Assembly: GCA_965213925.1 (NCBI GenBank)
Contig: OZ243927.1
Coordinates: 2,848,001 to 2,912,000 of the forward strand
Length of the DNA: 64,000 bases
Direction: 5' to 3'
Source of the DNA: Trueperaceae bacterium
Lineage (GTDB): Bacteria; Deinococcota; Deinococci; Deinococcales; Trueperaceae
Positions within the stretch are counted from its first letter, which is position 1. Every line of letters starts with the position of its first letter. The notes under the pieces are model-generated. The model worked only from the letters and a program-made list of their open reading frames with translations. It was not told where the DNA came from and made no database searches. Shown one piece after another: positions 1 to 64,000 of the stretch. The position numbers and the translations under genes are program-made.

Positions 1-353
1 CGGCTCGGCTGCGCGGTGAGAACCGTTTTCCACATGTTCTGCGAGCGCTCCTCGCCGATAAAAAGCGCCGCTAAAAGTGCGATCACGATGATGAGCAGGC
101 TCGGCGAGAGGAGCCCCAAGAGCAGGAGGTTGTTACGCGTAATCGAGACGGGCGAGGCGATAAGTTGCACGATCTCCTGCACGCTCACCGCTTCGTCAGC
201 GAACGAGCCCGCCACCCGGCTCTGCAAAATCCAGCCGATGAGGAGCAGCAGCGCGGGCACCAAGAGCCACATGAGCCCCGCCATGAGGTACGTGCGGCGT
301 TTACGCACGGCCTTAAAGACTTCGGCGCGGATGACGTTGGACAGACCGTTCAT
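1..353 (-). CDS. ABC-2 type transporter permease (3' end outside window)
   Basis: Not in ORF track; ATG at 353 with RBS GAAGGAG; reads MNGLSNVIRAEVFKAVRKRRTYLMAGLMWLL..., hydrophobic; downstream of ABC ATPase. Confidence 0.85.
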   Translation of the reverse strand, partial: MNGLSNVIRAEVFKAVRKRRTYLMAGLMWLLVPALLLLIGWILQSRVAGSFADEAVSVQEIVQLIASPVSITRNNLLLLGLLSPSLLIIVIALLAALFIGEERSQNMWKTVLTAQPS

Positions 354-393
354 TGAGGCTCCTTCGAAATCGCGTTCAGAGCGTGAGCGTCGT

Positions 394-459
394 ATTCAGT
401 CAGAATCCGGTAGTCAGTGGGGTGCTGAATTCTGACTACTGACACCTGACCCCTGCTTA
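394..459. repeat. 7-nt-period intergenic repeat with inverted arm
   Basis: CTGAATT CTGACTA CTGACAC CTGACCC CTGCTTA (425-459); AGTCAGAAT 398-406 complements ATTCTGACT 429-437. Confidence 0.6.
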
Positions 460-516
460 TTGTCTTACTAAGACCCTGTCGCAACAACAGAACCCGTGAA
501 ACCTCACCGCTGACGT

Positions 517-1428
517 TCACTGCGGTCTCCCGTCCTCTTTAAGCAGTTTGAGATAGGCGTCCTCTAAGCTGTCCACTTCGCGCCGCGCTTCGAGTACGTC
601 CACGCCTTCGGCGGCTAAGCGCGAGAGGAGTTTGGGGGCGTCCTCTAGGGGGACGATGGTCTCTAACCTCTCCCCTTCTAGGTCTTGCACAGGATAATCA
701 AACCTTTCTAATACGGACTTTAAGACCTCTTTATCGGTCGCTTGAAGCTCATAGCTCGCCTGCCGCTCGTCCAACCGTTTGGTGAGACGCTGCAAGGGTC
801 CGTCGAACAAGAGCTTACCTCTCTCTACGACCAATACACGCTCGACGAGCTTTTCGATCTCGGCTAAGATGTGGCTCGAGATGAGGATCGTCACGCCTTC
901 TTGGGCTGTCGCGCGTAAATTCTCGCGGATTTCGGCGATGCCGACGGGGTCCAAGCCGTTCGTCGGCTCGTCTAAGAGCATCACTTTGGGCTTCCACAGG
1001 AGCGCCCGAGCTAAGCCTAAGCGCTGCCGCATCCCCTGCGAGTAGGCGGAGAGCTTTTTATCGGCGGCGTTCTCCATGCGCACGAACTTCAAGACCTCGT
1101 CGATGCGACCCTCCGGCACGCCGCCGTGTAAGAGCGCGGCGTGTTTGAGGTTCGCTCTACCCGTCAAGTAGGGGTAAAAGCTCGGCTCTTCGATCATCGT
1201 GCCGACTTCCAAAAGGCTCGGGCCGGGGGCGCGTCGGTCCAGTATCTTCGAGGAACCGCTCGTCGGGCGGATCAGCCCCGCGAGCATCCGCAGCGTGGTC
1301 GTTTTGCCCGCGCCGTTCGGTCCTAAAAAGCCGACGATCTCCCCCTCTTTGATGTCGAAGCTCATGCTGTCTACCGCGGCTTTGCGCCCGTAGCGTTTGG
1401 TCAGGTCAGTGGCTGAAATCGCGCTCAT
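517..1428 (-). CDS. ABC transporter ATP-binding protein (BcrA-like)
   Basis: Walker A GPNGAGKTT, YSQGMRQR signature, LLDEPTNGLDP, SSH; RBS AAGGAG. Confidence 0.95.
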   Translation of the reverse strand: MSAISATDLTKRYGRKAAVDSMSFDIKEGEIVGFLGPNGAGKTTTLRMLAGLIRPTSGSSKILDRRAPGPSLLEVGTMIEEPSFYPYLTGRANLKHAALLHGGVPEGRIDEVLKFVRMENAADKKLSAYSQGMRQRLGLARALLWKPKVMLLDEPTNGLDPVGIAEIRENLRATAQEGVTILISSHILAEIEKLVERVLVVERGKLLFDGPLQRLTKRLDERQASYELQATDKEVLKSVLERFDYPVQDLEGERLETIVPLEDAPKLLSRLAAEGVDVLEARREVDSLEDAYLKLLKEDGRPQ

Positions 1429-1724
1429 GGGTAGCTCCTTATAGCAAGTACGACCTGGAACACGCTCACTCGCGAGCGAGCACGAGGACGGTCCCTGCGG
1501 TTATGTACCGCAGTAAGCCGTGCAACTGTTTAGTCCCCCGCGTTTAGCCCCCCACCAAGCTTACACTCTGCACGCCGCTGCTTGCTGAGCGTACGCGCCA
1601 AGAAGGTTTATCACTAAAGTTATCGCTGCGGCGACCTTCATCTCCTTTTAAGCTGAAGGCGTCTACGGCGCGCTTCGTGACGAACGTAGGGTAATTCACG
1701 TCGGTGGCGCGCTAGGCTTGTGGA

Positions 1725-2816
1725 ATGACATCTCTCGAGTGGCTCACTATCATTCTCGTTTACGCCGCCGCTTACGGCTTATGGTCCGCGCTCGTGCGCT
1801 ACCGCGAAAATGCGCCCTACAGGTCGAAGCGGTCGCGCCGCCTAGTCCGGTTCGGCGTTCTTACGCTCCTTCTCGTCGGTTTAGGCGCGGTCTATAACAG
1901 CGCGTCCGTGCAACGCTTTTTTCAAACAGAATCCCCTGAGACGTCCTCCGTGACGCCTGACACCACAACGGAGCCGGCTGAGGAGCTTGGGAGCGCGTCT
2001 GAGGGATCAGGCGAACAGCCCGCACCGGAAAAGTCCACGTCGGAGGTCGCGGTTCTCGAAACGACGCCGCCTCGAGACCTCGCCGTCGCCGCCTTGCCGA
2101 ACCGAGCCGCGCCGAAAGTCGAGGCAAGTCTGCCCTCTGTCCCACCAGCGCGAACGCAGCGCGCCGCGCCCGCTTCGGACAAAGCTCAGGATGCGTCTAA
2201 GCCCGCAACAGCGCCCCAAACACCTAAACCGTTCAAGATAGAGTTCCAGAGCGACCCCGCCGGCGCGACGCTCTATATTAGCAGCGAGCGTGTGGGCGTC
2301 ACGCCGATCGAACTCTCCTTAGCCGAGGACGAGCCGCTCCTCTACACGCTCCGCGCCGAAGAGGGCGTAGCGAACTACCGGCTTTACCACCCCTACTCGA
2401 ACACGCTGACGCTGACGAGGGACACCTCACTGAGTGTCTGGCTCGAGCGCCTGAACCGTGAAGAGGCTGCCGCCTTGCAGGAACGGCAGCGCCGAAAAGA
2501 CCTAGACGCCATTCAGCTTCCGCAGCTAAGCCACGTCAGCGCCGACACGACGCGCTATCAGATCATCACTGGTTGCAGCGAAGGGCTGGACCTCACCTAT
2601 ACGAATAAGGCGCAGCGTGTTGTACAAGAGAGAGGTCGCAAAGACGGTTGGGCTTACGGCTTCGTCCCCAAACCCGGGCAGTTTCTCTACCTCTACGCGC
2701 GAAGCAACTGCGCCTCGGGGTACTTGACGGTGCAACTCGTCCAAAACGGCGAGGTGCTCCAGGAAAACACCGCCACGGGCAAGAACGCGATCGCGACGAT
2801 CAGCACCTATTGGTAG
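1725..2816 (+). CDS. Membrane-anchored PEGA-domain protein
   Basis: Two N-terminal TM segments, Pro/Ser/Thr linker, IEFQSDPAGATLYI...VGVTP PEGA pattern; leaderless TAGGCT at 1713-1718. Confidence 0.7.
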   Translation: MTSLEWLTIILVYAAAYGLWSALVRYRENAPYRSKRSRRLVRFGVLTLLLVGLGAVYNSASVQRFFQTESPETSSVTPDTTTEPAEELGSASEGSGEQPAPEKSTSEVAVLETTPPRDLAVAALPNRAAPKVEASLPSVPPARTQRAAPASDKAQDASKPATAPQTPKPFKIEFQSDPAGATLYISSERVGVTPIELSLAEDEPLLYTLRAEEGVANYRLYHPYSNTLTLTRDTSLSVWLERLNREEAAALQERQRRKDLDAIQLPQLSHVSADTTRYQIITGCSEGLDLTYTNKAQRVVQERGRKDGWAYGFVPKPGQFLYLYARSNCASGYLTVQLVQNGEVLQENTATGKNAIATISTYW

Positions 2817-2825
2817 AGCGTTACA

Positions 2826-5615
2826 TTATCCGGTATTGCGCATTCCCGCCGAGACGCCCAATAGACTTACGCGCACCGAGTAGTCCAGCGGGTCCCGTTC
2901 GGGCGCGTCTTCGGGTAGGGCGCGCAGCCTCTTTAAGAGTTCGACCTGCAAGTACGAGATGGGGTCCACGTAGGGATTGCGCAGCTCGATGCCGCGCCGC
3001 AGGGTCGGGTCATGCTCCAAGAGCGACACGCCCGTCGCGCGGCTCACAACGTCGACGGAGCGCCCGTACTCCTCCCTAATCTTCGGCCAGAAGCGCTCTT
3101 TAAGCTCGGCGGGCAAGAGGACTAAGTACGATTCGAAGATGCCCATATCGGCTTTAGCCAGGCTCATCTGCGCAAAGTCGATGACGGTCTTGAAGAAGGG
3201 CCAAGCCTCGTACATGTCACTCAGCGACCCGTCATCCAGTTCCGCTAAGCCTGTGCCCAAACCGTACCAACCTGGCAAGTTGGCGCGGCACTGCGTCCAG
3301 GAGAACACCCAAGGGATGGCGCGGAGGCTCTCTAGGGAGCGCTCACCTTCGCGCCGGGCAGGACGTGAGCCGACCTCTAAACGGCTGATCTCCTCGATCG
3401 GTGTGACTTGGTGGTAGAAGTCCAGAAAGCCTTCCGTTTCTAAAAAGGCGCGGTAGTGCGCCTTAGCCGCCTTTGCCGCGCGGCTCAGCGCCTCTCTATG
3501 TTCACTGCTGACTTCGGGTAAGGTCTCTGGGCGGGCGTCTCTGGCAGACGACAGGATAAAGGCGTGCGTCACTTGCTCTAGGTGGCGGTGCGCCAAGTCG
3601 GGGTCGGCGTAGCGGTCTGAAAGCGCTTCGCCCTGCTCGGTCATGCGCATCCGCCCGCCCAAGGAGCCCGGCGGCTGCGCTAGGATTGCGCGCCCGGCGG
3701 GTCCGCCGCCGCGCCCGATCGAGGTGCCGCGCCCGTGAAAGAGGCGCAGCGGCACGTCCGCTTCGCGGCACACCTCGGCGACGCGCTCTTGCGCTTCGTA
3801 GAGCGCCCAGTTCGCGGCTAAAAAGCCCGCGTCCTTGTTCGAGTCGGAGTAGCCGATCATCACCTCTTGCACGCCCCGCCGCGAGAGGTGTTTTCGGTAC
3901 ACGTCTAGGCTGAAAAGCTGCCGCAAGATGTCCGGCGCGTTTTCCAAGTCCGTCACGGTCTCGAAGAGCGGCGTGATGTCGACATCTGTCACGCCCGCTT
4001 GCTTAGCCAAGATGAGCGGCTCCAAGATGTCGGAGATGCCCGCCGTCATCGAGATGATGTAGCTGCTGAGCGCGTCATCCCCGTAGCGCCGCCCCATCTC
4101 CTTGTAGGTTTCTAAAAAGGTCAGCGCCCGCACGGTCTCGTCCTCTAACGGGGTGCCGGGCGCGGCGAAGGGGCGCGGCGAGGCGAGTTCGCGCGTCAGA
4201 AGCTCGACCTTCTCCTCCTCGCTCAGCGCGCCGTAGTCCCCGCAGACGCCCGCGTGACGCAAGAGGTCAGCCACTGCGCGCTCGTGCATTCCGGAGTGCT
4301 CGCGCAGGTCCAGAGTCGCTAAGTGCGCGCCGAAAACTGCCGCGCGGTAGCGCGCCGGGCGCACGAACGCCTCCGCCGCCCGCCTGCCCTTGTCCGCGCG
4401 GAGCGTGCGCTCGACCAGCGCCAGGTCGCCCAGATAGTCCTGCCCCGCCTCCGGCTGCTCCTCTAACGCGTCTAAAGCGGAGGTGAGCTTGCGGTGCGTC
4501 TCGGAGAGCTTGAGGCGGTAGGGTTCGCCCTCGAAGCGGGACAGCTTAGGGCGAACGTTCTCCAAGCGACCCCTCTCCTCCTCGAAGTCGTCCGTAAGTT
4601 GAACCCTATCGTCCCACTGCGAGAGACGTTGAATAAGCCCGTCCACGTCGTCTACATAGCGCGACAGGGCGACCTCCGTTTGCAGGTCGTACGCCTCTTT
4701 CATCACCTCGGGCGTCACGAACGGGTTGCCGTCGCGGTCGCCGCCGATCCAAGAGCGAAACTTAATGACGGGGGGTAGGGGTTTGGCTTTGCTCGCGCTG
4801 CTCGTGTCGCCCTCTCGTCCGTAGTAGCGCTCTAGTGCGCCCTCTAGCTCGAGCATAAGCCGCGGCACCGTCTCTAGGAGCGAGCGCCGGAAGTAGTAGA
4901 GCGCCGACTTGACCTCATCAAGCACGCTCGGCTTCTGCGCGACGAGTTCGCGCGTCTGCCACAGGGTCGCGATCTCCGCGACGATCTCCTGCTCTTTAAT
5001 CGTGCGGGCTTGCGGCGAGAGGTCGCGCTCGCTCAGTTGGCGCAGCGCGGAGGCGACGCGCTCCAGTTTGAGCCGCACCGTGTAGCGCTTGACCTCGGTC
5101 GGGTGCGCCGTGATGGTGGGCTGGATATCGAGCGCTTCGATGAAGTGCCGCGCTTCGCCGTGTGACCAACCCTGATCTTTGAGCGATTTGACCGCCGCCG
5201 CGACCGACTCCTTGCGGGGCGCGTCGTCGGTCGCTTCGCCCTCGCGCAAGCGGTTGATGCGGACGCGGTGAATCTCTTCGGCCAGGTTGATGAGCTGAAA
5301 AAAAATGGTGAACGCGCGCAGGAGCTTTTCAGCCTCGTCCAAGCTCAGCTCCGAGAGCCGTTTCCTGAGCCTCTCGCGCAGGGCTTCAGCGTCCGGGTTC
5401 GCGCGCAGCTCTTTAGTGAGGTTGCGGACCTCTTCGACTAAATTGTAGAGCCCTTCACCCTCGAGTTCTTGCAGCACCTCCCCGAGTGAGCGCCCTAAAA
5501 AATCCACATCCGCCCGGAGTTGCGCGAAGGCGCGTTTGTAGACGTCTGCACCCTCCGTCGCCTCTTTTCGTGACCTATTTTCAACTACCTTATCTTTAAC
5601 TACAGGATCACTCAT
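2826..5615 (-). CDS. ppc: Phosphoenolpyruvate carboxylase
   Basis: TAHPTE, SWIGGDRDGNP, QEVMIGYSDSNKDAG, FHGRGTSIGRGGGP, LRAIPWVFSWTQ, C-terminal MRNTG. Confidence 0.98.
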   Translation of the reverse strand: MSDPVVKDKVVENRSRKEATEGADVYKRAFAQLRADVDFLGRSLGEVLQELEGEGLYNLVEEVRNLTKELRANPDAEALRERLRKRLSELSLDEAEKLLRAFTIFFQLINLAEEIHRVRINRLREGEATDDAPRKESVAAAVKSLKDQGWSHGEARHFIEALDIQPTITAHPTEVKRYTVRLKLERVASALRQLSERDLSPQARTIKEQEIVAEIATLWQTRELVAQKPSVLDEVKSALYYFRRSLLETVPRLMLELEGALERYYGREGDTSSASKAKPLPPVIKFRSWIGGDRDGNPFVTPEVMKEAYDLQTEVALSRYVDDVDGLIQRLSQWDDRVQLTDDFEEERGRLENVRPKLSRFEGEPYRLKLSETHRKLTSALDALEEQPEAGQDYLGDLALVERTLRADKGRRAAEAFVRPARYRAAVFGAHLATLDLREHSGMHERAVADLLRHAGVCGDYGALSEEEKVELLTRELASPRPFAAPGTPLEDETVRALTFLETYKEMGRRYGDDALSSYIISMTAGISDILEPLILAKQAGVTDVDITPLFETVTDLENAPDILRQLFSLDVYRKHLSRRGVQEVMIGYSDSNKDAGFLAANWALYEAQERVAEVCREADVPLRLFHGRGTSIGRGGGPAGRAILAQPPGSLGGRMRMTEQGEALSDRYADPDLAHRHLEQVTHAFILSSARDARPETLPEVSSEHREALSRAAKAAKAHYRAFLETEGFLDFYHQVTPIEEISRLEVGSRPARREGERSLESLRAIPWVFSWTQCRANLPGWYGLGTGLAELDDGSLSDMYEAWPFFKTVIDFAQMSLAKADMGIFESYLVLLPAELKERFWPKIREEYGRSVDVVSRATGVSLLEHDPTLRRGIELRNPYVDPISYLQVELLKRLRALPEDAPERDPLDYSVRVSLLGVSAGMRNTG

Positions 5616-5654
5616 AAGCCATCCTCTCTAATTGAAATGGTATGGGGAGACGTT

Positions 5655-5686
5655 CGTTGCGGAATAAACGCGTTGCGGAGTAAACG
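5655..5686. repeat. 16-bp tandem repeat upstream of ppc
   Basis: CGTTGCGGAATAAACG followed by CGTTGCGGAGTAAACG (1 mismatch). Confidence 0.7.
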
Positions 5687-5841
5687 CACAAATGCAACGC
5701 TAAGGTGTATCAATATGCAATCCCTAGACCTCTTAGCGCTACTTTATAACTATGACACGAACGGTGTGCAAAAAACAAATCTTGGGGAAACCAAAAACGA
5801 GAGGCGTTCACGTTTCGACTGCTTCCTGCTTCTGACTACCC

Positions 5842-6603
5842 TCACGCCTCTTGCGTCCACTGGACACGCTCGATAGAGGTCGCTTTGCCCGCCTCGAGGT
5901 CCAACACTACCGCGCAGAGCGTTCCCGGTTTATCGGCAGGTTTATAACGCTTGGGTAAGCCCGTCCGGAAGCGGTAGACGACCTCGTCGAAGCGCAGACC
6001 GATGGCCGAGTCGAACACGCCCGTCATGCCGACATCAGTGATATAAGCCGTGCCCTTCTTGATCATCTCGTCGGCGGTCTGCACGTGTGTGTGCGTCCCT
6101 AGAACCGCCGCCGCCCGCCCCGCTAAGAGGTGCCCTAGCGCCCGCTTCTCAGAGGTCGCCTCGGCGTGAACGTCTACGATGAGGGTTTCATTCACCTCGT
6201 CGGCAAGGGCGTCTAAAGCGGCGAAGGGATTGTCCGTGGGCGGCATAAAAATACGCCCCATCGCCTGCGCCACCGTGACGCGCTCGCCCGTCCTCGCTTC
6301 GACGCTCGTGTAGCCTAGCCCTGGCGCACCGGAGGTGTAATTCATGGGGCGAATTAGGCGCGGCGTCTCCTCTAAAAGCGTCATAACCTCCTCTTTGTCC
6401 CAGGTGTGATTGCCGAGCGTCACCACGTCTACGCCCGCGCCCAGAATGCGCCCGAAGGTTTTGCGCGTGAGACCGAAGCCGCCCGCCGCGTTTTCTCCGT
6501 TGGCGATGATGAGATCAAAATCGTTTTTGCAGCGCTCTAAGTACGCCTCCAGGACCGCTAACCCAGGATTCCCGAAGATGTCGCCGACGAAAAGAACCCG
6601 CAC
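5842..6603 (-). CDS. ymdB: YmdB/TIGR00282-family metallophosphoesterase
   Basis: LFVGDIFG, NGENAAGGFG, TLGNH, DVHAEATSEK, GTHTHVQTAD, TDVGMTG; GTG start at 6603 overlaps upstream TAG. Confidence 0.9.
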   Translation of the reverse strand: MRVLFVGDIFGNPGLAVLEAYLERCKNDFDLIIANGENAAGGFGLTRKTFGRILGAGVDVVTLGNHTWDKEEVMTLLEETPRLIRPMNYTSGAPGLGYTSVEARTGERVTVAQAMGRIFMPPTDNPFAALDALADEVNETLIVDVHAEATSEKRALGHLLAGRAAAVLGTHTHVQTADEMIKKGTAYITDVGMTGVFDSAIGLRFDEVVYRFRTGLPKRYKPADKPGTLCAVVLDLEAGKATSIERVQWTQEA

Positions 6604-6962
6604 TAACGCGCCTTTTGCGCCTCGTACGCTTCGCGCCAACACGCCTCGTCCCAGCCTACCGTAAGCGTGTCGCCGCTTCTTACAAGAGGTTGCACCATCA
6701 GCGCGGGGTTTTGGATGAGCTTGTCCATCATCGCCTCATCGCCGACGCGCATGTACTCGAGCCCCGCCTTTTCGTACGCCTTACCCTTCGTGTCGACGAG
6801 CGCGTTAAGACCCACTTTCTGCACGAAGCGCTTCAGCTCGCCCGGCGCGATCTCGCGCTCTTTAAGGTCCACGAACTGCGGCTTGATGCCCCGCTCCTTA
6901 AAGAAGCGGAGCGCTTTTTTGGTGTCTTGCGACTTTTTGGTGCCGAATATCTGGACGTTCAC
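6603..6962 (-). CDS. ArsC/Spx-family protein
   Basis: VQIFGTKKSQDTKKALRFFKERG...P.L...PLVR; CxxC absent; leaderless TAGACT box. Confidence 0.8.
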   Translation of the reverse strand: MNVQIFGTKKSQDTKKALRFFKERGIKPQFVDLKEREIAPGELKRFVQKVGLNALVDTKGKAYEKAGLEYMRVGDEAMMDKLIQNPALMVQPLVRSGDTLTVGWDEACWREAYEAQKAR

Positions 6963-7028
6963 GAGTGTAGTCTAGTCGAATTGTACGGGGGAGATGTTTC
7001 TGTATATCGCAACAGGCTTGAAGAAAGC

Positions 7029-7481
7029 TCATGAGAACAGCGACTTACGAATTTCTACGGTGACTTCGCCGTCTGGCTCCACCTTCTTTTCTACCGCTTC
7101 GTAACCGAGGTGAAGGTAGAAGTCTAAGGCGGTGAGGCTCGAGTACGCCCTAAGCGCCTCCAAACCTCTTCCCCTTGCGACCTCTTCTACATGCGTTACC
7201 AGCAGCTTACCGACGCCACCACCATGTAAATCTGGATAGACAAACACGCTGCCGAGTTCATCTTCTTTCAAGGTCGCTGTGCCGACAACCTCTTCTTGCA
7301 CCGCCACGAAGCTCAACCGCTCGCCGAACCTCTCTCGCACCTTTCCGGGTGTGAATTCACCGCACAACCTCTCGATTTGAGAGGGCGTGTAGTCACGGCT
7401 ATTGACCTCTTTCAAACAGCGCATGATGACACCTGAGGCTCCCTCACTATCGTTGGAGTGAAAGGGACGAATCTTTATCAA
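7029..7481 (-). CDS. GNAT-family acetyltransferase
   Basis: VFVYPDLHGGGVGKLL acetyl-CoA motif, ALDFYLHLGY. Confidence 0.9.
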   Translation of the reverse strand: MIKIRPFHSNDSEGASGVIMRCLKEVNSRDYTPSQIERLCGEFTPGKVRERFGERLSFVAVQEEVVGTATLKEDELGSVFVYPDLHGGGVGKLLVTHVEEVARGRGLEALRAYSSLTALDFYLHLGYEAVEKKVEPDGEVTVEIRKSLFS

Positions 7482-9703
7482 GAGGGCGTCAAAATCTCCT
7501 CGAACTCCAGATTCTCCGCCGCCAAAACGAACACCGTTGTAGGCAACTTGTCCGCCCGCTCCTGCAATGACTCGTAGTACGGCACGTAGTCGTCCCCTTC
7601 GGGCGCTCTCATCCCTAAAAAGACGAGGTCGGCGTTCGCGGATGACTCGCGCAAGATGTTATCGAAGGAGCGTCCGCCGGAGAGGATCACGTCGGTTTTC
7701 GCGCCCGTCCTGACGCTGTCGACCACGGCGTCTAGGTTGCGCTTCGCGCCCTCGACGCCCTTCTCCGAGCCCACCACCATCTTGATGCGGATTTCCGCGC
7801 CGCGCCAGCTCGAGGAGGTCTTTAAGAGGTACGCCAAAGTTATCATCAAGCCGCCGTTCCCTTTGAGACCGCCCCACCACACGTCGATGCGCTTGCGGTG
7901 ACCGTAACCCTTTTGGGAATTGTTATGGACGATGACCAAGTTGCGCTCCGACTGGTGAAAGTTGGCGAGCATCTGGCAGAAGCGCTCTCTTCGCTCGGAG
8001 GACTCGCTGTCACCTAAAAGCACCGTATTCGGCACGAGCGGGCCTAACCCGTAGGTTTCGACGAGCCGCTCCGCGCCCGCGAAAGCGTCGGGCGCACGCA
8101 CGATGCGCAAGAGGGCTTGCACGCCGCGCTCTTCTAGGTAGTCCTGAACGGTGCGCTCCAAAGAGTCCTCGCGCTGGGGCGAGATGGAGCGGTCGGTGAG
8201 CACGCTGGCGATGGTCACAAGCGCGCGGTTATGGGAGAGCGAGAGCGCCAAGTCCACCAGATGCCAACGTTTGGTCGGCGCGCCGGAGAGCACCAAGAGG
8301 TGAGGTCGCCAGTTTTTGGGGTCGGGGTCACTCCGCAGACGTAAAAGCCCCGCGCGCGTCACCGCCATCCAGAGTCCCTGGCGCACGTCGCCCCAGGCGG
8401 TGCGGAGTTCGCGGCGCTCCAACCACACGAAGATAACCAGCACCACGACCACCGCGATCGCCGTGGCGAGCGCGTTGATGAGGAGCATTACCGCGATACA
8501 ACCCACCGCGCCTAAGAGCGACCACGCCCAGTGCACCTGAAACTTGGGGCGGTACGACGGGCTCGCCAACATCCGCTCGACCGCCGCCGCGATATTGAGG
8601 ACGCCGTAGGTGGTCAAAAAGAACATCGTGAGAATCGGCGCGATGAGGTTGAGGTTGCCGAAGTACACCGCCGCCAACGCCACGCCCAAGGTGACGAACG
8701 TGCCGATGCGCGGCTGGTCCGACTCGCCGCTGCCGCGACCCAACCAGCGCAGCATGGGCGGCAACACGCCGTCACGCGCTAAGGCTTGCAGCACCCTAGG
8801 CGCACCGAGGATGCTGCCTAGGGCGCTCGAGAGCGTCGCCCCCCATACGCCTAAAAGGATCGCGTCGCCCCAGAACGCCATCTTGCGCATGATCAAAGGG
8901 TCCTCGATGAGCGTCACCGCGTCCGCCCTGGTCGCCAGCAAGATAGGCAGCAGCATGTAGATGACGTAGCCCACGCCCACCGCCGCAAAGGTGCCGAGCG
9001 GGATGGACTTTGCCGGGTTGCGCAGGTCGCCCGAGAGATTCACGCCCGCCATGATGCCCGTAACCGCCGGAAAAAAAACCGCGAAAACCGTCCAAAAGGG
9101 TTCCGAAACGCGGTCCGACGCGCCGAACATCTCGATGTTGGACTGCTCTATAGGTCCGCCGAAAAGCAGCGACAGCAGTGAAATCGCAATCGCCGTCATG
9201 ATGATGTACTGCGAGCGGATCACGATTTGCGCCGAGATGAGCGCCAGCGCCGCTACGCCAAGCGTAACCACAATGCCTACGGTGCGCTGGTCCAACTCAG
9301 GGAACACGCCCGCCAAACTCTCCGCAAAACCGATCGTATAGAGTGAAACCGACAGCGCTTGCGCGAAGTAGAGCGGGATGCCCACCGCGCCGCCCGTCTC
9401 GATGCCCAAAGAGCGGCTGATCATGTAGTACGCGCCGCCGATGCGCACGCGCTGGTCGGTAGCGATGGCTGAAATCGAAAGGGTCGTCAAAAAAGTGATG
9501 GACGTAGCGAGCGTGACGATGGCGAGCGTGCCGATGAGCCCCGCGTTGCCGACCACCCAGCCGAACCGCAAATACATGATGACGCCCAAGATCGTCAGGA
9601 TGGAGGGGGTGAAGACGCCGCCGAAGGTGCCGAGCTTGCCGTCTTGCGGGGCGGGTTCGGAAGAACCAGACTCAGAGGAAAAAAAGGAGAGAGGATTTTT
9701 CAT
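7478..9703 (-). CDS. Cation-chloride cotransporter (SLC12-like, APC superfamily)
   Basis: LGTFGGVF, GGAYYMISRSLG, FFPAVTGIMAGVNLSGDL..P.KSIP.GT, KNWRPHLLV, IDVWW; start set to ATG 9703. Confidence 0.9.
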   Translation of the reverse strand: MKNPLSFFSSESGSSEPAPQDGKLGTFGGVFTPSILTILGVIMYLRFGWVVGNAGLIGTLAIVTLATSITFLTTLSISAIATDQRVRIGGAYYMISRSLGIETGGAVGIPLYFAQALSVSLYTIGFAESLAGVFPELDQRTVGIVVTLGVAALALISAQIVIRSQYIIMTAIAISLLSLLFGGPIEQSNIEMFGASDRVSEPFWTVFAVFFPAVTGIMAGVNLSGDLRNPAKSIPLGTFAAVGVGYVIYMLLPILLATRADAVTLIEDPLIMRKMAFWGDAILLGVWGATLSSALGSILGAPRVLQALARDGVLPPMLRWLGRGSGESDQPRIGTFVTLGVALAAVYFGNLNLIAPILTMFFLTTYGVLNIAAAVERMLASPSYRPKFQVHWAWSLLGAVGCIAVMLLINALATAIAVVVVLVIFVWLERRELRTAWGDVRQGLWMAVTRAGLLRLRSDPDPKNWRPHLLVLSGAPTKRWHLVDLALSLSHNRALVTIASVLTDRSISPQREDSLERTVQDYLEERGVQALLRIVRAPDAFAGAERLVETYGLGPLVPNTVLLGDSESSERRERFCQMLANFHQSERNLVIVHNNSQKGYGHRKRIDVWWGGLKGNGGLMITLAYLLKTSSSWRGAEIRIKMVVGSEKGVEGAKRNLDAVVDSVRTGAKTDVILSGGRSFDNILRESSANADLVFLGMRAPEGDDYVPYYESLQERADKLPTTVFVLAAENLEFEEILTPS

Positions 9704-9857
9704 GGGAATGAGGTCATGGTAACAGGTTTGAGAATTCAGGAGCGCAGACAGCCTTACGCAACCGTGAGGCACTTCATTAAGCCCGAACCTCACTTATGAA
9801 AAATGTCACATTCATAACGTTTTTTTGTTACACTTATCCAAGTCAAAGGAGGCTTTC

Positions 9858-10721
9858 ATGAACCGTCGTATTTACCTGTTTTTCTCCGTCCTTGCGCTTC
9901 TGCTACTTATGGCTTGTAGTTCAGACCCAGTGACGCCAACACCAAATCCAACGCCTTCACCCGTGATCCCGCCCACACCGAACGGCAATACGATTTCAGG
10001 AACCGTCACGGGGCCTGGCGATGTCTCAAATACTCTCGTCATTGCTGCCGTTGGAGAAACCCCTGCATCTCAGGCCTTTGCGGATGCTTCAGGTAACTAC
10101 ACGCTTGCCGACCTTGCACCCGGTTCGTATCAAATAATTGCCGTCAAAGATATAGATAATAACGGTCTTACTAACGGCGACTACATTGGCGCTTATCCGA
10201 GTTTTGAAGCGCCCACCCCTGTTACACCACCCGCAAGTGGCATCAACATCACGATGCAAGTTTACAATGATGGGTCAGCACCTCCAGAGCCCGTCGATCC
10301 GGTTGATCCTACACCGACTCCTGGTACTGGGATTAGCGGCACGGTCACTGCGCTGCCCGGAACCGACATTGCTGGAACACTCGTAGGAGCTTGTCCTGTA
10401 GTAGGCGACAGCCCGGACTGCACCAATCCGGCAAGTATTATAGAGATTGCCCAAGCAGGACCGAGTGCGCCGTACACTCTCGACGTATCCGCAGGACTGT
10501 ATGCTGTCGCAGCGTATCAAAGCGCGGACGGAGGCAGCACCTACACCGTTGTAGGTATCTACGAAAATAGTCAAAATCTAGTCTACGTTTCGCCTCCAGC
10601 CAGCGATATTAACTTTCAAATAGAGATTGCCGCTGGTGCTACTAGCCTCGATGTCTCGGGAGTAGACAAACTGAACTCAAGCAAGCTCAACTTAGATAAG
10701 CTCCAGGACTTACTCGAGTAA
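9858..10721 (+). CDS. Lipoprotein with two carboxypeptidase-regulatory-like beta domains
   Basis: RBS AAGGAGG, lipobox LMAC, two ISGTVT...Y.L....G.Y units joined by Pro-rich linkers. Confidence 0.75.
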   Translation: MNRRIYLFFSVLALLLLMACSSDPVTPTPNPTPSPVIPPTPNGNTISGTVTGPGDVSNTLVIAAVGETPASQAFADASGNYTLADLAPGSYQIIAVKDIDNNGLTNGDYIGAYPSFEAPTPVTPPASGINITMQVYNDGSAPPEPVDPVDPTPTPGTGISGTVTALPGTDIAGTLVGACPVVGDSPDCTNPASIIEIAQAGPSAPYTLDVSAGLYAVAAYQSADGGSTYTVVGIYENSQNLVYVSPPASDINFQIEIAAGATSLDVSGVDKLNSSKLNLDKLQDLLE

Positions 10722-10736
10722 TACCCACGCCTAGAC

Positions 10737-10770
10737 GAGGAGAAGAGGTGCGACCTCTTCTCCTCTTTTT
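10737..10770 (+). terminator. Intrinsic terminator
   Basis: GAGGAGAAGAGGT-GCG-ACCTCTTCTCCTC plus T run. Confidence 0.85.
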
Positions 10771-10829
10771 AGCTCGAGCACACCAACCTCAAATATGCGC
10801 CGTAGCGAACGCCGAACTATCTAGCGCAC

Positions 10830-11957
10830 TCAAACCGATACCGCCTCAACCTTTTTCCAATCGTAGGTTTGTCCGCTCAGCGCCGTTAAAAGCGTGTTCA
10901 AGATGAGCGCGTCGGGACGGAGGTAGCGCCCATAATACCGCGCGTTATTCACCATCATCTCGCGTCTTAGCGCCTCGTCATCGAAAAGACGCTGCACCTG
11001 CGCCACGCACTGCTCGGGCGTGCTGAAGCTCAGGTAGTTGCGCCCCGCTTGGAAGTCGCCGGGCACCTCGTAGTTCAGCTTTTCCGAGACGATGGCTTTC
11101 GAAGTGGCGACGTACTCGCCCAGCTTTCCGCCTGTTGAGCCGAGCAGACCCGTCGTCGCGACACCGATGGGGTATTCCTGAAGCAGCTTAAAATAGTTGC
11201 CTTTCGAGGCGGCGGCAGCGTCTGGCATGAGCGCGTCCGGGTAGCGTTCCCGCGCGTAGGGTTCGTGCATGAATCCGCCGTAGAAACGCCTTCCGAACGC
11301 CTCTCTTAGCGCCCGAATACACGCCGCGCGCGTCTCGTTGATCTGGTCGAGTTCAGCGACGCGCTCGGGCGGACGGTCGGGCGCGCTGTAGGGGTCCCAG
11401 GTTCTCACCATGAAGAGCACCTTGGGCTGCGCTAAGTTTTGCGGCGGCAACGACTCGAGCATCGAGACCCGCGGCGTAAAGCCAAGCAGGTCGAACGCAC
11501 CGACGGGGCGAACGACGTGCCGCCAACTCTTTCGGTCGATAAATCTGAGGTTGCGCCGCGCGCCGCGCCAATCTGACCCGTCCGGGTAGACGTTGTAGTA
11601 AAGGCCTAGCGGGTGCACCTTCTCGCGCATATCCAGGTGCCGCAAATGACGCGCCGAAAAGCTCCGTTTGAAGTAGAGGTCGGACGCCTCTAAAAACGGC
11701 TCGTCGAGTTCCCAGCTGTCGTGTGCGTCGTAATGGAACCGCAACGTACCGTTGACGAGGACGCTCAGGTGCGCGCGCCTGGCGTCGCGAAGGTGCTTCG
11801 TCCGCTCGGGGAAGTGGGTAGGCTCCCCGGAGAAGTGCTGCTCCAAGTTGATGAGACCGCGCCGGTGGAGCATGAGAAAGCCCGTATAGGCTTGCTGAAC
11901 ATGGGGACCGTTCGAATGCGAGAGAAGTTGACAAGTCGTTTTCATGATGGAAGACAC
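10830..11957 (-). CDS. Putative glycosyltransferase-like protein (GT-B-type C-terminus)
   Basis: C-terminal GKLGEYVA..KAIVSE...F..G.NYL.F...E......RL..D...R..M pattern; RBS GAAGGT. Confidence 0.5.
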   Translation of the reverse strand: MSSIMKTTCQLLSHSNGPHVQQAYTGFLMLHRRGLINLEQHFSGEPTHFPERTKHLRDARRAHLSVLVNGTLRFHYDAHDSWELDEPFLEASDLYFKRSFSARHLRHLDMREKVHPLGLYYNVYPDGSDWRGARRNLRFIDRKSWRHVVRPVGAFDLLGFTPRVSMLESLPPQNLAQPKVLFMVRTWDPYSAPDRPPERVAELDQINETRAACIRALREAFGRRFYGGFMHEPYARERYPDALMPDAAAASKGNYFKLLQEYPIGVATTGLLGSTGGKLGEYVATSKAIVSEKLNYEVPGDFQAGRNYLSFSTPEQCVAQVQRLFDDEALRREMMVNNARYYGRYLRPDALILNTLLTALSGQTYDWKKVEAVSV

Positions 11958-12051
11958 CTTCTACCCTGCGCTATAGGACGCGGGTTCAGGCGTAACGTTT
12001 CGCCAGGTCGACGGTGCTTACATTTCGCAACCTTTTGGTACTACCCGCGCC

Positions 12052-12092
12052 CTTCAGGTTGCGCCGCTCATACCGAGCGGCGCAACCTGAAG
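12052..12092. repeat. Perfect 18-bp inverted repeat
   Basis: CTTCAGGTTGCGCCGCTC-ATACC-GAGCGGCGCAACCTGAAG. Confidence 0.9.
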
Positions 12093-12168
12093 TTACCCTA
12101 GTTTACTTTGATGTAACATTTCTCACTGTGACTGTTGACGCGACGAGTGGAAATGCGTTCAGCAGACC

Positions 12169-14043
12169 TTAGTCAGAAGCCTCGAGCACCTTGACCAAGT
12201 CGAGAGATGCGAGGACCTCACGAATGCCCTTAGGACCGTAGCCGTACTCCTCGTGCTGCGCCTTCGGATCGCCGTGCGGCACGTGCTCGTCGGGGATGCC
12301 TAAGCGGATGAGTTGCGTCTCTAGGCGCTCGTCTTTGAGAAACTCCGCTACCGCCGAGCCTAGCCCACCGGTGCGGACGTGATCTTCCGCGGTGATGAGC
12401 ACGTCCGCTTCTTCGGCTATTGACCTTAGCATGTCCTCGTCGAACGGCTTGACAAAGCGCGCGTTGATGACGCCCACTTCGGGGGAGCCCTCGGCGGCTT
12501 GCAGCGCGTAGCCGAGTGTCGGACCGAGCGCTAGGATATAGGCTTTTTTGCCCTCTTTGAGCCGTTCCCAACTCCCCCAGGTGATGTCGGGCCACTCGCC
12601 TAACCCTACGTCTGGCGCGGCGGCAGTTTTGCCTCTAGGCCAGCGGATCGCTTTAGGACCGCTTAGCCTCAGCGCTGCTTTGAACATCGCGCGCATCTCC
12701 TGCGCGTCTTTGGGCATCGCCACCGACATATTAGGGAGCGCGCGCAAGTAAGCGATGTCGTAAACGCCCTGGTGCGTCATGCCGTCGCTGCCGACGAGCC
12801 CGGCGCGGTCGATCGCAAACATCACGTCCAGGTTTTCCAAGCACACGTCGTGAATGACTTGGTCGTAGCCGCGCTGCAAAAAGGTGCTGTAGATCGCGAC
12901 GATGGGTTTTTCACCGCGCAGGGCTAAACCCGCCGCCGTCGTCACGCACACGTCTTCGGCGATGCCTACGTCTAAATAGCGATCCGGGTGCGCTTGGCTG
13001 TAACCGTCGAGCCCGCTGCCGATGCGCATGGCGGGCGTGAGAACCCACACCCGGTCGTCCTTATCAGCGAGTTCGGTAGCGGTGTCACCGAAGGCGTTGC
13101 TCCAGCCGTACGCCTTATCCGCTTTGACTGGGTTGACCGCGTCAAACTTGGGCGGACCGTGCCAGTACATCGGGTCGGACTCGGCGATCTTATAGCCCTT
13201 GCCCTTTTTCGTGACGATGTGGAGCATGGTGGGACCGGGCAAGTGTTCGACGTGCTCTAGGTAGTACAAAAGCTGGTCGATGTCGTGACCGTCAATAGGA
13301 CCGACGTAACGCAGCCCCATCGCGTGAAAGGGGTTGGCGCTCGCCGGGTCAAAAAAGCGCCGCGCGGACTTCTTGGCGCGGCTGCCGAATTCGGCTAGGG
13401 GCTGCCACATCCCGGAGAGCGCCCGCTTGCCCGTCTCCTCGGCGTTTTGAAACCACTCTTGCACCTGCAGCGTGCGCATAAACGTGTTGAGCGCACCGAC
13501 GTTCTCGCTGATCGACATCTCGTTGTCGTTCAAAATAATCGTCATCTTAGGTTTGACGTGACCGATCTGGTTGAGCGCCGCTAACGCCTCGCCGCCCGTC
13601 AGCGCGCCGTCGCCAATCACCGCGAGCACGCTGTAGGGCGCTTTTCTGGCGTCCCTAGCGAGCGCCATACCGAACGCCGCCGCCAAGCTCGTGCTGGCGT
13701 GCCCCACGGTGAGCGCGTCGTGCGGCGACTCGGACGAGGTCGTGAAACCCGCCAAGCCGCCCGGCTTGCGGATCGTGTCAATGCGGTCTTTGCGCCCCGT
13801 AATGATTTTATGACCGTAGGTCTGATGACCCACATCCCAGACGATGCGGTCCTGGGCGGTGTTATAGAGGTGATGGAGCGCTACGGTCAGTTCGACCGCG
13901 CCTAGGCTCGAGGCCAGATGCCCTCCACCCAACGCGCACACCCGCACGATCTCGCTACGCAGTTCACCGGCGAGCTGATGCAGTTCGTCGCGCGAAAGCG
14001 CCGTTACGTCGTCCGTGCTGTTGACGCGCTCAAGCACTGACAT
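12169..14043 (-). CDS. dxs: 1-deoxy-D-xylulose-5-phosphate synthase
   Basis: GGHLASSLGAVEL, WDVGHQ, GHASTS, GDGALTGG, NDNEMSI, YSTFLQRGYDQ. Confidence 0.98.
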   Translation of the reverse strand: MSVLERVNSTDDVTALSRDELHQLAGELRSEIVRVCALGGGHLASSLGAVELTVALHHLYNTAQDRIVWDVGHQTYGHKIITGRKDRIDTIRKPGGLAGFTTSSESPHDALTVGHASTSLAAAFGMALARDARKAPYSVLAVIGDGALTGGEALAALNQIGHVKPKMTIILNDNEMSISENVGALNTFMRTLQVQEWFQNAEETGKRALSGMWQPLAEFGSRAKKSARRFFDPASANPFHAMGLRYVGPIDGHDIDQLLYYLEHVEHLPGPTMLHIVTKKGKGYKIAESDPMYWHGPPKFDAVNPVKADKAYGWSNAFGDTATELADKDDRVWVLTPAMRIGSGLDGYSQAHPDRYLDVGIAEDVCVTTAAGLALRGEKPIVAIYSTFLQRGYDQVIHDVCLENLDVMFAIDRAGLVGSDGMTHQGVYDIAYLRALPNMSVAMPKDAQEMRAMFKAALRLSGPKAIRWPRGKTAAAPDVGLGEWPDITWGSWERLKEGKKAYILALGPTLGYALQAAEGSPEVGVINARFVKPFDEDMLRSIAEEADVLITAEDHVRTGGLGSAVAEFLKDERLETQLIRLGIPDEHVPHGDPKAQHEEYGYGPKGIREVLASLDLVKVLEASD

Positions 14044-14279
14044 AAGGTCTCCTGCGGGTTATAAGGATCCGAAAAGAGCAAACAGCATTGTTACACATAA
14101 CTCAGTCTATCAGGGAGCTTTGCCCGAGCTATGTGTGGAGACCTCCTGTTAAAGTTGCGTGAACCCTGCGGGAGATTTTTTTGATCCTGCGCGCTTAGTT
14201 AGAGGCGAACCGAGCGAGTTCCCGGTCGCTGCTTCTCACAGTGCTTCTTTCGGTGCAGCGTTACAGTGCCTACGCAGAC

Positions 14280-14969
14280 CTACTGCGCCTGCGCAAGCCC
14301 AAAGTTCGCGTCTGTCAGCACGAGGTCGAGTTCGGTGCGCACCTCGCCAACAAAGGGCGCGAACCAGATTTCTTGACGCACCGTCTGAGTGTCCGTCTCG
14401 TCCTCCGCGCCCCTAAGTTGGCTCTCCAAGTTAATGACGAAGACGTCGAACGCCCCCGCTTCGACCCGCACCTGCCGCTTATCCACCACCGAATAGGTAT
14501 AGGTAAAGCGCAAGGTGTCGCGTTGACTTTCGGGAGGCGCGTCGGAGTAGTAGATGTTGGCGGTGGACTCGCCGCCCCAGCTCGCGCCGACGCGCAGAGC
14601 GCTCTGCGCGGGCAGTTCTTGGAGGGGCGGGTCGAAGGTGAGCTGCGTGCCGGGGCGTAGCTCGCGCAGCACGAAGACCCCCTCGGGTCGGTACTGCTTA
14701 AAGGTGCGCACGTCCAAGCCGCGCCCCGCTAAGCGCCAAGCGATCCAGCGCTCGCCGCCGATAAGGGTGGGACCTTCGACTTGCTGAAAGACGGGGAGCG
14801 CGCCGAGCGACGCGCCCGCAGGCAAGTAGGTCCAGGTCGCACCCGTCTCTCGAGGATAAAAGGAAGGCTCGCCCGCGAGCTGCGCAATCTCGACGCGGCC
14901 CTCTTCAGCGGAGGGCGCGCACGCGCTGAGCAGCAGCGCTAAAACGAGCAGGAGGGAAAAACGCATCAT
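14280..14969 (-). CDS. Hypothetical lipoprotein
   Basis: Lipobox LSAC; V.VEAGAF and WFAPFVGEVR motifs; leaderless TACATT box fixes start at 14969. Confidence 0.7.
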   Translation of the reverse strand: MMRFSLLLVLALLLSACAPSAEEGRVEIAQLAGEPSFYPRETGATWTYLPAGASLGALPVFQQVEGPTLIGGERWIAWRLAGRGLDVRTFKQYRPEGVFVLRELRPGTQLTFDPPLQELPAQSALRVGASWGGESTANIYYSDAPPESQRDTLRFTYTYSVVDKRQVRVEAGAFDVFVINLESQLRGAEDETDTQTVRQEIWFAPFVGEVRTELDLVLTDANFGLAQAQ

Positions 14970-15137
14970 GCTTTTAATGTACCGTGACCCTCGCAAGATG
15001 CTTTGAAGAATTTCACATCGGGGCGTGCGAGCGTCCGCGCCTATTCTCTGCATATCCTTGACGCCCTCCATAGCGCGGTGAAGCAGTGCTTTTCACAAAG
15101 TGCCGCGCGCCCCTACAGGAGTGTTAGCATACCCTCT

Positions 15138-15899
15138 ATGCGCACGCTCATCCTCAGCGATATTCACGCCAACCTCGTCGCCTTCGAAGCGACCATGCGC
15201 CACGCCTCGAAGCAAAGCTGGGATGAGGTCGTCTTTCTGGGCGACATCGTCGGCTACTACGCCGAGCCCGAACAGAGCGTGGCGACGCTGCGCGAGCTAA
15301 ATCCTAAAGTGACGATCCTCGGCAACCACGACGCGATGCTCCTGAGCGAAGTCGGCGAGCGCGGCAGCAGCGACTTTCGCTCGCGCAGCGTCGTCGCGGA
15401 GGTCGTGAGCAAGCACGCGCAGGCGCTGTCTAAAGAGAGCATCGACTATATCAGCAGTTTTCAAGATCACGCCTTAGCCGACGGGTGGGAGGCGACGCAC
15501 GGCTCCTTGAAAGAGCGCTGGGCGTACCTCTCGGACTTGCCCAAAGCGCAGAAGAATCTGCCCGCGATGCAGCGCGACCTCTTGCTCTTCGGGCATACGC
15601 ACGTGCCTGTCGCGTACGTATGCATTACGGTCGGCGGCAAAGAGATGTGGCGCACCGTGCCTTTTCGCGCCGAGAGCGCACGCTACCGAATCCCGCCTAA
15701 CGCGCGGGTGCTCTTTAACCCCGGCTCGGTGGGGCAGCCGCGCGACGGCGTGCCCCAAGCGAGCTACGCCATCTTGGACGAAGAGGCGCAAACGTTGGAG
15801 CTGTTCCGCGTGGATTTCGACATCACCAAGGTGCAGCGGCGGCTGCGCGAGGCCGGCTACGAGCCCTCGCTGGGGACGAGGCTCGAGCGCGGCACGTAG
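15138..15899 (+). CDS. Calcineurin-like metallophosphoesterase
   Basis: SDIHAN, LGDIVGY, GNHD, GHTH, NPGSVGQPRDG; leaderless TAGCAT 15125-15130. Confidence 0.92.
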   Translation: MRTLILSDIHANLVAFEATMRHASKQSWDEVVFLGDIVGYYAEPEQSVATLRELNPKVTILGNHDAMLLSEVGERGSSDFRSRSVVAEVVSKHAQALSKESIDYISSFQDHALADGWEATHGSLKERWAYLSDLPKAQKNLPAMQRDLLLFGHTHVPVAYVCITVGGKEMWRTVPFRAESARYRIPPNARVLFNPGSVGQPRDGVPQASYAILDEEAQTLELFRVDFDITKVQRRLREAGYEPSLGTRLERGT

Positions 15900-15910
15900 A
15901 CCATACAGGT

Positions 15911-16840
15911 ATGAACGTGAATATGAACATAGAACCCTTAGAGTTCATCGGTCACGGCGAGGTCAAAGCGGTGCTGCGCCGCCTGGACACCCACACGCTC
16001 CTCTTCGTCGGTCCGGCGAGCGTCGGGCGTCGGCGCGTCGCGAGGTGGTACGCCGCGCTCTTAAACTGCGAGCGTAGAGGTGACGAGCCGTGCGGACACT
16101 GCCCTAGCTGCCGCCTCTTCGAGAGTGATCATCCCGACTACCGCGAAATCGCGCCTAAAACAACAACGAAAACGGGCAAGCGGAAGCGCGAGCTAGAAAT
16201 TCTTATAGGTCAACTCGTTCCACGAGAAGGCGAACCGGACCCGCTCGGACCCTGGTTAGAGACGCGCCCGCGTTTCCGGCGGCGCGTCGGCGTCATCGAC
16301 AGCGCAGAGACTTTGAACCCACAAGCCGCTAACGCCTTCTTGAAGTTTTTAGAGGAGCCGCCCTCGTACGCTGTGATTATCCTGATCGCGCCGAGCCCGC
16401 AAGCCGTGCTGCCAACCATCGCCTCGCGCAGCACGCCCGTGCGCTTTGGGACAGTGGATGTGTCGTCACTCGAGACACCCATCCCACACCCCGCCGCGCG
16501 GCTCGGACGCGCTGGGGATTTAATCCGCGCGGCAGAACATCCTGAGGATTTCACCGCGCTCACTGAGCTGGTGAATAGCTACGTCCTGTCGTTAGAAAAA
16601 GGGTTGGAAGAAGCCCTAGAAAAAGCCGACGCTTTAGAGAAAGCCTGGTCGAGTGAGACACGCTTCAACCTTCCCGAACTGCTCCGCGCCCGCCTAAGCG
16701 CCCTCTCCCATAGTGCCTACGCGAGCGCGCTCATCGCTTTGGAGCGGTGCGAAAACGCACTTGTCGCTTACGCTTCGCCGGGGTTGGCGGTGCAGGTGTT
16801 GACGTTAGAACTGAGAGAGGTCGTTCGTAACAGTAGATGA
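15911..16840 (+). CDS. holB: DNA polymerase III subunit delta'
   Basis: PCGHCPSC zinc motif, HPD, AANAFLKFLEEPP, LPTIASR. Confidence 0.9.
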   Translation: MNVNMNIEPLEFIGHGEVKAVLRRLDTHTLLFVGPASVGRRRVARWYAALLNCERRGDEPCGHCPSCRLFESDHPDYREIAPKTTTKTGKRKRELEILIGQLVPREGEPDPLGPWLETRPRFRRRVGVIDSAETLNPQAANAFLKFLEEPPSYAVIILIAPSPQAVLPTIASRSTPVRFGTVDVSSLETPIPHPAARLGRAGDLIRAAEHPEDFTALTELVNSYVLSLEKGLEEALEKADALEKAWSSETRFNLPELLRARLSALSHSAYASALIALERCENALVAYASPGLAVQVLTLELREVVRNSR

Positions 16841-16875
16841 CTCAGAAAACTCACATAATTTGTTAGCCTGTTATC

Positions 16876-17664
16876 ATGCAAAATAGCGAACAAAGAGAGA
16901 GATGGCATTAAAACCTCACTAAGTTTTTTGAAAATCCTTCAAAAGATAATCTTCGCAGCTTACTTCTCAATCATACAGGCGAACATAACGAGTTAGATTT
17001 CAAAGAGGAGTGGTCCAGCTTTCCAAAAATAGCAAAACATGTCTTAGCAATGGCTAATTCCGGCGGGGGCTGCATCATTTTTGGGATAAAGGATGAAACT
17101 CAGCAGCTTATAGGCATAAGCTCTTTCGAAGACGAATCGAAACTGTTTAACAAGATTAAGAAGTTTATTCCGATACAGCTCAAATACAAGTTACACAGTT
17201 TTGATTGTGAAACTGATACGTCCAGCGAGTTGAGAGGTAAAAAGTTTCAGGCTTTGCTCATAGAGGACAATCCCAAATATATTCCTTTCATATCGGAAAA
17301 GAGTTCAGGAGGAGATATAGAAGAAGGCAAGATATACGTTAGGCGTGGTACTAACTCCGAACAAGGCAACTATGAAGAGGTGCAAGAAATTATTAACAGG
17401 CGCATAGAAACAAACGTTTCAATTCGAAGTGAGCTTTCACTCGAAAGGCATTATCGTGAGTTGAGGCAACTTGATGAGCAACTTCCGAAGCCCGGCTCAA
17501 CCGAAGCAATAACTGAAAACCTGAGTCAGTTGACAGCGGACATTTATAGTTCACGTATTGGCGGTGTGCGGCGCGAAGAAAGGTTTTTTGACTTCATAAG
17601 GAGAATGATAGAAGAGAAGAAGCACTTGATAGAGTTCAAGCTCGAAGACCAAGAAAAGTATTGA
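16876..17664 (+). pseudogene. AlbA_2/Schlafen-domain protein with premature stop at codon 12
   Basis: ATG 16876 (TAGCCT box 6 nt upstream) is in frame with the ORF at 17050; TAA at 16909-16911; E.NELDFKE and AMANSGGGCIIFGIKD, YVRRGT motifs; AT-rich. Confidence 0.8.
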
Positions 17665-17722
17665 GCTTCCCTCTCACCTCCTGTATCCTCTTTTCTTAGT
17701 GAATGGAGGCTCTTAAACAAAC

Positions 17723-18969
17723 GTGAACAGCATCAATAATATTGTGGTCCAGAAGTACGGCGGCACCTCGGTGGGCGACGTCGAAAGAATCAGCAAGGTC
17801 GCGGCGCGCGTCGCGAGAGCGGTGAACGAGGGTCACAAAGTCGCCGTGACGGTTTCCGCGATGGGGCGCACCACCGACCGCCTCGTCTCGCTGGCGAAAG
17901 AGGTCACGCCTCGCCCGAGCCGCCGCGAGTTGGACGTCTTGATGGCGACGGGCGAGCAGCAGTCGACGGCGCTCCTCAGCATGGCGCTGCACAAGTTGGG
18001 CGTCAAGGCGCGCTCCTTTACGGGGCAGCAGGCGGGCTTTTTGACGGACGACTTCAGCGGCGGCGCGAGGATCATCGAGGTCAACCCGGCGCGGATTTTA
18101 GAACGCCTTTAGAGACGGACGACGTCGCGGTCATCGCGGGCTTTCAGGGGGTGGACGCGCTCGGCAACATCACCACGCTCGGGCGGGGCGGCTCGGACAC
18201 GACGGCGGTGGCAATAGCGGCGGCCTTGGAGGCGGACACCTGCGACATCTACACGGACACCGAAGGCGTCTATACGACGGACCCGCACCTCGTGCCGAGC
18301 GCGAAGAAGTTAGAGACGATCGACTACGAAGAGATGTTAGAACTCGCCTCTTTGGGCGCTCAGGTCTTGCACCCGAGGAGCGTCTGGTACGCGCGGCGCT
18401 ACGGCGTGCGCGTGCACGTGCGCTCGTCGTTTTCGTATAACCCAGGCACCATCGTTACGAATCTAGGCGTCACCGAAGGGGAGAAACGCATGAAGACAGA
18501 TAGGCCCGTGACGGGCGTCGCTTTAGACCGCTCGCACGCCCGCATCTACCTCACGGGCGTCGAGGATACGCCCGGCGTCGCCGCGAGGGTCTTTAGCGCC
18601 TTGGGCGACGCGAACATCAGCGTGGACATGATCATTCAGGGCGTGCCGGGCGACGGCAGCCGTCAGCAGATGGCGTTTACGCTCAACCAGGACACCGTCG
18701 CGGACGCTTTAGAGGTTGTGAAGCCGGTTCTAGCCGAGGTGGGCGGCTCGGCGCAGGCGGACCCGGACATCGCCAAGCTCTCCATCGTCGGCGTGGCGGT
18801 CGGCTCGACGCCCGGCGTAGCGGGGCGCATGTTCGCCGCCATCGCCGAAACGGGCGCGAACATCGAGATGATCGCGACCAGTGAGGTGCGTGTGTCGGTG
18901 GTGCTGCGCTCGAGACACGCGGAAGAGGCGCTCAAAGCAGTTCATCAGGCGTTCGGTCTGGAAATGTGA
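17723..18969 (+). pseudogene. ask: Aspartate kinase alpha subunit, frameshifted near 18109
   Basis: [18 protein letters not shown] in frame 1; [23 protein letters not shown] and ACT domains continue in the -1 frame. Confidence 0.9.
18490..18969 (+). CDS. askB: Aspartate kinase beta (regulatory) subunit, internal in-frame start
   Basis: Internal RBS GAAGGGGAG before ATG 18490; [13 protein letters not shown]... two ACT domains as in Thermus askAB. Confidence 0.75.
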
Positions 18970-19097
18970 CAGGAAACTCTTTTTAATGATGAGAACATTG
19001 TGCGTCTCGTTATAGTGCTACGCCGGGCGGTAGGTCATCCTCGAGTTGGACAGTGGAAAAATTCACATTGCAAGGCGCAACACAGATTGGAGCACAT

Positions 19098-19610
19098 ATG
19101 AACCGCACGATACTTTTTTCCTTAATTCTATCTCTAGGCGTGCTACTTGCAGCTTGTGACTCGGATGACGAAACGCCCGAAAGCACAAGCTACACGCTTA
19201 ACGAAGTTGATGGCTCGGGTGTAACGGGCACAGCTACCTTCACTAAAATATCGGATACAGAAACTGAAGTGACGCTCGACATCACGGGTGACGCTGTTAC
19301 AGGTGACCATCCCGCGCACATCCATTCAGGCGCGGCGGGCAGCGGCGGTCCTATCGTTGTACCACTTACAACAGTTGATGCGGCAGCGACAGAAGGTGAA
19401 AGTATCGAAACGACGCAAGGCGGCGACCTTGCTGAAGGGAACAGTGTTACGACAGTGACACAGTATGACAGTGATGAAGATGGAACCGCAGAAACGGATA
19501 TAGATTATGAAGGGCTGCTCGAGTATAACGGTTACATTAACGTTCACGAAAGCCCCGACAATCTCGCCAATGTGATCTCTACAACGAACATCGGCGCAAA
19601 CGCTGAGTAA
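19098..19610 (+). CDS. CHRD-domain lipoprotein
   Basis: Lipobox LAAC, HPAHIHSGAAGSGGPIVVPL, YINVHES; RBS GGAG. Confidence 0.8.
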   Translation: MNRTILFSLILSLGVLLAACDSDDETPESTSYTLNEVDGSGVTGTATFTKISDTETEVTLDITGDAVTGDHPAHIHSGAAGSGGPIVVPLTTVDAAATEGESIETTQGGDLAEGNSVTTVTQYDSDEDGTAETDIDYEGLLEYNGYINVHESPDNLANVISTTNIGANAE

Positions 19611-19630
19611 TTAGCTTCAGCAACCAAGAC

Positions 19631-19661
19631 GAGGGTGACCAAATAGGTCACCCTCATTTTT
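19631..19661 (+). terminator. Intrinsic terminator
   Basis: GAGGGTGACC-AAATA-GGTCACCCTC followed by ATTTTT. Confidence 0.85.
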
Positions 19662-19690
19662 ATTATCTTTCCGTGAGGTTCAATGCTTTC

Positions 19691-20557
19691 ATGAGAAGTT
19701 TTATGATGAAGTGGACCATTTTAGTGAGTTTGAGCCTCGTTTTAGCAGCTTGTGGCACGTCTAGTGACCCAAATCCGGACGATAGCGACGAGCCAGGTGA
19801 GCTTATCCAGGAGAACTCCGTGGTGGACGTCGCCGAGGAAGCGGGTCTCAGCGCCTTTGTGCAGGCCTTGGAGGAGGCGTTTGGCGACGACGAATTTAGA
19901 GACAGCGGTCCTTACACGCTCTTCGTGCCGACCAACGCTGCTTTTAGCGCAGCAGATACGAGTGCGGAAGATTTGCTCGAATACCACGTCGTCAAGGGCA
20001 CGTACACCTTAGAAGATTTAGAGAGTGGAGCGCTCACAACCGAGAGCGGGCTCGATATTGAGGTGTCCGTGAGTGGCAACAGCGTAAGCTTAAACGGTGA
20101 AGCGGAAGTGGTGCCGCCCAACAATTTAGAGGCGGTCAACGGGGTCGTTCATGCAATTGGCAACGTGCTCACACCGCCCGACAGCTCCGACGAGGATGAC
20201 CCTGGCGAGGGTGAAGCGACCGCCTTCTTCGCCGAGCTTGGTCCGGTGGCTGAAGGGGTCAGCGCGGAGGCGTCAGGCGAGGCGATCGCAACTTTAGACG
20301 GCGAGACCCTCTCCGCCGAAGGCAGCGTACAGAACCTCTCGGGCGAAATCACCCAGGTAGGTCTTTACGAGGGTGGCGGCGACGACGTGGGCATCTTGTT
20401 CTATGAACTCGAGGTTGACGGCACCAGCTTCAGCGGCGAATTCACGCTCTCACGCGAAGAGCTTGCTATCCTCGCTGACGGGAACTTCTACGTGACCGTT
20501 TCCACCGAAGCCTACCCCGAAGGCGAGGTCAGCGGACCGCTCCTCAGCGAGGATTAA
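19691..20557 (+). CDS. Fasciclin (FAS1) plus CHRD-like lipoprotein
   Basis: Lipobox LAAC; YTLFVPTNAAF, LLEYHVV, NGVVHAIGNVL; C-terminal FYVTVST..YPEGEVSG. Confidence 0.85.
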   Translation: MRSFMMKWTILVSLSLVLAACGTSSDPNPDDSDEPGELIQENSVVDVAEEAGLSAFVQALEEAFGDDEFRDSGPYTLFVPTNAAFSAADTSAEDLLEYHVVKGTYTLEDLESGALTTESGLDIEVSVSGNSVSLNGEAEVVPPNNLEAVNGVVHAIGNVLTPPDSSDEDDPGEGEATAFFAELGPVAEGVSAEASGEAIATLDGETLSAEGSVQNLSGEITQVGLYEGGGDDVGILFYELEVDGTSFSGEFTLSREELAILADGNFYVTVSTEAYPEGEVSGPLLSED

Positions 20558-21102
20558 GTTCGAGGTACGTCCCGCCACGCGATCACGGTAGCGTCCTCTA
20601 TGGACACCGCGCCGCGCACGAAAACGTGAGGCGTGTGCGCAAACCAGCCCCCTTTACGCCCGACTTCATAAAGTCGGGCGTACCACTTCTTGGTGGCGTC
20701 GCTCAGCGTTGTAACCTCTTGGTAAAAGTCGGGCTCGAGCCACGTCACGTGCGCTTCCGGTATATCCTCGCCGGCTCGTCCAGGTTCGGCGATGACGGCG
20801 GGCAGGTGAGCGACAGCTTCCACCGGGAACTGATACCAGTTCACATCCGGCAGCGTCACACCCAGCGTTCGCCACGCTTTGTAAACGAGGTGCGGATGTA
20901 GCGGCGAGAAGTTCAGCACCTCTTTACGTAAGCAGTCTAGTTTAGGAAGGTGCTGATACGGGATACGCTCGCGGCTCGGGTGATCGTCGTACTTGGCGAG
21001 TTGCTGCTGATAAAGTTTGGGCGCAAAGGTCTCTAACGCGCTGAGCGGATAGAGGGTTTCTCCGGTCATCTCTTCGGGAACTTGATGGTAGATACAAGCC
21101 AC
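20554..21102 (-). CDS. Hypothetical protein
   Basis: 182-aa ORF with RBS GAGGAGG; no recognised motif. Confidence 0.7.
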   Translation of the reverse strand: MACIYHQVPEEMTGETLYPLSALETFAPKLYQQQLAKYDDHPSRERIPYQHLPKLDCLRKEVLNFSPLHPHLVYKAWRTLGVTLPDVNWYQFPVEAVAHLPAVIAEPGRAGEDIPEAHVTWLEPDFYQEVTTLSDATKKWYARLYEVGRKGGWFAHTPHVFVRGAVSIEDATVIAWRDVPRT

Positions 21103-21244
21103 GCTTGACCTCCTCGTCTAATCAAGGACCCTAAGCGTAGGCGCTCGAGAGATCAGCTTCAGCGTCCAAGGCTCTGGCGACTGGGGCGCGAAAGGGCTAT
21201 ACTCTAGGCACCTTGATGAACGAGCAAACCTATACGGAACCCCG

Positions 21245-21928
21245 ATGAGCCGAGCGGACACCTTTATCCAGCTCTACAACCAGTTGGACGAACACCTCGC
21301 GCGAATCATGGACGAAGACTCGAGGACGCCCTTCTACAGCCTCGTCGAAAGGGCCGCCCAGCGCCGCTTTATCGTCAAGCGCGACGAGGTGACGCTCAAG
21401 AAGTACGGCAGCTTGCGCAACCTCATCGTGCACGACGCCGACTATCCGGAGCGCGTCTTAGCGGAGCCCACCGAGGAGACCTTGGCGCAGTTCGGGCGTA
21501 TTGTGCAACACCTGATAAATCCGCGAACGCTGGACGACTTTCGCAGAGAGGTCCATACGTTTTCGGAGCGCGACGCGCTCACCTCTGCGTTGGAGCACAT
21601 GCGCAGCGGAGACTTTTCTCAAGTCGTGGTGAGAGATGACCGCTTAGCCTTGCTCACGACCGAGGGCGTAGCGAAGTGGTTGGAGCGCCAACACGCCACG
21701 GCGAGCCTAGCGAACGCGACCATTGGCGACGCGCTCACACACGAACTTCCCGGCAGTTTTGAACTGGTAAGCCGACGAGAGACGCTCGAGCAGGCGCAAG
21801 CGGCATTCATCGGGGCGTTAGAACGGGGGAAACCGCGCCTCTACGCACTTATCATCACTGAAAATGGCAAACCTCATGAGACACCTTTAGGCGTGGTGAC
21901 GCCTTGGGACGTTATCGAAGACGACTAG
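21245..21928 (+). CDS. CBS-domain protein with N-terminal HEPN-like RxxxxH motif
   Basis: LRNLIVH in a helical N-terminus; CBS pair (AL..M...DFSQVVV, LGVVTPWDV). Confidence 0.75.
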   Translation: MSRADTFIQLYNQLDEHLARIMDEDSRTPFYSLVERAAQRRFIVKRDEVTLKKYGSLRNLIVHDADYPERVLAEPTEETLAQFGRIVQHLINPRTLDDFRREVHTFSERDALTSALEHMRSGDFSQVVVRDDRLALLTTEGVAKWLERQHATASLANATIGDALTHELPGSFELVSRRETLEQAQAAFIGALERGKPRLYALIITENGKPHETPLGVVTPWDVIEDD

Positions 21929-24195
21929 GCTTGCAGCGTGACGGTAGGGTCGGGCTCGAGCGTCTCTAAAAGGGCCTCGGATAGCGCCAGCGCCGCCTTT
22001 TTATCCAAAATTTGATTGCCGTTACCGCATTTAGGCGACAATACGCAGCGCGGACAGCCCTCTTTACAGGTGCAGTCCCGCAAGAGGTCCCTTGCCGCGC
22101 TCAGCCACTCGGGGAAGCGCGACGCGCCTGAGCGCGTATAGCCGACCCCACCGGGATACCCGTCGTAAATAAAGATGAGCGGTTCGCCTACCGCCGGATA
22201 GAAAGGATAGGAGACGCCGCCTACATCCGCGCGTTCGCAGAGGACGAAGACGGGCAACAGCCCGATGAGGGTGTGCTCTAAAGCGTGCATCGCCGCAGGC
22301 AAGTCGGCGGGCGAGAGCGCCTTTGCGACCTCTTTGACGCTGAACCAGAGCGCCTGCGTCGGGTAGGAGACGTCGGGCAAGTCCAAGAGCCGCTCGTCCA
22401 GTGCCGCTTCGCTGTAGAAACGCTTGCGCACGTAAGAGGTCATCTGCGTGGTGACGCGCGCCCGCCCGGTTTGAACGCCGTAGAAGCTCGCCTCGCGTTC
22501 CAAAATCTCGATCTCCGTCACCGAGCGCGTCTGCGTGTAGTAGTCTTCGATGTGGGGAAGGAGCACCGCAACGCCCTTTTCCAAGTCGAGGTTGCGTACC
22601 AAGTAATTCTCTCCCTGATGCAGATAGACCGCGCCGGGGTGAAGCTCGCGGAGCGCCGCCTCGTAGTCGCTCACGCCGAAGGCGTTGCCCGAGGCGTCTT
22701 TCATCACGATGCGCTTGCCGCCCGTGCCGCGCACGCTGATTTTCGGGTGCGGGTAGCCGCCTAAGTGATAGAACTTGCCGCGCAACTCTTTAAGGCGAGG
22801 GTGCTTACGCAGGTTAGCCGAGCCGACGACCTCTTCCCTCTCGACGAGCGGGCGCTCGTACGCCGCGCACGAGAGGTGGAGCGGGTGAAGTTCGCTGTTG
22901 AAGGCGTCCGCGACGGCGTTTTCGGCGCGTCCGTCGGTGATGAGGTCGGGATGATTCAAATAGTACTCGTCTAAGGGATCGTTGCCGGGGATGAGCAGCG
23001 TCAACGCGCGCTTGTCACCGCGCCCGGCACGCCCGGCACGTTGCCACAGCGCGGTCATGGAGCCAGGGTAGCCGACTAGAACCACAGCGTCCACGCCGCC
23101 CACGTCTACGCCGAGTTCCAACGCACTCGTCGCGGTCAACACGCGCAATGCTCCGTTTTTGAAGTCCGCCTCGAGCTTCCTTCTATCCTCTGGCGTGTAG
23201 CCCGCGCGGTAAGAGCCCAACCGCGTCGCCTCTTCGTCCGTGAGCTGCCCAGCGGCGTAGCGGCGCAGGAGTTCGGCGGTCTTGCGAGAGTTACAAAAGA
23301 AGATGCTTTTGAGTCCTGTACACACGAAGAGCGCGGCTAAGTCCGCCGCTTCGGTGTTGACGCTGCGCCGTGCATCCTTGCCGGGAAGCTCGGGCGGACG
23401 CCAGAAGAGGAGTTCGCGCGCCGCACGTGGTCCGTGGTCCTCGCGCACCGCCGTAAAATCCAAACCTGTCAAGTGCTGCGCGTGCAAGGCGGGGTTGCCG
23501 ATGGTCGCGCTCGCTGCAACCACTTGGGGCGACGCGCCGTAATGGAGAGCCAACCGCAGCAGCCGCCGCAAGATGTTCGCCACGTGCGTCCCCATCACCC
23601 CGCGGTAGGCGTGCAACTCGTCCACCACGATGAACTGTAGACGGCTGAAAAAGCCCGCCCAGAGCGCGTGGTGCGGCAAGATGCCGTAGTGGAGCATGTC
23701 GGGGTTGGTGAGTAGACAGCCCACGTGTTCGCGCACGGCGCGGCGCTCACGACTCGGGGTGTCGCCGTCGTAGCTCGAAACCCGCTCCCCCACCCCGAAA
23801 ACCCGCGCGAAGTCGCGCAGCTTGTCCAATTGGTCGTGCGCGAGCGCTTTGGTCGGAAAAAGGTAGAGCGCCGCGCCCCCTCCTTGCAACGCGCTCACGG
23901 TGGGCACTTGGTAGTTCAGCGACTTGCCCGACGCCGTCGGCGTGGCGATGACGACGTTACGCCCCGCTTCGATGAGCGTCAGCGCTTCCGCTTGGTGGCG
24001 GTAAGGCGTGATGCCAAGCGTGTCTAAAAGAGGTCGGTAAGTACCTTCGTAGACGAGCCGCTCCCCTTCTCTGCGCCCCGGCAAGAAGCTGTAAGAGGTG
24101 ATCTGCCCCTTGTAGTCCGCTAAAGAGGTCAGCCAGCCGTGATAGGAGCCGTAGTCGCGCAGGATGTCGGGCAGGGCTTCGGAGGGTTTCGGCAC
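21925..24195 (-). CDS. DEAD/DEAH helicase with DUF1998 (MrfA/Hrq1-like)
   Basis: PTASGKS, PTKALA.DQ, DELH, SAT, QRAGRAGR, YDGYPGG.G, C.C..GCP.C. Confidence 0.93.
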   Translation of the reverse strand: MPKPSEALPDILRDYGSYHGWLTSLADYKGQITSYSFLPGRREGERLVYEGTYRPLLDTLGITPYRHQAEALTLIEAGRNVVIATPTASGKSLNYQVPTVSALQGGGAALYLFPTKALAHDQLDKLRDFARVFGVGERVSSYDGDTPSRERRAVREHVGCLLTNPDMLHYGILPHHALWAGFFSRLQFIVVDELHAYRGVMGTHVANILRRLLRLALHYGASPQVVAASATIGNPALHAQHLTGLDFTAVREDHGPRAARELLFWRPPELPGKDARRSVNTEAADLAALFVCTGLKSIFFCNSRKTAELLRRYAAGQLTDEEATRLGSYRAGYTPEDRRKLEADFKNGALRVLTATSALELGVDVGGVDAVVLVGYPGSMTALWQRAGRAGRGDKRALTLLIPGNDPLDEYYLNHPDLITDGRAENAVADAFNSELHPLHLSCAAYERPLVEREEVVGSANLRKHPRLKELRGKFYHLGGYPHPKISVRGTGGKRIVMKDASGNAFGVSDYEAALRELHPGAVYLHQGENYLVRNLDLEKGVAVLLPHIEDYYTQTRSVTEIEILEREASFYGVQTGRARVTTQMTSYVRKRFYSEAALDERLLDLPDVSYPTQALWFSVKEVAKALSPADLPAAMHALEHTLIGLLPVFVLCERADVGGVSYPFYPAVGEPLIFIYDGYPGGVGYTRSGASRFPEWLSAARDLLRDCTCKEGCPRCVLSPKCGNGNQILDKKAALALSEALLETLEPDPTVTLQA

Positions 24196-24647
24196 CCTTT
24201 AAGCGTACCGCACACCGCTTCACGAGAGGTATTTTTGAGCAGCTTTTGAGTGAGTGTTGTAAGGGGCTCGAGCGCACCTCTACCTCTTTTAGCAGGTATC
24301 AAAGTCTGTCTCGCAAAGCTCGGAGCTGGTCAGAGTGCGCGAAGCGATGCGAAGCAACACTCTCACTTTGTAAGACGATGTTTCACTGCGTGAAAACTCC
24401 GTAACTAGCACGCACTTTAAGGGATGAAATCCCGCTAGCTTCGCTGAGACCTGCGCTCATCCGTCTCAATATGTTTTGGAATTACTCTCTACACGTTTCT
24501 TTCGGTATCTTTGTCCTTTCGAAGCGACAACGGCGGCATTTTAGGCGTCACTTTTTGCAATCTCACCTTGCATTGTGAGAATTCAAACATGCTACACTCC
24601 CTTGTCATGCGCGTTCATCTCAGCTTAATCCTTCTAGGGGTTGTCTC

Positions 24648-25871
24648 GTGATAACAACTATCTTTTTAGTCTTGCTCTACGCTTTAGTTCTGCCTTATAT
24701 CGGTCTGATGTTGATGGTTTTGGTCGGGCTCTTCCGGCGCAACCAGCGCCCTTTCAACCCGGCGACGCCCTCGGTCAGCGTGATTATCCCGGCGCACAAC
24801 GAAGAGGACAAGCTGGGCGCAACCTTAGCCTCACTCTCTGAGCAGCGTTACGACGGTGATTTGGAGTTCGTCATCGTCAATGACCGCTCGCGCGACGCGA
24901 CGGAGGCGATTATTCGAGGTTTTGTAGAACGTGACGCGCGTTTTCGGCTGGTGAACGTGACGGAGCCCAGCCGCCGCTTGGCTCCCAAAGTCAACGCCGT
25001 CAATATCGGTATCGCCAATTCATCAGGTGAGATTATCTTGACGAGCGACGCGGACTGCCAGTACCCCACAAGTTGGGTCAGCGGCATGGTCTCGCACTTC
25101 GAGAAAGACGTGGCGATGGTTGTGGGCTACGTCGAGAGCACGCAGCCCTTTGATGGCGCGGGCGCGGTGCAGCGCTTCGAGTCCACCGACTGGCTCTCTC
25201 TGATGCTCACCTCGATGTCCTTAACACACTTCGGCTGGAAGTTCGCGAGTAGCGCCAACAACCAGGGCTACCGCCGCAGCGCCTTCGAGGAAATCGGCGG
25301 TTTCGGCGCGTCGGGACGTGCGCCCTCGGGCGACGAAGACCTTTTGACGCAGCGTATGGGGCGTCTGCAAGAGGGGCGCATCGTCTTCGCCAGTGACCCT
25401 GCGATTCGCGTTTTTACCCAGCCGATGAAGAGCGCGCTCGCCCTCCTCAATCAGCGCCGCCGCTGGGTTTCGCGCTACCGCCACATCATGCACTACCACC
25501 CCGCGTTTTGGCTAAGCATCTTTATCTTAGGTTTCCAGAGCATCTTTTTATCCGCCGGGATTCTTTTATCGCCCTTCTTCCCGGAGATTGCACCTTATGT
25601 ATTTGGACTCTGGGCGGTGAAGCTCGCCGTAGAATTTTACGGCATGTACGTCGGCACAGGGATTATGGGTCGGCGCGACCTGTGGGGCGTTACGGTCGTC
25701 ACCTGGGCGCTTTTACATCCCTTTTTCATCGCCACCGTCGTCCTCTGGTCGCTTATCAAAACCGGCGAGTGGAAAGCCGGGGCGCAGGGGTACAGAAAAC
25801 GCTTTATCAAGCGGCAAATGAGAGAGATCAAGCGGGAGTGGAAGCGCAAAGTGCGGGGCGGATTGTTGTAA
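24648..25871 (+). CDS. Glycosyltransferase family 2, membrane-bound
   Basis: SVIIPAHNEE, VNDRS.D, TSDADC, GDED, QRRRW; flanking TM segments. Confidence 0.92.
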   Translation: MITTIFLVLLYALVLPYIGLMLMVLVGLFRRNQRPFNPATPSVSVIIPAHNEEDKLGATLASLSEQRYDGDLEFVIVNDRSRDATEAIIRGFVERDARFRLVNVTEPSRRLAPKVNAVNIGIANSSGEIILTSDADCQYPTSWVSGMVSHFEKDVAMVVGYVESTQPFDGAGAVQRFESTDWLSLMLTSMSLTHFGWKFASSANNQGYRRSAFEEIGGFGASGRAPSGDEDLLTQRMGRLQEGRIVFASDPAIRVFTQPMKSALALLNQRRRWVSRYRHIMHYHPAFWLSIFILGFQSIFLSAGILLSPFFPEIAPYVFGLWAVKLAVEFYGMYVGTGIMGRRDLWGVTVVTWALLHPFFIATVVLWSLIKTGEWKAGAQGYRKRFIKRQMREIKREWKRKVRGGLL

Positions 25872-25924
25872 ATAGGTGGTGTTAAGAACGCCTTAGCATC
25901 TCTTTTTTTCTTTGGAGAGAAATC

Positions 25925-26078
25925 GTGCCAGATATTCAAAGCTTATCGAGCACAACAATTGGGCGAATTTCCAAATTATCGAAACTTGTTCCGCTCTAAG
26001 TGCCAGATATTCTCGCAAAGCTTATCGAGCACAACAATTGGGCGAATTTCCAAATTATCGAAACTTGTTCCGCTCTAA
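25925..26078 (+). repeat. Tandem duplication of the DinB-family gene 5' end (75 + 79 bp)
   Basis: Copy 1 25925-25999 identical to copy 2 26000-26078 except that it lacks TCGC. Confidence 0.95.
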
Positions 26079-26500
26079 GTGAAGAGCAACTGGACACCGT
26101 TCCTCTACCCACCTCGAGCTGGAGCATCCGCTACACCTTATTTCATCTCGTCGAGTCGCAAGGGGGTTACCTTTCGCTCTTGACCTCTTCATCCGAGCGG
26201 AAACAGGCTATACCTCTCACCACTTCTTTTACCGAGTTACAGCAAGCAGCCGAAAGGAGCGGAGAGGCGCTGCTCGCCCTCGTCCGAGACGAAACCGGCG
26301 AATACTTCGCTACGCGCATCCAGACAGAGGACGGTTACTTTATAGACCTATGGGTGGTCGTCGTCCAAGCGATTAACCATGCTACAGAGCACCGTAGACA
26401 AATTTGCAGAATGTTGAGAATTTTAGGCGTCACGCCGCCTAGACTCGACGGTTGGGCGTTCGGAGAGGCTGTGAGCGCGGTCCTTCCGATTCGTATTTAA
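26000..26500 (+). CDS. DinB/YfiT-family metalloprotein
   Basis: HNNWAN, SIR.TL.H, NHATEHRRQ His triad. Confidence 0.88.
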   Translation: MPDILAKLIEHNNWANFQIIETCSALSEEQLDTVPLPTSSWSIRYTLFHLVESQGGYLSLLTSSSERKQAIPLTTSFTELQQAAERSGEALLALVRDETGEYFATRIQTEDGYFIDLWVVVVQAINHATEHRRQICRMLRILGVTPPRLDGWAFGEAVSAVLPIRI

Positions 26501-26655
26501 GGACGAGGGGCGGCTCGAGCCCCTTCTAACCCATCCTCCGCCCTAAATGGTAAGCTACCCCCGTTAAGACCCGCTACCAAACTGCTACACAACCTGCAGT
26601 TTAGTTTTTCATTCGGGGCTACCTTGTAAAGAACTCACCTAGTACGGAGGCATGT

Positions 26656-27867
26656 ATGAAAGTTATGATTTTAGGCGGAGACGGCTTCTGCGGCTGGCCC
26701 ACGGCGCTGCACCTGTCGAACTTGGGGCACGACGTGATTATTTTGGACAATCTGTCGCGGCGCAACATCGATAACGAACTCGAGGCGGGCTCACTCACCC
26801 CCATCCAACCCATCGGCACGCGCCTCAAAGTATGGCAAGAGGTCTCGGGCGAGACGATAGGCTTTTACAACCTCGATATTGCGCAGGAGTACGAGCGCCT
26901 ACTCCACGTCATTTTGGCGGAAGAACCGGACGCCATCGTCCACTTCGCCGAGCAACGCGCCGCGCCCTACTCGATGAAGTCGCCCAGGCACAAGCGCTAC
27001 ACGGTGGATAATAACCTCAATGCCACCCACAACGTGCTCTGCGCCATCGTCGAATCGGGTTTGGATATTCACGTCGCGCATTTGGGCACAATGGGCGTCT
27101 ACGGTTACGGCACGGCGGGTATGAAAATCCCCGAGGGCTACTTAGATGTCGAGGTTAAGACCGACACGGGCGAGCGCATGATGCAGCAGATTCTCTACCC
27201 GACGAACCCCGGCAGCGTCTACCACATGACCAAGACGCAAGACCAGCTCTTCTTCGCGTACTACAACAAAAACGACAGCGTGAGGGTGACGGACTTGCAC
27301 CAGGGCATCGTCTGGGGCACGAACACTGCCGAGACGAAGCGCGACGAGCGCCTGGTGAACCGCTTCGACTACGACGGCGACTACGGCACCGTCTTGAACC
27401 GCTTCTTGATGCAAGCCGCCGTCGGCTACCCCTTGACCGTGCACGGCACGGGCGGACAGACGCGGGCGTTTATCCATATTCAAGATACGGTCAAGTGCAT
27501 CCAACTTGCGCTGGAAAACCCCCCCGAAAAGGGTGAGCGCGTCAAAATTTTGAACCAGATGACCGAAACCCACCGCGTCCGCGACCTAGCCGAGATGATC
27601 AGCGAGATGACGGGCGCGGAGGTCGCGTATCTGGACAACCCGCGCAAAGAGGCAGCCGAGAACGACCTCCACGTCAAAAACGACCTCTTCTTGGATATGG
27701 GCCTTAACCCGACGACGCTCTCCGAGGGTTTGCTCTTAGAGGTCACGGACATCGCCCGCAAATATAAGGACCGCGCCGACCTGAGCAAAATTCCCTCGAC
27801 CTCCGTGTGGACGAAGGAGCAGAAGGCGGGGATTTTGAAAGATAAGAAGCTCGAGGCGGCGAGTTGA
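26656..27867 (+). CDS. sqdB: UDP-sulfoquinovose synthase
   Basis: GGDGFCGWPTALHLS, HFAEQRAAPYSM, LGTMGVYG, PGSVYHMTK, DLHQGIVWG, NRFDYDGDYGTVLNRF. Confidence 0.95.
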   Translation: MKVMILGGDGFCGWPTALHLSNLGHDVIILDNLSRRNIDNELEAGSLTPIQPIGTRLKVWQEVSGETIGFYNLDIAQEYERLLHVILAEEPDAIVHFAEQRAAPYSMKSPRHKRYTVDNNLNATHNVLCAIVESGLDIHVAHLGTMGVYGYGTAGMKIPEGYLDVEVKTDTGERMMQQILYPTNPGSVYHMTKTQDQLFFAYYNKNDSVRVTDLHQGIVWGTNTAETKRDERLVNRFDYDGDYGTVLNRFLMQAAVGYPLTVHGTGGQTRAFIHIQDTVKCIQLALENPPEKGERVKILNQMTETHRVRDLAEMISEMTGAEVAYLDNPRKEAAENDLHVKNDLFLDMGLNPTTLSEGLLLEVTDIARKYKDRADLSKIPSTSVWTKEQKAGILKDKKLEAAS

Positions 27868-27902
27868 CAAGCGAGTGCAAACAGATTCTAATTCCAGACT
27901 CG

Positions 27903-28109
27903 ATACATTGTTAAGTAAAAAATGAGTGATGTCATTCTGAGCGGAACGAAGTGGAGCGTAAGAATCTCGTCTTCCATTCCCTGCTAGCCGAGATTGCAAG
28001 TTACAAGGTTTTGGCATAGCCAAACGAGACCCTTACGCCTTCGCCGAAGCTTCGCTCTACTTCGTGAACAGGGTGACATCAGTGTTACAAAACTTACCTA
28101 ACAATGTAT
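27903..28109. mobile_element. ~207-bp nested fold-back element (MITE/REPIN-like)
   Basis: Terminal IR ATACATTGTTAAGTAA / TTACCTAACAATGTAT (15/16) with three inner IR pairs. Confidence 0.7.
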
Positions 28110-28123
28110 TTAATCTAATAAAC

Positions 28124-28155
28124 GGCTTCTAGCTAAAAGCTAACCGCTAAAAGCC
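28124..28155. repeat. Dispersed 32-bp repeat, copy 1 (copy 2 inverted at 37120-37151)
   Basis: Reverse complement matches 37120-37151 at 30/32; GCTAAAA/GCTAACC heptamer units. Confidence 0.8.
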
Positions 28156-28220
28156 ACGTAGACCGAGAAGAAAGGGGTGAAGAGCAAAGCGGAACCTATT
28201 TTTCTCTTTGCCCTTATTTT

Positions 28221-29366
28221 ATGCGCATCGCCCTCTTCACCGAAGTCTTTCTGCCTAAAATCGACGGGGTCGTAACCCGCATTGTGCGCACGCTGGACCA
28301 GTTGCGCGCGCTCGGTCACGAGGCGCTTATCTTTGCGCCGCACAACCCGCCCGAGTCTTACGCAGGATATAAGGTGGTGCGCGTACCGGGCGTGCCCTTC
28401 AAACCTTGGTATCCCGAACTCGTCTTAGGAATGCCGCGCCCGCGTTTGGGGCGCGAGCTGGACGCCTTCGCGCCCGACGTCGTCCACGTAGTCAACCCGG
28501 TGATTTTAGGGCTGTGGGGCACGGCGATTGCCAAGCAGCGCAACTTACCCCTTCTGGCGAGCTTCCACACCGACTTGCCGCAGTACGTGGACCACCTCAA
28601 ACTCGGCTTTCTGAAACCTCTTTCGTACACCTGGATTCGCGACGTACATAACCAAGCGCACGTCAACCTCTGCACGAGCCAGCCGATGGTCAACTCGGCA
28701 CAGGGGCTGGGCATCAAGCGCGTGCGGCTGTGGCCCAAAGCGGTGGATACAGAGACCTATCACCCGGAGAATAAGTCTGCCGCGATGCGCGAGCGACTTT
28801 CGGGCGGACGCCCTGAGCTGCCCCTGATGATCTATGTCGGGCGGCTCTCGCACGAGAAGCGGCTCGAGTGGCTCTACGCCCCCATCACCCAACTCAGCGG
28901 CGTGCGCTTAGCCTTCGTCGGCTCAGGACCGGCGGAAGCGTTTTTGCGCGAGCGTTTCAAGGACACGCCCACGGTTTTTACAGGCTATATGAGCGGGCGA
29001 GACTTAGCCGAGGCGTACGCGAGCGCCGACGTGTTCGCCTTTCCCTCGGATACCGAAACGCTCGGCTTTGTGGCGATGGAGGCGATGGCGTCGGGCATTC
29101 CGGTAGTCGGCGCGCGCGCGGGCGGCATCCCCGACGTCATCACGCCGGGCGAAAACGGCTTTATGTTCACTCCCGGTGACCTGGGCGAGTTGACGGAACA
29201 TCTCAGCGACCTTTTACACGACGCCGAATTGCGCGAGAGGTTGGGACGACAGGCGCGGCAAAGTGTTGAGCACTGGGGCTGGCGAGAGAGTACGCAGGCG
29301 CTGCTCGAGTACTACGAAAGGGCCAAGACCATCCACAAGAGGTACGACCCGCCGAGTCGATACTGA
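28221..29366 (+). CDS. sqdX: Sulfoquinovosyltransferase (GT4, SqdX/SQD2-like)
   Basis: MRIALFTEVFLPKIDGVV, ASFHTDLP.Y, YVGRLS.EK, FPSDTETLG.V..EAMASG; follows sqdB. Confidence 0.8.
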   Translation: MRIALFTEVFLPKIDGVVTRIVRTLDQLRALGHEALIFAPHNPPESYAGYKVVRVPGVPFKPWYPELVLGMPRPRLGRELDAFAPDVVHVVNPVILGLWGTAIAKQRNLPLLASFHTDLPQYVDHLKLGFLKPLSYTWIRDVHNQAHVNLCTSQPMVNSAQGLGIKRVRLWPKAVDTETYHPENKSAAMRERLSGGRPELPLMIYVGRLSHEKRLEWLYAPITQLSGVRLAFVGSGPAEAFLRERFKDTPTVFTGYMSGRDLAEAYASADVFAFPSDTETLGFVAMEAMASGIPVVGARAGGIPDVITPGENGFMFTPGDLGELTEHLSDLLHDAELRERLGRQARQSVEHWGWRESTQALLEYYERAKTIHKRYDPPSRY

Positions 29367-29371
29367 AGGGC

Positions 29372-29443
29372 AGAAGCAAGAAGCAAGAAGTAGGAAGTAG
29401 GAATATGAAGGCTTTTCTCCTTAATTCTTACTTCCTACTTCTT
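29372..29443. repeat. Heptamer tandem repeat folding into a 20-bp hairpin
   Basis: AGAAGCA AGAAGCA AGAAGTA GGAAGTA GGAATAT; 29385-29404 complements 29424-29443 at 19/20. Confidence 0.8.
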
Positions 29444-29494
29444 TTTACTTATTCTTCCGCCGCCCTCCGTCCCCCTTTTGCGGTAGCATAACTC

Positions 29495-30388
29495 ATGGTT
29501 CGCCCCCTCGAGACCCAGCACCTCCCGCCACTCTTAGAGCTGCTCAAACTGCAAGACAGTCACGCAGAGCTGCGCACCATGAGCCCGGAGAGCCGCGAGC
29601 TTGAAGAGTTGGCGCTCGAGCTAGGCGAACTCTCGCCCTACAGCGAGATGTTCCCGTTCGTCTTGGAACGAGGCGGCGACTTCGGCGCGTACGTGGCGTT
29701 ATGCAACTACGGCGGCGAGGCGTTTTTGGAGGGCCCACTGATTCAGCCCGAGTTGGAGGCGGACGCGGTGTATCCCTTAGTCGAAAAGACGGTCGAAGAG
29801 GCGCGGCGCTACGGGTACGGTTTTTTAGAGGCGTTCACCGACGAGGAGAACGAGCGGGCTCAAGAGGTCTTGGGCGCAAACGGCTTCGAGCCCTTTCGCA
29901 CGACCTACATCTACGAATTCACGCGCCAAGACACGCTCAAACCCCTCTCCCCCACTGAGTTCCGCTTCGACCTGTCGGGCGAAATCACCGCCTCGGACTA
30001 CCGCGACCTCTACCGCGAGACGAGCGACAACTGGAGCACGCGCCTAGCCTGGAGCGACGAAGAACTCGCCGAACGCTTCGCCGAGCCGGACGTGAAGCTG
30101 ATGCTGGCATATCAGGGCGAAGAGGTCGTGGGACACTTGGAACTCGAGCTTATTTCTGAGGAGAATTACGCAGAGATCGCCTACTTCGGCGTATTGCCGG
30201 GGGCGAGAGGTCAAAAACTCGGGCGGCAGTTGCTCTTACGCGGTCTCCACGAAGCCCTCAAAGATGAAGGCGTCTCGCTCGTGTTAGCGCGGGCGAACGA
30301 CGACGAACGCGCGGCGTCGTTCGCGCTAGAAAAAACGGGCTTTCACCTCTCGCACGGGGTGATTGCGTGGACGCTCGAGCTGGAGTAA
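29495..30388 (+). CDS. Tandem GNAT acetyltransferase
   Basis: FGVLPGARGQKLGRQLL, N..A....EKTGF in both halves; leaderless TAGCAT. Confidence 0.85.
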   Translation: MVRPLETQHLPPLLELLKLQDSHAELRTMSPESRELEELALELGELSPYSEMFPFVLERGGDFGAYVALCNYGGEAFLEGPLIQPELEADAVYPLVEKTVEEARRYGYGFLEAFTDEENERAQEVLGANGFEPFRTTYIYEFTRQDTLKPLSPTEFRFDLSGEITASDYRDLYRETSDNWSTRLAWSDEELAERFAEPDVKLMLAYQGEEVVGHLELELISEENYAEIAYFGVLPGARGQKLGRQLLLRGLHEALKDEGVSLVLARANDDERAASFALEKTGFHLSHGVIAWTLELE

Positions 30389-30590
30389 ACCGAGCGGACA
30401 TACCGAGTAACGTGTGCGCGACCCTGCACCTTTTCAAAACCGCGACGTTAATTTAATACACCTACGGTAGGCTACCCCCTTGTTTAACGCAATCTTCACA
30501 GAGGCTTGCGTCCTCCCCACTTTCTGCTATTTTGTCTGTGTCCGTAATCACCGACAGGTGAGACATTCACGCAGCATTTGGGAGGCATTT

Positions 30591-33500
30591 GTGTTACGAC
30601 GTTACAAGCTCATTCCGTTTTTCTTTCTATTCATGTTCATGACCGCCTGCGGCGACTTAGGGGGCTCCGCTGTCACCCAGCCCGACGACAACGCTAGTGA
30701 CGCCGCGCCCACGGGCACCTTCGGCGTGAGCGAAGCGTTCGGCGGTCCCTACCTCAGCGACGCGGACGGCGCGATTACCGACGCCAGCGACGCGCGTGTT
30801 GTTTCTGTTGCGCCAGGCGGCTCGTTCTTCGTGCAGGTGGACTACGAAGACCCCAGTGGGATTACTAACATTGATGTGAACTTAGTCAACAGCAGCCCGG
30901 AAGGTTTAGCGGGAACTTTAGACCCGACGCAAAGCTTCTTTACCTTAGGTCAGCCTACGGGCATAAGTGAGCCCAGCGGCTGCGACCTCTCGGACAACCC
31001 TACAAGTGTGTCCTGTATCTATGAGGTCAGGGTAGCGGACGACGCGGTGAACATCACCGAGTTAGACGGTTTAGGTGATGAGTTTGCTTACGTCTTTCGC
31101 ACGCAAGTCACGGATGCTGCTGGCAACACCTCGGATGAGGCGGAGCGGGGCTATGTGGTGGTTACGGGTGGTGATGGGGAGCCTGAACCTACGCCCGAGC
31201 CAGAGACCTGCACGAACCCGGTGGAGATTCCTGACGAGGCGTTAGAGACCGCCCTTCGCGTAGAACTCGGCAAGCCAGAAGGTGACTTGACCTGTGAAGA
31301 CTTGGCGAGCTTAACTGAACTCAACTACAATGGTAGTAATGAAGAGATCGCCAGTATAGGTAGCCTCGAGGGGTTGCAGTACGCGGTCAATTTAGAAGCG
31401 TTAAACCTGTTTGGTAACGATGTTAGCGACCTCAGCCCGCTCCAGAACCTCATAACGCTCACCGTCTTGAACCTCAGCGGCAATATGATTACCGACATCA
31501 GTCCGCTCCAAAACCTCACCAACCTTACCGAACTCGACCTCTCGAACAACGGCCGCCTTGACCGCGAAGCCGATACTCGTCAGGAGCTAAGTGATATCAG
31601 CCCCCTCCAGAGTCTCACCAAGCTTACCTCTTTGAACCTCGGCACGAACGGCAGGATCGGGAACACCTTAGACGGCACGATCAGCGACATCAGCCCCCTT
31701 GGAAACCTCACCAACCTCACCTTTTTAGAGCTTGGCGGCAACGACGTCAGCGACATCAGTCCGCTCCGAAACCTCACCAACCTCACCGAGCTTAGCCTCT
31801 TCAATAACGAACTCACCGACCTCGGCGGGCTCCAGGACCTCACCAACCTGACCGAGCTCAATATCGGTACGAATGAGCTTGAAAACGACCTCGACGGGCT
31901 CCAGAATCTCACGAACCTCGTCCGCTTGGATGCGTCCGATAGCGGGGTCGTTGACATCGGCGCGCTCCAAAACCTCACGCGCCTCTCTGTGCTCAATCTC
32001 GGTAACGACACGCTCACTAACGACGTCAACGTCAACAGAATAACTGACACCACCACGCTTCAAAACCTCACTGAGCTGACCGAGCTTGAACTTGATAGCA
32101 ACCAGATTAGCGATATCAGTGCGCTTACGAACCTCACGAACCTCGCCGACCTCGACCTCAACGACAACGAGGTTAGCGACATAGAACCGCTCGTCGCGAA
32201 CGCAGGTCTGTCTGCAGGCGACCGCGTCCGCCTGTTCTTCAATCCGCTCGAGACCTGCCCCGGCGACGAGGACAGAGCGGACATCGAAACACTGCAAGAA
32301 CGTGGTGTAGAGGTCTTCTTTGACGAGTCTGAGAACTGCGATAATGAGGGGGAGCCTGAGCCGCAGCCTGGGACTTGCACAGACCCAGTGGAAATTCAAG
32401 ATATCGATCTAGAAGAAGCTATACGTGACGCGCTCGACAAACCTAGGTCTGAAGGCGAATTGACATGTGAAGACTTGGCTGGATTAAAGGAAGCGTCTGT
32501 CTCTTACGCTTCTGTTGCGAGTCTAGAGGGGCTTCAGTATGCGACGAACCTCGAATTACTAAGCCTCACCATCAATGAGAGTGATCAGCAGCACTTCGTA
32601 AGCGACCTGTCCCCTTTAACCGGGCTCGAGAAGCTCAACACAGTCATCCTCATCAACGAAGAGATAGAAGACTTGACGCCTCTCGCAAGCCTCAGCAGCT
32701 TAGAGACGCTGACCTTGGCAGTCGATAGTTCGGACAACTTCGACCAACTCGCAGGGCTCGCAAACACAAATCTTAAATCGCTGAGCTTACCTGCGAATAA
32801 CATTACTGACCTTAGCTTCTTACAAGGGCTCACGAGCTTGACCGACCTCTCTCTCAGCGAGAACAACATCAGCGACCTTACGCCGCTGCGAAACCTCAAT
32901 AACTTGGAGTCCCTAAGCCTCATACGTAACCAAGTAGATGACCTCTCAGCGCTCCAGAGCCTAACTGACCTTATAGAGCTCTACCTTACTGGAAACAGTA
33001 TCGGTGATATAACGCCGCTACAAAACCTGACTAACCTCGCCAGGCTTGACTTTACCAACAACGAGGTCAGTGACATTGCGCCACTGCAAAACCTTACTAA
33101 GCTCACCGAACTTAGTTTTAGTAGCAATAAAGTCAGCGACATTATGCCGCTGCAAAACCTTACTAAGCTCACCGAGCTTAGTTTTTCCCGCAATGAGGTT
33201 AGCGACATTGCGCCACTGCAAAACTTGACTAACCTCGCCGAGCTTAGGTTTGTAAATAATGAGGTCAGCGACATTACACCTCTAATCAAAAATGAAGGAT
33301 TGGGCGAAGGCGACATCATTTACCTTCCCGACGATTCGCTCGACCTTAGTTGTGGTACCGAAAACCGAGCAGCGGTCGATGCGCTTATCGAGCGAGGTGT
33401 GATCGTAGATATCAATGCGCTCGTGGACTGTAGCGACGTCGTAGACTTCGCGGACAACATCCTGGAAGATTTAGTGCGCGAAGCACTGCGTCAACCACGA

Positions 33501-34148
33501 GGCGAGCTTACCGAGAACGATTTGGAGTCTCTACGTGAACTCAAGTACGAGCCTGAGTCTAGCTCCTCGAGCGTCGAAAGCTTAGAGGGCTTGCAGTTCG
33601 CGGTCAACCTCGAGAGCCTAGGCTTGCCCGACAACAGCGTCAGCGACCTCTCGCCCCTTAGCGCACTTGTACAACTGAGAAACCTCGACTTAGCAAAAAA
33701 CGATAATATTACCGACATCAGTGTGCTCCAGAATCTCGTCAACTTAGAGACGATCGACTTGTCCGCCAACAATATAAGCGACCTCAGCCCACTTCAAGAC
33801 TTGGGCGCTCTAAGAGAACTGCGTATGAGTTTTAATACCGTTTCCGACCTTAGCCCTCTTCAAGGCCTTACGGAGCTGCGCGTGCTCCTACTCACTGGAA
33901 ATCTCATCGAAGAGGTCGACGCGCTTGCCAACCTCACTAACTTGAGGAGACTCCTCCTGAGTCGAAATCCAATTGTCGATATCTCGGGGCTTGCTGAGAA
34001 TGAAGGCTTAGCAGCAGGTGACCCAGTAGAACTCTTAGACACCTTTCTCGACACCTGCCCTGGCACGGACGACCGAGAAGACATCGACACCTTGATTGAA
34101 CGCGGCGCAGTGGTCCGCTTCGACGAACCTGAGGATTGCGGCGGATAG
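30591..34148 (+). CDS. Internalin-like leucine-rich-repeat lipoprotein
   Basis: RBS GGGAGG before GTG 30591, lipobox MTAC, many 22-aa N.ISDISPLQNLTNLTEL.L repeats in three capped modules. Confidence 0.9.
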   Translation: MLRRYKLIPFFFLFMFMTACGDLGGSAVTQPDDNASDAAPTGTFGVSEAFGGPYLSDADGAITDASDARVVSVAPGGSFFVQVDYEDPSGITNIDVNLVNSSPEGLAGTLDPTQSFFTLGQPTGISEPSGCDLSDNPTSVSCIYEVRVADDAVNITELDGLGDEFAYVFRTQVTDAAGNTSDEAERGYVVVTGGDGEPEPTPEPETCTNPVEIPDEALETALRVELGKPEGDLTCEDLASLTELNYNGSNEEIASIGSLEGLQYAVNLEALNLFGNDVSDLSPLQNLITLTVLNLSGNMITDISPLQNLTNLTELDLSNNGRLDREADTRQELSDISPLQSLTKLTSLNLGTNGRIGNTLDGTISDISPLGNLTNLTFLELGGNDVSDISPLRNLTNLTELSLFNNELTDLGGLQDLTNLTELNIGTNELENDLDGLQNLTNLVRLDASDSGVVDIGALQNLTRLSVLNLGNDTLTNDVNVNRITDTTTLQNLTELTELELDSNQISDISALTNLTNLADLDLNDNEVSDIEPLVANAGLSAGDRVRLFFNPLETCPGDEDRADIETLQERGVEVFFDESENCDNEGEPEPQPGTCTDPVEIQDIDLEEAIRDALDKPRSEGELTCEDLAGLKEASVSYASVASLEGLQYATNLELLSLTINESDQQHFVSDLSPLTGLEKLNTVILINEEIEDLTPLASLSSLETLTLAVDSSDNFDQLAGLANTNLKSLSLPANNITDLSFLQGLTSLTDLSLSENNISDLTPLRNLNNLESLSLIRNQVDDLSALQSLTDLIELYLTGNSIGDITPLQNLTNLARLDFTNNEVSDIAPLQNLTKLTELSFSSNKVSDIMPLQNLTKLTELSFSRNEVSDIAPLQNLTNLAELRFVNNEVSDITPLIKNEGLGEGDIIYLPDDSLDLSCGTENRAAVDALIERGVIVDINALVDCSDVVDFADNILEDLVREALRQPRGELTENDLESLRELKYEPESSSSSVESLEGLQFAVNLESLGLPDNSVSDLSPLSALVQLRNLDLAKNDNITDISVLQNLVNLETIDLSANNISDLSPLQDLGALRELRMSFNTVSDLSPLQGLTELRVLLLTGNLIEEVDALANLTNLRRLLLSRNPIVDISGLAENEGLAAGDPVELLDTFLDTCPGTDDREDIDTLIERGAVVRFDEPEDCGG
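33060..33280 (+). repeat. 66-bp tandem repeat within LRR gene
   Basis: Near-identical units start at 33060, 33126, 33192 and 33258 (partial). Confidence 0.85.
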
Positions 34149-34279
34149 GGTCGCGGTGGTTTGTGTCACTACCCCTGGGAAAGTTTCATAGCAGAAGCGC
34201 GTCTAGCTGTGTCCGCAAGGCGAAGCGTGCGACATCGGTGCATTTGAGTTAGAGCAGTAGACAAACACCTCAACCTCTC

Positions 34280-34307
34280 AGGGTCGCCTTCACTGGCGAC
34301 CCTTTTT
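34280..34307 (+). terminator. Intrinsic terminator
   Basis: AGGGTCGCC-TTCACT-GGCGACCCT followed by TTTT. Confidence 0.85.
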
Positions 34308-34363
34308 AGTGTCTCTAGCTCGCACCTAGCATTCCTCATACCATTTAGGCGACAATAGAAAGA

Positions 34364-35512
34364 ATGACTCAACCAAAAAAACGCATCGCCATTCTAGGCT
34401 CCACCGGCTCCATCGGCACCCAAACCCTAGACGTCGCCCGCTGGCGCGGCTACGAGGTCGTCGGGCTCGCCGCTGGGCGCAGCACCGATATGCTCATCAA
34501 ACAAGCGGACGAATTCAGACCCAAGCTCGTCTCGTGTCACCCCGAGGTCGCCGCGCAGGTGGAGCCGCACTTGCCGAGCGGCACGAAACTCGTAACAGGC
34601 GGCGCGGGCGCGGAAGCGGTCGCGACTTTGGAGGTCGACACGGTCGTCGCGGCGATTTCGGGCGTCGCTGGGCTTAAACCGACGCTCGCGGCGCTGAGGG
34701 CAGGGCGGCACGTCGCCCTGGCGAACAAAGAGGCGATGGTGGTCGCAGGACCGCTCGTCTGGGAGGCGGCGAGGGCGTGTGGAGGGTCGATCACGCCCGT
34801 AGACTCGGAGCATTCGGCGCTCTTCCAGTGCTTGGTGGGCGAGCGACAAGAGGACGTGGCCTCTCTTATCCTGACCGCCTCGGGTGGACCCTTTCGCACG
34901 GAGCCCGCCGACCTTACTGGTGTAACACCGGAGCAAGCCCTGAAGCACCCTAACTGGTCGATGGGCGCGAAGGTGACGGTGGACTCGGCGACGTTGTTCA
35001 ACAAAGGATTAGAGGTTTTAGAGGCGCACTTTCTCTTCGAGATGCCGCTGGAGAAGATCGAGGTCATCGTCCACCCGCAATCGCTGGTCCACAGCTTCGT
35101 GCGTTTCAAGGACGGCAACCTCAAGGCGCAAGTCGGCCCGCACGACATGAGGTTGCCGATTCAGTATGGGATCGAGTACCCCGAGCGCCCCGACATCCCT
35201 TTAGACCCGCTGCCGCTAAGGGGCACATGGGAATTTTACGAACCTGACGCCGCGCGTTTCCCGAGCTTGGGCTTGGCGTACGAGGCAGGTCGACGTGGAG
35301 GCACCGCCCCGGCGGTCCTCAACGCAGCGGATGAACTCGCGGTCGAGGCGTTTTTGCGCGGCGAGGTGGGTTTTACGGATATCCCGAAGATTCTCGAGCA
35401 CGCCCTTCAACAGACCTCTATAACCGAGTTGCGTTGGGACGCGATCGGCGCGGCAGACAGAGAAGCGAGGGAGGTCGTCAGCACATACGTGCAGCGCTTA
35501 GGCTTTTCCTAA
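34364..35512 (+). CDS. dxr: 1-deoxy-D-xylulose-5-phosphate reductoisomerase
   Basis: [53 protein letters not shown]. Confidence 0.98.
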
Positions 35513-35585
35513 GCAGGTGTTCATAAAGATGGCGTATGCTTAGGGGTATAAGTAAGAACTGTTCTTTCATCTCATACCCTCCTTT

Positions 35586-37085
35586 ATGGCGCGTCCTATG
35601 CAGACACCCAAACAGACATCCAGACGCACGTTCCTCAAGCTCAGCGGCGCGGCGCTCGCCGCGAGCCTCGTGTCGCCTGGGCTCGCTAGGGCAAGTAGAG
35701 CGGCGCAGCGCGTAGACGCTGAATTGCACTTTTTGAACCGCATCACTTGGGGACCGCGCCCCCAAGAGGTCGGGCATATTCGCAAGATTGGGGTGGAGCG
35801 GTATCTCGAGCGTCAACTCCGCCCCGAACGCATCGACGACAGCGCGGTGGACGCCAGGCTCCGCGAACTGCCCATCCTCACGATGGACCGCCGCACCGCG
35901 CACCGCCTGAGCAACTACCGCAACCGCTGCCGCGAGGCGCTCGTCACCGGCACCGTGCTCCGCGCCGCGCACAGCAAGCGGCAACTCTTAGAGCGCATGG
36001 TCGACTTCTGGACGGACCACTTCAACGTGCCGAGCCGCGACTTAGAGCCCGAAGTGATCGTGTTTCAGCGTGAGGTGATTCGTAAGCACGCGCTGGGCAA
36101 CTTCCGCGACTTGCTCTTTGGCGTCGCGCAGAGTCCCGCCATGCTCATCTATCTGGACAACAGGAGCAACGAGGCGGGAAGCCCGAACGAGAACTACGCC
36201 CGCGAGCTTCTGGAGCTGCACACGTTGGGCGTGGACGGCGGCTACAGCGAGCGCGACGTGAAGGAGGCGGCGCGGGCGCTCACGGGTTGGACGGTGGATG
36301 AGCGCACCGCGTCCGGCTTCTACTTTCGCTCGGACACGCACGACACGGGCGAAAAGTACCTCTTAGGACACACCTTGCCTGCGGATAGAGGTATCGAAGA
36401 CGGGCTGCACCTTTTAGACATCGCGGCGAACCACCCCTCCACCGCCCGCTTCCTCTGCACGAAGCTCTGCACGAAGTTCGTCTCCGACGAGCCGCCGCAC
36501 AACCTGATCGAGAGCGCGGCGCGCGTGTGGACGCGCACGAACGGCGACATCGAAGAGGTCTTGCGCCACATCTTCTTGTCCGAGGACTTTAGCGCCTCAG
36601 CCGGGCAGAAGCTGCGCCGCCCACTGGAGTTTTTCGTCGGCGCACTCCGCGCGACCGGCACCGAGATTCATAGTGCCCACGAGATGAAGAAGCTCCTAGA
36701 GGACCTCGCGCACGTCCCCTACGGCTGGGAGCCGCCCGATGGCTACCCGGACAGGGCGGTGTCGTGGGTCTCGAGCAGCAACCTTTTGGCCCGCTGGAAC
36801 GTCGCCTCGGCGCTGACACACCAGGCGTACAGCGTTCAGGATTCAAAGTTGAGCACCCAGCTTTTTGGGCGCGCAGGACACTCAAAGAACGTTTCAGAAC
36901 TCGTGGACAACGTCGCGAACGAGGTCTTCGCAAGACGTTTGACGGACGACGAACGCGCTCCTTTTATCGCCTTTGTCTCCGATGATGAGGGCAGCGACAT
37001 CCCCATCTCGCCGCACCTCTTAGCCCGCAAGCTCGCCCCCTTGTACGGTCTCATGCTCGCTTCGCCCGCTTATCAGTGGTGTTGA
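35586..37085 (+). CDS. DUF1800-family protein with Tat signal
   Basis: SRRTFLK Tat motif; QLLERMVDFW..HF, SPAMLIYLDN, PNENYARELLELHTLG. Confidence 0.9.
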   Translation: MARPMQTPKQTSRRTFLKLSGAALAASLVSPGLARASRAAQRVDAELHFLNRITWGPRPQEVGHIRKIGVERYLERQLRPERIDDSAVDARLRELPILTMDRRTAHRLSNYRNRCREALVTGTVLRAAHSKRQLLERMVDFWTDHFNVPSRDLEPEVIVFQREVIRKHALGNFRDLLFGVAQSPAMLIYLDNRSNEAGSPNENYARELLELHTLGVDGGYSERDVKEAARALTGWTVDERTASGFYFRSDTHDTGEKYLLGHTLPADRGIEDGLHLLDIAANHPSTARFLCTKLCTKFVSDEPPHNLIESAARVWTRTNGDIEEVLRHIFLSEDFSASAGQKLRRPLEFFVGALRATGTEIHSAHEMKKLLEDLAHVPYGWEPPDGYPDRAVSWVSSSNLLARWNVASALTHQAYSVQDSKLSTQLFGRAGHSKNVSELVDNVANEVFARRLTDDERAPFIAFVSDDEGSDIPISPHLLARKLAPLYGLMLASPAYQWC

Positions 37086-37119
37086 TGAGGGCGTGAGGTG
37101 GTGCGAGACTTCTCTTCGG

Positions 37120-37151
37120 GGCTTTTAGCGGTTAGCTTCTAGCTAAAAGCC
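37120..37151. repeat. Dispersed 32-bp repeat, copy 2
   Basis: GGCTTTTAGCGGTTAGCTTCTAGCTAAAAGCC; see 28124-28155. Confidence 0.8.
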
Positions 37152-37209
37152 CTCTATAGGTAACTCCGTTCAAGGCGGCATCCAGCGCTGCGAGTGAAAG
37201 GAACAAACC

Positions 37210-38511
37210 GTGAACAGGCGCGACCTCCTAACAAACCTAGGCTACTGCGGTACGCTCGGCGTGAGCCGCGCCCTCTTGCCTCACTGGAGACCGCAACTCG
37301 CCTTCCGCTCTTTAGAAACCGTCGGCGCAACGAATAACGGCGTGCCCGGTGACACGCTAATCTGCATCTTTTTGCGCGGCGGCATGGACGGCCTTAGCGC
37401 GGTCGTTCCTTACGGCGAAGGCGGCAACCTCTACGACGCGAGAGCGACGCAGCGCGTCAGGGAGCCGGGCAAGTCCGCTGGCGCTGCGCTCGACTTAGAC
37501 GGTTTTTTCGGCTTTCATCCGGCCCTGGAGCCCCTAGCCGATATCTACCGCAGCGGCGACCTCGGCGTCGTGCACGCCGTGGGCAGCACGGACCCCTCGA
37601 GATCGCACTTCGACGCGATGCAGTTTATGGAGAACGGCACGCCCGGCACCAAGATGACCAGCACGGGTTGGCTCGGGCGGCACCTCAAGAGCGCGACGTG
37701 GCAGAACAGCTCGCCCTTTCGCGCTGTAGGCATGGGCGCGATGCTGCCCGCCTCGCTGCGCGGCGGCACCCCCCTCTCGCTGCGCTCGATCGCGGACTTT
37801 CACCTGCGCGGACGCCACGGCGAGGTGCAGCGCATGGAGCGGATGCTCGCCGACCTCTACACGCTCCATACGCCCGACGAGATGCTCCAGCCGCAAGCGG
37901 ACCTCGTCTTCGAAACGGTGGGGATGTTAGACGCGCTAGAAACGCACACCTACCAGCCTGCGGGCGGCGCGTCCTACCCGGACGACGGGCACGGCTTCAG
38001 CAAGGGACTTTCGCAAATCGCGCAGCTGATTAAAGCGGAGGTCGGTTTAGAGGTCGCGTGCTTAGACCTCGGCGGCTGGGACACGCACGAGGAGCAAGGC
38101 ACCTTAGACGGCACCTTCAACTATCTTTTAGACACGCTAGGGCGCGGCTTAGAGGCGCTCTACACCGACCTGGGCGACAAGATGCAGCGCGTCACCGTCG
38201 TGACGATGAGCGAGTTCGGGCGGCGCGTGCGCGAGAACGCGAGCGCGGGCACCGACCACGGGCACGGCAACCTGATGATGCTTATGGGCGGTGGCGTGAG
38301 AGGAGGGCAGGTCTACGGACGGTGGCCCACCTTAGCCGAAGACGCGCTCAGTGACGGCGACTTAGCCATCACCACGGACTACCGCGACGTGCTGGCGGAT
38401 ATCGTTTCGCAACGTTTAGGTAACAGCAAGTTGGACGAGATTTTTCCGGGGCACAGCGTGACCTCGCTCGGGCTCGTTGACCCGCTCCAAAGGGAAGAAG
38501 CTCGTGCTTAG
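37210..38511 (+). CDS. DUF1501-family protein
   Basis: NRRDLL, LRGGMDGL, RSHFDA, GGWDTH, SEFGRR, GTDHG; usual partner of DUF1800. Confidence 0.9.
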   Translation: MNRRDLLTNLGYCGTLGVSRALLPHWRPQLAFRSLETVGATNNGVPGDTLICIFLRGGMDGLSAVVPYGEGGNLYDARATQRVREPGKSAGAALDLDGFFGFHPALEPLADIYRSGDLGVVHAVGSTDPSRSHFDAMQFMENGTPGTKMTSTGWLGRHLKSATWQNSSPFRAVGMGAMLPASLRGGTPLSLRSIADFHLRGRHGEVQRMERMLADLYTLHTPDEMLQPQADLVFETVGMLDALETHTYQPAGGASYPDDGHGFSKGLSQIAQLIKAEVGLEVACLDLGGWDTHEEQGTLDGTFNYLLDTLGRGLEALYTDLGDKMQRVTVVTMSEFGRRVRENASAGTDHGHGNLMMLMGGGVRGGQVYGRWPTLAEDALSDGDLAITTDYRDVLADIVSQRLGNSKLDEIFPGHSVTSLGLVDPLQREEARA

Positions 38512-39304
38512 AGCCAGCTATAACTACAAGGTGTGGCAGTGCGTACTCGTCCTCGCCCTCTTATCGTTCAAGGTATCAGCACAGTCTGGCGAAGCGTCGG
38601 GCAGAAGCGCTGAATCCTACGACGAGCGGAAAGCGCGGCTCATCGCACTGGTCGCTGAAACCGAAGACTTCGCCCGTTGGCTCGAGACCTACGAAGGCTG
38701 GCAGGGCAAAGCGTGGCCCAAGGAAGAGGACGACGAAAACGGGCTCTGGTACGTCGAATTCAAGGATGAGAACGACGAGGAGTGGCTCGGCTACGCCGAC
38801 GTGGACATAGAAGGCAATATCGAGAACACCTTTATTCCGCGACCTTTGCCGGACGACGAACTCACTGAGGGCAAGGCGCGCGTCCGCGAACTCGTCCTAG
38901 CCGACCCCGAGGTCGCCGCGCGCATCACCGACCCGCTCCTCTGGGAGGTCGACGTGGGCTATGACCGTTTCGATGTGAACTGGGACGTGAACTTCTACCG
39001 CGGTTTAGAACACCTGCGCGTCATCGCGACGCTCGAGGAGGACGAGTTCTACATCGAGGATATCCGCAACGAGCGCACGCTCAGCGAAGAGGACGCTGTA
39101 AAGCACGCGAAAGACGAGGCGATTCGCTTGGCGTACGAAGAGGTCGGTGACGCTTTGGAGGGGTTGGATGACTGGCACACCTACGTGGAGCATCAGGGCG
39201 GGGCGCAGTGGAGCGTGTCGTTCGTGGCGGGCGAGCAGGAGCGATTTTACGCGCTGGTAGACGTCGAGGGAGAACAGGTGTTGGAGAGTTACGCGCGGGA
39301 TTAG
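38477..39304 (+). CDS. Hypothetical secreted acidic protein
   Basis: Signal-peptide-like segment; three similar W.V.F-containing units; start uncertain. Confidence 0.65.
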   Translation: MTRSKGKKLVLRASYNYKVWQCVLVLALLSFKVSAQSGEASGRSAESYDERKARLIALVAETEDFARWLETYEGWQGKAWPKEEDDENGLWYVEFKDENDEEWLGYADVDIEGNIENTFIPRPLPDDELTEGKARVRELVLADPEVAARITDPLLWEVDVGYDRFDVNWDVNFYRGLEHLRVIATLEEDEFYIEDIRNERTLSEEDAVKHAKDEAIRLAYEEVGDALEGLDDWHTYVEHQGGAQWSVSFVAGEQERFYALVDVEGEQVLESYARD

Positions 39305-39500
39305 CGCCGCTTAGACGCTAGTCTCACCTCGAGGGTAGACCAAGCATATTCGCCACCCTTATAGCCGGAGTCAGCCTCGAAGACCGTCCTTTCTGCTTCA
39401 GCCGGGATTGGCGTTTTATAGCGGGCTACGGCTTGATCGCCCGCGCTGCAGAGCCGCAAATGAAGCGCTAGCCGCTTTGCGCGTCTGGTCGTTCTTCGCA

Positions 39501-39530
39501 TTGACATAGAGCACCTTCGCCTTGTATACT
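39501..39530 (+). promoter_or_regulatory. Sigma70 promoter of tRNA operon
   Basis: TTGACA-18 nt-TATACT, 17 nt before tRNA-Ser. Confidence 0.85.
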
Positions 39531-39547
39531 CGCTAACGCTGGCGCAC

Positions 39548-39637
39548 GGAGGGCTGGCAGAGCGGTTGAATGCGACGGTCTTGAAAACCGTTATAGGGGC
39601 GACCCTATCGGGGGTTCGAATCCCTCGCCCTCCGCCA
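39548..39637 (+). tRNA. tRNA-Ser(TGA)
   Basis: GGAGGGC acceptor, ACGGT-CTTGAAA-ACCGT arm, long variable arm, GGTTCGAATCC, CCA. Confidence 0.97.
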
Positions 39638-39732
39638 ACACGGAGGCGTCATTTTCGAGCAAATCCTCCTGTTTAAGAATGTCAGCAGCGCATAGGAGCA
39701 TCTACAAGGTATAGATGTTACCTATAAAACTT

Positions 39733-39824
<92 letters not shown>

Positions 39825-39908
39825 GAATGGAGGTATCATCTTCACTTAGGAGATGATATTCTGTAAAAAGGTTCATCCGATAAACTGTAGATGATACCTC
39901 CAAAACGT

Positions 39909-39985
<77 letters not shown>

Positions 39986-39990
39986 AAACA

Positions 39991-40020
39991 AACCCCGTCG
40001 CTGACGGGGTTCTTTCTTTT
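39991..40020 (+). terminator. Intrinsic terminator between tRNA operon and convergent integrase
   Basis: AACCCCGTC-GCT-GACGGGGTT followed by CTTTCTTTT. Confidence 0.85.
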
Positions 40021-40037
40021 GCTTGTGAGCTGTGATT

Positions 40038-41318
40038 TCACGGGTTTGGGTCGTTTCCCCCCGCATCTCCCCCCGCCACAGAGCCTAACAAATCCGAGAG
40101 GCTCATCGCCCCCTCGAAGCGGCGGTGTGACAGCACGTGCGTGTACTTGTCGGCGGTCGTAGATTTGCGGCTGTGTCGGAGCCTTTCTGAGACCACGCCT
40201 AGCTCGACACCACGCGCCTGCAGGAGGCTCGAGTGATGATCTCGAAGGTCGTGGAAGCTGAGGTCAGGAACCTTAGCCCTAGCGATGAGCTTTTTATACT
40301 CGCGCAGCAGCGCCCTCGGGTTCTGGGGGGTGCCGCCCCAGCCTGGGAAGACGAGGCCGAACTCGTACCAGCGGTTGCCGAGCTTGTGTTTATGCCGCTC
40401 TTGCCCTTCTCTGTGATTCTCGAGTACGCGCAGGGTGTCCTCGCCCACCGTGATTGACCCCATGCTCTTCTTCGTCTTCGGCGTGTCGAAGAAGTAGCGC
40501 CCGTGCACGTGCTCCATCTTGCGATGCGCCGTTTCATGAAAGCGTTTCGGCACCGCCACTAGGCCGCGGCGCACGTGAATGACGAGGTAACGCTTTTTGT
40601 TGGCGGTCACGGGCTCTAGGTCCGACCATTTGAGCCCGCAGAGTTCGCCCTCGCGCAGCCCGGAGGTCAGCGCGGTGTAGATGATCGGGCAATAGCGAGT
40701 GTGACGTGCGACCGCCAGTAACCTTAATAGCTGATAGCGAGACCAAGGGACAATCTCTTTGGTGTACTCGGAGGGCAGCTCGATCTTAAAGCAGGGGTTG
40801 GCGCGGTCCTCGGGCAATAGCTCATTATGGATAGCATCGCTGATCGCTTTGCGTAAACCGGCGAGCGCGTTTCTCGTGGTGGCCCTGCCGTCGTTGCCCC
40901 GGCCCATCTGCTCGCGGTAGATGTCGTTCACCATCGCCTGCACGTGGACGCGGCGCAGCTTGTCGAGCGGCGTGTGGCCGATTCTCGGGATGACGTAAGT
41001 CCTCAGGCTGTAGTAGTAGTTGCGGTACGCCCCGAACTTCTTGGACAAGGCCGCCTGCTCGAGCCAGCCCTCGAGGTAGTCGCCGAGCCGCTGTTTCGCT
41101 AATGTCTCGAGCGTGCCTTTGGCTTGTAGCTTTTGAAGCCGCAATAGGTCACCCTTAGCCTCCTCCTTCTTGACGCGCAGAGGACCGTCCTTGCTCCTCT
41201 TGCTGTGGCCGTCCCACGAAACGGTGACCCGCGCGTAGTAGCGCACGTAGGAGCTGCCGTCCTCGCGCTTAAAGGCGCGCTTCTTGATGGTCCCTTCCCC
41301 GTTCGCTCGGCGAGCCAC
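40038..41318 (-). CDS. Tyrosine integrase
   Basis: MARRANGEGTI N-terminus; catalytic GLREGE, PKT, FHDLR, LRHS, DKYTH all present. Confidence 0.95.
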   Translation of the reverse strand: MARRANGEGTIKKRAFKREDGSSYVRYYARVTVSWDGHSKRSKDGPLRVKKEEAKGDLLRLQKLQAKGTLETLAKQRLGDYLEGWLEQAALSKKFGAYRNYYYSLRTYVIPRIGHTPLDKLRRVHVQAMVNDIYREQMGRGNDGRATTRNALAGLRKAISDAIHNELLPEDRANPCFKIELPSEYTKEIVPWSRYQLLRLLAVARHTRYCPIIYTALTSGLREGELCGLKWSDLEPVTANKKRYLVIHVRRGLVAVPKRFHETAHRKMEHVHGRYFFDTPKTKKSMGSITVGEDTLRVLENHREGQERHKHKLGNRWYEFGLVFPGWGGTPQNPRALLREYKKLIARAKVPDLSFHDLRDHHSSLLQARGVELGVVSERLRHSRKSTTADKYTHVLSHRRFEGAMSLSDLLGSVAGGDAGGNDPNP

Positions 41319-41806
41319 GCTAGAAAACCTCCGGGTAGCTGTAAGGCTTAGGCAAGACGGCGTCGTTCTGCCTGTTCAATGAGAATGAAAGGATAAAGCT
41401 GCCACACTGAAGCTGCTCAGCTTTTTGAGTAGGCATAGAGGTCCACGATTGTGATATCCGTTTTCTCCAAACTTACTGAACACTGTCTTTCGTTGGCAGA
41501 CCACGGACGTTCTACGTCGTCATAAAAGCACATAAAATTACGTACAGTCAGCCCTATAGCGTTTCTAAAAACGACAGGGGTTGACGTGCGCATTGCTGTG
41601 CCTTGAATGCTAATTCTTAGTTGTTTTTGCAAGCAGGAGCCTTTTCGATTCTACCGCGCTAAAGCTAGAAAAGGGGCGTCTGTCTGACGAACCTCTTAAC
41701 GGGCTACCGCGAAAGACTCTCAGTCGCCTGAGGTGTTGCGCCAAACTTCTACTTTGAAAAGTTCTAAGAGTCTTAGTGTCACCGAATAGACGTCTAGAAC
41801 GGGATT

Positions 41807-41874
41807 GGAACTGACAGTTCCTAAACTGATGTCGGAAGCCAGATCGCCAAAGAAAAATTAGAACCGTCAGTTCC
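41807..41874. promoter_or_regulatory. Paired palindromic operator-like sites
   Basis: GGAACTG-A-CAGTTCC (41807-41821, perfect) and AGAACCG-T-CAGTTCC (41860-41874). Confidence 0.6.
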
Positions 41875-41993
41875 TTCTCAAGCTATAACCGAGTCGGCTA
41901 AAGTCCATGCCAACACGCGCCGGGTTTCGGCTCTATCTCGCCAAAGCCTTGCATCTTGAGCTTCACTTGGACTTTAGGAAAGGAGACTTGGCT

Positions 41994-42334
41994 ATGTCCG
42001 ACAACACGATGGAACCCATCGTCAAACAGGCAGCGTCTCTTCTGGAACTCGTCTTCGACGAGGCGATGCGCCGCGCCAGCGAAAGACACGGGCAGGGCAG
42101 CTCGAGGCTCTCACCGTAGGCGAATCTCTTTGGGTCGAGGGTAGCGAGGCTGTAAAAATTATGGGTGCTGGCTATACCCTGTCTCGCCTCAAGCAGCTCG
42201 GTCACCAATGCGTCATCGTCATGGACAGAAAGGACCCCAACAAGCCCAACAGCCCTTACATCTTCTTGCGTTCGTCGCTCCACGATTACTCGGTGAAACG
42301 CGTCTTCGAACTCGACGAGAGACAAGCACGCTGA
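41994..42334 (+). pseudogene. Excisionase/AlpA-like HTH gene broken by a 5-bp duplication
   Basis: RBS AAGGAG; GGGCA-GGGCA at 42090-42099; removing one copy gives a single ORF with LWVEGSEAVKIMG..YTLSRLKQLG...PYIFLRSSL. Confidence 0.65.
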
Positions 42335-42368
42335 GCGTGCAGACGAAAGCGAGAGAGCGAGGTGCAGG

Positions 42369-43532
42369 GTGATTGACTTGAAAACGTTAAAGACGCGAGT
42401 CGACCTAAGAGCAATAGTTCAAGAAACGCATCTGCTAACGAAGAGTTCGAAGACCTGCTGCCTCTGGCATAATGACACCAACCCGTCGCTCCACATCTAC
42501 CCAGACGGCTATTTCTGTTTTGCCTGTGGTGCTTCGGGTGACCACCTGGACTGGTTGACGGCTACTCGAGCCCTGTCGTTTTCGGAAGCGGTCGAGGTCT
42601 TAGCTCATCACGCCACTACCGTTACTTCCCACTACCCAGTTATACAGGCGGCAAGCCTGGCCGTAACGAAAACAACGTCGTATGAACTTTCCCTAGGAAT
42701 ACCAACTTTTGAGTGGCGCTTACCCTTAAGGCAGCATCAACTCGAGACCCACCAGCGCCGAGTAACTAAACTGACCGAAGTCCCCGAAGCTCTAGCAGGC
42801 CGAGGCTTCACGCTGTCTGATTGCAAACGCCTGGACATCGTCAACGAGAACGGTAACGCCATCTTTCCGGTCATCGGGCCTAGTGGTTTGGCTTTAACTC
42901 TCAAGTGCCGCTACGCGGTTCCAAATCCGCACCGGTACGAATACGTAACACCAGGGCGTGGCACCCCTGCCTGGTGCTCACCCGGCATCCGCCGATCGGA
43001 GACTGTCTTCGTCGTTGAAGGCGAACTTAACGGCATGATGTGCTGGCTGGCCTTGCGAGGTCAGGGTAATCGAATCGGCGTTATGGGCACGGCGGGTACT
43101 AACGGCCTACTTCACCTCGATGTTCTCGAAAACAAAACGTTTTACATCTACGCGGACGGTGATGAAGCAGGTGAAGGAGCGCGGCAACGCTGGGCGAGGC
43201 AGGCGTTTGGTGCGGGTGCAAAAGAGGTGTATGTGCTCGAGCCCTGGCCGATAGACGCTTGCGACATCGCCGGGACCTTCAGCAAAGCAACCTTGCGAAA
43301 ACGTCTAACTTGGAGCCAGAAACAGCGCTTTATTCCCACAGAGTCATTTGGTGCAGTTGGAGCATCCGGTGCAGGAAGGACTGCACTAAAACAAATCCCT
43401 TCCTCATCGGCAAAACCCGATTTGGTGCAGTGGTGCAGTCATAGTAAGGGCGCGCGGCTTTCGAGCGTCCCGAAGCTCCTCCCTAGCTCTCCTCCAACCC
43501 TCACTTTGCAAAGCCGTCATGATGCCGCTTAG
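42369..43532 (+). CDS. CHC2 zinc-finger/TOPRIM primase
   Basis: CCLWHNDTNPS...CFACGASGD; VVEGELN and YADGDEAG TOPRIM motifs. Confidence 0.88.
   Translation: MIDLKTLKTRVDLRAIVQETHLLTKSSKTCCLWHNDTNPSLHIYPDGYFCFACGASGDHLDWLTATRALSFSEAVEVLAHHATTVTSHYPVIQAASLAVTKTTSYELSLGIPTFEWRLPLRQHQLETHQRRVTKLTEVPEALAGRGFTLSDCKRLDIVNENGNAIFPVIGPSGLALTLKCRYAVPNPHRYEYVTPGRGTPAWCSPGIRRSETVFVVEGELNGMMCWLALRGQGNRIGVMGTAGTNGLLHLDVLENKTFYIYADGDEAGEGARQRWARQAFGAGAKEVYVLEPWPIDACDIAGTFSKATLRKRLTWSQKQRFIPTESFGAVGASGAGRTALKQIPSSSAKPDLVQWCSHSKGARLSSVPKLLPSSPPTLTLQSRHDAA
43346..43439. repeat. GGTGCAG iteron-like cluster (candidate origin)
   Basis: ATTTGGTGCAGT at 43346 and 43420, GGTGCAG 43368, TGGTGCAGT 43431, inverted ACTGCACTAAA 43380. 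Confidence 0.7.
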
Positions 43533-44583
43533 CCAAATCAACCTTGAGAGGACCCTGCCCCCGCTCAGGTGGGCAGTCGGTGGGCTCATTTTGCAAGGCT
43601 ACATCAACACGATTGCCAGCTTGCCGGGCGAGGGTAAAACGGCACTTCTAACAGGGCTCGCTTGGCAAGCGTCACGTGAGACTGGGATGTTTCTGAATCG
43701 CCGCGTAGCGCACGGCACGACCCTCTACGTCGACTTCGATGCCCCCGGCGACGGGCGCACCGTGCGCTACTGGCTGGACAAGCACAAGCGCGCCTTTGAC
43801 GATGGTGATATCGGAAAGATAGTGGTGCTCGAGCCCGACCCCAATACTTATGGACTGGCTGAAGGTGAACTCCAAGAACTTACTAAGGTAGCGAAAGAGA
43901 CAGAGGCAAAACTCATCCTCATCGACTCATTCAGCTCGGCTTTCCCGAATGTCGACCCCATCAAGCTCGTTCAGGTTCAAAGCCCGCTCTGGTACCTGCG
44001 CCGTTTGGCAAACGAGACAGGGGCGGCCGTGGTCATCATTGACCACTTACCTAAACCTATCTCGGGTGAGAAGGCGGGAGCGAGGGGCATCATCGGCTCG
44101 GTGGCAAAGTCAGCCCAAGCAAGAGCGGTACACATCTTGTCTCGAGTTCCGCCTAAAGAAGTGGGGGACAGCAACGTCCTCAGGTGGGACACCACCAAGA
44201 TGAGCTACAGCGCCCGGCCGGAACCGATAGGGGTTGAGCTTAAGTTTGATGATGGAGCTGTCTCCATTGAGGTTGTCGACTTACCAGAAGGACAAGGGGA
44301 AACGCGTACCGAGCGGGCTATCCGGGCGATGCAGGATTATCTGGAGACCCATCGTGGGACGGTCGTGCCACATCAAACTCTGATGGAGATAGCGGTCGAA
44401 GAGGCCAACCTGCGCAGGCGCGCCTCGCTAGACGCCACCGGGTTACTCAAAGAGCGCTACGGCGATGAGCTTGTTACCACCTCCTTACCCGGTCGTGGTA
44501 AGCCGCAGGGCTACCGGCTAAAGCTCGAGGACGAGACCACCCCTTCTCTATGTAGTAGACCTCTTGCAAAAGTAGCCTTATAG
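43519..44583 (+). CDS. RecA-fold AAA (AAA_25/RepA-like) helicase, C-terminus cut by IS
   Basis: Walker A SLPGEGKT, Walker B LILIDS, VVIIDH, RGIIGS; last codons lie in the IS end. Confidence 0.85.
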   Translation: MMPLSQINLERTLPPLRWAVGGLILQGYINTIASLPGEGKTALLTGLAWQASRETGMFLNRRVAHGTTLYVDFDAPGDGRTVRYWLDKHKRAFDDGDIGKIVVLEPDPNTYGLAEGELQELTKVAKETEAKLILIDSFSSAFPNVDPIKLVQVQSPLWYLRRLANETGAAVVIIDHLPKPISGEKAGARGIIGSVAKSAQARAVHILSRVPPKEVGDSNVLRWDTTKMSYSARPEPIGVELKFDDGAVSIEVVDLPEGQGETRTERAIRAMQDYLETHRGTVVPHQTLMEIAVEEANLRRRASLDATGLLKERYGDELVTTSLPGRGKPQGYRLKLEDETTPSLCSRPLAKVAL

Positions 44584-45215
44584 CTTCAAAGTAAGGCTAT
44601 GCGATATGAAGAAGTCAAAGGACTAGCACCGGAAGGGTTCAAACGCTTGACAGGGGTAAAGCCGCAGGTGTTTGGCGACATGCTCACAGTGCTGCGAGAG
44701 GCTGAGCAGAGGAAGAAGAAAGCGGGACGCAGCAGCAAGCTCAGCTTGGAGGACAAGTTGCTTTTGGCATTGTCGTATTGGCGTGAGTACCAAACGCAGT
44801 TTCATATAGCGGCGAGTTACGGACTTCACGAGTCCACAGCAAACCGGATTATCGCCAAAGTCGAAGACGTTCTCATTGCTTCAGGCAAGTTTAGCTTACC
44901 TAAACGGCGCGAGGTGGAAGAAACCGAGTGGACCGTCGTGCTTGTGGACGTAACCGAGACACCGATAGAAAAGCCGAAAAAAAGGAGCGACGCTACTTCA
45001 GTGGAAAAAAGCAGCGCCACACTCTGAAGAGTCAAGTGCTTGTGGACGCAAGTGACACGAGGATTCTCTCAACGGCTCACGCGAAAGGTCCCAAACACGA
45101 CTACACGCTGTTCAAAAAGTCTGCGCCGCGCTGTAAGCCCGAAGTCTGGTTCCGTAGGCTTCCGCCAAGGGCGGGAGACGTCGCTGACAGCGGCTACCAG
45201 GGTCTCGCCTCGAGA
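44557..45215 (+). mobile_element. Truncated IS5-family (ISL2/IS702-like) element
   Basis: End AGACCTCTTGCAAAAG; orfA 44599-45027 (FKRLTGV, YWREY, VDVTET); A7 run 44977-44983 shifts to YFSGKKQRHTLKSQ...DSGYQG; then cut, no right end. Confidence 0.88.
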
Positions 45216-46055
45216 CACCTCGGCGGTCACTTCAGCACCTGGGGTGGGAGCGTGCTGACCGATGAGGCGATCGGCTCGAGACCCCTACGCTTTTTCGAGA
45301 CGCTGCTCGTGTACGGGCTGGGTGGTGGCGCATCGCCTCTGCGTATCGCCGTCTCGCTGTGCTGGTTCTCACTTTCGGTTTTAGGGCTGGTAAGTCTACT
45401 CCGAGGGAAGTCCTTTCTTCCTTTAGCTGTGTCGTTTGTCTGGCTCGTACCTTACGCGCTATGGATGTACCTGGGGCATGATGTCGACCTCGCCCGCTAT
45501 CACTTTCCTCTCGTCGCGGGTGCCGTCCTCCTCGCCGGGCTCGGGCTGCCCAAGCAGATGCGAGTGGCGCTACCCGTCATAGGCGTAAGTATCCTCCTCG
45601 TCGGCGTAGTCAGTCTACCCTTAGCGTACCGCCACAGCGTGACGCCCTCGCTGCATCAGCAGGTCGCCAGCTATATCGACCAAAACATGGGCAAAGAGAC
45701 GAGCGCCCTGCTGACGAGCAGTACCGAGCTGCTGCGCTACGCCAAGACCTACGCCAAAGGGCTCTACATCGCGCCTATCGGGGCAGACGCCAAGCTTATC
45801 GAGAGTCGCCTTAGGAGCGTGCAGGGCTGGAAGCCGACTGTGCTCAGCACCTCGTACACGTTGGGGCAGCTGGAGGCGTCAGCAACCGAGGACTGGGTGC
45901 CTATCGCCCGCTTCTGTCAGGACCCTTATTTGCGCTCGCGGGGCGCGTCAGAGTTCGTGCTCTATCAGCATCAGCCAGATGCGCCCGATGTGCCGCTGCC
46001 GGGCTGTGAGTCTCTTTCGGGGCAGCAGGGGGAAATAGCGGCGGGTAAGCGATGA
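45216..46055 (+). pseudogene. 3' part of a multi-TM membrane protein (GT-C-like), fused in frame to the transposase relic
   Basis: After DSGYQGLASRH the ORF becomes hydrophobic, with GHFSTWGG and ARYHFPL loop motifs and a soluble C-domain; junction approximate. Confidence 0.6.
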
Positions 46056-46801
46056 CGCTCTACCTCATGATCCCTTGCTACAACGAAGCAGCGACACTCG
46101 AGGGCGTTCTCCTCGAGCTACCTAGCACAATCCCCGATATCCTACAGCTAAAGGTGCTCGTCGTTGATGACGGTTCTACAGATGAAAGTGCGACTATCGC
46201 TGCGCAGTGTGGGGCAGAGGTGCTGAGACTCGAGCACGTCGGTCTGGCTCAGGCTTACTATGCTGGATTAAGAACAGCCGTGGCTCGAGGGGCGGACTTC
46301 GTCGTCACCCTCGATGCAGATGGGCAATACGACCCAGAAGCGATAGGGAGGATGCTCGAGCCCCTTCTGCAAAACGAGGCGGACATCATCCTAGGCGAGC
46401 GAGGCGAAACCTTCTACAGGCGGCTGAAGCCACGCCGCCGTTTACTGCACCGCTTCGGCGCTTGGGGCGTTCGGCGCGTGACAGGGTTACCTGTTGAGGA
46501 CCCCGTCACAGGCTACCGGGCGTATACGCGAGATGCGATTCAGCGGTTACAGGTCCGCTCACGCTTCACCTACACTCTGGAGATGCTCGTGCAGGTACCC
46601 TTACTCGGGTTACGCCTCGCTTGCATCACGGCTGAGCCGAGACTCCCGACGCGCCCTTCGAAAGTGGTCAAGCATCCGCTCATCTATAGCGCCCGCCAAC
46701 TCCAGACGCTCCTCTGGGCTGCTGTGTACTACCGTTCGACATTACGAGGTATTGAGAACCCTGTAGAGGAACAAGACGAACTCTCGGCGGACTTCGCCTG
46801 A
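46052..46801 (+). CDS. GT2 glycosyltransferase (DPM1/GtrB-like)
   Basis: IPCYNEA, VVDDGSTD, TLDADGQYDP, D..TGYRAY. Confidence 0.9.
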   Translation: MTLYLMIPCYNEAATLEGVLLELPSTIPDILQLKVLVVDDGSTDESATIAAQCGAEVLRLEHVGLAQAYYAGLRTAVARGADFVVTLDADGQYDPEAIGRMLEPLLQNEADIILGERGETFYRRLKPRRRLLHRFGAWGVRRVTGLPVEDPVTGYRAYTRDAIQRLQVRSRFTYTLEMLVQVPLLGLRLACITAEPRLPTRPSKVVKHPLIYSARQLQTLLWAAVYYRSTLRGIENPVEEQDELSADFA

Positions 46802-46802
46802 G

Positions 46803-47468
46803 GTGAAGCGTAGCCTTCCCTGTGTGCGCTTCGGTTTAGCGCTGCTCTTCAGTGCAGCGCTCGCCTTGCTCCTTTGGCATCAAGCGGCGCTACGGGAAGG
46901 CGTCGCGGAGGTGCTCGAGGCGGAGGCGGCAGGTGTCTACGGACCGCTGCTCTTTATCGGACTCTACGCTTGTCGCCCCGTGCTGCTCTTGCCTGCGAGC
47001 TCGCTTACCCTCTCGGCAGGGCTGCTGTTCGGGCTCGGGTGGGGGATTTGTTACACGGTTATCGGCAGCAATTTAGCCGCAGCGGTTGCCTATCTGCTCG
47101 GACGCTACGGCAGTGATCTTTTACCCCGACCCAGAACTCTACCCGAACGCTTGGAGCAGGCGAAAGCGCAGATGCTAACGCGAGGCTTTGTCACCGTACT
47201 TTCCCTACGTCTACTCTTCGTGCCGCACGACCTGGTGAGCTATCTGGCGGGGGGGCTTAAACTACCCTACCTAACCTTCGCGCTGGCGACGCTTTTTGGG
47301 ACGCTACCCGTGACGGTCATCATCGTTTCGATTGGCGTGGCGACGGACACGTTGGTGCTCCGGTATCTTGAAGGCGCGAAGTGGTTGCTTATAGGACTGA
47401 TCGTTGTGACGCTCGGCTTTCTCGCGCTAAAGCGTGTCTCTGGCTTGAAAAGGGTCCAGCGGAGCTAA
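46803..47468 (+). CDS. TVP38/TMEM64 (DedA superfamily) membrane protein
   Basis: LLLPAS.LTL.AG.LFG, AYLLGR, LRLLFVP.DLVSY.AG, F.LATLFG..P. Confidence 0.9.
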   Translation: MKRSLPCVRFGLALLFSAALALLLWHQAALREGVAEVLEAEAAGVYGPLLFIGLYACRPVLLLPASSLTLSAGLLFGLGWGICYTVIGSNLAAAVAYLLGRYGSDLLPRPRTLPERLEQAKAQMLTRGFVTVLSLRLLFVPHDLVSYLAGGLKLPYLTFALATLFGTLPVTVIIVSIGVATDTLVLRYLEGAKWLLIGLIVVTLGFLALKRVSGLKRVQRS

Positions 47469-47568
47469 GGCGTTCGAGCTGGCTCACGCAAAAAATTTAA
47501 GCCTTCAGAGAAGGCATGAGCTTGCAAAGGCAGCACGCTTTTGTTAGATGTTTGTCGGAATCATAGAC

Positions 47569-48288
47569 TCACCGCTGAGCATCCGCCAGAAGCTTAACTA
47601 CACCCATGTAAAAGAGCAGCGCCCTTACCGCTTCTCGCTTGGAGTTGAACCCTACCCCACCGTGCGCCACATGATTGCGCGTGACGTGAGGCGAATCCGA
47701 GCGTCCCGACAGGAGAGCGAAGCAAGCACTGGTCGCCTCAGCCTTGGCGTCACGCACTCTCGGCAAAATGTTGGTTTCACCTTCACGCATCGCAGTAATC
47801 AGTTTGTTCCGGGCGGACACTTCTCCTGCACGCCGGGAATAGGTATTCTTGCCCGTATAGCCCTCGAGACTCCCTATGATGCCCTCTATTTGGGTATAGA
47901 GCGTCGGCGCAACGAGACCATAGCATCCGTGGCAGTAAGCCTTGAGCGCTTGCTCGAAGAGCGCAACCCGCTCCTCTCCGGTTGGCAACTCAAGTGATGT
48001 TAGGTCACGCCGACACCTCTCACTGAGCGGGTTACGCAGCGTGTCGAACCATTCTAAGAGGATCAGCTCCGCACGTTCATGTACTCCCGGCAACTCAGAG
48101 GCGGGCGCGGTGAGCAGCTTCTCTGCGTTATTAATATTGGTGTAGGGCAGGAGTGGTAGGACGAGCCAGCCGTGCGCAGCCCAGTCCCCCACAGCTCTAG
48201 CCGTCAGAAGGTCAATGCCCTCGTATGTAGCTGCGAGCACCGTTCTCAGGATGACAAGACTTTTCTCAGCAACAACCTGCCACTGCAC
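47569..48288 (-). CDS. HEPN-motif hypothetical protein
   Basis: RNHVAHG near C-terminus, upstream QIEGII helix; RBS GAGGTG. Confidence 0.65.
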   Translation of the reverse strand: MQWQVVAEKSLVILRTVLAATYEGIDLLTARAVGDWAAHGWLVLPLLPYTNINNAEKLLTAPASELPGVHERAELILLEWFDTLRNPLSERCRRDLTSLELPTGEERVALFEQALKAYCHGCYGLVAPTLYTQIEGIIGSLEGYTGKNTYSRRAGEVSARNKLITAMREGETNILPRVRDAKAEATSACFALLSGRSDSPHVTRNHVAHGGVGFNSKREAVRALLFYMGVVKLLADAQR

Positions 48289-48412
48289 AGTTCACCTCGA
48301 GGCTAAGTTTAGATGGAGCCGTCTGGTGAGGCGAGTAAATTTTGCACTGCGGACAGTGGGAACCGCTTGTGCTCAGTGAGGGTTTATGCGTGAGATGCGC
48401 GCGTGTCTTGCA

Positions 48413-48520
48413 TAATGGTTCATCCAGCAAGTTCGTTGCAAATCATCTGACGCGCTTTTTTCGTCGCTAGCGAGATTAAGCAATTGGAGAGTGGTGAAGG
48501 ATTAACTGGATGACCCAATA
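48413..48520. mobile_element. IS630-derived MITE (108 bp)
   Basis: TA-bounded IRs TAATGGTTCATCCAGCAA / TAACTGGATGACCCAATA (14/18), same motif as IS630 end at 50695-50714. Confidence 0.7.
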
Positions 48521-48580
48521 AGCGCCGCCTAAAGCAACCGTTTCTAATGCCAAAGACGCCCTTCAGGGCGACGCTTCCCG

Positions 48581-48589
48581 TGGTATACT
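48581..48589 (+). promoter_or_regulatory. Extended -10 promoter of leaderless TA operon
   Basis: TGGTATACT 6 nt before ATG 48596, no RBS. Confidence 0.7.
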
Positions 48590-48595
48590 CGCCAT

Positions 48596-48799
48596 ATGGC
48601 CGTCAAGACATCGATGCTCAGCCCAGCCGAGCTAGAACGCCGCCGTGAGGTTGCTCGCTCTGCTGCTGCCCACCTGCGCCTGGAGGGGCTGGCCCCTTCT
48701 GACGCGGCACAGGTGCTGAAAGCGAAGTGGGTCAGCGGAGAGATAGACAAAAAAACCTGGCTCGTCGAACTCAGAGCCTTGCATAATCTGAGTGAGTGA
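48596..48799 (+). CDS. VbhA/FicA-family antitoxin
   Basis: ERRR..A.SA.AHLRLEGL...WVSGEID; overlaps fic by 8 nt. Confidence 0.88.
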   Translation: MAVKTSMLSPAELERRREVARSAAAHLRLEGLAPSDAAQVLKAKWVSGEIDKKTWLVELRALHNLSE

Positions 48800-49613
48800 C
48801 CCCTACCTTCAGCCGAACGGCACCCTCAAGAACAACCTAGGCGTCACCGATCCGCAAGTGCTCAGCCAGCTCGAAGCGGACTTTACCGACTACCGGCTCG
48901 CAACGGTCGAGGAAGACGGTCCCCAAGGTCTTTTCACCTACGCGCGCTTCAAGGCGACGCATCACTACCTCTTCCAAGATGTCTATGCGTGGGCGGGCGA
49001 GCCGCGCATCACCGAACTTTACAAAGCCGCTCAGATAGGCGGGCCGCTGCACCAGTTCACGCCCATCGCTGAACTCGAGGATGAAGCCGAGCGCATCTTC
49101 ACCTCTCTAGCGGAGGTTGACGAGTACCGAGGCTTAGACCGCCCAACCTTCTCTGTACGAGCCGCCAACCTCCTCAGCGACATCAACCAACTCCACCCCT
49201 TTAGAGAGGGAAACGGGCGCACCCAGCGGTTGTTCGTCGAAGCGCTGGCGAAAGCGGCGGGTCACACCCTCGCCTTCGACGTTGTGAGCCGCGAGCGGAT
49301 GATTCTAGCGAGCATCGAAGCCTCGCGAGGGCAGCGCGACATGATGCGGCGGCTCGTGAACGAGATCAGCGACCCCAAGCGTGTCGCTCCGATGCGAGAG
49401 GCGATCTCCTTTCTCGAGTCCGAGTCCTTTAACTGGAACGAGCGCTACCTCGCCACGACCGAGCCGGGGCGACTCTACGAAGGCACCTTTGTAGGACAGG
49501 GCGGCGAACACTTCATGATGCATGACGGGGAGAAGCTTCTCGTGGGCAAGGTGAGTGACCTCAACACGGTGCCTGAGAGCGGGGCGGCAGTTCGGTTTCG
49601 GTCTAGCAGCTAG
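48792..49613 (+). CDS. FIC-domain toxin with C-terminal OB-fold-like domain
   Basis: DPY...GTLKNNLG, HHYLFQDVY.WAG..R, canonical HPFREGNGRTQR; beta-rich tail. Confidence 0.92.
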   Translation: MSDPYLQPNGTLKNNLGVTDPQVLSQLEADFTDYRLATVEEDGPQGLFTYARFKATHHYLFQDVYAWAGEPRITELYKAAQIGGPLHQFTPIAELEDEAERIFTSLAEVDEYRGLDRPTFSVRAANLLSDINQLHPFREGNGRTQRLFVEALAKAAGHTLAFDVVSRERMILASIEASRGQRDMMRRLVNEISDPKRVAPMREAISFLESESFNWNERYLATTEPGRLYEGTFVGQGGEHFMMHDGEKLLVGKVSDLNTVPESGAAVRFRSSS

Positions 49614-49644
49614 AGCGTTGTATAGAGCAAAAAACTCTGAGCTT

Positions 49645-50714
49645 TCTTGGTTCGTCCATTAAAAAGCGCTCACGGTAGGGAGGGCGGCGACGCCAAACTT
49701 ACGCGGCGTGCGGTGGCGTCTTCTTCTGCCCCAAACGTAAGGGTGCTTGTGGTCATTCCAGTAGGCAGTGGCTCTTCGAATGGGCTCAACCATCTCGGTC
49801 CAGACCTCGAAGCGCCTGCCTTTGAGAGCTAAAGAGCGTAACGTCTTCCACCAGGGCTCGGTGAGGTTGAGATACCCCTAGGTGATCGCCGCTAGGCGAA
49901 TCCGGTCCTGTGCCCTGCGAAGCGGGTATTGTCGGTAACCTAGCGTACTTGGGCTGGAAGACGAACTCCCACCTGGGGTGAGCCAGACTAAAAAGGAGCA
50001 CGTCGTAAGAGCTGTGCATGTAGAGATTGTCGATGATGGCGTAGATGTGCTTGACCTCGGGCGGGACCCACTGCTCGACCTTTCCCAGAAACTCGGTATA
50101 GTGCCCGCCGATGCGGCGCGGGACCATCTCAGTGAATACTGCGCCTGAGGCGGGTTCTAATGCGCCGAAGACGAAACCACCTTTCGGGCGATGTGTATAG
50201 TCAAGCGCGACTTTCGCGCGTCCGGCGGGGGGTCCACGAATTTTGGTCAGCTCCTTACCTTCATATGTTCTTGAGGCGAGCGGTCCCATCTCGTCTATGC
50301 AGAGGACGACGCTGTTCTCTGGTGGGTCGGTGTAGAGCTGTAGGGTGGCACCCTTTTTTCAGCGAACTCGGGGTCCACCTTTTGTCCATACCACCCTCCT
50401 TGTTGTCGCCAAAGGTTACCGCCAACGGCGGCTAGCGGGAGCGGGACCACGCGACTTCGCTTTACGCGATCACCTGTCTCGCACTTGAGCTTGCGCCGAA
50501 CTAGCCCCAACGGGCCGCTAGCGGGAACGCGCCACGCGTGACGCTTTGCCCGTTCTAGACTTTGCTTACGCCCATCGTCCGTGAGCGTTCCCAACGCTTG
50601 AGTTCCTATACTCTTCCTCGGTTAGCTGACGAACACGGGCGCAAGGACGCATCACCGACCTCAAAGTGAGGTCCTCAGCTTAGTCCTGAGTCGAATTAAC
50701 TGGATGAGCCAATA
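49645..50714 (-). mobile_element. Degenerate IS630-family element
   Basis: IRs at 49647-49662 and 50696-50714; orfA ATG at 50652; DPEFAEK-GAAAAAAGGG shift; CIDEMGP, IIDNL..H, QPKYA...YLNLTEPWWK; internal insertions and a deletion. Confidence 0.88.
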
Positions 50715-50743
50715 ACGGTCCGAGTTCAGGAGCGCTGAGAGGG

Positions 50744-51718
50744 TCAGATGTCGATGACAACTTTTCCCCGAGCGTGCCCTTTTTCGAGATATCTGATAGC
50801 TTCAGCCGTCTCACTTAACGGGTAGGTCCTGTCTATGACGGGGGCGACTTTGCCGACCTCGAGAAGTTCTTTGATGAAAACCAGGTCCGTCTGGTTCGGT
50901 TTCGCCGCTCCCATAACACCGATCTTCTTCCGCCCCCTCCTAGATACCCACGCCCCCAACAAGGCAACCTGGAGCAGATGAGTTAGGGTGGTAAAGCCGA
51001 CGATGACACATCTTCCTTGGGGACCTAAGGCACGCTCGTAGTCCGAGACCGAACAGTTCCCCACCGCGTCGAGGATCAGGTCGTACGGCTGCCCGCTTTT
51101 GGTGAAGTCCTCTCTCGTGTAGTCGACTACTCTGTCCGCCCCGATGGAGCGCACCAGCTCCAGATTCCGCGTGCTGCACACGCCGGTGACCTCGGCCCCG
51201 AAATGTTTGGCGAGCTGCACCACAAAGGTGCCCACCCCGCCCGAGGCGCCGTTGACCAGCACCTGCTGCCCGGACCGAATCTGTCCCTTGTCGCGAAGCC
51301 CCTGTAGCGCGGTGATAGCTGCCACTGGGACCGCCGCCGCCTCTTCAAAGGATAAGGTACTCGGCTTCAGGGCTAAGGTCTCTTCGCGGGCACAGACGTA
51401 CTCGGCAAAGCCGCCCAACCCGCTGCCGCTCACGTCACCGAACACCTCATCACCGGGCTGAAACTGTGTCGCCCCGCTGCCAACCGCTTCGACGTGCCCC
51501 GCGATGTCCGCCCCGAGAAACGTGTTCTTCGGTCTGCGGAATCCAAAAACAAGGCGGAACGGGAGCGGCGTACCCCTCATGAAGTGCCAGTCGAGCGGAT
51601 TCGCAGCCGCCGCGTGAACCTTGACCAGAACTTCGTCGTCTTTAGGGGCGGGTTTTTCTACCTCCTCGAGCCGGAGCACTTCGGGGGGTCCGTAGTCTGT
51701 GTACACCACCGCTTTCAT
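50744..51718 (-). CDS. NAD(P)-dependent MDR oxidoreductase
   Basis: YGPPEVL, NPLDW, GGFAEY, NGASGGVG, VIDRTYPL, GHARGKVVI. Confidence 0.92.
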   Translation of the reverse strand: MKAVVYTDYGPPEVLRLEEVEKPAPKDDEVLVKVHAAAANPLDWHFMRGTPLPFRLVFGFRRPKNTFLGADIAGHVEAVGSGATQFQPGDEVFGDVSGSGLGGFAEYVCAREETLALKPSTLSFEEAAAVPVAAITALQGLRDKGQIRSGQQVLVNGASGGVGTFVVQLAKHFGAEVTGVCSTRNLELVRSIGADRVVDYTREDFTKSGQPYDLILDAVGNCSVSDYERALGPQGRCVIVGFTTLTHLLQVALLGAWVSRRGRKKIGVMGAAKPNQTDLVFIKELLEVGKVAPVIDRTYPLSETAEAIRYLEKGHARGKVVIDI

Positions 51719-51992
51719 GGCTTCCCTCCGGAATCATGTACGAGTCGTTGTACGCCTATTCGCCGCACTATAGCGCACAGCGTGACCTGAGCTGTGAGGA
51801 GAGGGGCTGGGAGCCTTTTGGCAGCTGACGCATGCGTTCGTCGCAGAAGCCTCTTCTAGTGAAAGCAGATACTTTGGTGGCCGAAGCTCATAAGATTAGA
51901 GTTAGTGTTCTACATACCTGTCTTCTTGAAGCTGGTGAGTCGCCGCGTGCTTTCAGATAGGCTGACCTACAAGAGGCACATGGCGTTCTCTT

Positions 51993-53303
51993 TTAAGTCA
52001 GCTTTTTCATAGGACGTTTCTGCCCGTGCTGGAGTAAGACGAGCTGGCTGACGCTGCCGTCCTCCTCGAGAATGAAGCTTATGTCGGCATCGATTTCTTC
52101 GGGGAAGAAGGTCGTTTCGGAGGAGGCTAGCAGCGCGAGTTCACGCTGCCCAGTGGCTTGAGCAAAGAGGCGTCCATTCCTCTCCCTGATCGTGAGCTTG
52201 AAGTCTGGCGTCAGCTCGTAGACGCTCGCGTAGCGCGCCAGAATATCCGGCGCGACCGCTATAGCGCCGCGCGGCGTGGGCGGCTCGACCTCTTGTCCCG
52301 AGGCGATGAGCGCCAGCTCTTGGGCGATGAGCGGCGCGCCGTTCGCCTCGACGTTGCTTAGCACGACCACGTGAAGGTCGTTGTCAGGGCGGTGCAGGGC
52401 CGACGTTCTGAACCCTTCGATGCCGCCGCTGTGACCTACGAGGGAACGCCCTTGTAGGCTGCGAGTCGCAAGCCCGTACCCGTAGAAGCTCTCGTCCTCA
52501 TCACTACCTATCTTCGCTGACGGACGTCGCATCTGCTCGAGACTTCCCTCGCTCAGGACCTCACCTCTGTAGAGCGCCTTCTGCCACTTGTGGAGGTCTT
52601 CGGCGGATGAGTAGAGGCTGCCTGCGCCCGTGTCGAGCCGCGTATCAATATAGTCGCAGGGCTTAAAGTCACCTCGAGCCCAAACGTACCCAGACGCGCG
52701 ACCCGCGATAAGACGGCCCGGCGTCTCCTCTCCTGAGTTATTCATACCGAGCGGGTTGAATATATGCTCGCTTAAAAAGTCCGCGTATCGCTGACCCGAA
52801 ACGTGCTCGACGACGTAAGCGAGCAGCGCGTAGCCCGAGTTGCTGTAGCGAAACTGCGTGCCGGGCTCGAACTCGGGCGGCAAGAACTTAAAGCGCCTGA
52901 CGTTTTTCGCCAGCGTGGCCGGTTGCCTCTTGAACGTCTCGTAATTCTCGAACCCTGTGTAGCTCGGGATGCCCGCGCGGTGTGTGAGGACCTGGTGGAG
53001 CGTGAAGGTGTTGCCCCTCGGGTAGTCGGGCAGGCAAGTCGAGATGGGCGCGTCGAGGTCGAGTAGACCCTGCTCTCGCAGCTTCAGGATGGCGGCGGCG
53101 GTGAACTGTTTGCTGACGGAACCGATACGAAACGCTGTTTTCGGCGTGTTTGGGGCGTTGTGCTCGAGGTTCGCCGTCCCGTAGCCCTCGGCAAGCAGAA
53201 CGTTATCACCCTGCGCAACCAGAGCCGCGCCCATGAACGACCGAGTGTCTCGGTAAGCCTCGAGGTGTGCGCCGAGTTTTCGTGCGATATCTGAGCCTTC
53301 CAT
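51993..53303 (-). CDS. Serine hydrolase (class C beta-lactamase-like) with C-terminal DUF3471-like domain
   Basis: FRIGSVSK (SxxK), YSNSGY, GHSGG; start set to ATG 53303, uncertain. Confidence 0.9.
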   Translation of the reverse strand: MEGSDIARKLGAHLEAYRDTRSFMGAALVAQGDNVLLAEGYGTANLEHNAPNTPKTAFRIGSVSKQFTAAAILKLREQGLLDLDAPISTCLPDYPRGNTFTLHQVLTHRAGIPSYTGFENYETFKRQPATLAKNVRRFKFLPPEFEPGTQFRYSNSGYALLAYVVEHVSGQRYADFLSEHIFNPLGMNNSGEETPGRLIAGRASGYVWARGDFKPCDYIDTRLDTGAGSLYSSAEDLHKWQKALYRGEVLSEGSLEQMRRPSAKIGSDEDESFYGYGLATRSLQGRSLVGHSGGIEGFRTSALHRPDNDLHVVVLSNVEANGAPLIAQELALIASGQEVEPPTPRGAIAVAPDILARYASVYELTPDFKLTIRERNGRLFAQATGQRELALLASSETTFFPEEIDADISFILEEDGSVSQLVLLQHGQKRPMKKLT

Positions 53304-53644
53304 AACTTTTGTCACTATAGACCACAAGAGGTGGGAGCATGCTCGAGTCCCAAGTTGCGAAACCTCGGGCACGGTCCTACCTCCGTATTTACCTGCGGCT
53401 GCTTCTGTGCTCGAGCAAGATATTTAACATGAGACGACATTGAAAGGACGCCCAACGCGCTTTAGTGACTTGTGAAATCTTCTTTGTGAGAGCGTGCTCG
53501 TATAATGATTCACAGAAACGCAAACCGCCCCATCTCTGATGCTGCGAGAGTTCAGGCTCTGGGCGGGTTCAGTACGCGACCAAGAGGTCATGACGCAACG
53601 CTCATGAAAGGCTTTGCATCACGTCATCTCGCGGGAGGAGTTTT

Positions 53645-55471
53645 ATGAGACTATCGGCTTTTTTCGTTCTGTTGCTACTCGTGGGCGGCGCGTCGGCGCA
53701 AGACGCGACCGGTGTTCAGGAGGCACACGCGCTGACCCTCTTGGACGAGGTCAAGTACGGTCCTGACTTCGAGCACTTCGACTACGTCAACCCGGATGCG
53801 CCTAAAGGCGGCGAAGTGCGGCTCGCGACGGTCGGCACGGGCTTCGATACGCTCAATCCCTTTATCCTTAAAGGGGTTAAGGCCTCGGGGCTGGGAAACA
53901 CGTACGATACGCTCCTCAAACAGTCGTTCGACGAACCATCTAGCTCTTACGGTCTCCTCGCCGAGTCGGTCCGCGTAGCAGAGGACAACGCCTGGGTCGA
54001 ATTCGACCTGCGCGAGGGCGCACGTTGGCACGACGGTACGCCCCTTACGGTGGACGATGTCATCTTCTCTTTTGAGACGCTGATGGCAGAGGGGCATCCC
54101 TTCTACCAGAGCTACTTTGCGAGCGTCGCAGACGTCGAGGCCGTCGGCGAGCGCACGGTGCGCTTCACCTTTCAGGGCGACCTCAACCGCGAACTCGCCT
54201 TTATCGTTGGTGATGACTTGCCTATCCTTCCTCAGCACTACTGGGAAGGTCGCGACTTCGACCAGACGACCCTCGAGCCCCCCTTGGGCAGCGGTCCTTA
54301 CCGAATCGCTAACGTGGACCCAGGTCGCTCCATCACCTACGAGCGCGTGCCTGACTACTGGGGTACGGATTTGCCTGTGAATGTTGGACAGAATAACTTC
54401 GGCACTGTCACCTACGACTACTACCGCGACAATACAGTGGCCATTGAAGCGCTCAAAGCCTACGAGTACGACTTTCGCGCTGAGAACTCCTCTAAGGAGT
54501 GGGCGACCTCGTACAACCTCCCGGTGGTGGACGAGGGATTACTCGTCAAAGAACTCGTGCCCGACGCCAACGGCAGGGGGATGCAGGCGTTCTGGCTGAA
54601 TACCCGGCGCGACAAGTTCGCCGACCCGAGGGTGCGCGAGGCGCTCGGTTACGCCTTCGACTTCGAGTGGTCGAACGAGAACCTCTTCTTCGGTCAATAT
54701 ACCCGCACGGACAGCTTTTTCGAGAACAGCGAGCTGGCCTCATCAGGTATACCTGAAGGGCAGGAGCTAGAACTTTTGGAGCCTTACCGCGACCAACTTC
54801 CTGAAGAGGTCTTCAGCGAGCCCTTCGCGCTTCCCGTTTCGGACGGCTCGGGTAACCTCCGCAGCAACCTGCGCGCGGCGCGGCAACTGCTCCAGGAAGC
54901 GGGCTGGGAGATTCGGAACGGTCAGCTCACGAACATGGAGACGGGTGAGGTTATGACGATAGAATTTCTTCTCAATTCTCCTACTTATGAACGCATTGTC
55001 GCCCCGATGATTCAAAACCTCGAGCGCTTAGGTGTTCAGGCTAACTTGCGTACTGTCGACTCAGCGCAGTACCAGAATCTCGTACAGGACTTTAACTATG
55101 ATGTTATCTTGGAGGTGGTAGCTCAGTCGCTCAGCCCCGGCAACGAGCAGCGAGAGTTTTTTGGGTCGGAGGCCGCCGCCACGCCTGGTACCCGCAACTA
55201 TGCGGGCATTCAAGACCCAACAATAGATGCGCTGACCGAGAAGGTTATCGCTGCTCCTGACCGCGAGACTTTAGTTGCCGCTACGCACGCGCTAGACCGC
55301 GTGCTCCTCTGGAATTACTACGTGATTCCTAACTGGTATCTTCCGGAAACCCGAATCATCTACTGGGACAAGTTCGGTCAGCCAGAAATCGCGCCGACCT
55401 ATGCGCTCGGCTTCCCGAGCACGTGGTGGCTTGACGAGTCGGAGCTAGCGGAACTCGAGGCCGCCCGTTAG
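53645..55471 (+). CDS. yejA: YejA-like peptide ABC substrate-binding protein
   Basis: HFDYVNPDAPKGG, FDTLNPFILKG, FDFEWSN..LF, QSLSPGNEQR; RBS GGAGGAG. Confidence 0.88.
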   Translation: MRLSAFFVLLLLVGGASAQDATGVQEAHALTLLDEVKYGPDFEHFDYVNPDAPKGGEVRLATVGTGFDTLNPFILKGVKASGLGNTYDTLLKQSFDEPSSSYGLLAESVRVAEDNAWVEFDLREGARWHDGTPLTVDDVIFSFETLMAEGHPFYQSYFASVADVEAVGERTVRFTFQGDLNRELAFIVGDDLPILPQHYWEGRDFDQTTLEPPLGSGPYRIANVDPGRSITYERVPDYWGTDLPVNVGQNNFGTVTYDYYRDNTVAIEALKAYEYDFRAENSSKEWATSYNLPVVDEGLLVKELVPDANGRGMQAFWLNTRRDKFADPRVREALGYAFDFEWSNENLFFGQYTRTDSFFENSELASSGIPEGQELELLEPYRDQLPEEVFSEPFALPVSDGSGNLRSNLRAARQLLQEAGWEIRNGQLTNMETGEVMTIEFLLNSPTYERIVAPMIQNLERLGVQANLRTVDSAQYQNLVQDFNYDVILEVVAQSLSPGNEQREFFGSEAAATPGTRNYAGIQDPTIDALTEKVIAAPDRETLVAATHALDRVLLWNYYVIPNWYLPETRIIYWDKFGQPEIAPTYALGFPSTWWLDESELAELEAAR

Positions 55472-55483
55472 GGCGCAGCTTCC

Positions 55484-56581
55484 ATGCTCGCCTACATCGT
55501 CCGCAGACTTCTACTTATTATCCCGACACTCTTCGGCATCATGCTCATCAATTTCGCGCTCATTCAGGCCGCTCCCGGCGGTCCGGTTGAGCAGGCCTTA
55601 GCGCAACTCCAGGGGGGTGCGGTCGAGGCGACTGCCCGCATTACGGGCAATGATCAGCGAGAAGCTAGTGGACCGGGCAGCTCTGGCAACGCCCCTACGG
55701 GCCGCTATCACGGAGCCCAGGGGCTCGACCCGGACTTCGTTCTGGAGCTAGAGCAGATGTACGGCTTCGACAAGCCCGCGCATGTGCGCTTTTTCGACAT
55801 GATCGGCGACTATCTCCGCTTCGACTTCGGTGAGAGCTTCTTTCGCGACCGGAGTGTGGTGGCGCTCGTCATGGACAAGCTGCCCGTCTCCATCTCGCTC
55901 GGGCTCTGGACAACACTCATCGTCTACCTCGTCTCGATCCCTTTGGGTATCGCCAAGGCAGTTCGAGACGGCTCCAAGTTCGACGTCTGGACGTCCAGCC
56001 TCATCATCATCGGCAACGCTATCCCCGGCCTCCTCTTCGCGATTCTCCTTATTGTGCTCTTTGCAGGCGGGAGCTACTTCGACCTCTTTCCGCTGCGCGG
56101 GCTCACCTCGCCGAACTTCGAAAGTCTGTCGCCTCTCGGCAAGGCCGCCGACTACGCCTGGCACCTCGCACTGCCCGTCCTCTCGATGGTTATCGGCGGC
56201 TTCGCGGGTCTCACGCTCTTGACCAAGAACTCCTTTTTAGACGAAGTCAATAAGCAGTACGTGCTGACGGCGCGGGCGAAGGGCCTGACCGAGCGCCGCG
56301 TGCTCTACGGACACGTTTTCCGCAACGCCATGCTGATCGTTATCGCGGGCTTCCCGGCGGCCTTCGTCGGCGTCCTCTTCACGGGCTCGCTCATAACCGA
56401 GGTGATCTTCTCGCTCGACGGGCTTGGGCTTTTAGGGTATGAAGCGGCCATCAACCGCGACTACCCGGTGATGTTCGGCACGCTCTACTTCTTCACGCTC
56501 TTGGGCCTCGTGATGCAGCTTATCGGCGACCTGAGCTACACCGTCATCGACCCGCGCATCGACTTCGAAGGGCAGGGCTGA
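55484..56581 (+). CDS. yejB: YejB-like ABC permease
   Basis: [41 protein letters not shown]. Confidence 0.9.
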
Positions 56582-56582
56582 G

Positions 56583-57716
56583 GTGGAGGGGAACCTGCGG
56601 AGCGTCGGGGACGCCGTCACAGACCCAGCCCACCCTGCCACCTCTCCAGCCTCACCTCCTTTAAGCCACGAGCGGCTCTTTGGCTTGCCAGTCTCCAAGC
56701 TCACTAAGCGGCGCTGGGCACAGTTTAAGGCGAACCGGCGGGCTTACTGGAGCCTATGGATTTTCTTAGCACTTTTCCTAGTGACGCTGCCCGCTGAACT
56801 TATCGCTAACGACAAGCCACTCCTGGTGTCCTTCGAGGGATCGCTCTACTTTCCCGTTCTCCAAGCCTACCCCGAGACCGCTTTTGGCGGCGACTTCGAC
56901 ACCGAAGCCGAGTACCGCGACCCCTTCGTGAAGGAGCTTATCGAAGAGAACGGCTGGACGCTCTGGCCGCCCGTGCGCTTCTCTTACGACACAGTCAACT
57001 ACGATCTCAGCGTGCCCTCGCCCGCGCCGCCCTCGAGCGAAAACCTCTTAGGCACCGACGACCAGGCACGCGACGTGCTGGCCCGCGCCATCTACGGCTT
57101 TCGGGTCTCTATCTTATTCAGCCTCATCCTGACGCTGTTAAGCTCGGTGGTGGGCATTGCGGCGGGCGCGGTACAGGGTTATTTCGGCGGCTGGGTGGAC
57201 CTCATATTCCAGCGGGTGATGGAGGTTTGGGGCGGCGTCCCGACGCTCTATCTGCTCATCATCCTAGCGAGCGTGGTGCAGACGACCTTCTGGGTACTTT
57301 TGGGCTTTTTGCTGCTCTTTAGCTGGATGGGACTCGTCGGGGTGGTCCGCGCTGAGGTGCTGCGGGCGCGTAACTTCGACTTTGTGCGCTCAGCCAAGGC
57401 GTTGGGCGTGAGTGACCTGGGCATTATGCTCCGTCACGTGCTTCCGAACGCGATGGTCGCGACCTTCACCTTTTTACCCTTTATCCTTGTAGGCGCGGTC
57501 GGTACGCTCGCTACACTCGACTTCTTAGGCTTCGGCTTTCCGCCGGGGTCGCCCTCTTTGGGCGAACTCCTCAACCAGGGCAAGCGCAACTTGCAAGCGC
57601 CCTGGCTCGGACTCACTGGCTTTTTTGTCCTCGCCACCATGCTCTCGCTCCTAGTCTTCATCGGCGAGGGAGTGCGCGACGCCTTCGACGTGCGCAAGAC
57701 CTTGGGACGTAAATGA
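56583..57716 (+). CDS. yejE: YejE-like ABC permease
   Basis: FKANRRAYWSLW, IANDKP, YPET.FGG, LGTDDQARDV, GSPSLGELL.QGK.NL. Confidence 0.9.
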   Translation: MEGNLRSVGDAVTDPAHPATSPASPPLSHERLFGLPVSKLTKRRWAQFKANRRAYWSLWIFLALFLVTLPAELIANDKPLLVSFEGSLYFPVLQAYPETAFGGDFDTEAEYRDPFVKELIEENGWTLWPPVRFSYDTVNYDLSVPSPAPPSSENLLGTDDQARDVLARAIYGFRVSILFSLILTLLSSVVGIAAGAVQGYFGGWVDLIFQRVMEVWGGVPTLYLLIILASVVQTTFWVLLGFLLLFSWMGLVGVVRAEVLRARNFDFVRSAKALGVSDLGIMLRHVLPNAMVATFTFLPFILVGAVGTLATLDFLGFGFPPGSPSLGELLNQGKRNLQAPWLGLTGFFVLATMLSLLVFIGEGVRDAFDVRKTLGRK

Positions 57717-57726
57717 GGGGACGCAG

Positions 57727-59328
57727 ATGAGCCTTCTGGAGATCGAAAATTTAGGCGTCCGCTTCGACTTAGAGAGCGAGACCGTCGAGGCGGTACGGGG
57801 CGTGGACCTAAAGGTTGAGCAGGGTGAGACCGTCGCCGTCGTGGGCGAATCGGGCTCAGGCAAATCAGTTACAGCGCTCTCCGTGCTACAACTCCTACCT
57901 TATCCCAGAGCCTCGCACCCGCATGGCAGCGTCCGCTTCGGCGGCGAAGAACTGCTAGGGGCGACCGAGCACACGCTTCGCGGCGTCCGGGGCAACCGCA
58001 TCTCGATGATCTTTCAAGAGCCTATGACCTCTTTGAACCCGCTTCATACGGTGGAGAAGCAGGTCAGTGAGGTGCTCACGCTGCACCAGGGGCTGAGCCG
58101 CAAAGGGGCGCGGGAGCGGACCTTAGAGCTTCTCGCGCGCGTCGGGCTGCCCGACCCGGAGAAGCGCCTCAACGCTTACCCGCACCAACTCTCGGGCGGG
58201 CAGCGGCAGCGCGTGATGATCGCGATGGCTTTAGCCAACGAGCCCGACCTGCTCATCGCCGACGAGCCCACCACTGCCCTCGACGTAACTATCCAGGCGC
58301 AGATTTTAGAACTCCTCGAGGAGCTGCAAAAGGAGTTCGGCATGGCGATCATGCTCATCACCCACGACTTGAGCATTGTGCGGCACATCGCCGACCGCGT
58401 CTACGTCATGACCCAAGGTAAGGTCGTCGAGAAGGGAAGGACGAAAGACCTCTTCGTCGACCCGCAGCACGCTTACACCCGCAAGCTCCTGGACGCTGAA
58501 CCCAAAGGGCAGCCGCGCCCCGCTGACGAGAACGCGCCCTCTCTCCTAAACGCGGACGACCTCAAGGTCTGGTTTCCCATCCAGCGCGGCGTCTTACGGC
58601 GCACCGTGGACCACGTCAAGGCGGTGGACGGTATCACCGTGAACTTGCGCGAGGGGCAGACGTTAGGCGTCGTAGGTGAATCCGGCTCGGGTAAGACGAC
58701 GCTTGGGCTAGCGCTCTTAAAGCTCGTCTCGAGTCGCGGTCCTATCCAGTTTGGCGGGCGCGACCTGCAAAGCCTGCGGCGTCACCAGATGAGAGCGTTG
58801 CGTGGCGAGTTACAAGTCGTTTTCCAGGACCCTTTCAGCTCCTTGAGTCCCAGACTCTCCGTATTCCAGATCATCGAGGAGGGTCTCCTCGTCCACAAGG
58901 TCGGTACGACCTTACAGGAGCGGCGGCAAATCGTCGCCCAGGCGCTCTTCGAGGTCGGGCTCGACCCGCTCTCAATGGACCGTTTCCCGCATGAGTTTTC
59001 AGGCGGGCAGCGGCAGCGCGTCGCTATCGCTCGGGCAATGGTCCTTAAGCCGCGCCTGGTCGTGCTCGACGAGCCCACCAGTGCACTCGACATGACCGTT
59101 CAGGCGCAGATTATCGCGCTCCTTCAGGACTTGCAAGCTAAGCACAACCTCACCTACCTCTTCATCAGCCACGACTTGCGAGTGGTGCGGGCGCTTGCTA
59201 ACGATATCATCGTGATGAAAGACGGCCGGGTAGTTGAGTACGGTTTAGCTGAGCAGATTTTTGGAGACCCGCAGCACCCCTACACGAAGGCGCTGCTCGC
59301 GGCGGCCTTTGATGTAGAAACAGCTTGA
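57727..59328 (+). CDS. yejF: YejF-like duplicated ABC ATPase
   Basis: Two GESGSGK and SGGQRQR cassettes. Confidence 0.9.
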
Positions 59329-59688
59329 TCAGTCGAAAGAGTAAGCAGGGTGCAGCTACGGAAAAAGTCCGAAAGATGCAGAACCGAGCAAACGCTTCTG
59401 CGCGAGACGCGCGCGTTAACCGCAGAAGACTGCTACCCCACGAAAGCGTATTGCGCTTACGCACGCCTCGACCCGTACTGCAACCTAAAACTGGCGAATC
59501 ACTTCATTGCTTATCCTATTGCTATCTTTTTACTTCTTGAAAAAGGACGTTTACCATAGCAGTTCTCGCCGTCGCAGCACCAAACCATGCCGCGGCACGT
59601 GCCGAACAGCACTTACGTCTGTAACTTCGCGCTGTCTATGATGCCCTTGTGACGCTGCCATCAACACGTCACCTGAAAGGAAGGCGTC

Positions 59689-61209
59689 ATGTTGAACCCA
59701 CCCTGGTCAAGGCGTAAACCGCAGAAAGGTGTCAAGGTGAAGGTCGGCCAGGCTGAAAGGTGGCTGACGTTGGCTACCGGTTTCGCGTTGCTCACCTTGT
59801 CAAACGGACGCTTTGCCGTACCGATAGCTGCTTGGCTCGCCCCTATTTTTCTCCTGCGCTTCATGCGTGGCGGCGGGGCAAGGCGGGGTTTGCTTGTCTA
59901 CGGCGCGCTGTTCGCCAGCTTTATGGTGATGTGGCCCGGCTGGATTCCCGTACCCCCTGCCATGTTTCTAGTCATGGCAGCCAGCCTCAGTCTTTTTCAA
60001 CTTTTACCGTTTCTCGTTGATAGCTGGCTCAGCCATAGACTACCCGCTTTTGCGGCCACCTTTGGTTTGCCGACAGCTACTGTTGCCTTTAACTACACCA
60101 TGTCCACATTTTCACCCTATGGTACAAACGCAGATATCGCCTATTCGCAGGCGGGTGTGCTCGAGCTGACCCAACTGCTCTCTGTTACAGGTATTCATGG
60201 CGTGACCTTTTTACTGTACTGGTTTGCCGCCACGGTAGCCGGTGTCTGGGCGGACGGCTTGAGCCGCCCTTGTTACCCCCGCATGCTGACGATGCTCGGG
60301 TGTCTCGCCGCCCTTTTTATCGCGGGCGGCTTGCGTAGCGAGCTACCGGCACCAACTAAAACGGTCCGTGTCGCGGCTGTCGTGAGCGACCAGGGCGCGC
60401 TTTACGAAGCTATCGGCACAACCGGCTTCGACCTTCACGCGGCTACGCCGACGCCGCCGGAGGTGCGTTTACTGATCGAGGCGCATCACGACGACCTGTT
60501 CGAGCGTAGCGAACGAGAGGCCAGGGCAGGCGCGAAGATCATCGCCTGGGCTGAGGGGGACGCTCTCGTACGCCGAGGGGAAGAAGCGGCGATGTTTGGG
60601 CGTGCCGCCGCACTCTCTAAGCGCTATGAGATTTACTTGATCGTCGCCGCTGCAACCGTCGTTCCCGGTCAACCGCTGGTCGAAAACAAACTGGTGACGT
60701 TTGGTCCTAGCGGCGCGCAAATCGGTGAGTACTTTAAGACGAAGATCGTTCCAGGAGATACGAATGTGGTAGGCGACGGCAACATGCTCGTGCTAGACAC
60801 CGCGTACGGCCGTATTGCCCAAGCTATCTGTTTCGACCTGGACTTTCCCGCGTTTGCCCGTCAAGCAGGAGCTGCGGACGCCGATATAATTATTGCGCCC
60901 TCGAGCGATTGGCAGGCCATCAACCCGTACCACAGCTTGATGGCTTCTTTTCGCGGCGTCGAAAACGGCACTTCGGTCGTGAGGCCCACCCACCGTGGCC
61001 GCTCGCTCGCCAGCGATTATCAGGGCCGCGTTTTAGCGCAAACCGACTACTTTCAGACCACACCGCCCACGATGGTCGCCGACGTTCCTATCCAGGGAGT
61101 AAAGACCCTTTATGCCCGCTTCGGTGACTGGTTTGCCTGGCTCAGTATAATCGTCTTAGCCGGATTGACCCTTTGGGCGCGCCAAACACCTGTTGCCATG
61201 ACAAGGTGA
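59689..61209 (+). CDS. Apolipoprotein N-acyltransferase-like membrane nitrilase
   Basis: TM N-terminus; WAEG, YFK, ICFD catalytic E-K-C; RGVENG. Confidence 0.82.
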   Translation: MLNPPWSRRKPQKGVKVKVGQAERWLTLATGFALLTLSNGRFAVPIAAWLAPIFLLRFMRGGGARRGLLVYGALFASFMVMWPGWIPVPPAMFLVMAASLSLFQLLPFLVDSWLSHRLPAFAATFGLPTATVAFNYTMSTFSPYGTNADIAYSQAGVLELTQLLSVTGIHGVTFLLYWFAATVAGVWADGLSRPCYPRMLTMLGCLAALFIAGGLRSELPAPTKTVRVAAVVSDQGALYEAIGTTGFDLHAATPTPPEVRLLIEAHHDDLFERSEREARAGAKIIAWAEGDALVRRGEEAAMFGRAAALSKRYEIYLIVAAATVVPGQPLVENKLVTFGPSGAQIGEYFKTKIVPGDTNVVGDGNMLVLDTAYGRIAQAICFDLDFPAFARQAGAADADIIIAPSSDWQAINPYHSLMASFRGVENGTSVVRPTHRGRSLASDYQGRVLAQTDYFQTTPPTMVADVPIQGVKTLYARFGDWFAWLSIIVLAGLTLWARQTPVAMTR

Positions 61210-61289
61210 GGGCTCGAGCCTTCAACCTGAACCGCTAATCGCGGCGTCGCGATAGGTTCACTAGACCACTCGGAGAGGCTGACAGTCTG

Positions 61290-62534
61290 ATGATCAAACC
61301 ACCCTTGCTTGCGCGCGCCGTGCTCAACGCCCGCACGCTGGCCTTTCTGCTCGTCGGCGCAGGGATTTTCGGCATTGTGGCGAGTATGGTGCCGACGCTT
61401 TTTACAGCGTCACTTGCGCCTGCAACCCTTTACGCAGCGGTTTTGCTGAGCGCCTGCTTGTGCTGGGCGCTTATACTCGCCGTTTTGTCGCAACACCGGG
61501 CTCTGCGGCTGCACCTGACGCTTTTAGGGGGCGCGGCTTGCATCATAGCGATGTTTTGGCTTCAACCCGAACAGTTCGGTAACGTGTTCATCTTCTTTTT
61601 TATGTTGGGGGGCGTTGCCGCCGTGCTATTGCCGTTACCGCAAGCGTTGCCCTGGGAAGTCCTTTTTTACCTACTGACCCTGCTCAATGCTTGGCTGGCT
61701 TTTGGGCTCGGCGGTTTGTCGGGTTGGTACGGAGCAGTTGGGGCGTATATATTTTTCGGGATTTTTGGTTTCATCCTTCAGCAAGCGGATAGCAACTTTA
61801 GGCGCAATGTGGAACTGTATGACGAATTGCAAAGCGCACATGAGCAGCTGCGGCGCTACGCGCAGCAAGAGCAGCAGCTCGCCGTCGCCGAGGAACGCAA
61901 CCGTTTAGCGCGTGAGATGCACGATTCGTTGGGGCACCAGTTGACCGTCGTGATGATGCAACTGGAGGGGGCGCAGCGCCTCGCACAGAGCGACCCGGCG
62001 CACGCAGCCCAGCTCACCGCCAGCGCACGTCGGCAGCTTAAAGAGGCGATGAACGAACTGCGCAACCTGCTCAACACCTTGCGCACTACCCCCGAGGACG
62101 ACGGGAGTAACGCCTCGCTACCAAAAAAGGATACAGCAGCAAGTCTCGAGCACCTCATCGACACGTTCGCCCTGGCGACAGGTTTGCATATCTCCTTTCA
62201 AGCGTCGGCGTTGCCAACACTACCTGCTGCCGTTGCACAAGCCATCTACCGAACGGTACAAGAAGGTCTGACCAACGTCCACCGACATGCGTCCGCAGAG
62301 CGTGCGTGGGTGACTCTGGAAACTTCGGGCGATATGCTCAGGGTGCGCATAGATGATGACGGTGTGGGATTTGGATCGAGCGAGAAAGACGGCTCGTTTG
62401 GTCTTATCGGCTTGCAAGAGAGAGCGGCGGCGGTAGGGGGCAACTTAACTCTTACAGCGCGTGCGGGGGGCGGAACCACCCTCCGTTTTGACATCGAAGA
62501 CGTACGGGAAGATGTGCGGGGCAAGCGTGAATAA
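61290..62534 (+). CDS. HisKA_3 sensor histidine kinase
   Basis: EERNRLAREMHDSLGH, QEGLTNV.RH, DDGVGF, FGLIGLQER. Confidence 0.93.
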   Translation: MIKPPLLARAVLNARTLAFLLVGAGIFGIVASMVPTLFTASLAPATLYAAVLLSACLCWALILAVLSQHRALRLHLTLLGGAACIIAMFWLQPEQFGNVFIFFFMLGGVAAVLLPLPQALPWEVLFYLLTLLNAWLAFGLGGLSGWYGAVGAYIFFGIFGFILQQADSNFRRNVELYDELQSAHEQLRRYAQQEQQLAVAEERNRLAREMHDSLGHQLTVVMMQLEGAQRLAQSDPAHAAQLTASARRQLKEAMNELRNLLNTLRTTPEDDGSNASLPKKDTAASLEHLIDTFALATGLHISFQASALPTLPAAVAQAIYRTVQEGLTNVHRHASAERAWVTLETSGDMLRVRIDDDGVGFGSSEKDGSFGLIGLQERAAAVGGNLTLTARAGGGTTLRFDIEDVREDVRGKRE

Positions 62535-63180
62535 AACCATCCGGGTCATGATTGTCGACGACCAGAGACTGATTCGCCAAGGTCTAAAGCTGCTTCTCGA
62601 ACTCGAGCCTGACATCACCGTTGTCGCTGAAGCTGAAAATGGACAGGACGCCCTTGACCTGTTCTCCCAGACCCATCCTGATGTCGTTCTGATGGACGTG
62701 CAGATGCCCATCTTAGACGGAGTGAAAGCGACGCGCGTACTCACAGAACGTTTCACTGATACAAATGTTATTGTGCTGACCACCTTTAACAAAGACCACT
62801 ACGTGATAGAGGCGGTGCAAGCAGGTGCCAAAGGCTTTTTACTCAAAGACAGTTCCGGTGAAGAGATCGCCGCAGCTGTTCGCGCTGTCAGGCAAGGTAA
62901 AGCGATGATCGACCCAGCCGCCGCCAACGCCCTTTTTGAGGCTGTCTCTCACGCCCCACCACCCTCACAACCCTCGCAACCGATGACAGAACCTCTTTCA
63001 GGTCGAGAAATAGCCGTTTTGCGGCTGGTTGCTGGCGGTATGACCAACGCTCAGATTGCGGCTGAACTCAGGCTTGCCGACGGGACAGTTAAAAATTACG
63101 TCAGCGCCATTATCCAGAAAACAGCAAGCCGAGACCGCACCGAAGCTGCTGTCAAAGCGCGCACGTTGGGGTTGATTTGA
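62527..63180 (+). CDS. NarL/LuxR-family response regulator
   Basis: IVDDQ, VLMD.QMP, LTTF, FLLKD, LS.RE..VL..VA.G.TN.QIA; GTG 62527. Confidence 0.93.
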   Translation: MNKTIRVMIVDDQRLIRQGLKLLLELEPDITVVAEAENGQDALDLFSQTHPDVVLMDVQMPILDGVKATRVLTERFTDTNVIVLTTFNKDHYVIEAVQAGAKGFLLKDSSGEEIAAAVRAVRQGKAMIDPAAANALFEAVSHAPPPSQPSQPMTEPLSGREIAVLRLVAGGMTNAQIAAELRLADGTVKNYVSAIIQKTASRDRTEAAVKARTLGLI

Positions 63181-63360
63181 TAGGCAAGCATTCACCCCTA
63201 AGGTTCCCCTAGTTCTGTCTGACCGCGTGTGCTTAGCGATGATTTTAATCGCCAATCCTTGTGCGGTAGATGCGCACGTCTGTGGCACAATATCCTACCT
63301 GCACCTGGCGCTGGTCGAGCTGGACCTCTATAGTGAGGCAGGGGCGACGAGGAGATTATA

Positions 63361-64000
63361 GTGCAACATGCCTACGGTCTGGACATCCCGCAAACCCTCG
63401 AAGAGACGCTCTCCCCACAACGCACCGCCCTTATCGTTTACGATATGCAACGAGGTATCTTGCAGCAGCTCCCACACGGCGCTGAGGTCCTTGAAAAGGT
63501 ACGTCAAGTGCTAGACGCCGCCCGCGCATCCTCCATGCGCGTCTTTTTTATGCGGCACCTGTCGCTGCCTAAAGAAGCCACCGGCGTGTTCGGGCTCCAC
63601 ATGGCGATGCGCTGGCAGCGCGTTACCAAGGTCGAGGACGTGCAGCCTTGGTTTCTGCGCGACTCACCGGGGTTCCCTATCACACCTGAACTCGAGCCCC
63701 GCGCCAGCGAAGTTATCTTCGATAAGATCACCATGTCAGCCTTTGAGGGGACACCTCTTAACATCGCTCTGCGCGACTGCGACATCAACAGCTTCGTCAT
63801 CGTTGGTGTGGCGACAGAAATAGGCATCGACCCAACCGTGCGGCACGGCGCGGACCTGGGCTTTTTACCTGTCATCGTGCGCGACGCTTGTGGCGCGGGG
63901 CACCACGAGGCGGGCGAGCGCGCCTTGGAAAGTCTCGCCTTCGCGGGGGACGCGATCTTCACGGATACCCTTACCATAACCGACCTACTCGCCAAGTACC
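63361..64000 (+). CDS. Isochorismatase-family cysteine hydrolase (3' end outside window)
   Basis: Not in ORF track; RBS GAGGAG, GTG 63361; RTALIVYDMQ, DKITMSAFEGT, GVATEIG, DLGF..V.V.DAC. Confidence 0.9.
   Translation, partial: MQHAYGLDIPQTLEETLSPQRTALIVYDMQRGILQQLPHGAEVLEKVRQVLDAARASSMRVFFMRHLSLPKEATGVFGLHMAMRWQRVTKVEDVQPWFLRDSPGFPITPELEPRASEVIFDKITMSAFEGTPLNIALRDCDINSFVIVGVATEIGIDPTVRHGADLGFLPVIVRDACGAGHHEAGERALESLAFAGDAIFTDTLTITDLLAKY

Follow-up and report, generated by a model that had tools for sequence, protein, structure and literature searches.

Phage satellites are islands of about 10 kb that occupy a fixed chromosomal site and carry an integrase and a replication module, without structural genes. 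A similar build is found in ICETh2 of Thermus thermophilus HB27, an 11.3-kb element at a tRNA-Val gene with a 47-nt repeat, which encodes Int2, Exc2 and a Ppol-Hel pair (PMC7693054). ICETh2-type elements of Thermus and Meiothermus are given as 7.5-12 kb long, Ppol is described as dispensable for replication, its loss increases transformability by orders of magnitude, and a defence role for these 'replication modules' is suggested (PMC7693054). Here, we analysed a 64-kb stretch (the window) of the 4.75-Mb genome of a member of the Trueperaceae (Deinococcota), in which a preliminary description had placed a self-replicating, satellite-like integrative element of a class little described in this phylum. 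That novelty has to be given up, as ICETh2 shares the layout (PMC7693054). We conclude that positions 39909-44553 are probably the left portion of an ICETh2-related integrative element that has decayed.

Results

The features of the locus are collected in Table 1. As the preliminary description had it, an intact integrase lies next to tRNA-Arg(ACG), with its stop 52 bp after the tRNA gene (53 bp in that description). The protein matches Phage_integrase (6e-14), Phage_int_SAM_3 and the PHROG integrase family (4e-50), and it keeps the R, H-x-x-R and Y residues when the translation is read by eye. It is 97.7% identical to the integrase of a related copy in genome G137, a tight conservation which may mean that some function persists in the window copy. 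The hairpin that follows the tRNA gene shows no difference from its G137 counterpart (100% identity).

Table 1. Features of the element and of its breakpoint, in window positions
Feature	Position	Strand	Remarks
tRNA-Arg(ACG), attL	39909..39985	+	downstream of two tRNA-Ser genes
GC-rich hairpin, terminator-like on both strands	39991..40011	.	between tRNA and integrase stop
Tyrosine integrase, 426 aa, full length	40038..41318	-	Pfam and PHROG matches
Double octamer CCCCCCGC-ATCT-CCCCCCGC	40057..40076	+	candidate arm-type site, within the integrase 3' end
Small ORF, 71 aa, upstream of the integrase	41417..41632	-	76% over 38 aa in the G137 copy, conserved in part
Two palindromic sites, GGAACTGACAGTTCC and GAACCGTCAGTTCC	41807..41874	.	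54 bp start to start
Small backbone gene, pseudogene in the window copy	41994..42334	+	111 aa in relatives
DnaG-type primase, 387 aa, full length	42369..43532	+	CHC2 zinc ribbon and Toprim-like motifs
RepA-like helicase (AAA_25, RecA-fold), C-terminally truncated	43519..44583	+	homologous part to ~44554
IS5-family remnant, truncated	44553..45220	+	transposase profile positions 3-215 of 285

The module was inserted at tRNA-Arg and is not part of the core genome, since both same-genus genomes (G001 and G002) have an empty site, that is, a tRNA-Arg gene without integrase, primase or helicase and without an encoded CCA. This comparison covers the immediate flank only, the three genomes of the genus being too rearranged for synteny; the DNA past tRNA-Arg maps to three different places across them. 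Comparison with the tRNA-Arg genes of relatives, which have no encoded CCA and another 3' flank, indicates that the encoded CCA and the 3' flank of the window gene are element-derived. In another Trueperaceae genus the module is 88-94% identical at the nucleotide level, where ordinary genes reach ~69-74%, and G137 carries integrase, small gene, primase and helicase at its own tRNA-Arg with 90.5% nucleotide identity.

The replication genes had been read as a CHC2/TOPRIM primase and an AAA helicase. The first reading is well founded, with a Pfam match to the CHC2 zinc ribbon (3e-14), a PDB match to DnaG (2au3, 1.6e-9) and Toprim-like E-G and D-G-D motifs seen by eye; its matches fall on DnaG zinc ribbon and dnaG families only, with no Prim-Pol (AEP) feature. 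The primase protein is 86% identical to the G137 copy and full length in both. The helicase is correctly named (AAA_25, 1.6e-20; Walker A GEGKT) but is not whole: its similarity to four full-length relatives (386-387 aa) stops at 44549-44554, and the final ~35 residues of the relatives are swapped for 10 unrelated codons. The best solved match of its profile is RSF1010 RepA (1g8y), a weak one at E 2e-4.

The supposed xis-like gene has to be withdrawn. This ORF (41907-42119) matches no xis or HTH family and overlaps the small backbone gene, a 111-codon gene from 41994 in which a 5-bp insertion near 42090 destroys the frame after codon 34. In public run X1, contigs at a depth of ~43 of 212 are without the 5-bp deletion and agree with the window; the public runs, four in number, consist entirely of contigs and are uninformative on circles and excision. 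The 111-aa protein has no Pfam, PHROG or NCBIfam match. It was also considered, and rejected, as an excisionase: hhalign against the HTH_17 gene at the same position in locus L042 gave a probability of 0.3%, a PDB profile search gave no meaningful match, and for its AF2 model (mean pLDDT 66) the best Foldseek hits, at E 0.05, were MarR-type winged helices. The beta-alpha-alpha-beta-beta order of the model would be compatible with a winged helix, which proves nothing.

The right end of the element lies elsewhere. A second copy of the tRNA 3' end, the proposed attR, is missing from the window even when 3 mismatches are allowed, and no long direct repeat there is convincing. The genome has a single such copy: the 43-nt core at 39940-39982 (tRNA-Arg positions 32-74) recurs on the opposite (-) strand, at C1:238190-238232. 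The right end containing it (G000:C1:238190-239245, G000 being the genome of the window) is inverted and 1.9/2.65 Mb from the window part. It consists of a DUF429-like gene, the arm motif and the 43-nt tRNA-Arg repeat, followed by native tRNA flank; the flank past the repeat at C1:238190 resembles the native flank of G001. The corresponding locus, L001 (10190-11238), has 84% nucleotide identity to the right end of G137, which adjoins the tRNA-Arg core, and the right-end proteins are 95% identical over 221 aa, or 89% over 257 aa by tblastn. The double octamer, 74 bp past the core in the window, has just one other occurrence in the 4.75-Mb genome; this is next to the displaced attR, where its orientation towards the core is the same. 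Because of the right-end match in G137, the complete integrase-to-helicase set of that genome and the restriction of the double octamer to these two places, we infer that the two loci are the ends of one element, and the C1:238-kb end would belong to the same element and not to a tandem neighbour.

Other parts have been lost. Behind the helicase, all five related copies examined encode a protein of 256 aa, in which an HTH_17-like repeat occurs three times, and a membrane protein of the DUF418 type, and both are missing in the window copy; the 256-aa gene has no match in the whole genome, and the element-type DUF418 gene survives only as its last ~100 nt, at the start of contig C6. A DUF418 paralogue, 42% identical, is found elsewhere on C1. 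In the window, the element breaks off at the start of the IS5-family remnant, which has a single copy in the genome, and a contig of a public run covers the junction of helicase and remnant (44408-46500) without a difference.

This breakpoint also separates the element from the surface-modification genes (GT2, DedA) and the Fic gene that had been counted as its cargo: they lie beyond it, with no bounding att sites. The Fic block forms a cassette of its own; G001 has it at 97% identity, and a multicopy IS lies beside it. The region 45.2-48.5 kb has no DNA match in either same-genus genome and 51.9-64 kb has only paralogue-level matches there, and we thus regard the stretch as strain-specific. 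The reported absence of capsid, terminase, portal, relaxase and T4SS genes is upheld by Pfam in 25 ORFs at 40-64 kb; no virion or transfer family was matched by PHROGs in the 9 ORFs scanned, and no FtsK/TraB-type translocase, relaxase or T4SS was matched by Pfam in the window ORFs. Of the self-replicating integrative element, then, the insertion at tRNA-Arg and the family assignment stand, but not a present ability to work, given the frameshift, the cut helicase, the lost genes and the inverted attR. With its att sites inverted and its right end displaced, this copy should be unable to excise as a unit; an integrase acting on the two att sites in this orientation would turn the segment of chromosome around and release no circle.

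Of 151 genomes sampled from the order Deinococcales, 20 carry the helicase. A tRNA gene and an integrase accompany it at 9/11 fetched loci, and six of these nine contain an element that measures 8.7-13.3 kb between tRNA direct repeats of 46-75 nt. No relaxase, T4SS or translocase was matched by Pfam in L032 or in the ORFs scanned of the intact L042-L045, L047 and L051. These data support the assignment of the window copy to a family that combines integrase, primase and helicase and has no virion or conjugation genes. A single-protein scan of the genome contigs gave 3 Trueperaceae loci. In the Trueperaceae subfamily itself, no copy turned up that is fully intact and has its two ends in direct order; the G137 copy is also parted from its own right end by an inversion, and L036 and L030 are without a recognisable attR or integrase. 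Inverted att cores are present in three Trueperaceae genomes, and the tRNA-Arg(ACG) site in Trueperaceae shows them together with tandem arrays, which ties these small integrative elements to large rearrangements.

Discussion

The architecture of the family suggests how its members might propagate. The integrase would recombine an element-borne copy of the tRNA 3' half, running from the anticodon loop to the discriminator base (43-48 nt), with the chromosomal tRNA gene. Integration would rebuild the tRNA 3' end at attL and leave a partial tRNA copy at attR, while the excised circle would be copied by its own primase and RepA-like hexameric helicase. Since virion and conjugation genes are lacking, transfer would have to rely on a helper or on host DNA uptake.

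ICETh2 (PMC7693054) shares with this family a small size (8.7-13.3 kb in the relatives), a tRNA gene as integration site, a terminal tyrosine integrase gene, a direct repeat of 45-50 nt equal to the tRNA 3' end (found in six intact relatives), a primase gene followed by a helicase gene, and many hypothetical ORFs with an occasional toxin-antitoxin pair and no transfer machinery of its own. In contrast, the 43-nt exact repeat of the window copy lies 1.9/2.65 Mb away on the opposite strand, the primase is DnaG-type (CHC2 and Toprim) and not an AEP Prim-Pol, the genes diverge from the integrase whereas those of ICETh2 are described as converging on it, and the backbone, broken in the window copy, includes the 256-aa triple HTH_17-like protein and the DUF418 protein. 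A bridge between the two is offered by the Thermus-like genus g20, in which, as in the published ICETh2, the helicase homologue is preceded by a Prim-Pol gene or a fragment of one at 3/3 loci (adjoining it in L041 and L051, ~1 kb off in L049), the integrase is beside a tRNA at 3/3, and a 46-nt repeat is found in L051 only. The AAA_25 genes after Prim-Pol in this genus are 34-53% identical to the window helicase by tblastn. By analogy, the element may be described as ICETh2-like with a swapped primase; the basis for this is the g20 architecture and homologues of Thermus, Meiothermus and Deinococcus at 42-50%, not TTC_0657, the ICETh2 Hel, itself. A separate primase and a RepA-like hexameric helicase also recall RSF1010 (IncQ), although RepB' is no relative of the primase, an initiator resembling RepC was not identified, and the element is integrative rather than a plasmid.

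Several other explanations were weighed. That the locus is an intact, self-replicating, satellite-like island reaching from tRNA-Arg through the glycosyltransferase, DedA and Fic genes would suit its intact integrase and primase, the strain-specific DNA at 45.2-48.5 and 51.9-64 kb and the failure to find virion or transfer genes. It is nevertheless very improbable, because the window has no attR and the true right end is inverted at C1:238 kb, the helicase is cut exactly where the IS5 remnant starts, the small gene is frameshifted, two post-helicase genes conserved in relatives are absent, and the Fic block, with its 97% match in G001 and its neighbouring multicopy IS, is separate. An ordinary degraded prophage that has lost its structural genes is barely credible. 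A phage-type integrase at a tRNA and PHROG matches to primase and helicase families are what it would leave, but virion genes just beyond the module, the sign of such a prophage, were not matched in the window: head, tail, terminase and lysis families are missing there, on the attR side and in the 9 kb downstream of the G137 copy, and the six intact relatives, with 8.7-13.3 kb between their repeats, are too small for a tailed phage. It is also conceivable, if improbable, that integrase, primase and truncated helicase are a fixed remnant kept for the host, perhaps interfering with incoming DNA as is reported for ICETh2 Ppol. Both proteins are full length despite the surrounding decay, with 97.7% (Int) and 86% (Pri) identity to G137, and the account of Ppol reports higher transformability on its loss and suggests defence (PMC7693054). 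However, a recent arrival could explain the conservation equally well, the partner helicase is cut short, and Ppol belongs to a different primase family. We therefore favour the left part of a decayed, ICETh2-related element, and the result for the window is mostly corrective: the element is wrecked, and the surface and Fic genes are not to be counted as its cargo.

The satellite-like label rested on gene content alone and is not sustained, as neither the window nor the five other Trueperaceae copies examined (L030, L031, L032, L035 and L036) yielded a gene for packaging or for redirecting capsid assembly. Like PICI, PICMI and P4-like satellites, the family combines an integrase with a replication module and has no structural genes by Pfam and PHROG; unlike them, it shows no gene resembling TerS, Cpm, Ppi, Psu, Sid, Delta or a capsid-size gene, be it in the window, the G137 copy or the Trueperaceae backbone. 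Neither of the backbone proteins of 111 and 256 aa matched a terminase, and the 256-aa one was rejected as a TerS by hhalign against the TerS-like alignment (probability 3%); in the Atlas it resembles proteins of the HTH_17, AlpA and excisionase families, with a borderline score of 0.90. One scan of the helicase alignment against viral contigs found no relative, which is no evidence either way on a helper phage. At the level of sequence, nothing in the window demonstrates a working phage satellite.

A Deinococcus-like relative, L044, carries a TerS-like gene (PHROG, 1.6e-10). A below-threshold Sf6_terminase match recurs in 11/19 homologues, the top 6 Foldseek hits are Sf6 TerS (E 0.05-0.18), and the fold comparison is weak, with a VIA Z of 6.1 for Sf6 TerS, only ~1 above the TetR rows. 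TerS-like genes occur in 5/151 genomes and beside the helicase in one, which leaves the satellite reading open for part of the family only. To our knowledge, no phage satellite has been reported in Deinococcota, and the TerS-like lineage, if truly one, would be the first of the phylum; the gene gives a concrete place to look for them. It is tempting to speculate, although we hold it to be unlikely as a whole, that the integrase-primase-helicase elements across Deinococcales form one helper-dependent 'hitcher' family in which DnaG-type primase and Prim-Pol have been swapped, the TerS-like Deinococcus-like lineage being satellites, other lineages moving by competence or transjugation, and the inverted att cores arising from integrase action on tandem arrays. 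If true, these elements would drive chromosomal inversions on a large scale.

Relatives of ICETh2, an element that has until now been studied in Thermus alone, appear to exist in Deinococcus-like bacteria and Trueperaceae; they would share its helicase and its logic of tRNA integration and have a non-homologous primase. As Ppol is reported to be dispensable for replication (PMC7693054), this difference amounts to a natural experiment on the purpose of the primase. The palindromic sites GGAACTGACAGTTCC and GAACCGTCAGTTCC, at which the module shared by four copies begins, are candidates for operators or an origin.

Gene content and mobility of the element

At the tRNA-Arg(ACG) gene that closes a Ser-Ser-Arg tRNA cluster, the window carries an integrase, a primase and a helicase. 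The integrase retains its catalytic residues and the primase shows Toprim-like EG and DGD motifs, both read by eye from the translations; among solved structures, the primase is best matched by Aquifex DnaG (2au3, 1.6e-9) and the helicase profile (seven family members) by RSF1010 RepA (1g8y, E 2e-4). The annotation covers the window from 35.5 kb rightward. No match to capsid, terminase, portal, tail, relaxase or T4SS families was found among the 25 ORFs that were scanned in the 40-64 kb interval, nor to the same virion and transfer families in the nine ORFs scanned against PHROGs. The preliminary description of these three genes at tRNA-Arg, free of virion or conjugation genes, is borne out by these family scans, which also found no virion genes just beyond, as an ordinary degraded prophage would be expected to have.

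Comparison with relatives indicates that the element is a mobile insertion. Two genomes of the same genus, G001 and G002, have the tRNA cluster with no integrase-, primase- or helicase-related gene behind it, so the island is not syntenic in all relatives and its reading as an insertion stands. Moreover, the module shares 88-94% nucleotide identity with the copy in G137, a Trueperaceae genome of another genus, with the tRNA and a 52-nt spacer 100% identical, while ordinary genes of these genera are ~69-74% identical. The helicase is patchily distributed and turns up in 20 of the 151 genomes sampled from the order (groups f1 3/36, f2 5/36, f3 0/23, f4 8/36 and f5 3/19, these fractions excluding G000, the window genome).

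Features of the window element and of related loci
Feature	Location	Strand	Remarks
tRNA-Arg(ACG), after two tRNA-Ser	39909-39985	+	ARAGORN
Tyrosine recombinase (integrase), 426 aa	40038-41318	-	Pfam Phage_integrase 6e-14, Phage_int_SAM_3; PHROG integrase 4e-50
Supposed xis-like ORF	41907-42119		piece of small-gene pseudogene
Small-gene pseudogene	start 41994		5-bp insertion near 42090
Primase	42369-43532	+	CHC2 zinc ribbon, Pfam 3e-14
Helicase	43519-44583	+	AAA_25 RecA-fold ATPase, 1.6e-20
IS5-family element, left part	from 44553		cut short near 45220
Fic (VbhT-like) gene	48792-49613		inside block 48377-50715
Fic block shared with G001	48520-49645		97% identical, other place
21-nt direct repeats	48501-48521, 50695-50715		flank Fic block
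Multicopy IS630-like element	49644-50715		adjoins Fic gene
Zinc alcohol dehydrogenase	50714-51847		duplicates at C1:2692784-2693917 (99.7%) and on C6 (93%)
Displaced tRNA-Arg 3' copy	C1:238190-238232	opposite	43 nt, tRNA positions 32-74; inverted core
Inverted cores, G137	C2:4942627-4974736		L032, L033
Inverted cores, G005	C1:1096716-1109162		L017
TerS-like gene	L044:8134-8766		small-terminase PHROGs, best 1.6e-10
Tail-type gene	L042:7914-8465		PHROG annotated tail protein, 2.5e-14
Tape-measure-type gene	L045:4465-7140		tape-measure-type PHROGs
MazF/PemK toxin genes	L042:2261-3126, L045:10839-11593, L030:7020-7831		HTH gene upstream
TubC_N-matching protein genes	L043:9509-9889, L047:8938-9315		3e-14, 6e-11
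CBASS-like and ImmA/IrrE-HTH pairs	L031:14281-17591		G137 second copy
Cytolysin-family and M15 peptidase; SRA-HNH and HNH genes	L033:11581-13194, 18261-19800		G137

Decay of the window copy

The window copy was compared with three copies of ~90% protein identity from another genus (L030 in G005; L031 and L032 in G137) and with two loci from Trueperaceae MAGs (L035 and L036); ORFs of these high-G+C relatives were called by length and GC3, and their details may be wrong. All five loci share a backbone of five genes: a small gene (111 aa) behind a GGAAAGGAG ribosome-binding site, a primase (385-422 aa; 387-407 aa in the three ~90% copies), a helicase (374-394 aa; 386-387 aa in the same three), a ~256-aa protein with three HTH_17-like repeats, and a DUF418/Acyl_transf_3 membrane protein (374-396 aa, apparently frameshifted in L036). 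An integrase lies upstream of the backbone in L031 and L032, and only as fragments in L036; none lies beside the tRNA-Trp of L030, and the short L035 contig also yielded none.

In the window, the small gene loses its frame after codon 34, the other 77 codons running on in a different frame, and the ORF taken for a xis-like gene proves to be a piece of this pseudogene. In the public sequencing run X1, deeper relatives (~90% identical) lack the 5-bp insertion, and contigs at a depth of ~43 of 212 are without the deletion; the public runs consist of contigs only, which cannot show excision. Nucleotide similarity to all three ~90% copies ends at 44549-44554, where the left part of the IS5-family element (present once in the genome and covering positions 3-215 of the 285-position transposase profile) begins, and ~35 C-terminal residues of the related helicases are replaced by 10 unrelated codons. 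Since an X1 contig of 2241 nt covers 44408-46500 without difference, this junction is not peculiar to the assembly. The 256-aa backbone gene has no match anywhere in G000, and the element-type DUF418 gene is reduced to its last ~100 nt, which open the small contig C6; C1 also carries a 42% identical DUF418 paralogue elsewhere.

On C6 (15.9 kb; L037), this DUF418 end (C6:1-102) is 88% identical in nucleotides to the other copies and is followed by a DDE transposase; it hints that an assembly gap may conceal another, partial copy of the element or a strain variant. In X1 and a second run, X2, contigs 88-90% identical to the module at 41840-44650 reach a depth of ~130-160, against ~20-40 for window-identical contigs, and thus related elements are common in the sampled community.

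A probable right end, displaced and inverted

A second copy of the tRNA-Arg 3' end had been proposed as the right attachment site. None lies within the window; the genome holds exactly one, perfect copy, so that the search did yield a candidate, far outside the window and inverted. The DNA following it resembles the native tRNA-Arg flank of G001 (GCGCATTACGAAAAGAACGT... versus GCGCATTAAAGAAAAGACGT...); the window tRNA-Arg encodes its CCA and is followed by another flank, which the G137 element shares at 100% identity. On the element side, within the putative attR locus at C1:238190-239245, 1 kb is 84% identical in nucleotides to DNA beside a tRNA-Arg core in G137 and encodes a DUF429-like protein. 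This protein shows 95% identity over 221 aa, or 89% over 257 of its 290 aa in tblastn; it lacks its N-terminal part and is joined to a beta-lactamase-like pseudogene. In addition, only two sites in 4.75 Mb carry the motif CCCCCCGC-N3/4-CCCCCCGC, one 74 bp after the window core and the other 104 bp before the displaced one, both in the same orientation relative to the core; we consider these pairs candidate arm-type sites. G137 likewise carries both the left module and the right end. Based on the native flank, the common right end, the common motif and the same pairing in G137, we infer that the two cores are probably attL and attR of one element, now inverted and separated by 2.65 Mb, or by 1.93 Mb in the other direction if the chromosome is a circle. 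No IS copy was found at the attR-side junction.

Partial tRNA-Arg(ACG) att cores are inverted relative to the tRNA-Arg gene in all three Trueperaceae genomes examined. In G137, three elements stand in tandem: a member of the present family, an element whose integrase is 405 aa long and another whose integrase is frameshifted. Both extra cores of this array are inverted. In G005, two inverted cores flank a 12.4-kb element that lies 2.9 Mb away from the tRNA-Arg of that genome. Two gene pairs lie next to the second G137 copy, beyond its integrase: one CBASS-like (patatin phospholipase and SMODS cyclase), the other ImmA/IrrE-HTH; a BTAD-AAA-TPR STAND-type protein is encoded after the backbone. 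Within the array, the neighbouring 14-kb element encodes a thiol-activated-cytolysin-family protein and an M15 peptidase, with SRA-HNH and HNH genes beyond the array.

Accessory DNA beside the element

To the right of the IS5 remnant lie an ORF fragment of unknown family, genes for a GT2 glycosyltransferase and a DedA/VTT protein, two unknown ORFs and the Fic gene, as well as the IS630-like element, the duplicated alcohol dehydrogenase, a beta-lactamase-family gene, an Opp/Dpp-type ABC transporter, Lnt and a two-component system. At the DNA level, nothing in G001 or G002 matches the 45.2-48.5 kb part, and the 51.9-64 kb part has only paralogue-level matches there, so we regard this stretch as accessory DNA. 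The surface-modification and toxin genes previously assigned to the element as cargo fall outside it, as delimited by the backbone of its relatives and the att sites. The identity of the Fic block to its G001 counterpart, well beyond the usual ~80%, and the flanking repeats point to a separate mobile unit.

Related elements across the order

Eleven more distant helicase loci were fetched, and nine have both a tRNA and an integrase match. In six of these nine, the element is bounded by a direct repeat of the 3' part of the tRNA, 46-48 nt long (75 nt in L042): L043 (tRNA-Lys, 8.7 kb), L047 (tRNA-Asn, 11.4 kb), L044 (tRNA-Trp, 12.1 kb), L042 (tRNA-Thr, 12.3 kb), L045 (tRNA-Ala, 12.6 kb) and L051 (tRNA-Arg(TCT), 13.3 kb). 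Among the loci without a repeat, L041 and L050 reach the contig end and L049 does not. The helicase (in all) and a divergent tyrosine integrase (in most) are the only genes common across the elements. A DnaG-like primase is found in the Trueperaceae copies, L043, L044 and L047, and in all three loci of g20, probably a Thermus-like genus, the helicase is preceded by a Prim-Pol (PF09250) gene or a piece of one, which abuts it in L041 and L051 and lies ~1 kb off in L049. These gene neighbourhoods indicate that the primase is exchangeable within the family.

The window element had been likened to phage satellites. Five intact elements (77 ORFs; L051 scanned separately) gave no Pfam match to virion or transfer families, and most of 70 ORFs had no virion or transfer match in a PHROG scan, the exceptions being single genes in L044, L042 and L045. 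For the TerS-like gene of L044, sub-threshold matches to Pfam Sf6_terminase were obtained with 11 of 19 homologues (best 5e-6), the six best Foldseek matches of its AF2 model (pLDDT 72) are Sf6 TerS (E 0.05-0.18), and VIA gave a Z of 6.1, barely above unrelated rows. The gene is present in 5 of 151 genomes and adjoins the helicase only in G088. A satellite lifestyle is therefore a live lead for one Deinococcus-like lineage; for the window element it is unsupported, nothing TerS-, tail- or tape-measure-like having been found in the Trueperaceae backbone. Deinococcota go unmentioned in the accessible portions of the phage-satellite literature among the matches listed.

A closer counterpart is ICETh2 of Thermus thermophilus HB27. 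As published, it measures 11.3 kb, sits at tRNA-Val with a 47-nt repeat, encodes Int2 and Exc2, then Ppol and Hel, and excises at a frequency of 1e-4 to 1e-5; other Thermus strains have relatives of it that measure 7.5-12 kb (PMC7693054). This layout, Ppol then Hel, matches the Prim-Pol-helicase layout of g20, and the helicase has homologues in named Thermus, Meiothermus, Calidithermus and Deinococcus. Because of this match and these homologues, we file the window element as ICETh2-like with a non-homologous primase, ICETh2 itself being compared by its published layout.

A MazF/PemK toxin gene adjoins the integrase or the tRNA in L042, L045 and L030. In the Deinococcus-like elements L043 and L047, a 125-aa protein with a strong TubC_N docking-domain match is encoded directly 3' of the helicase, a slot that the 256-aa HTH_17-like protein occupies in the Trueperaceae copies.
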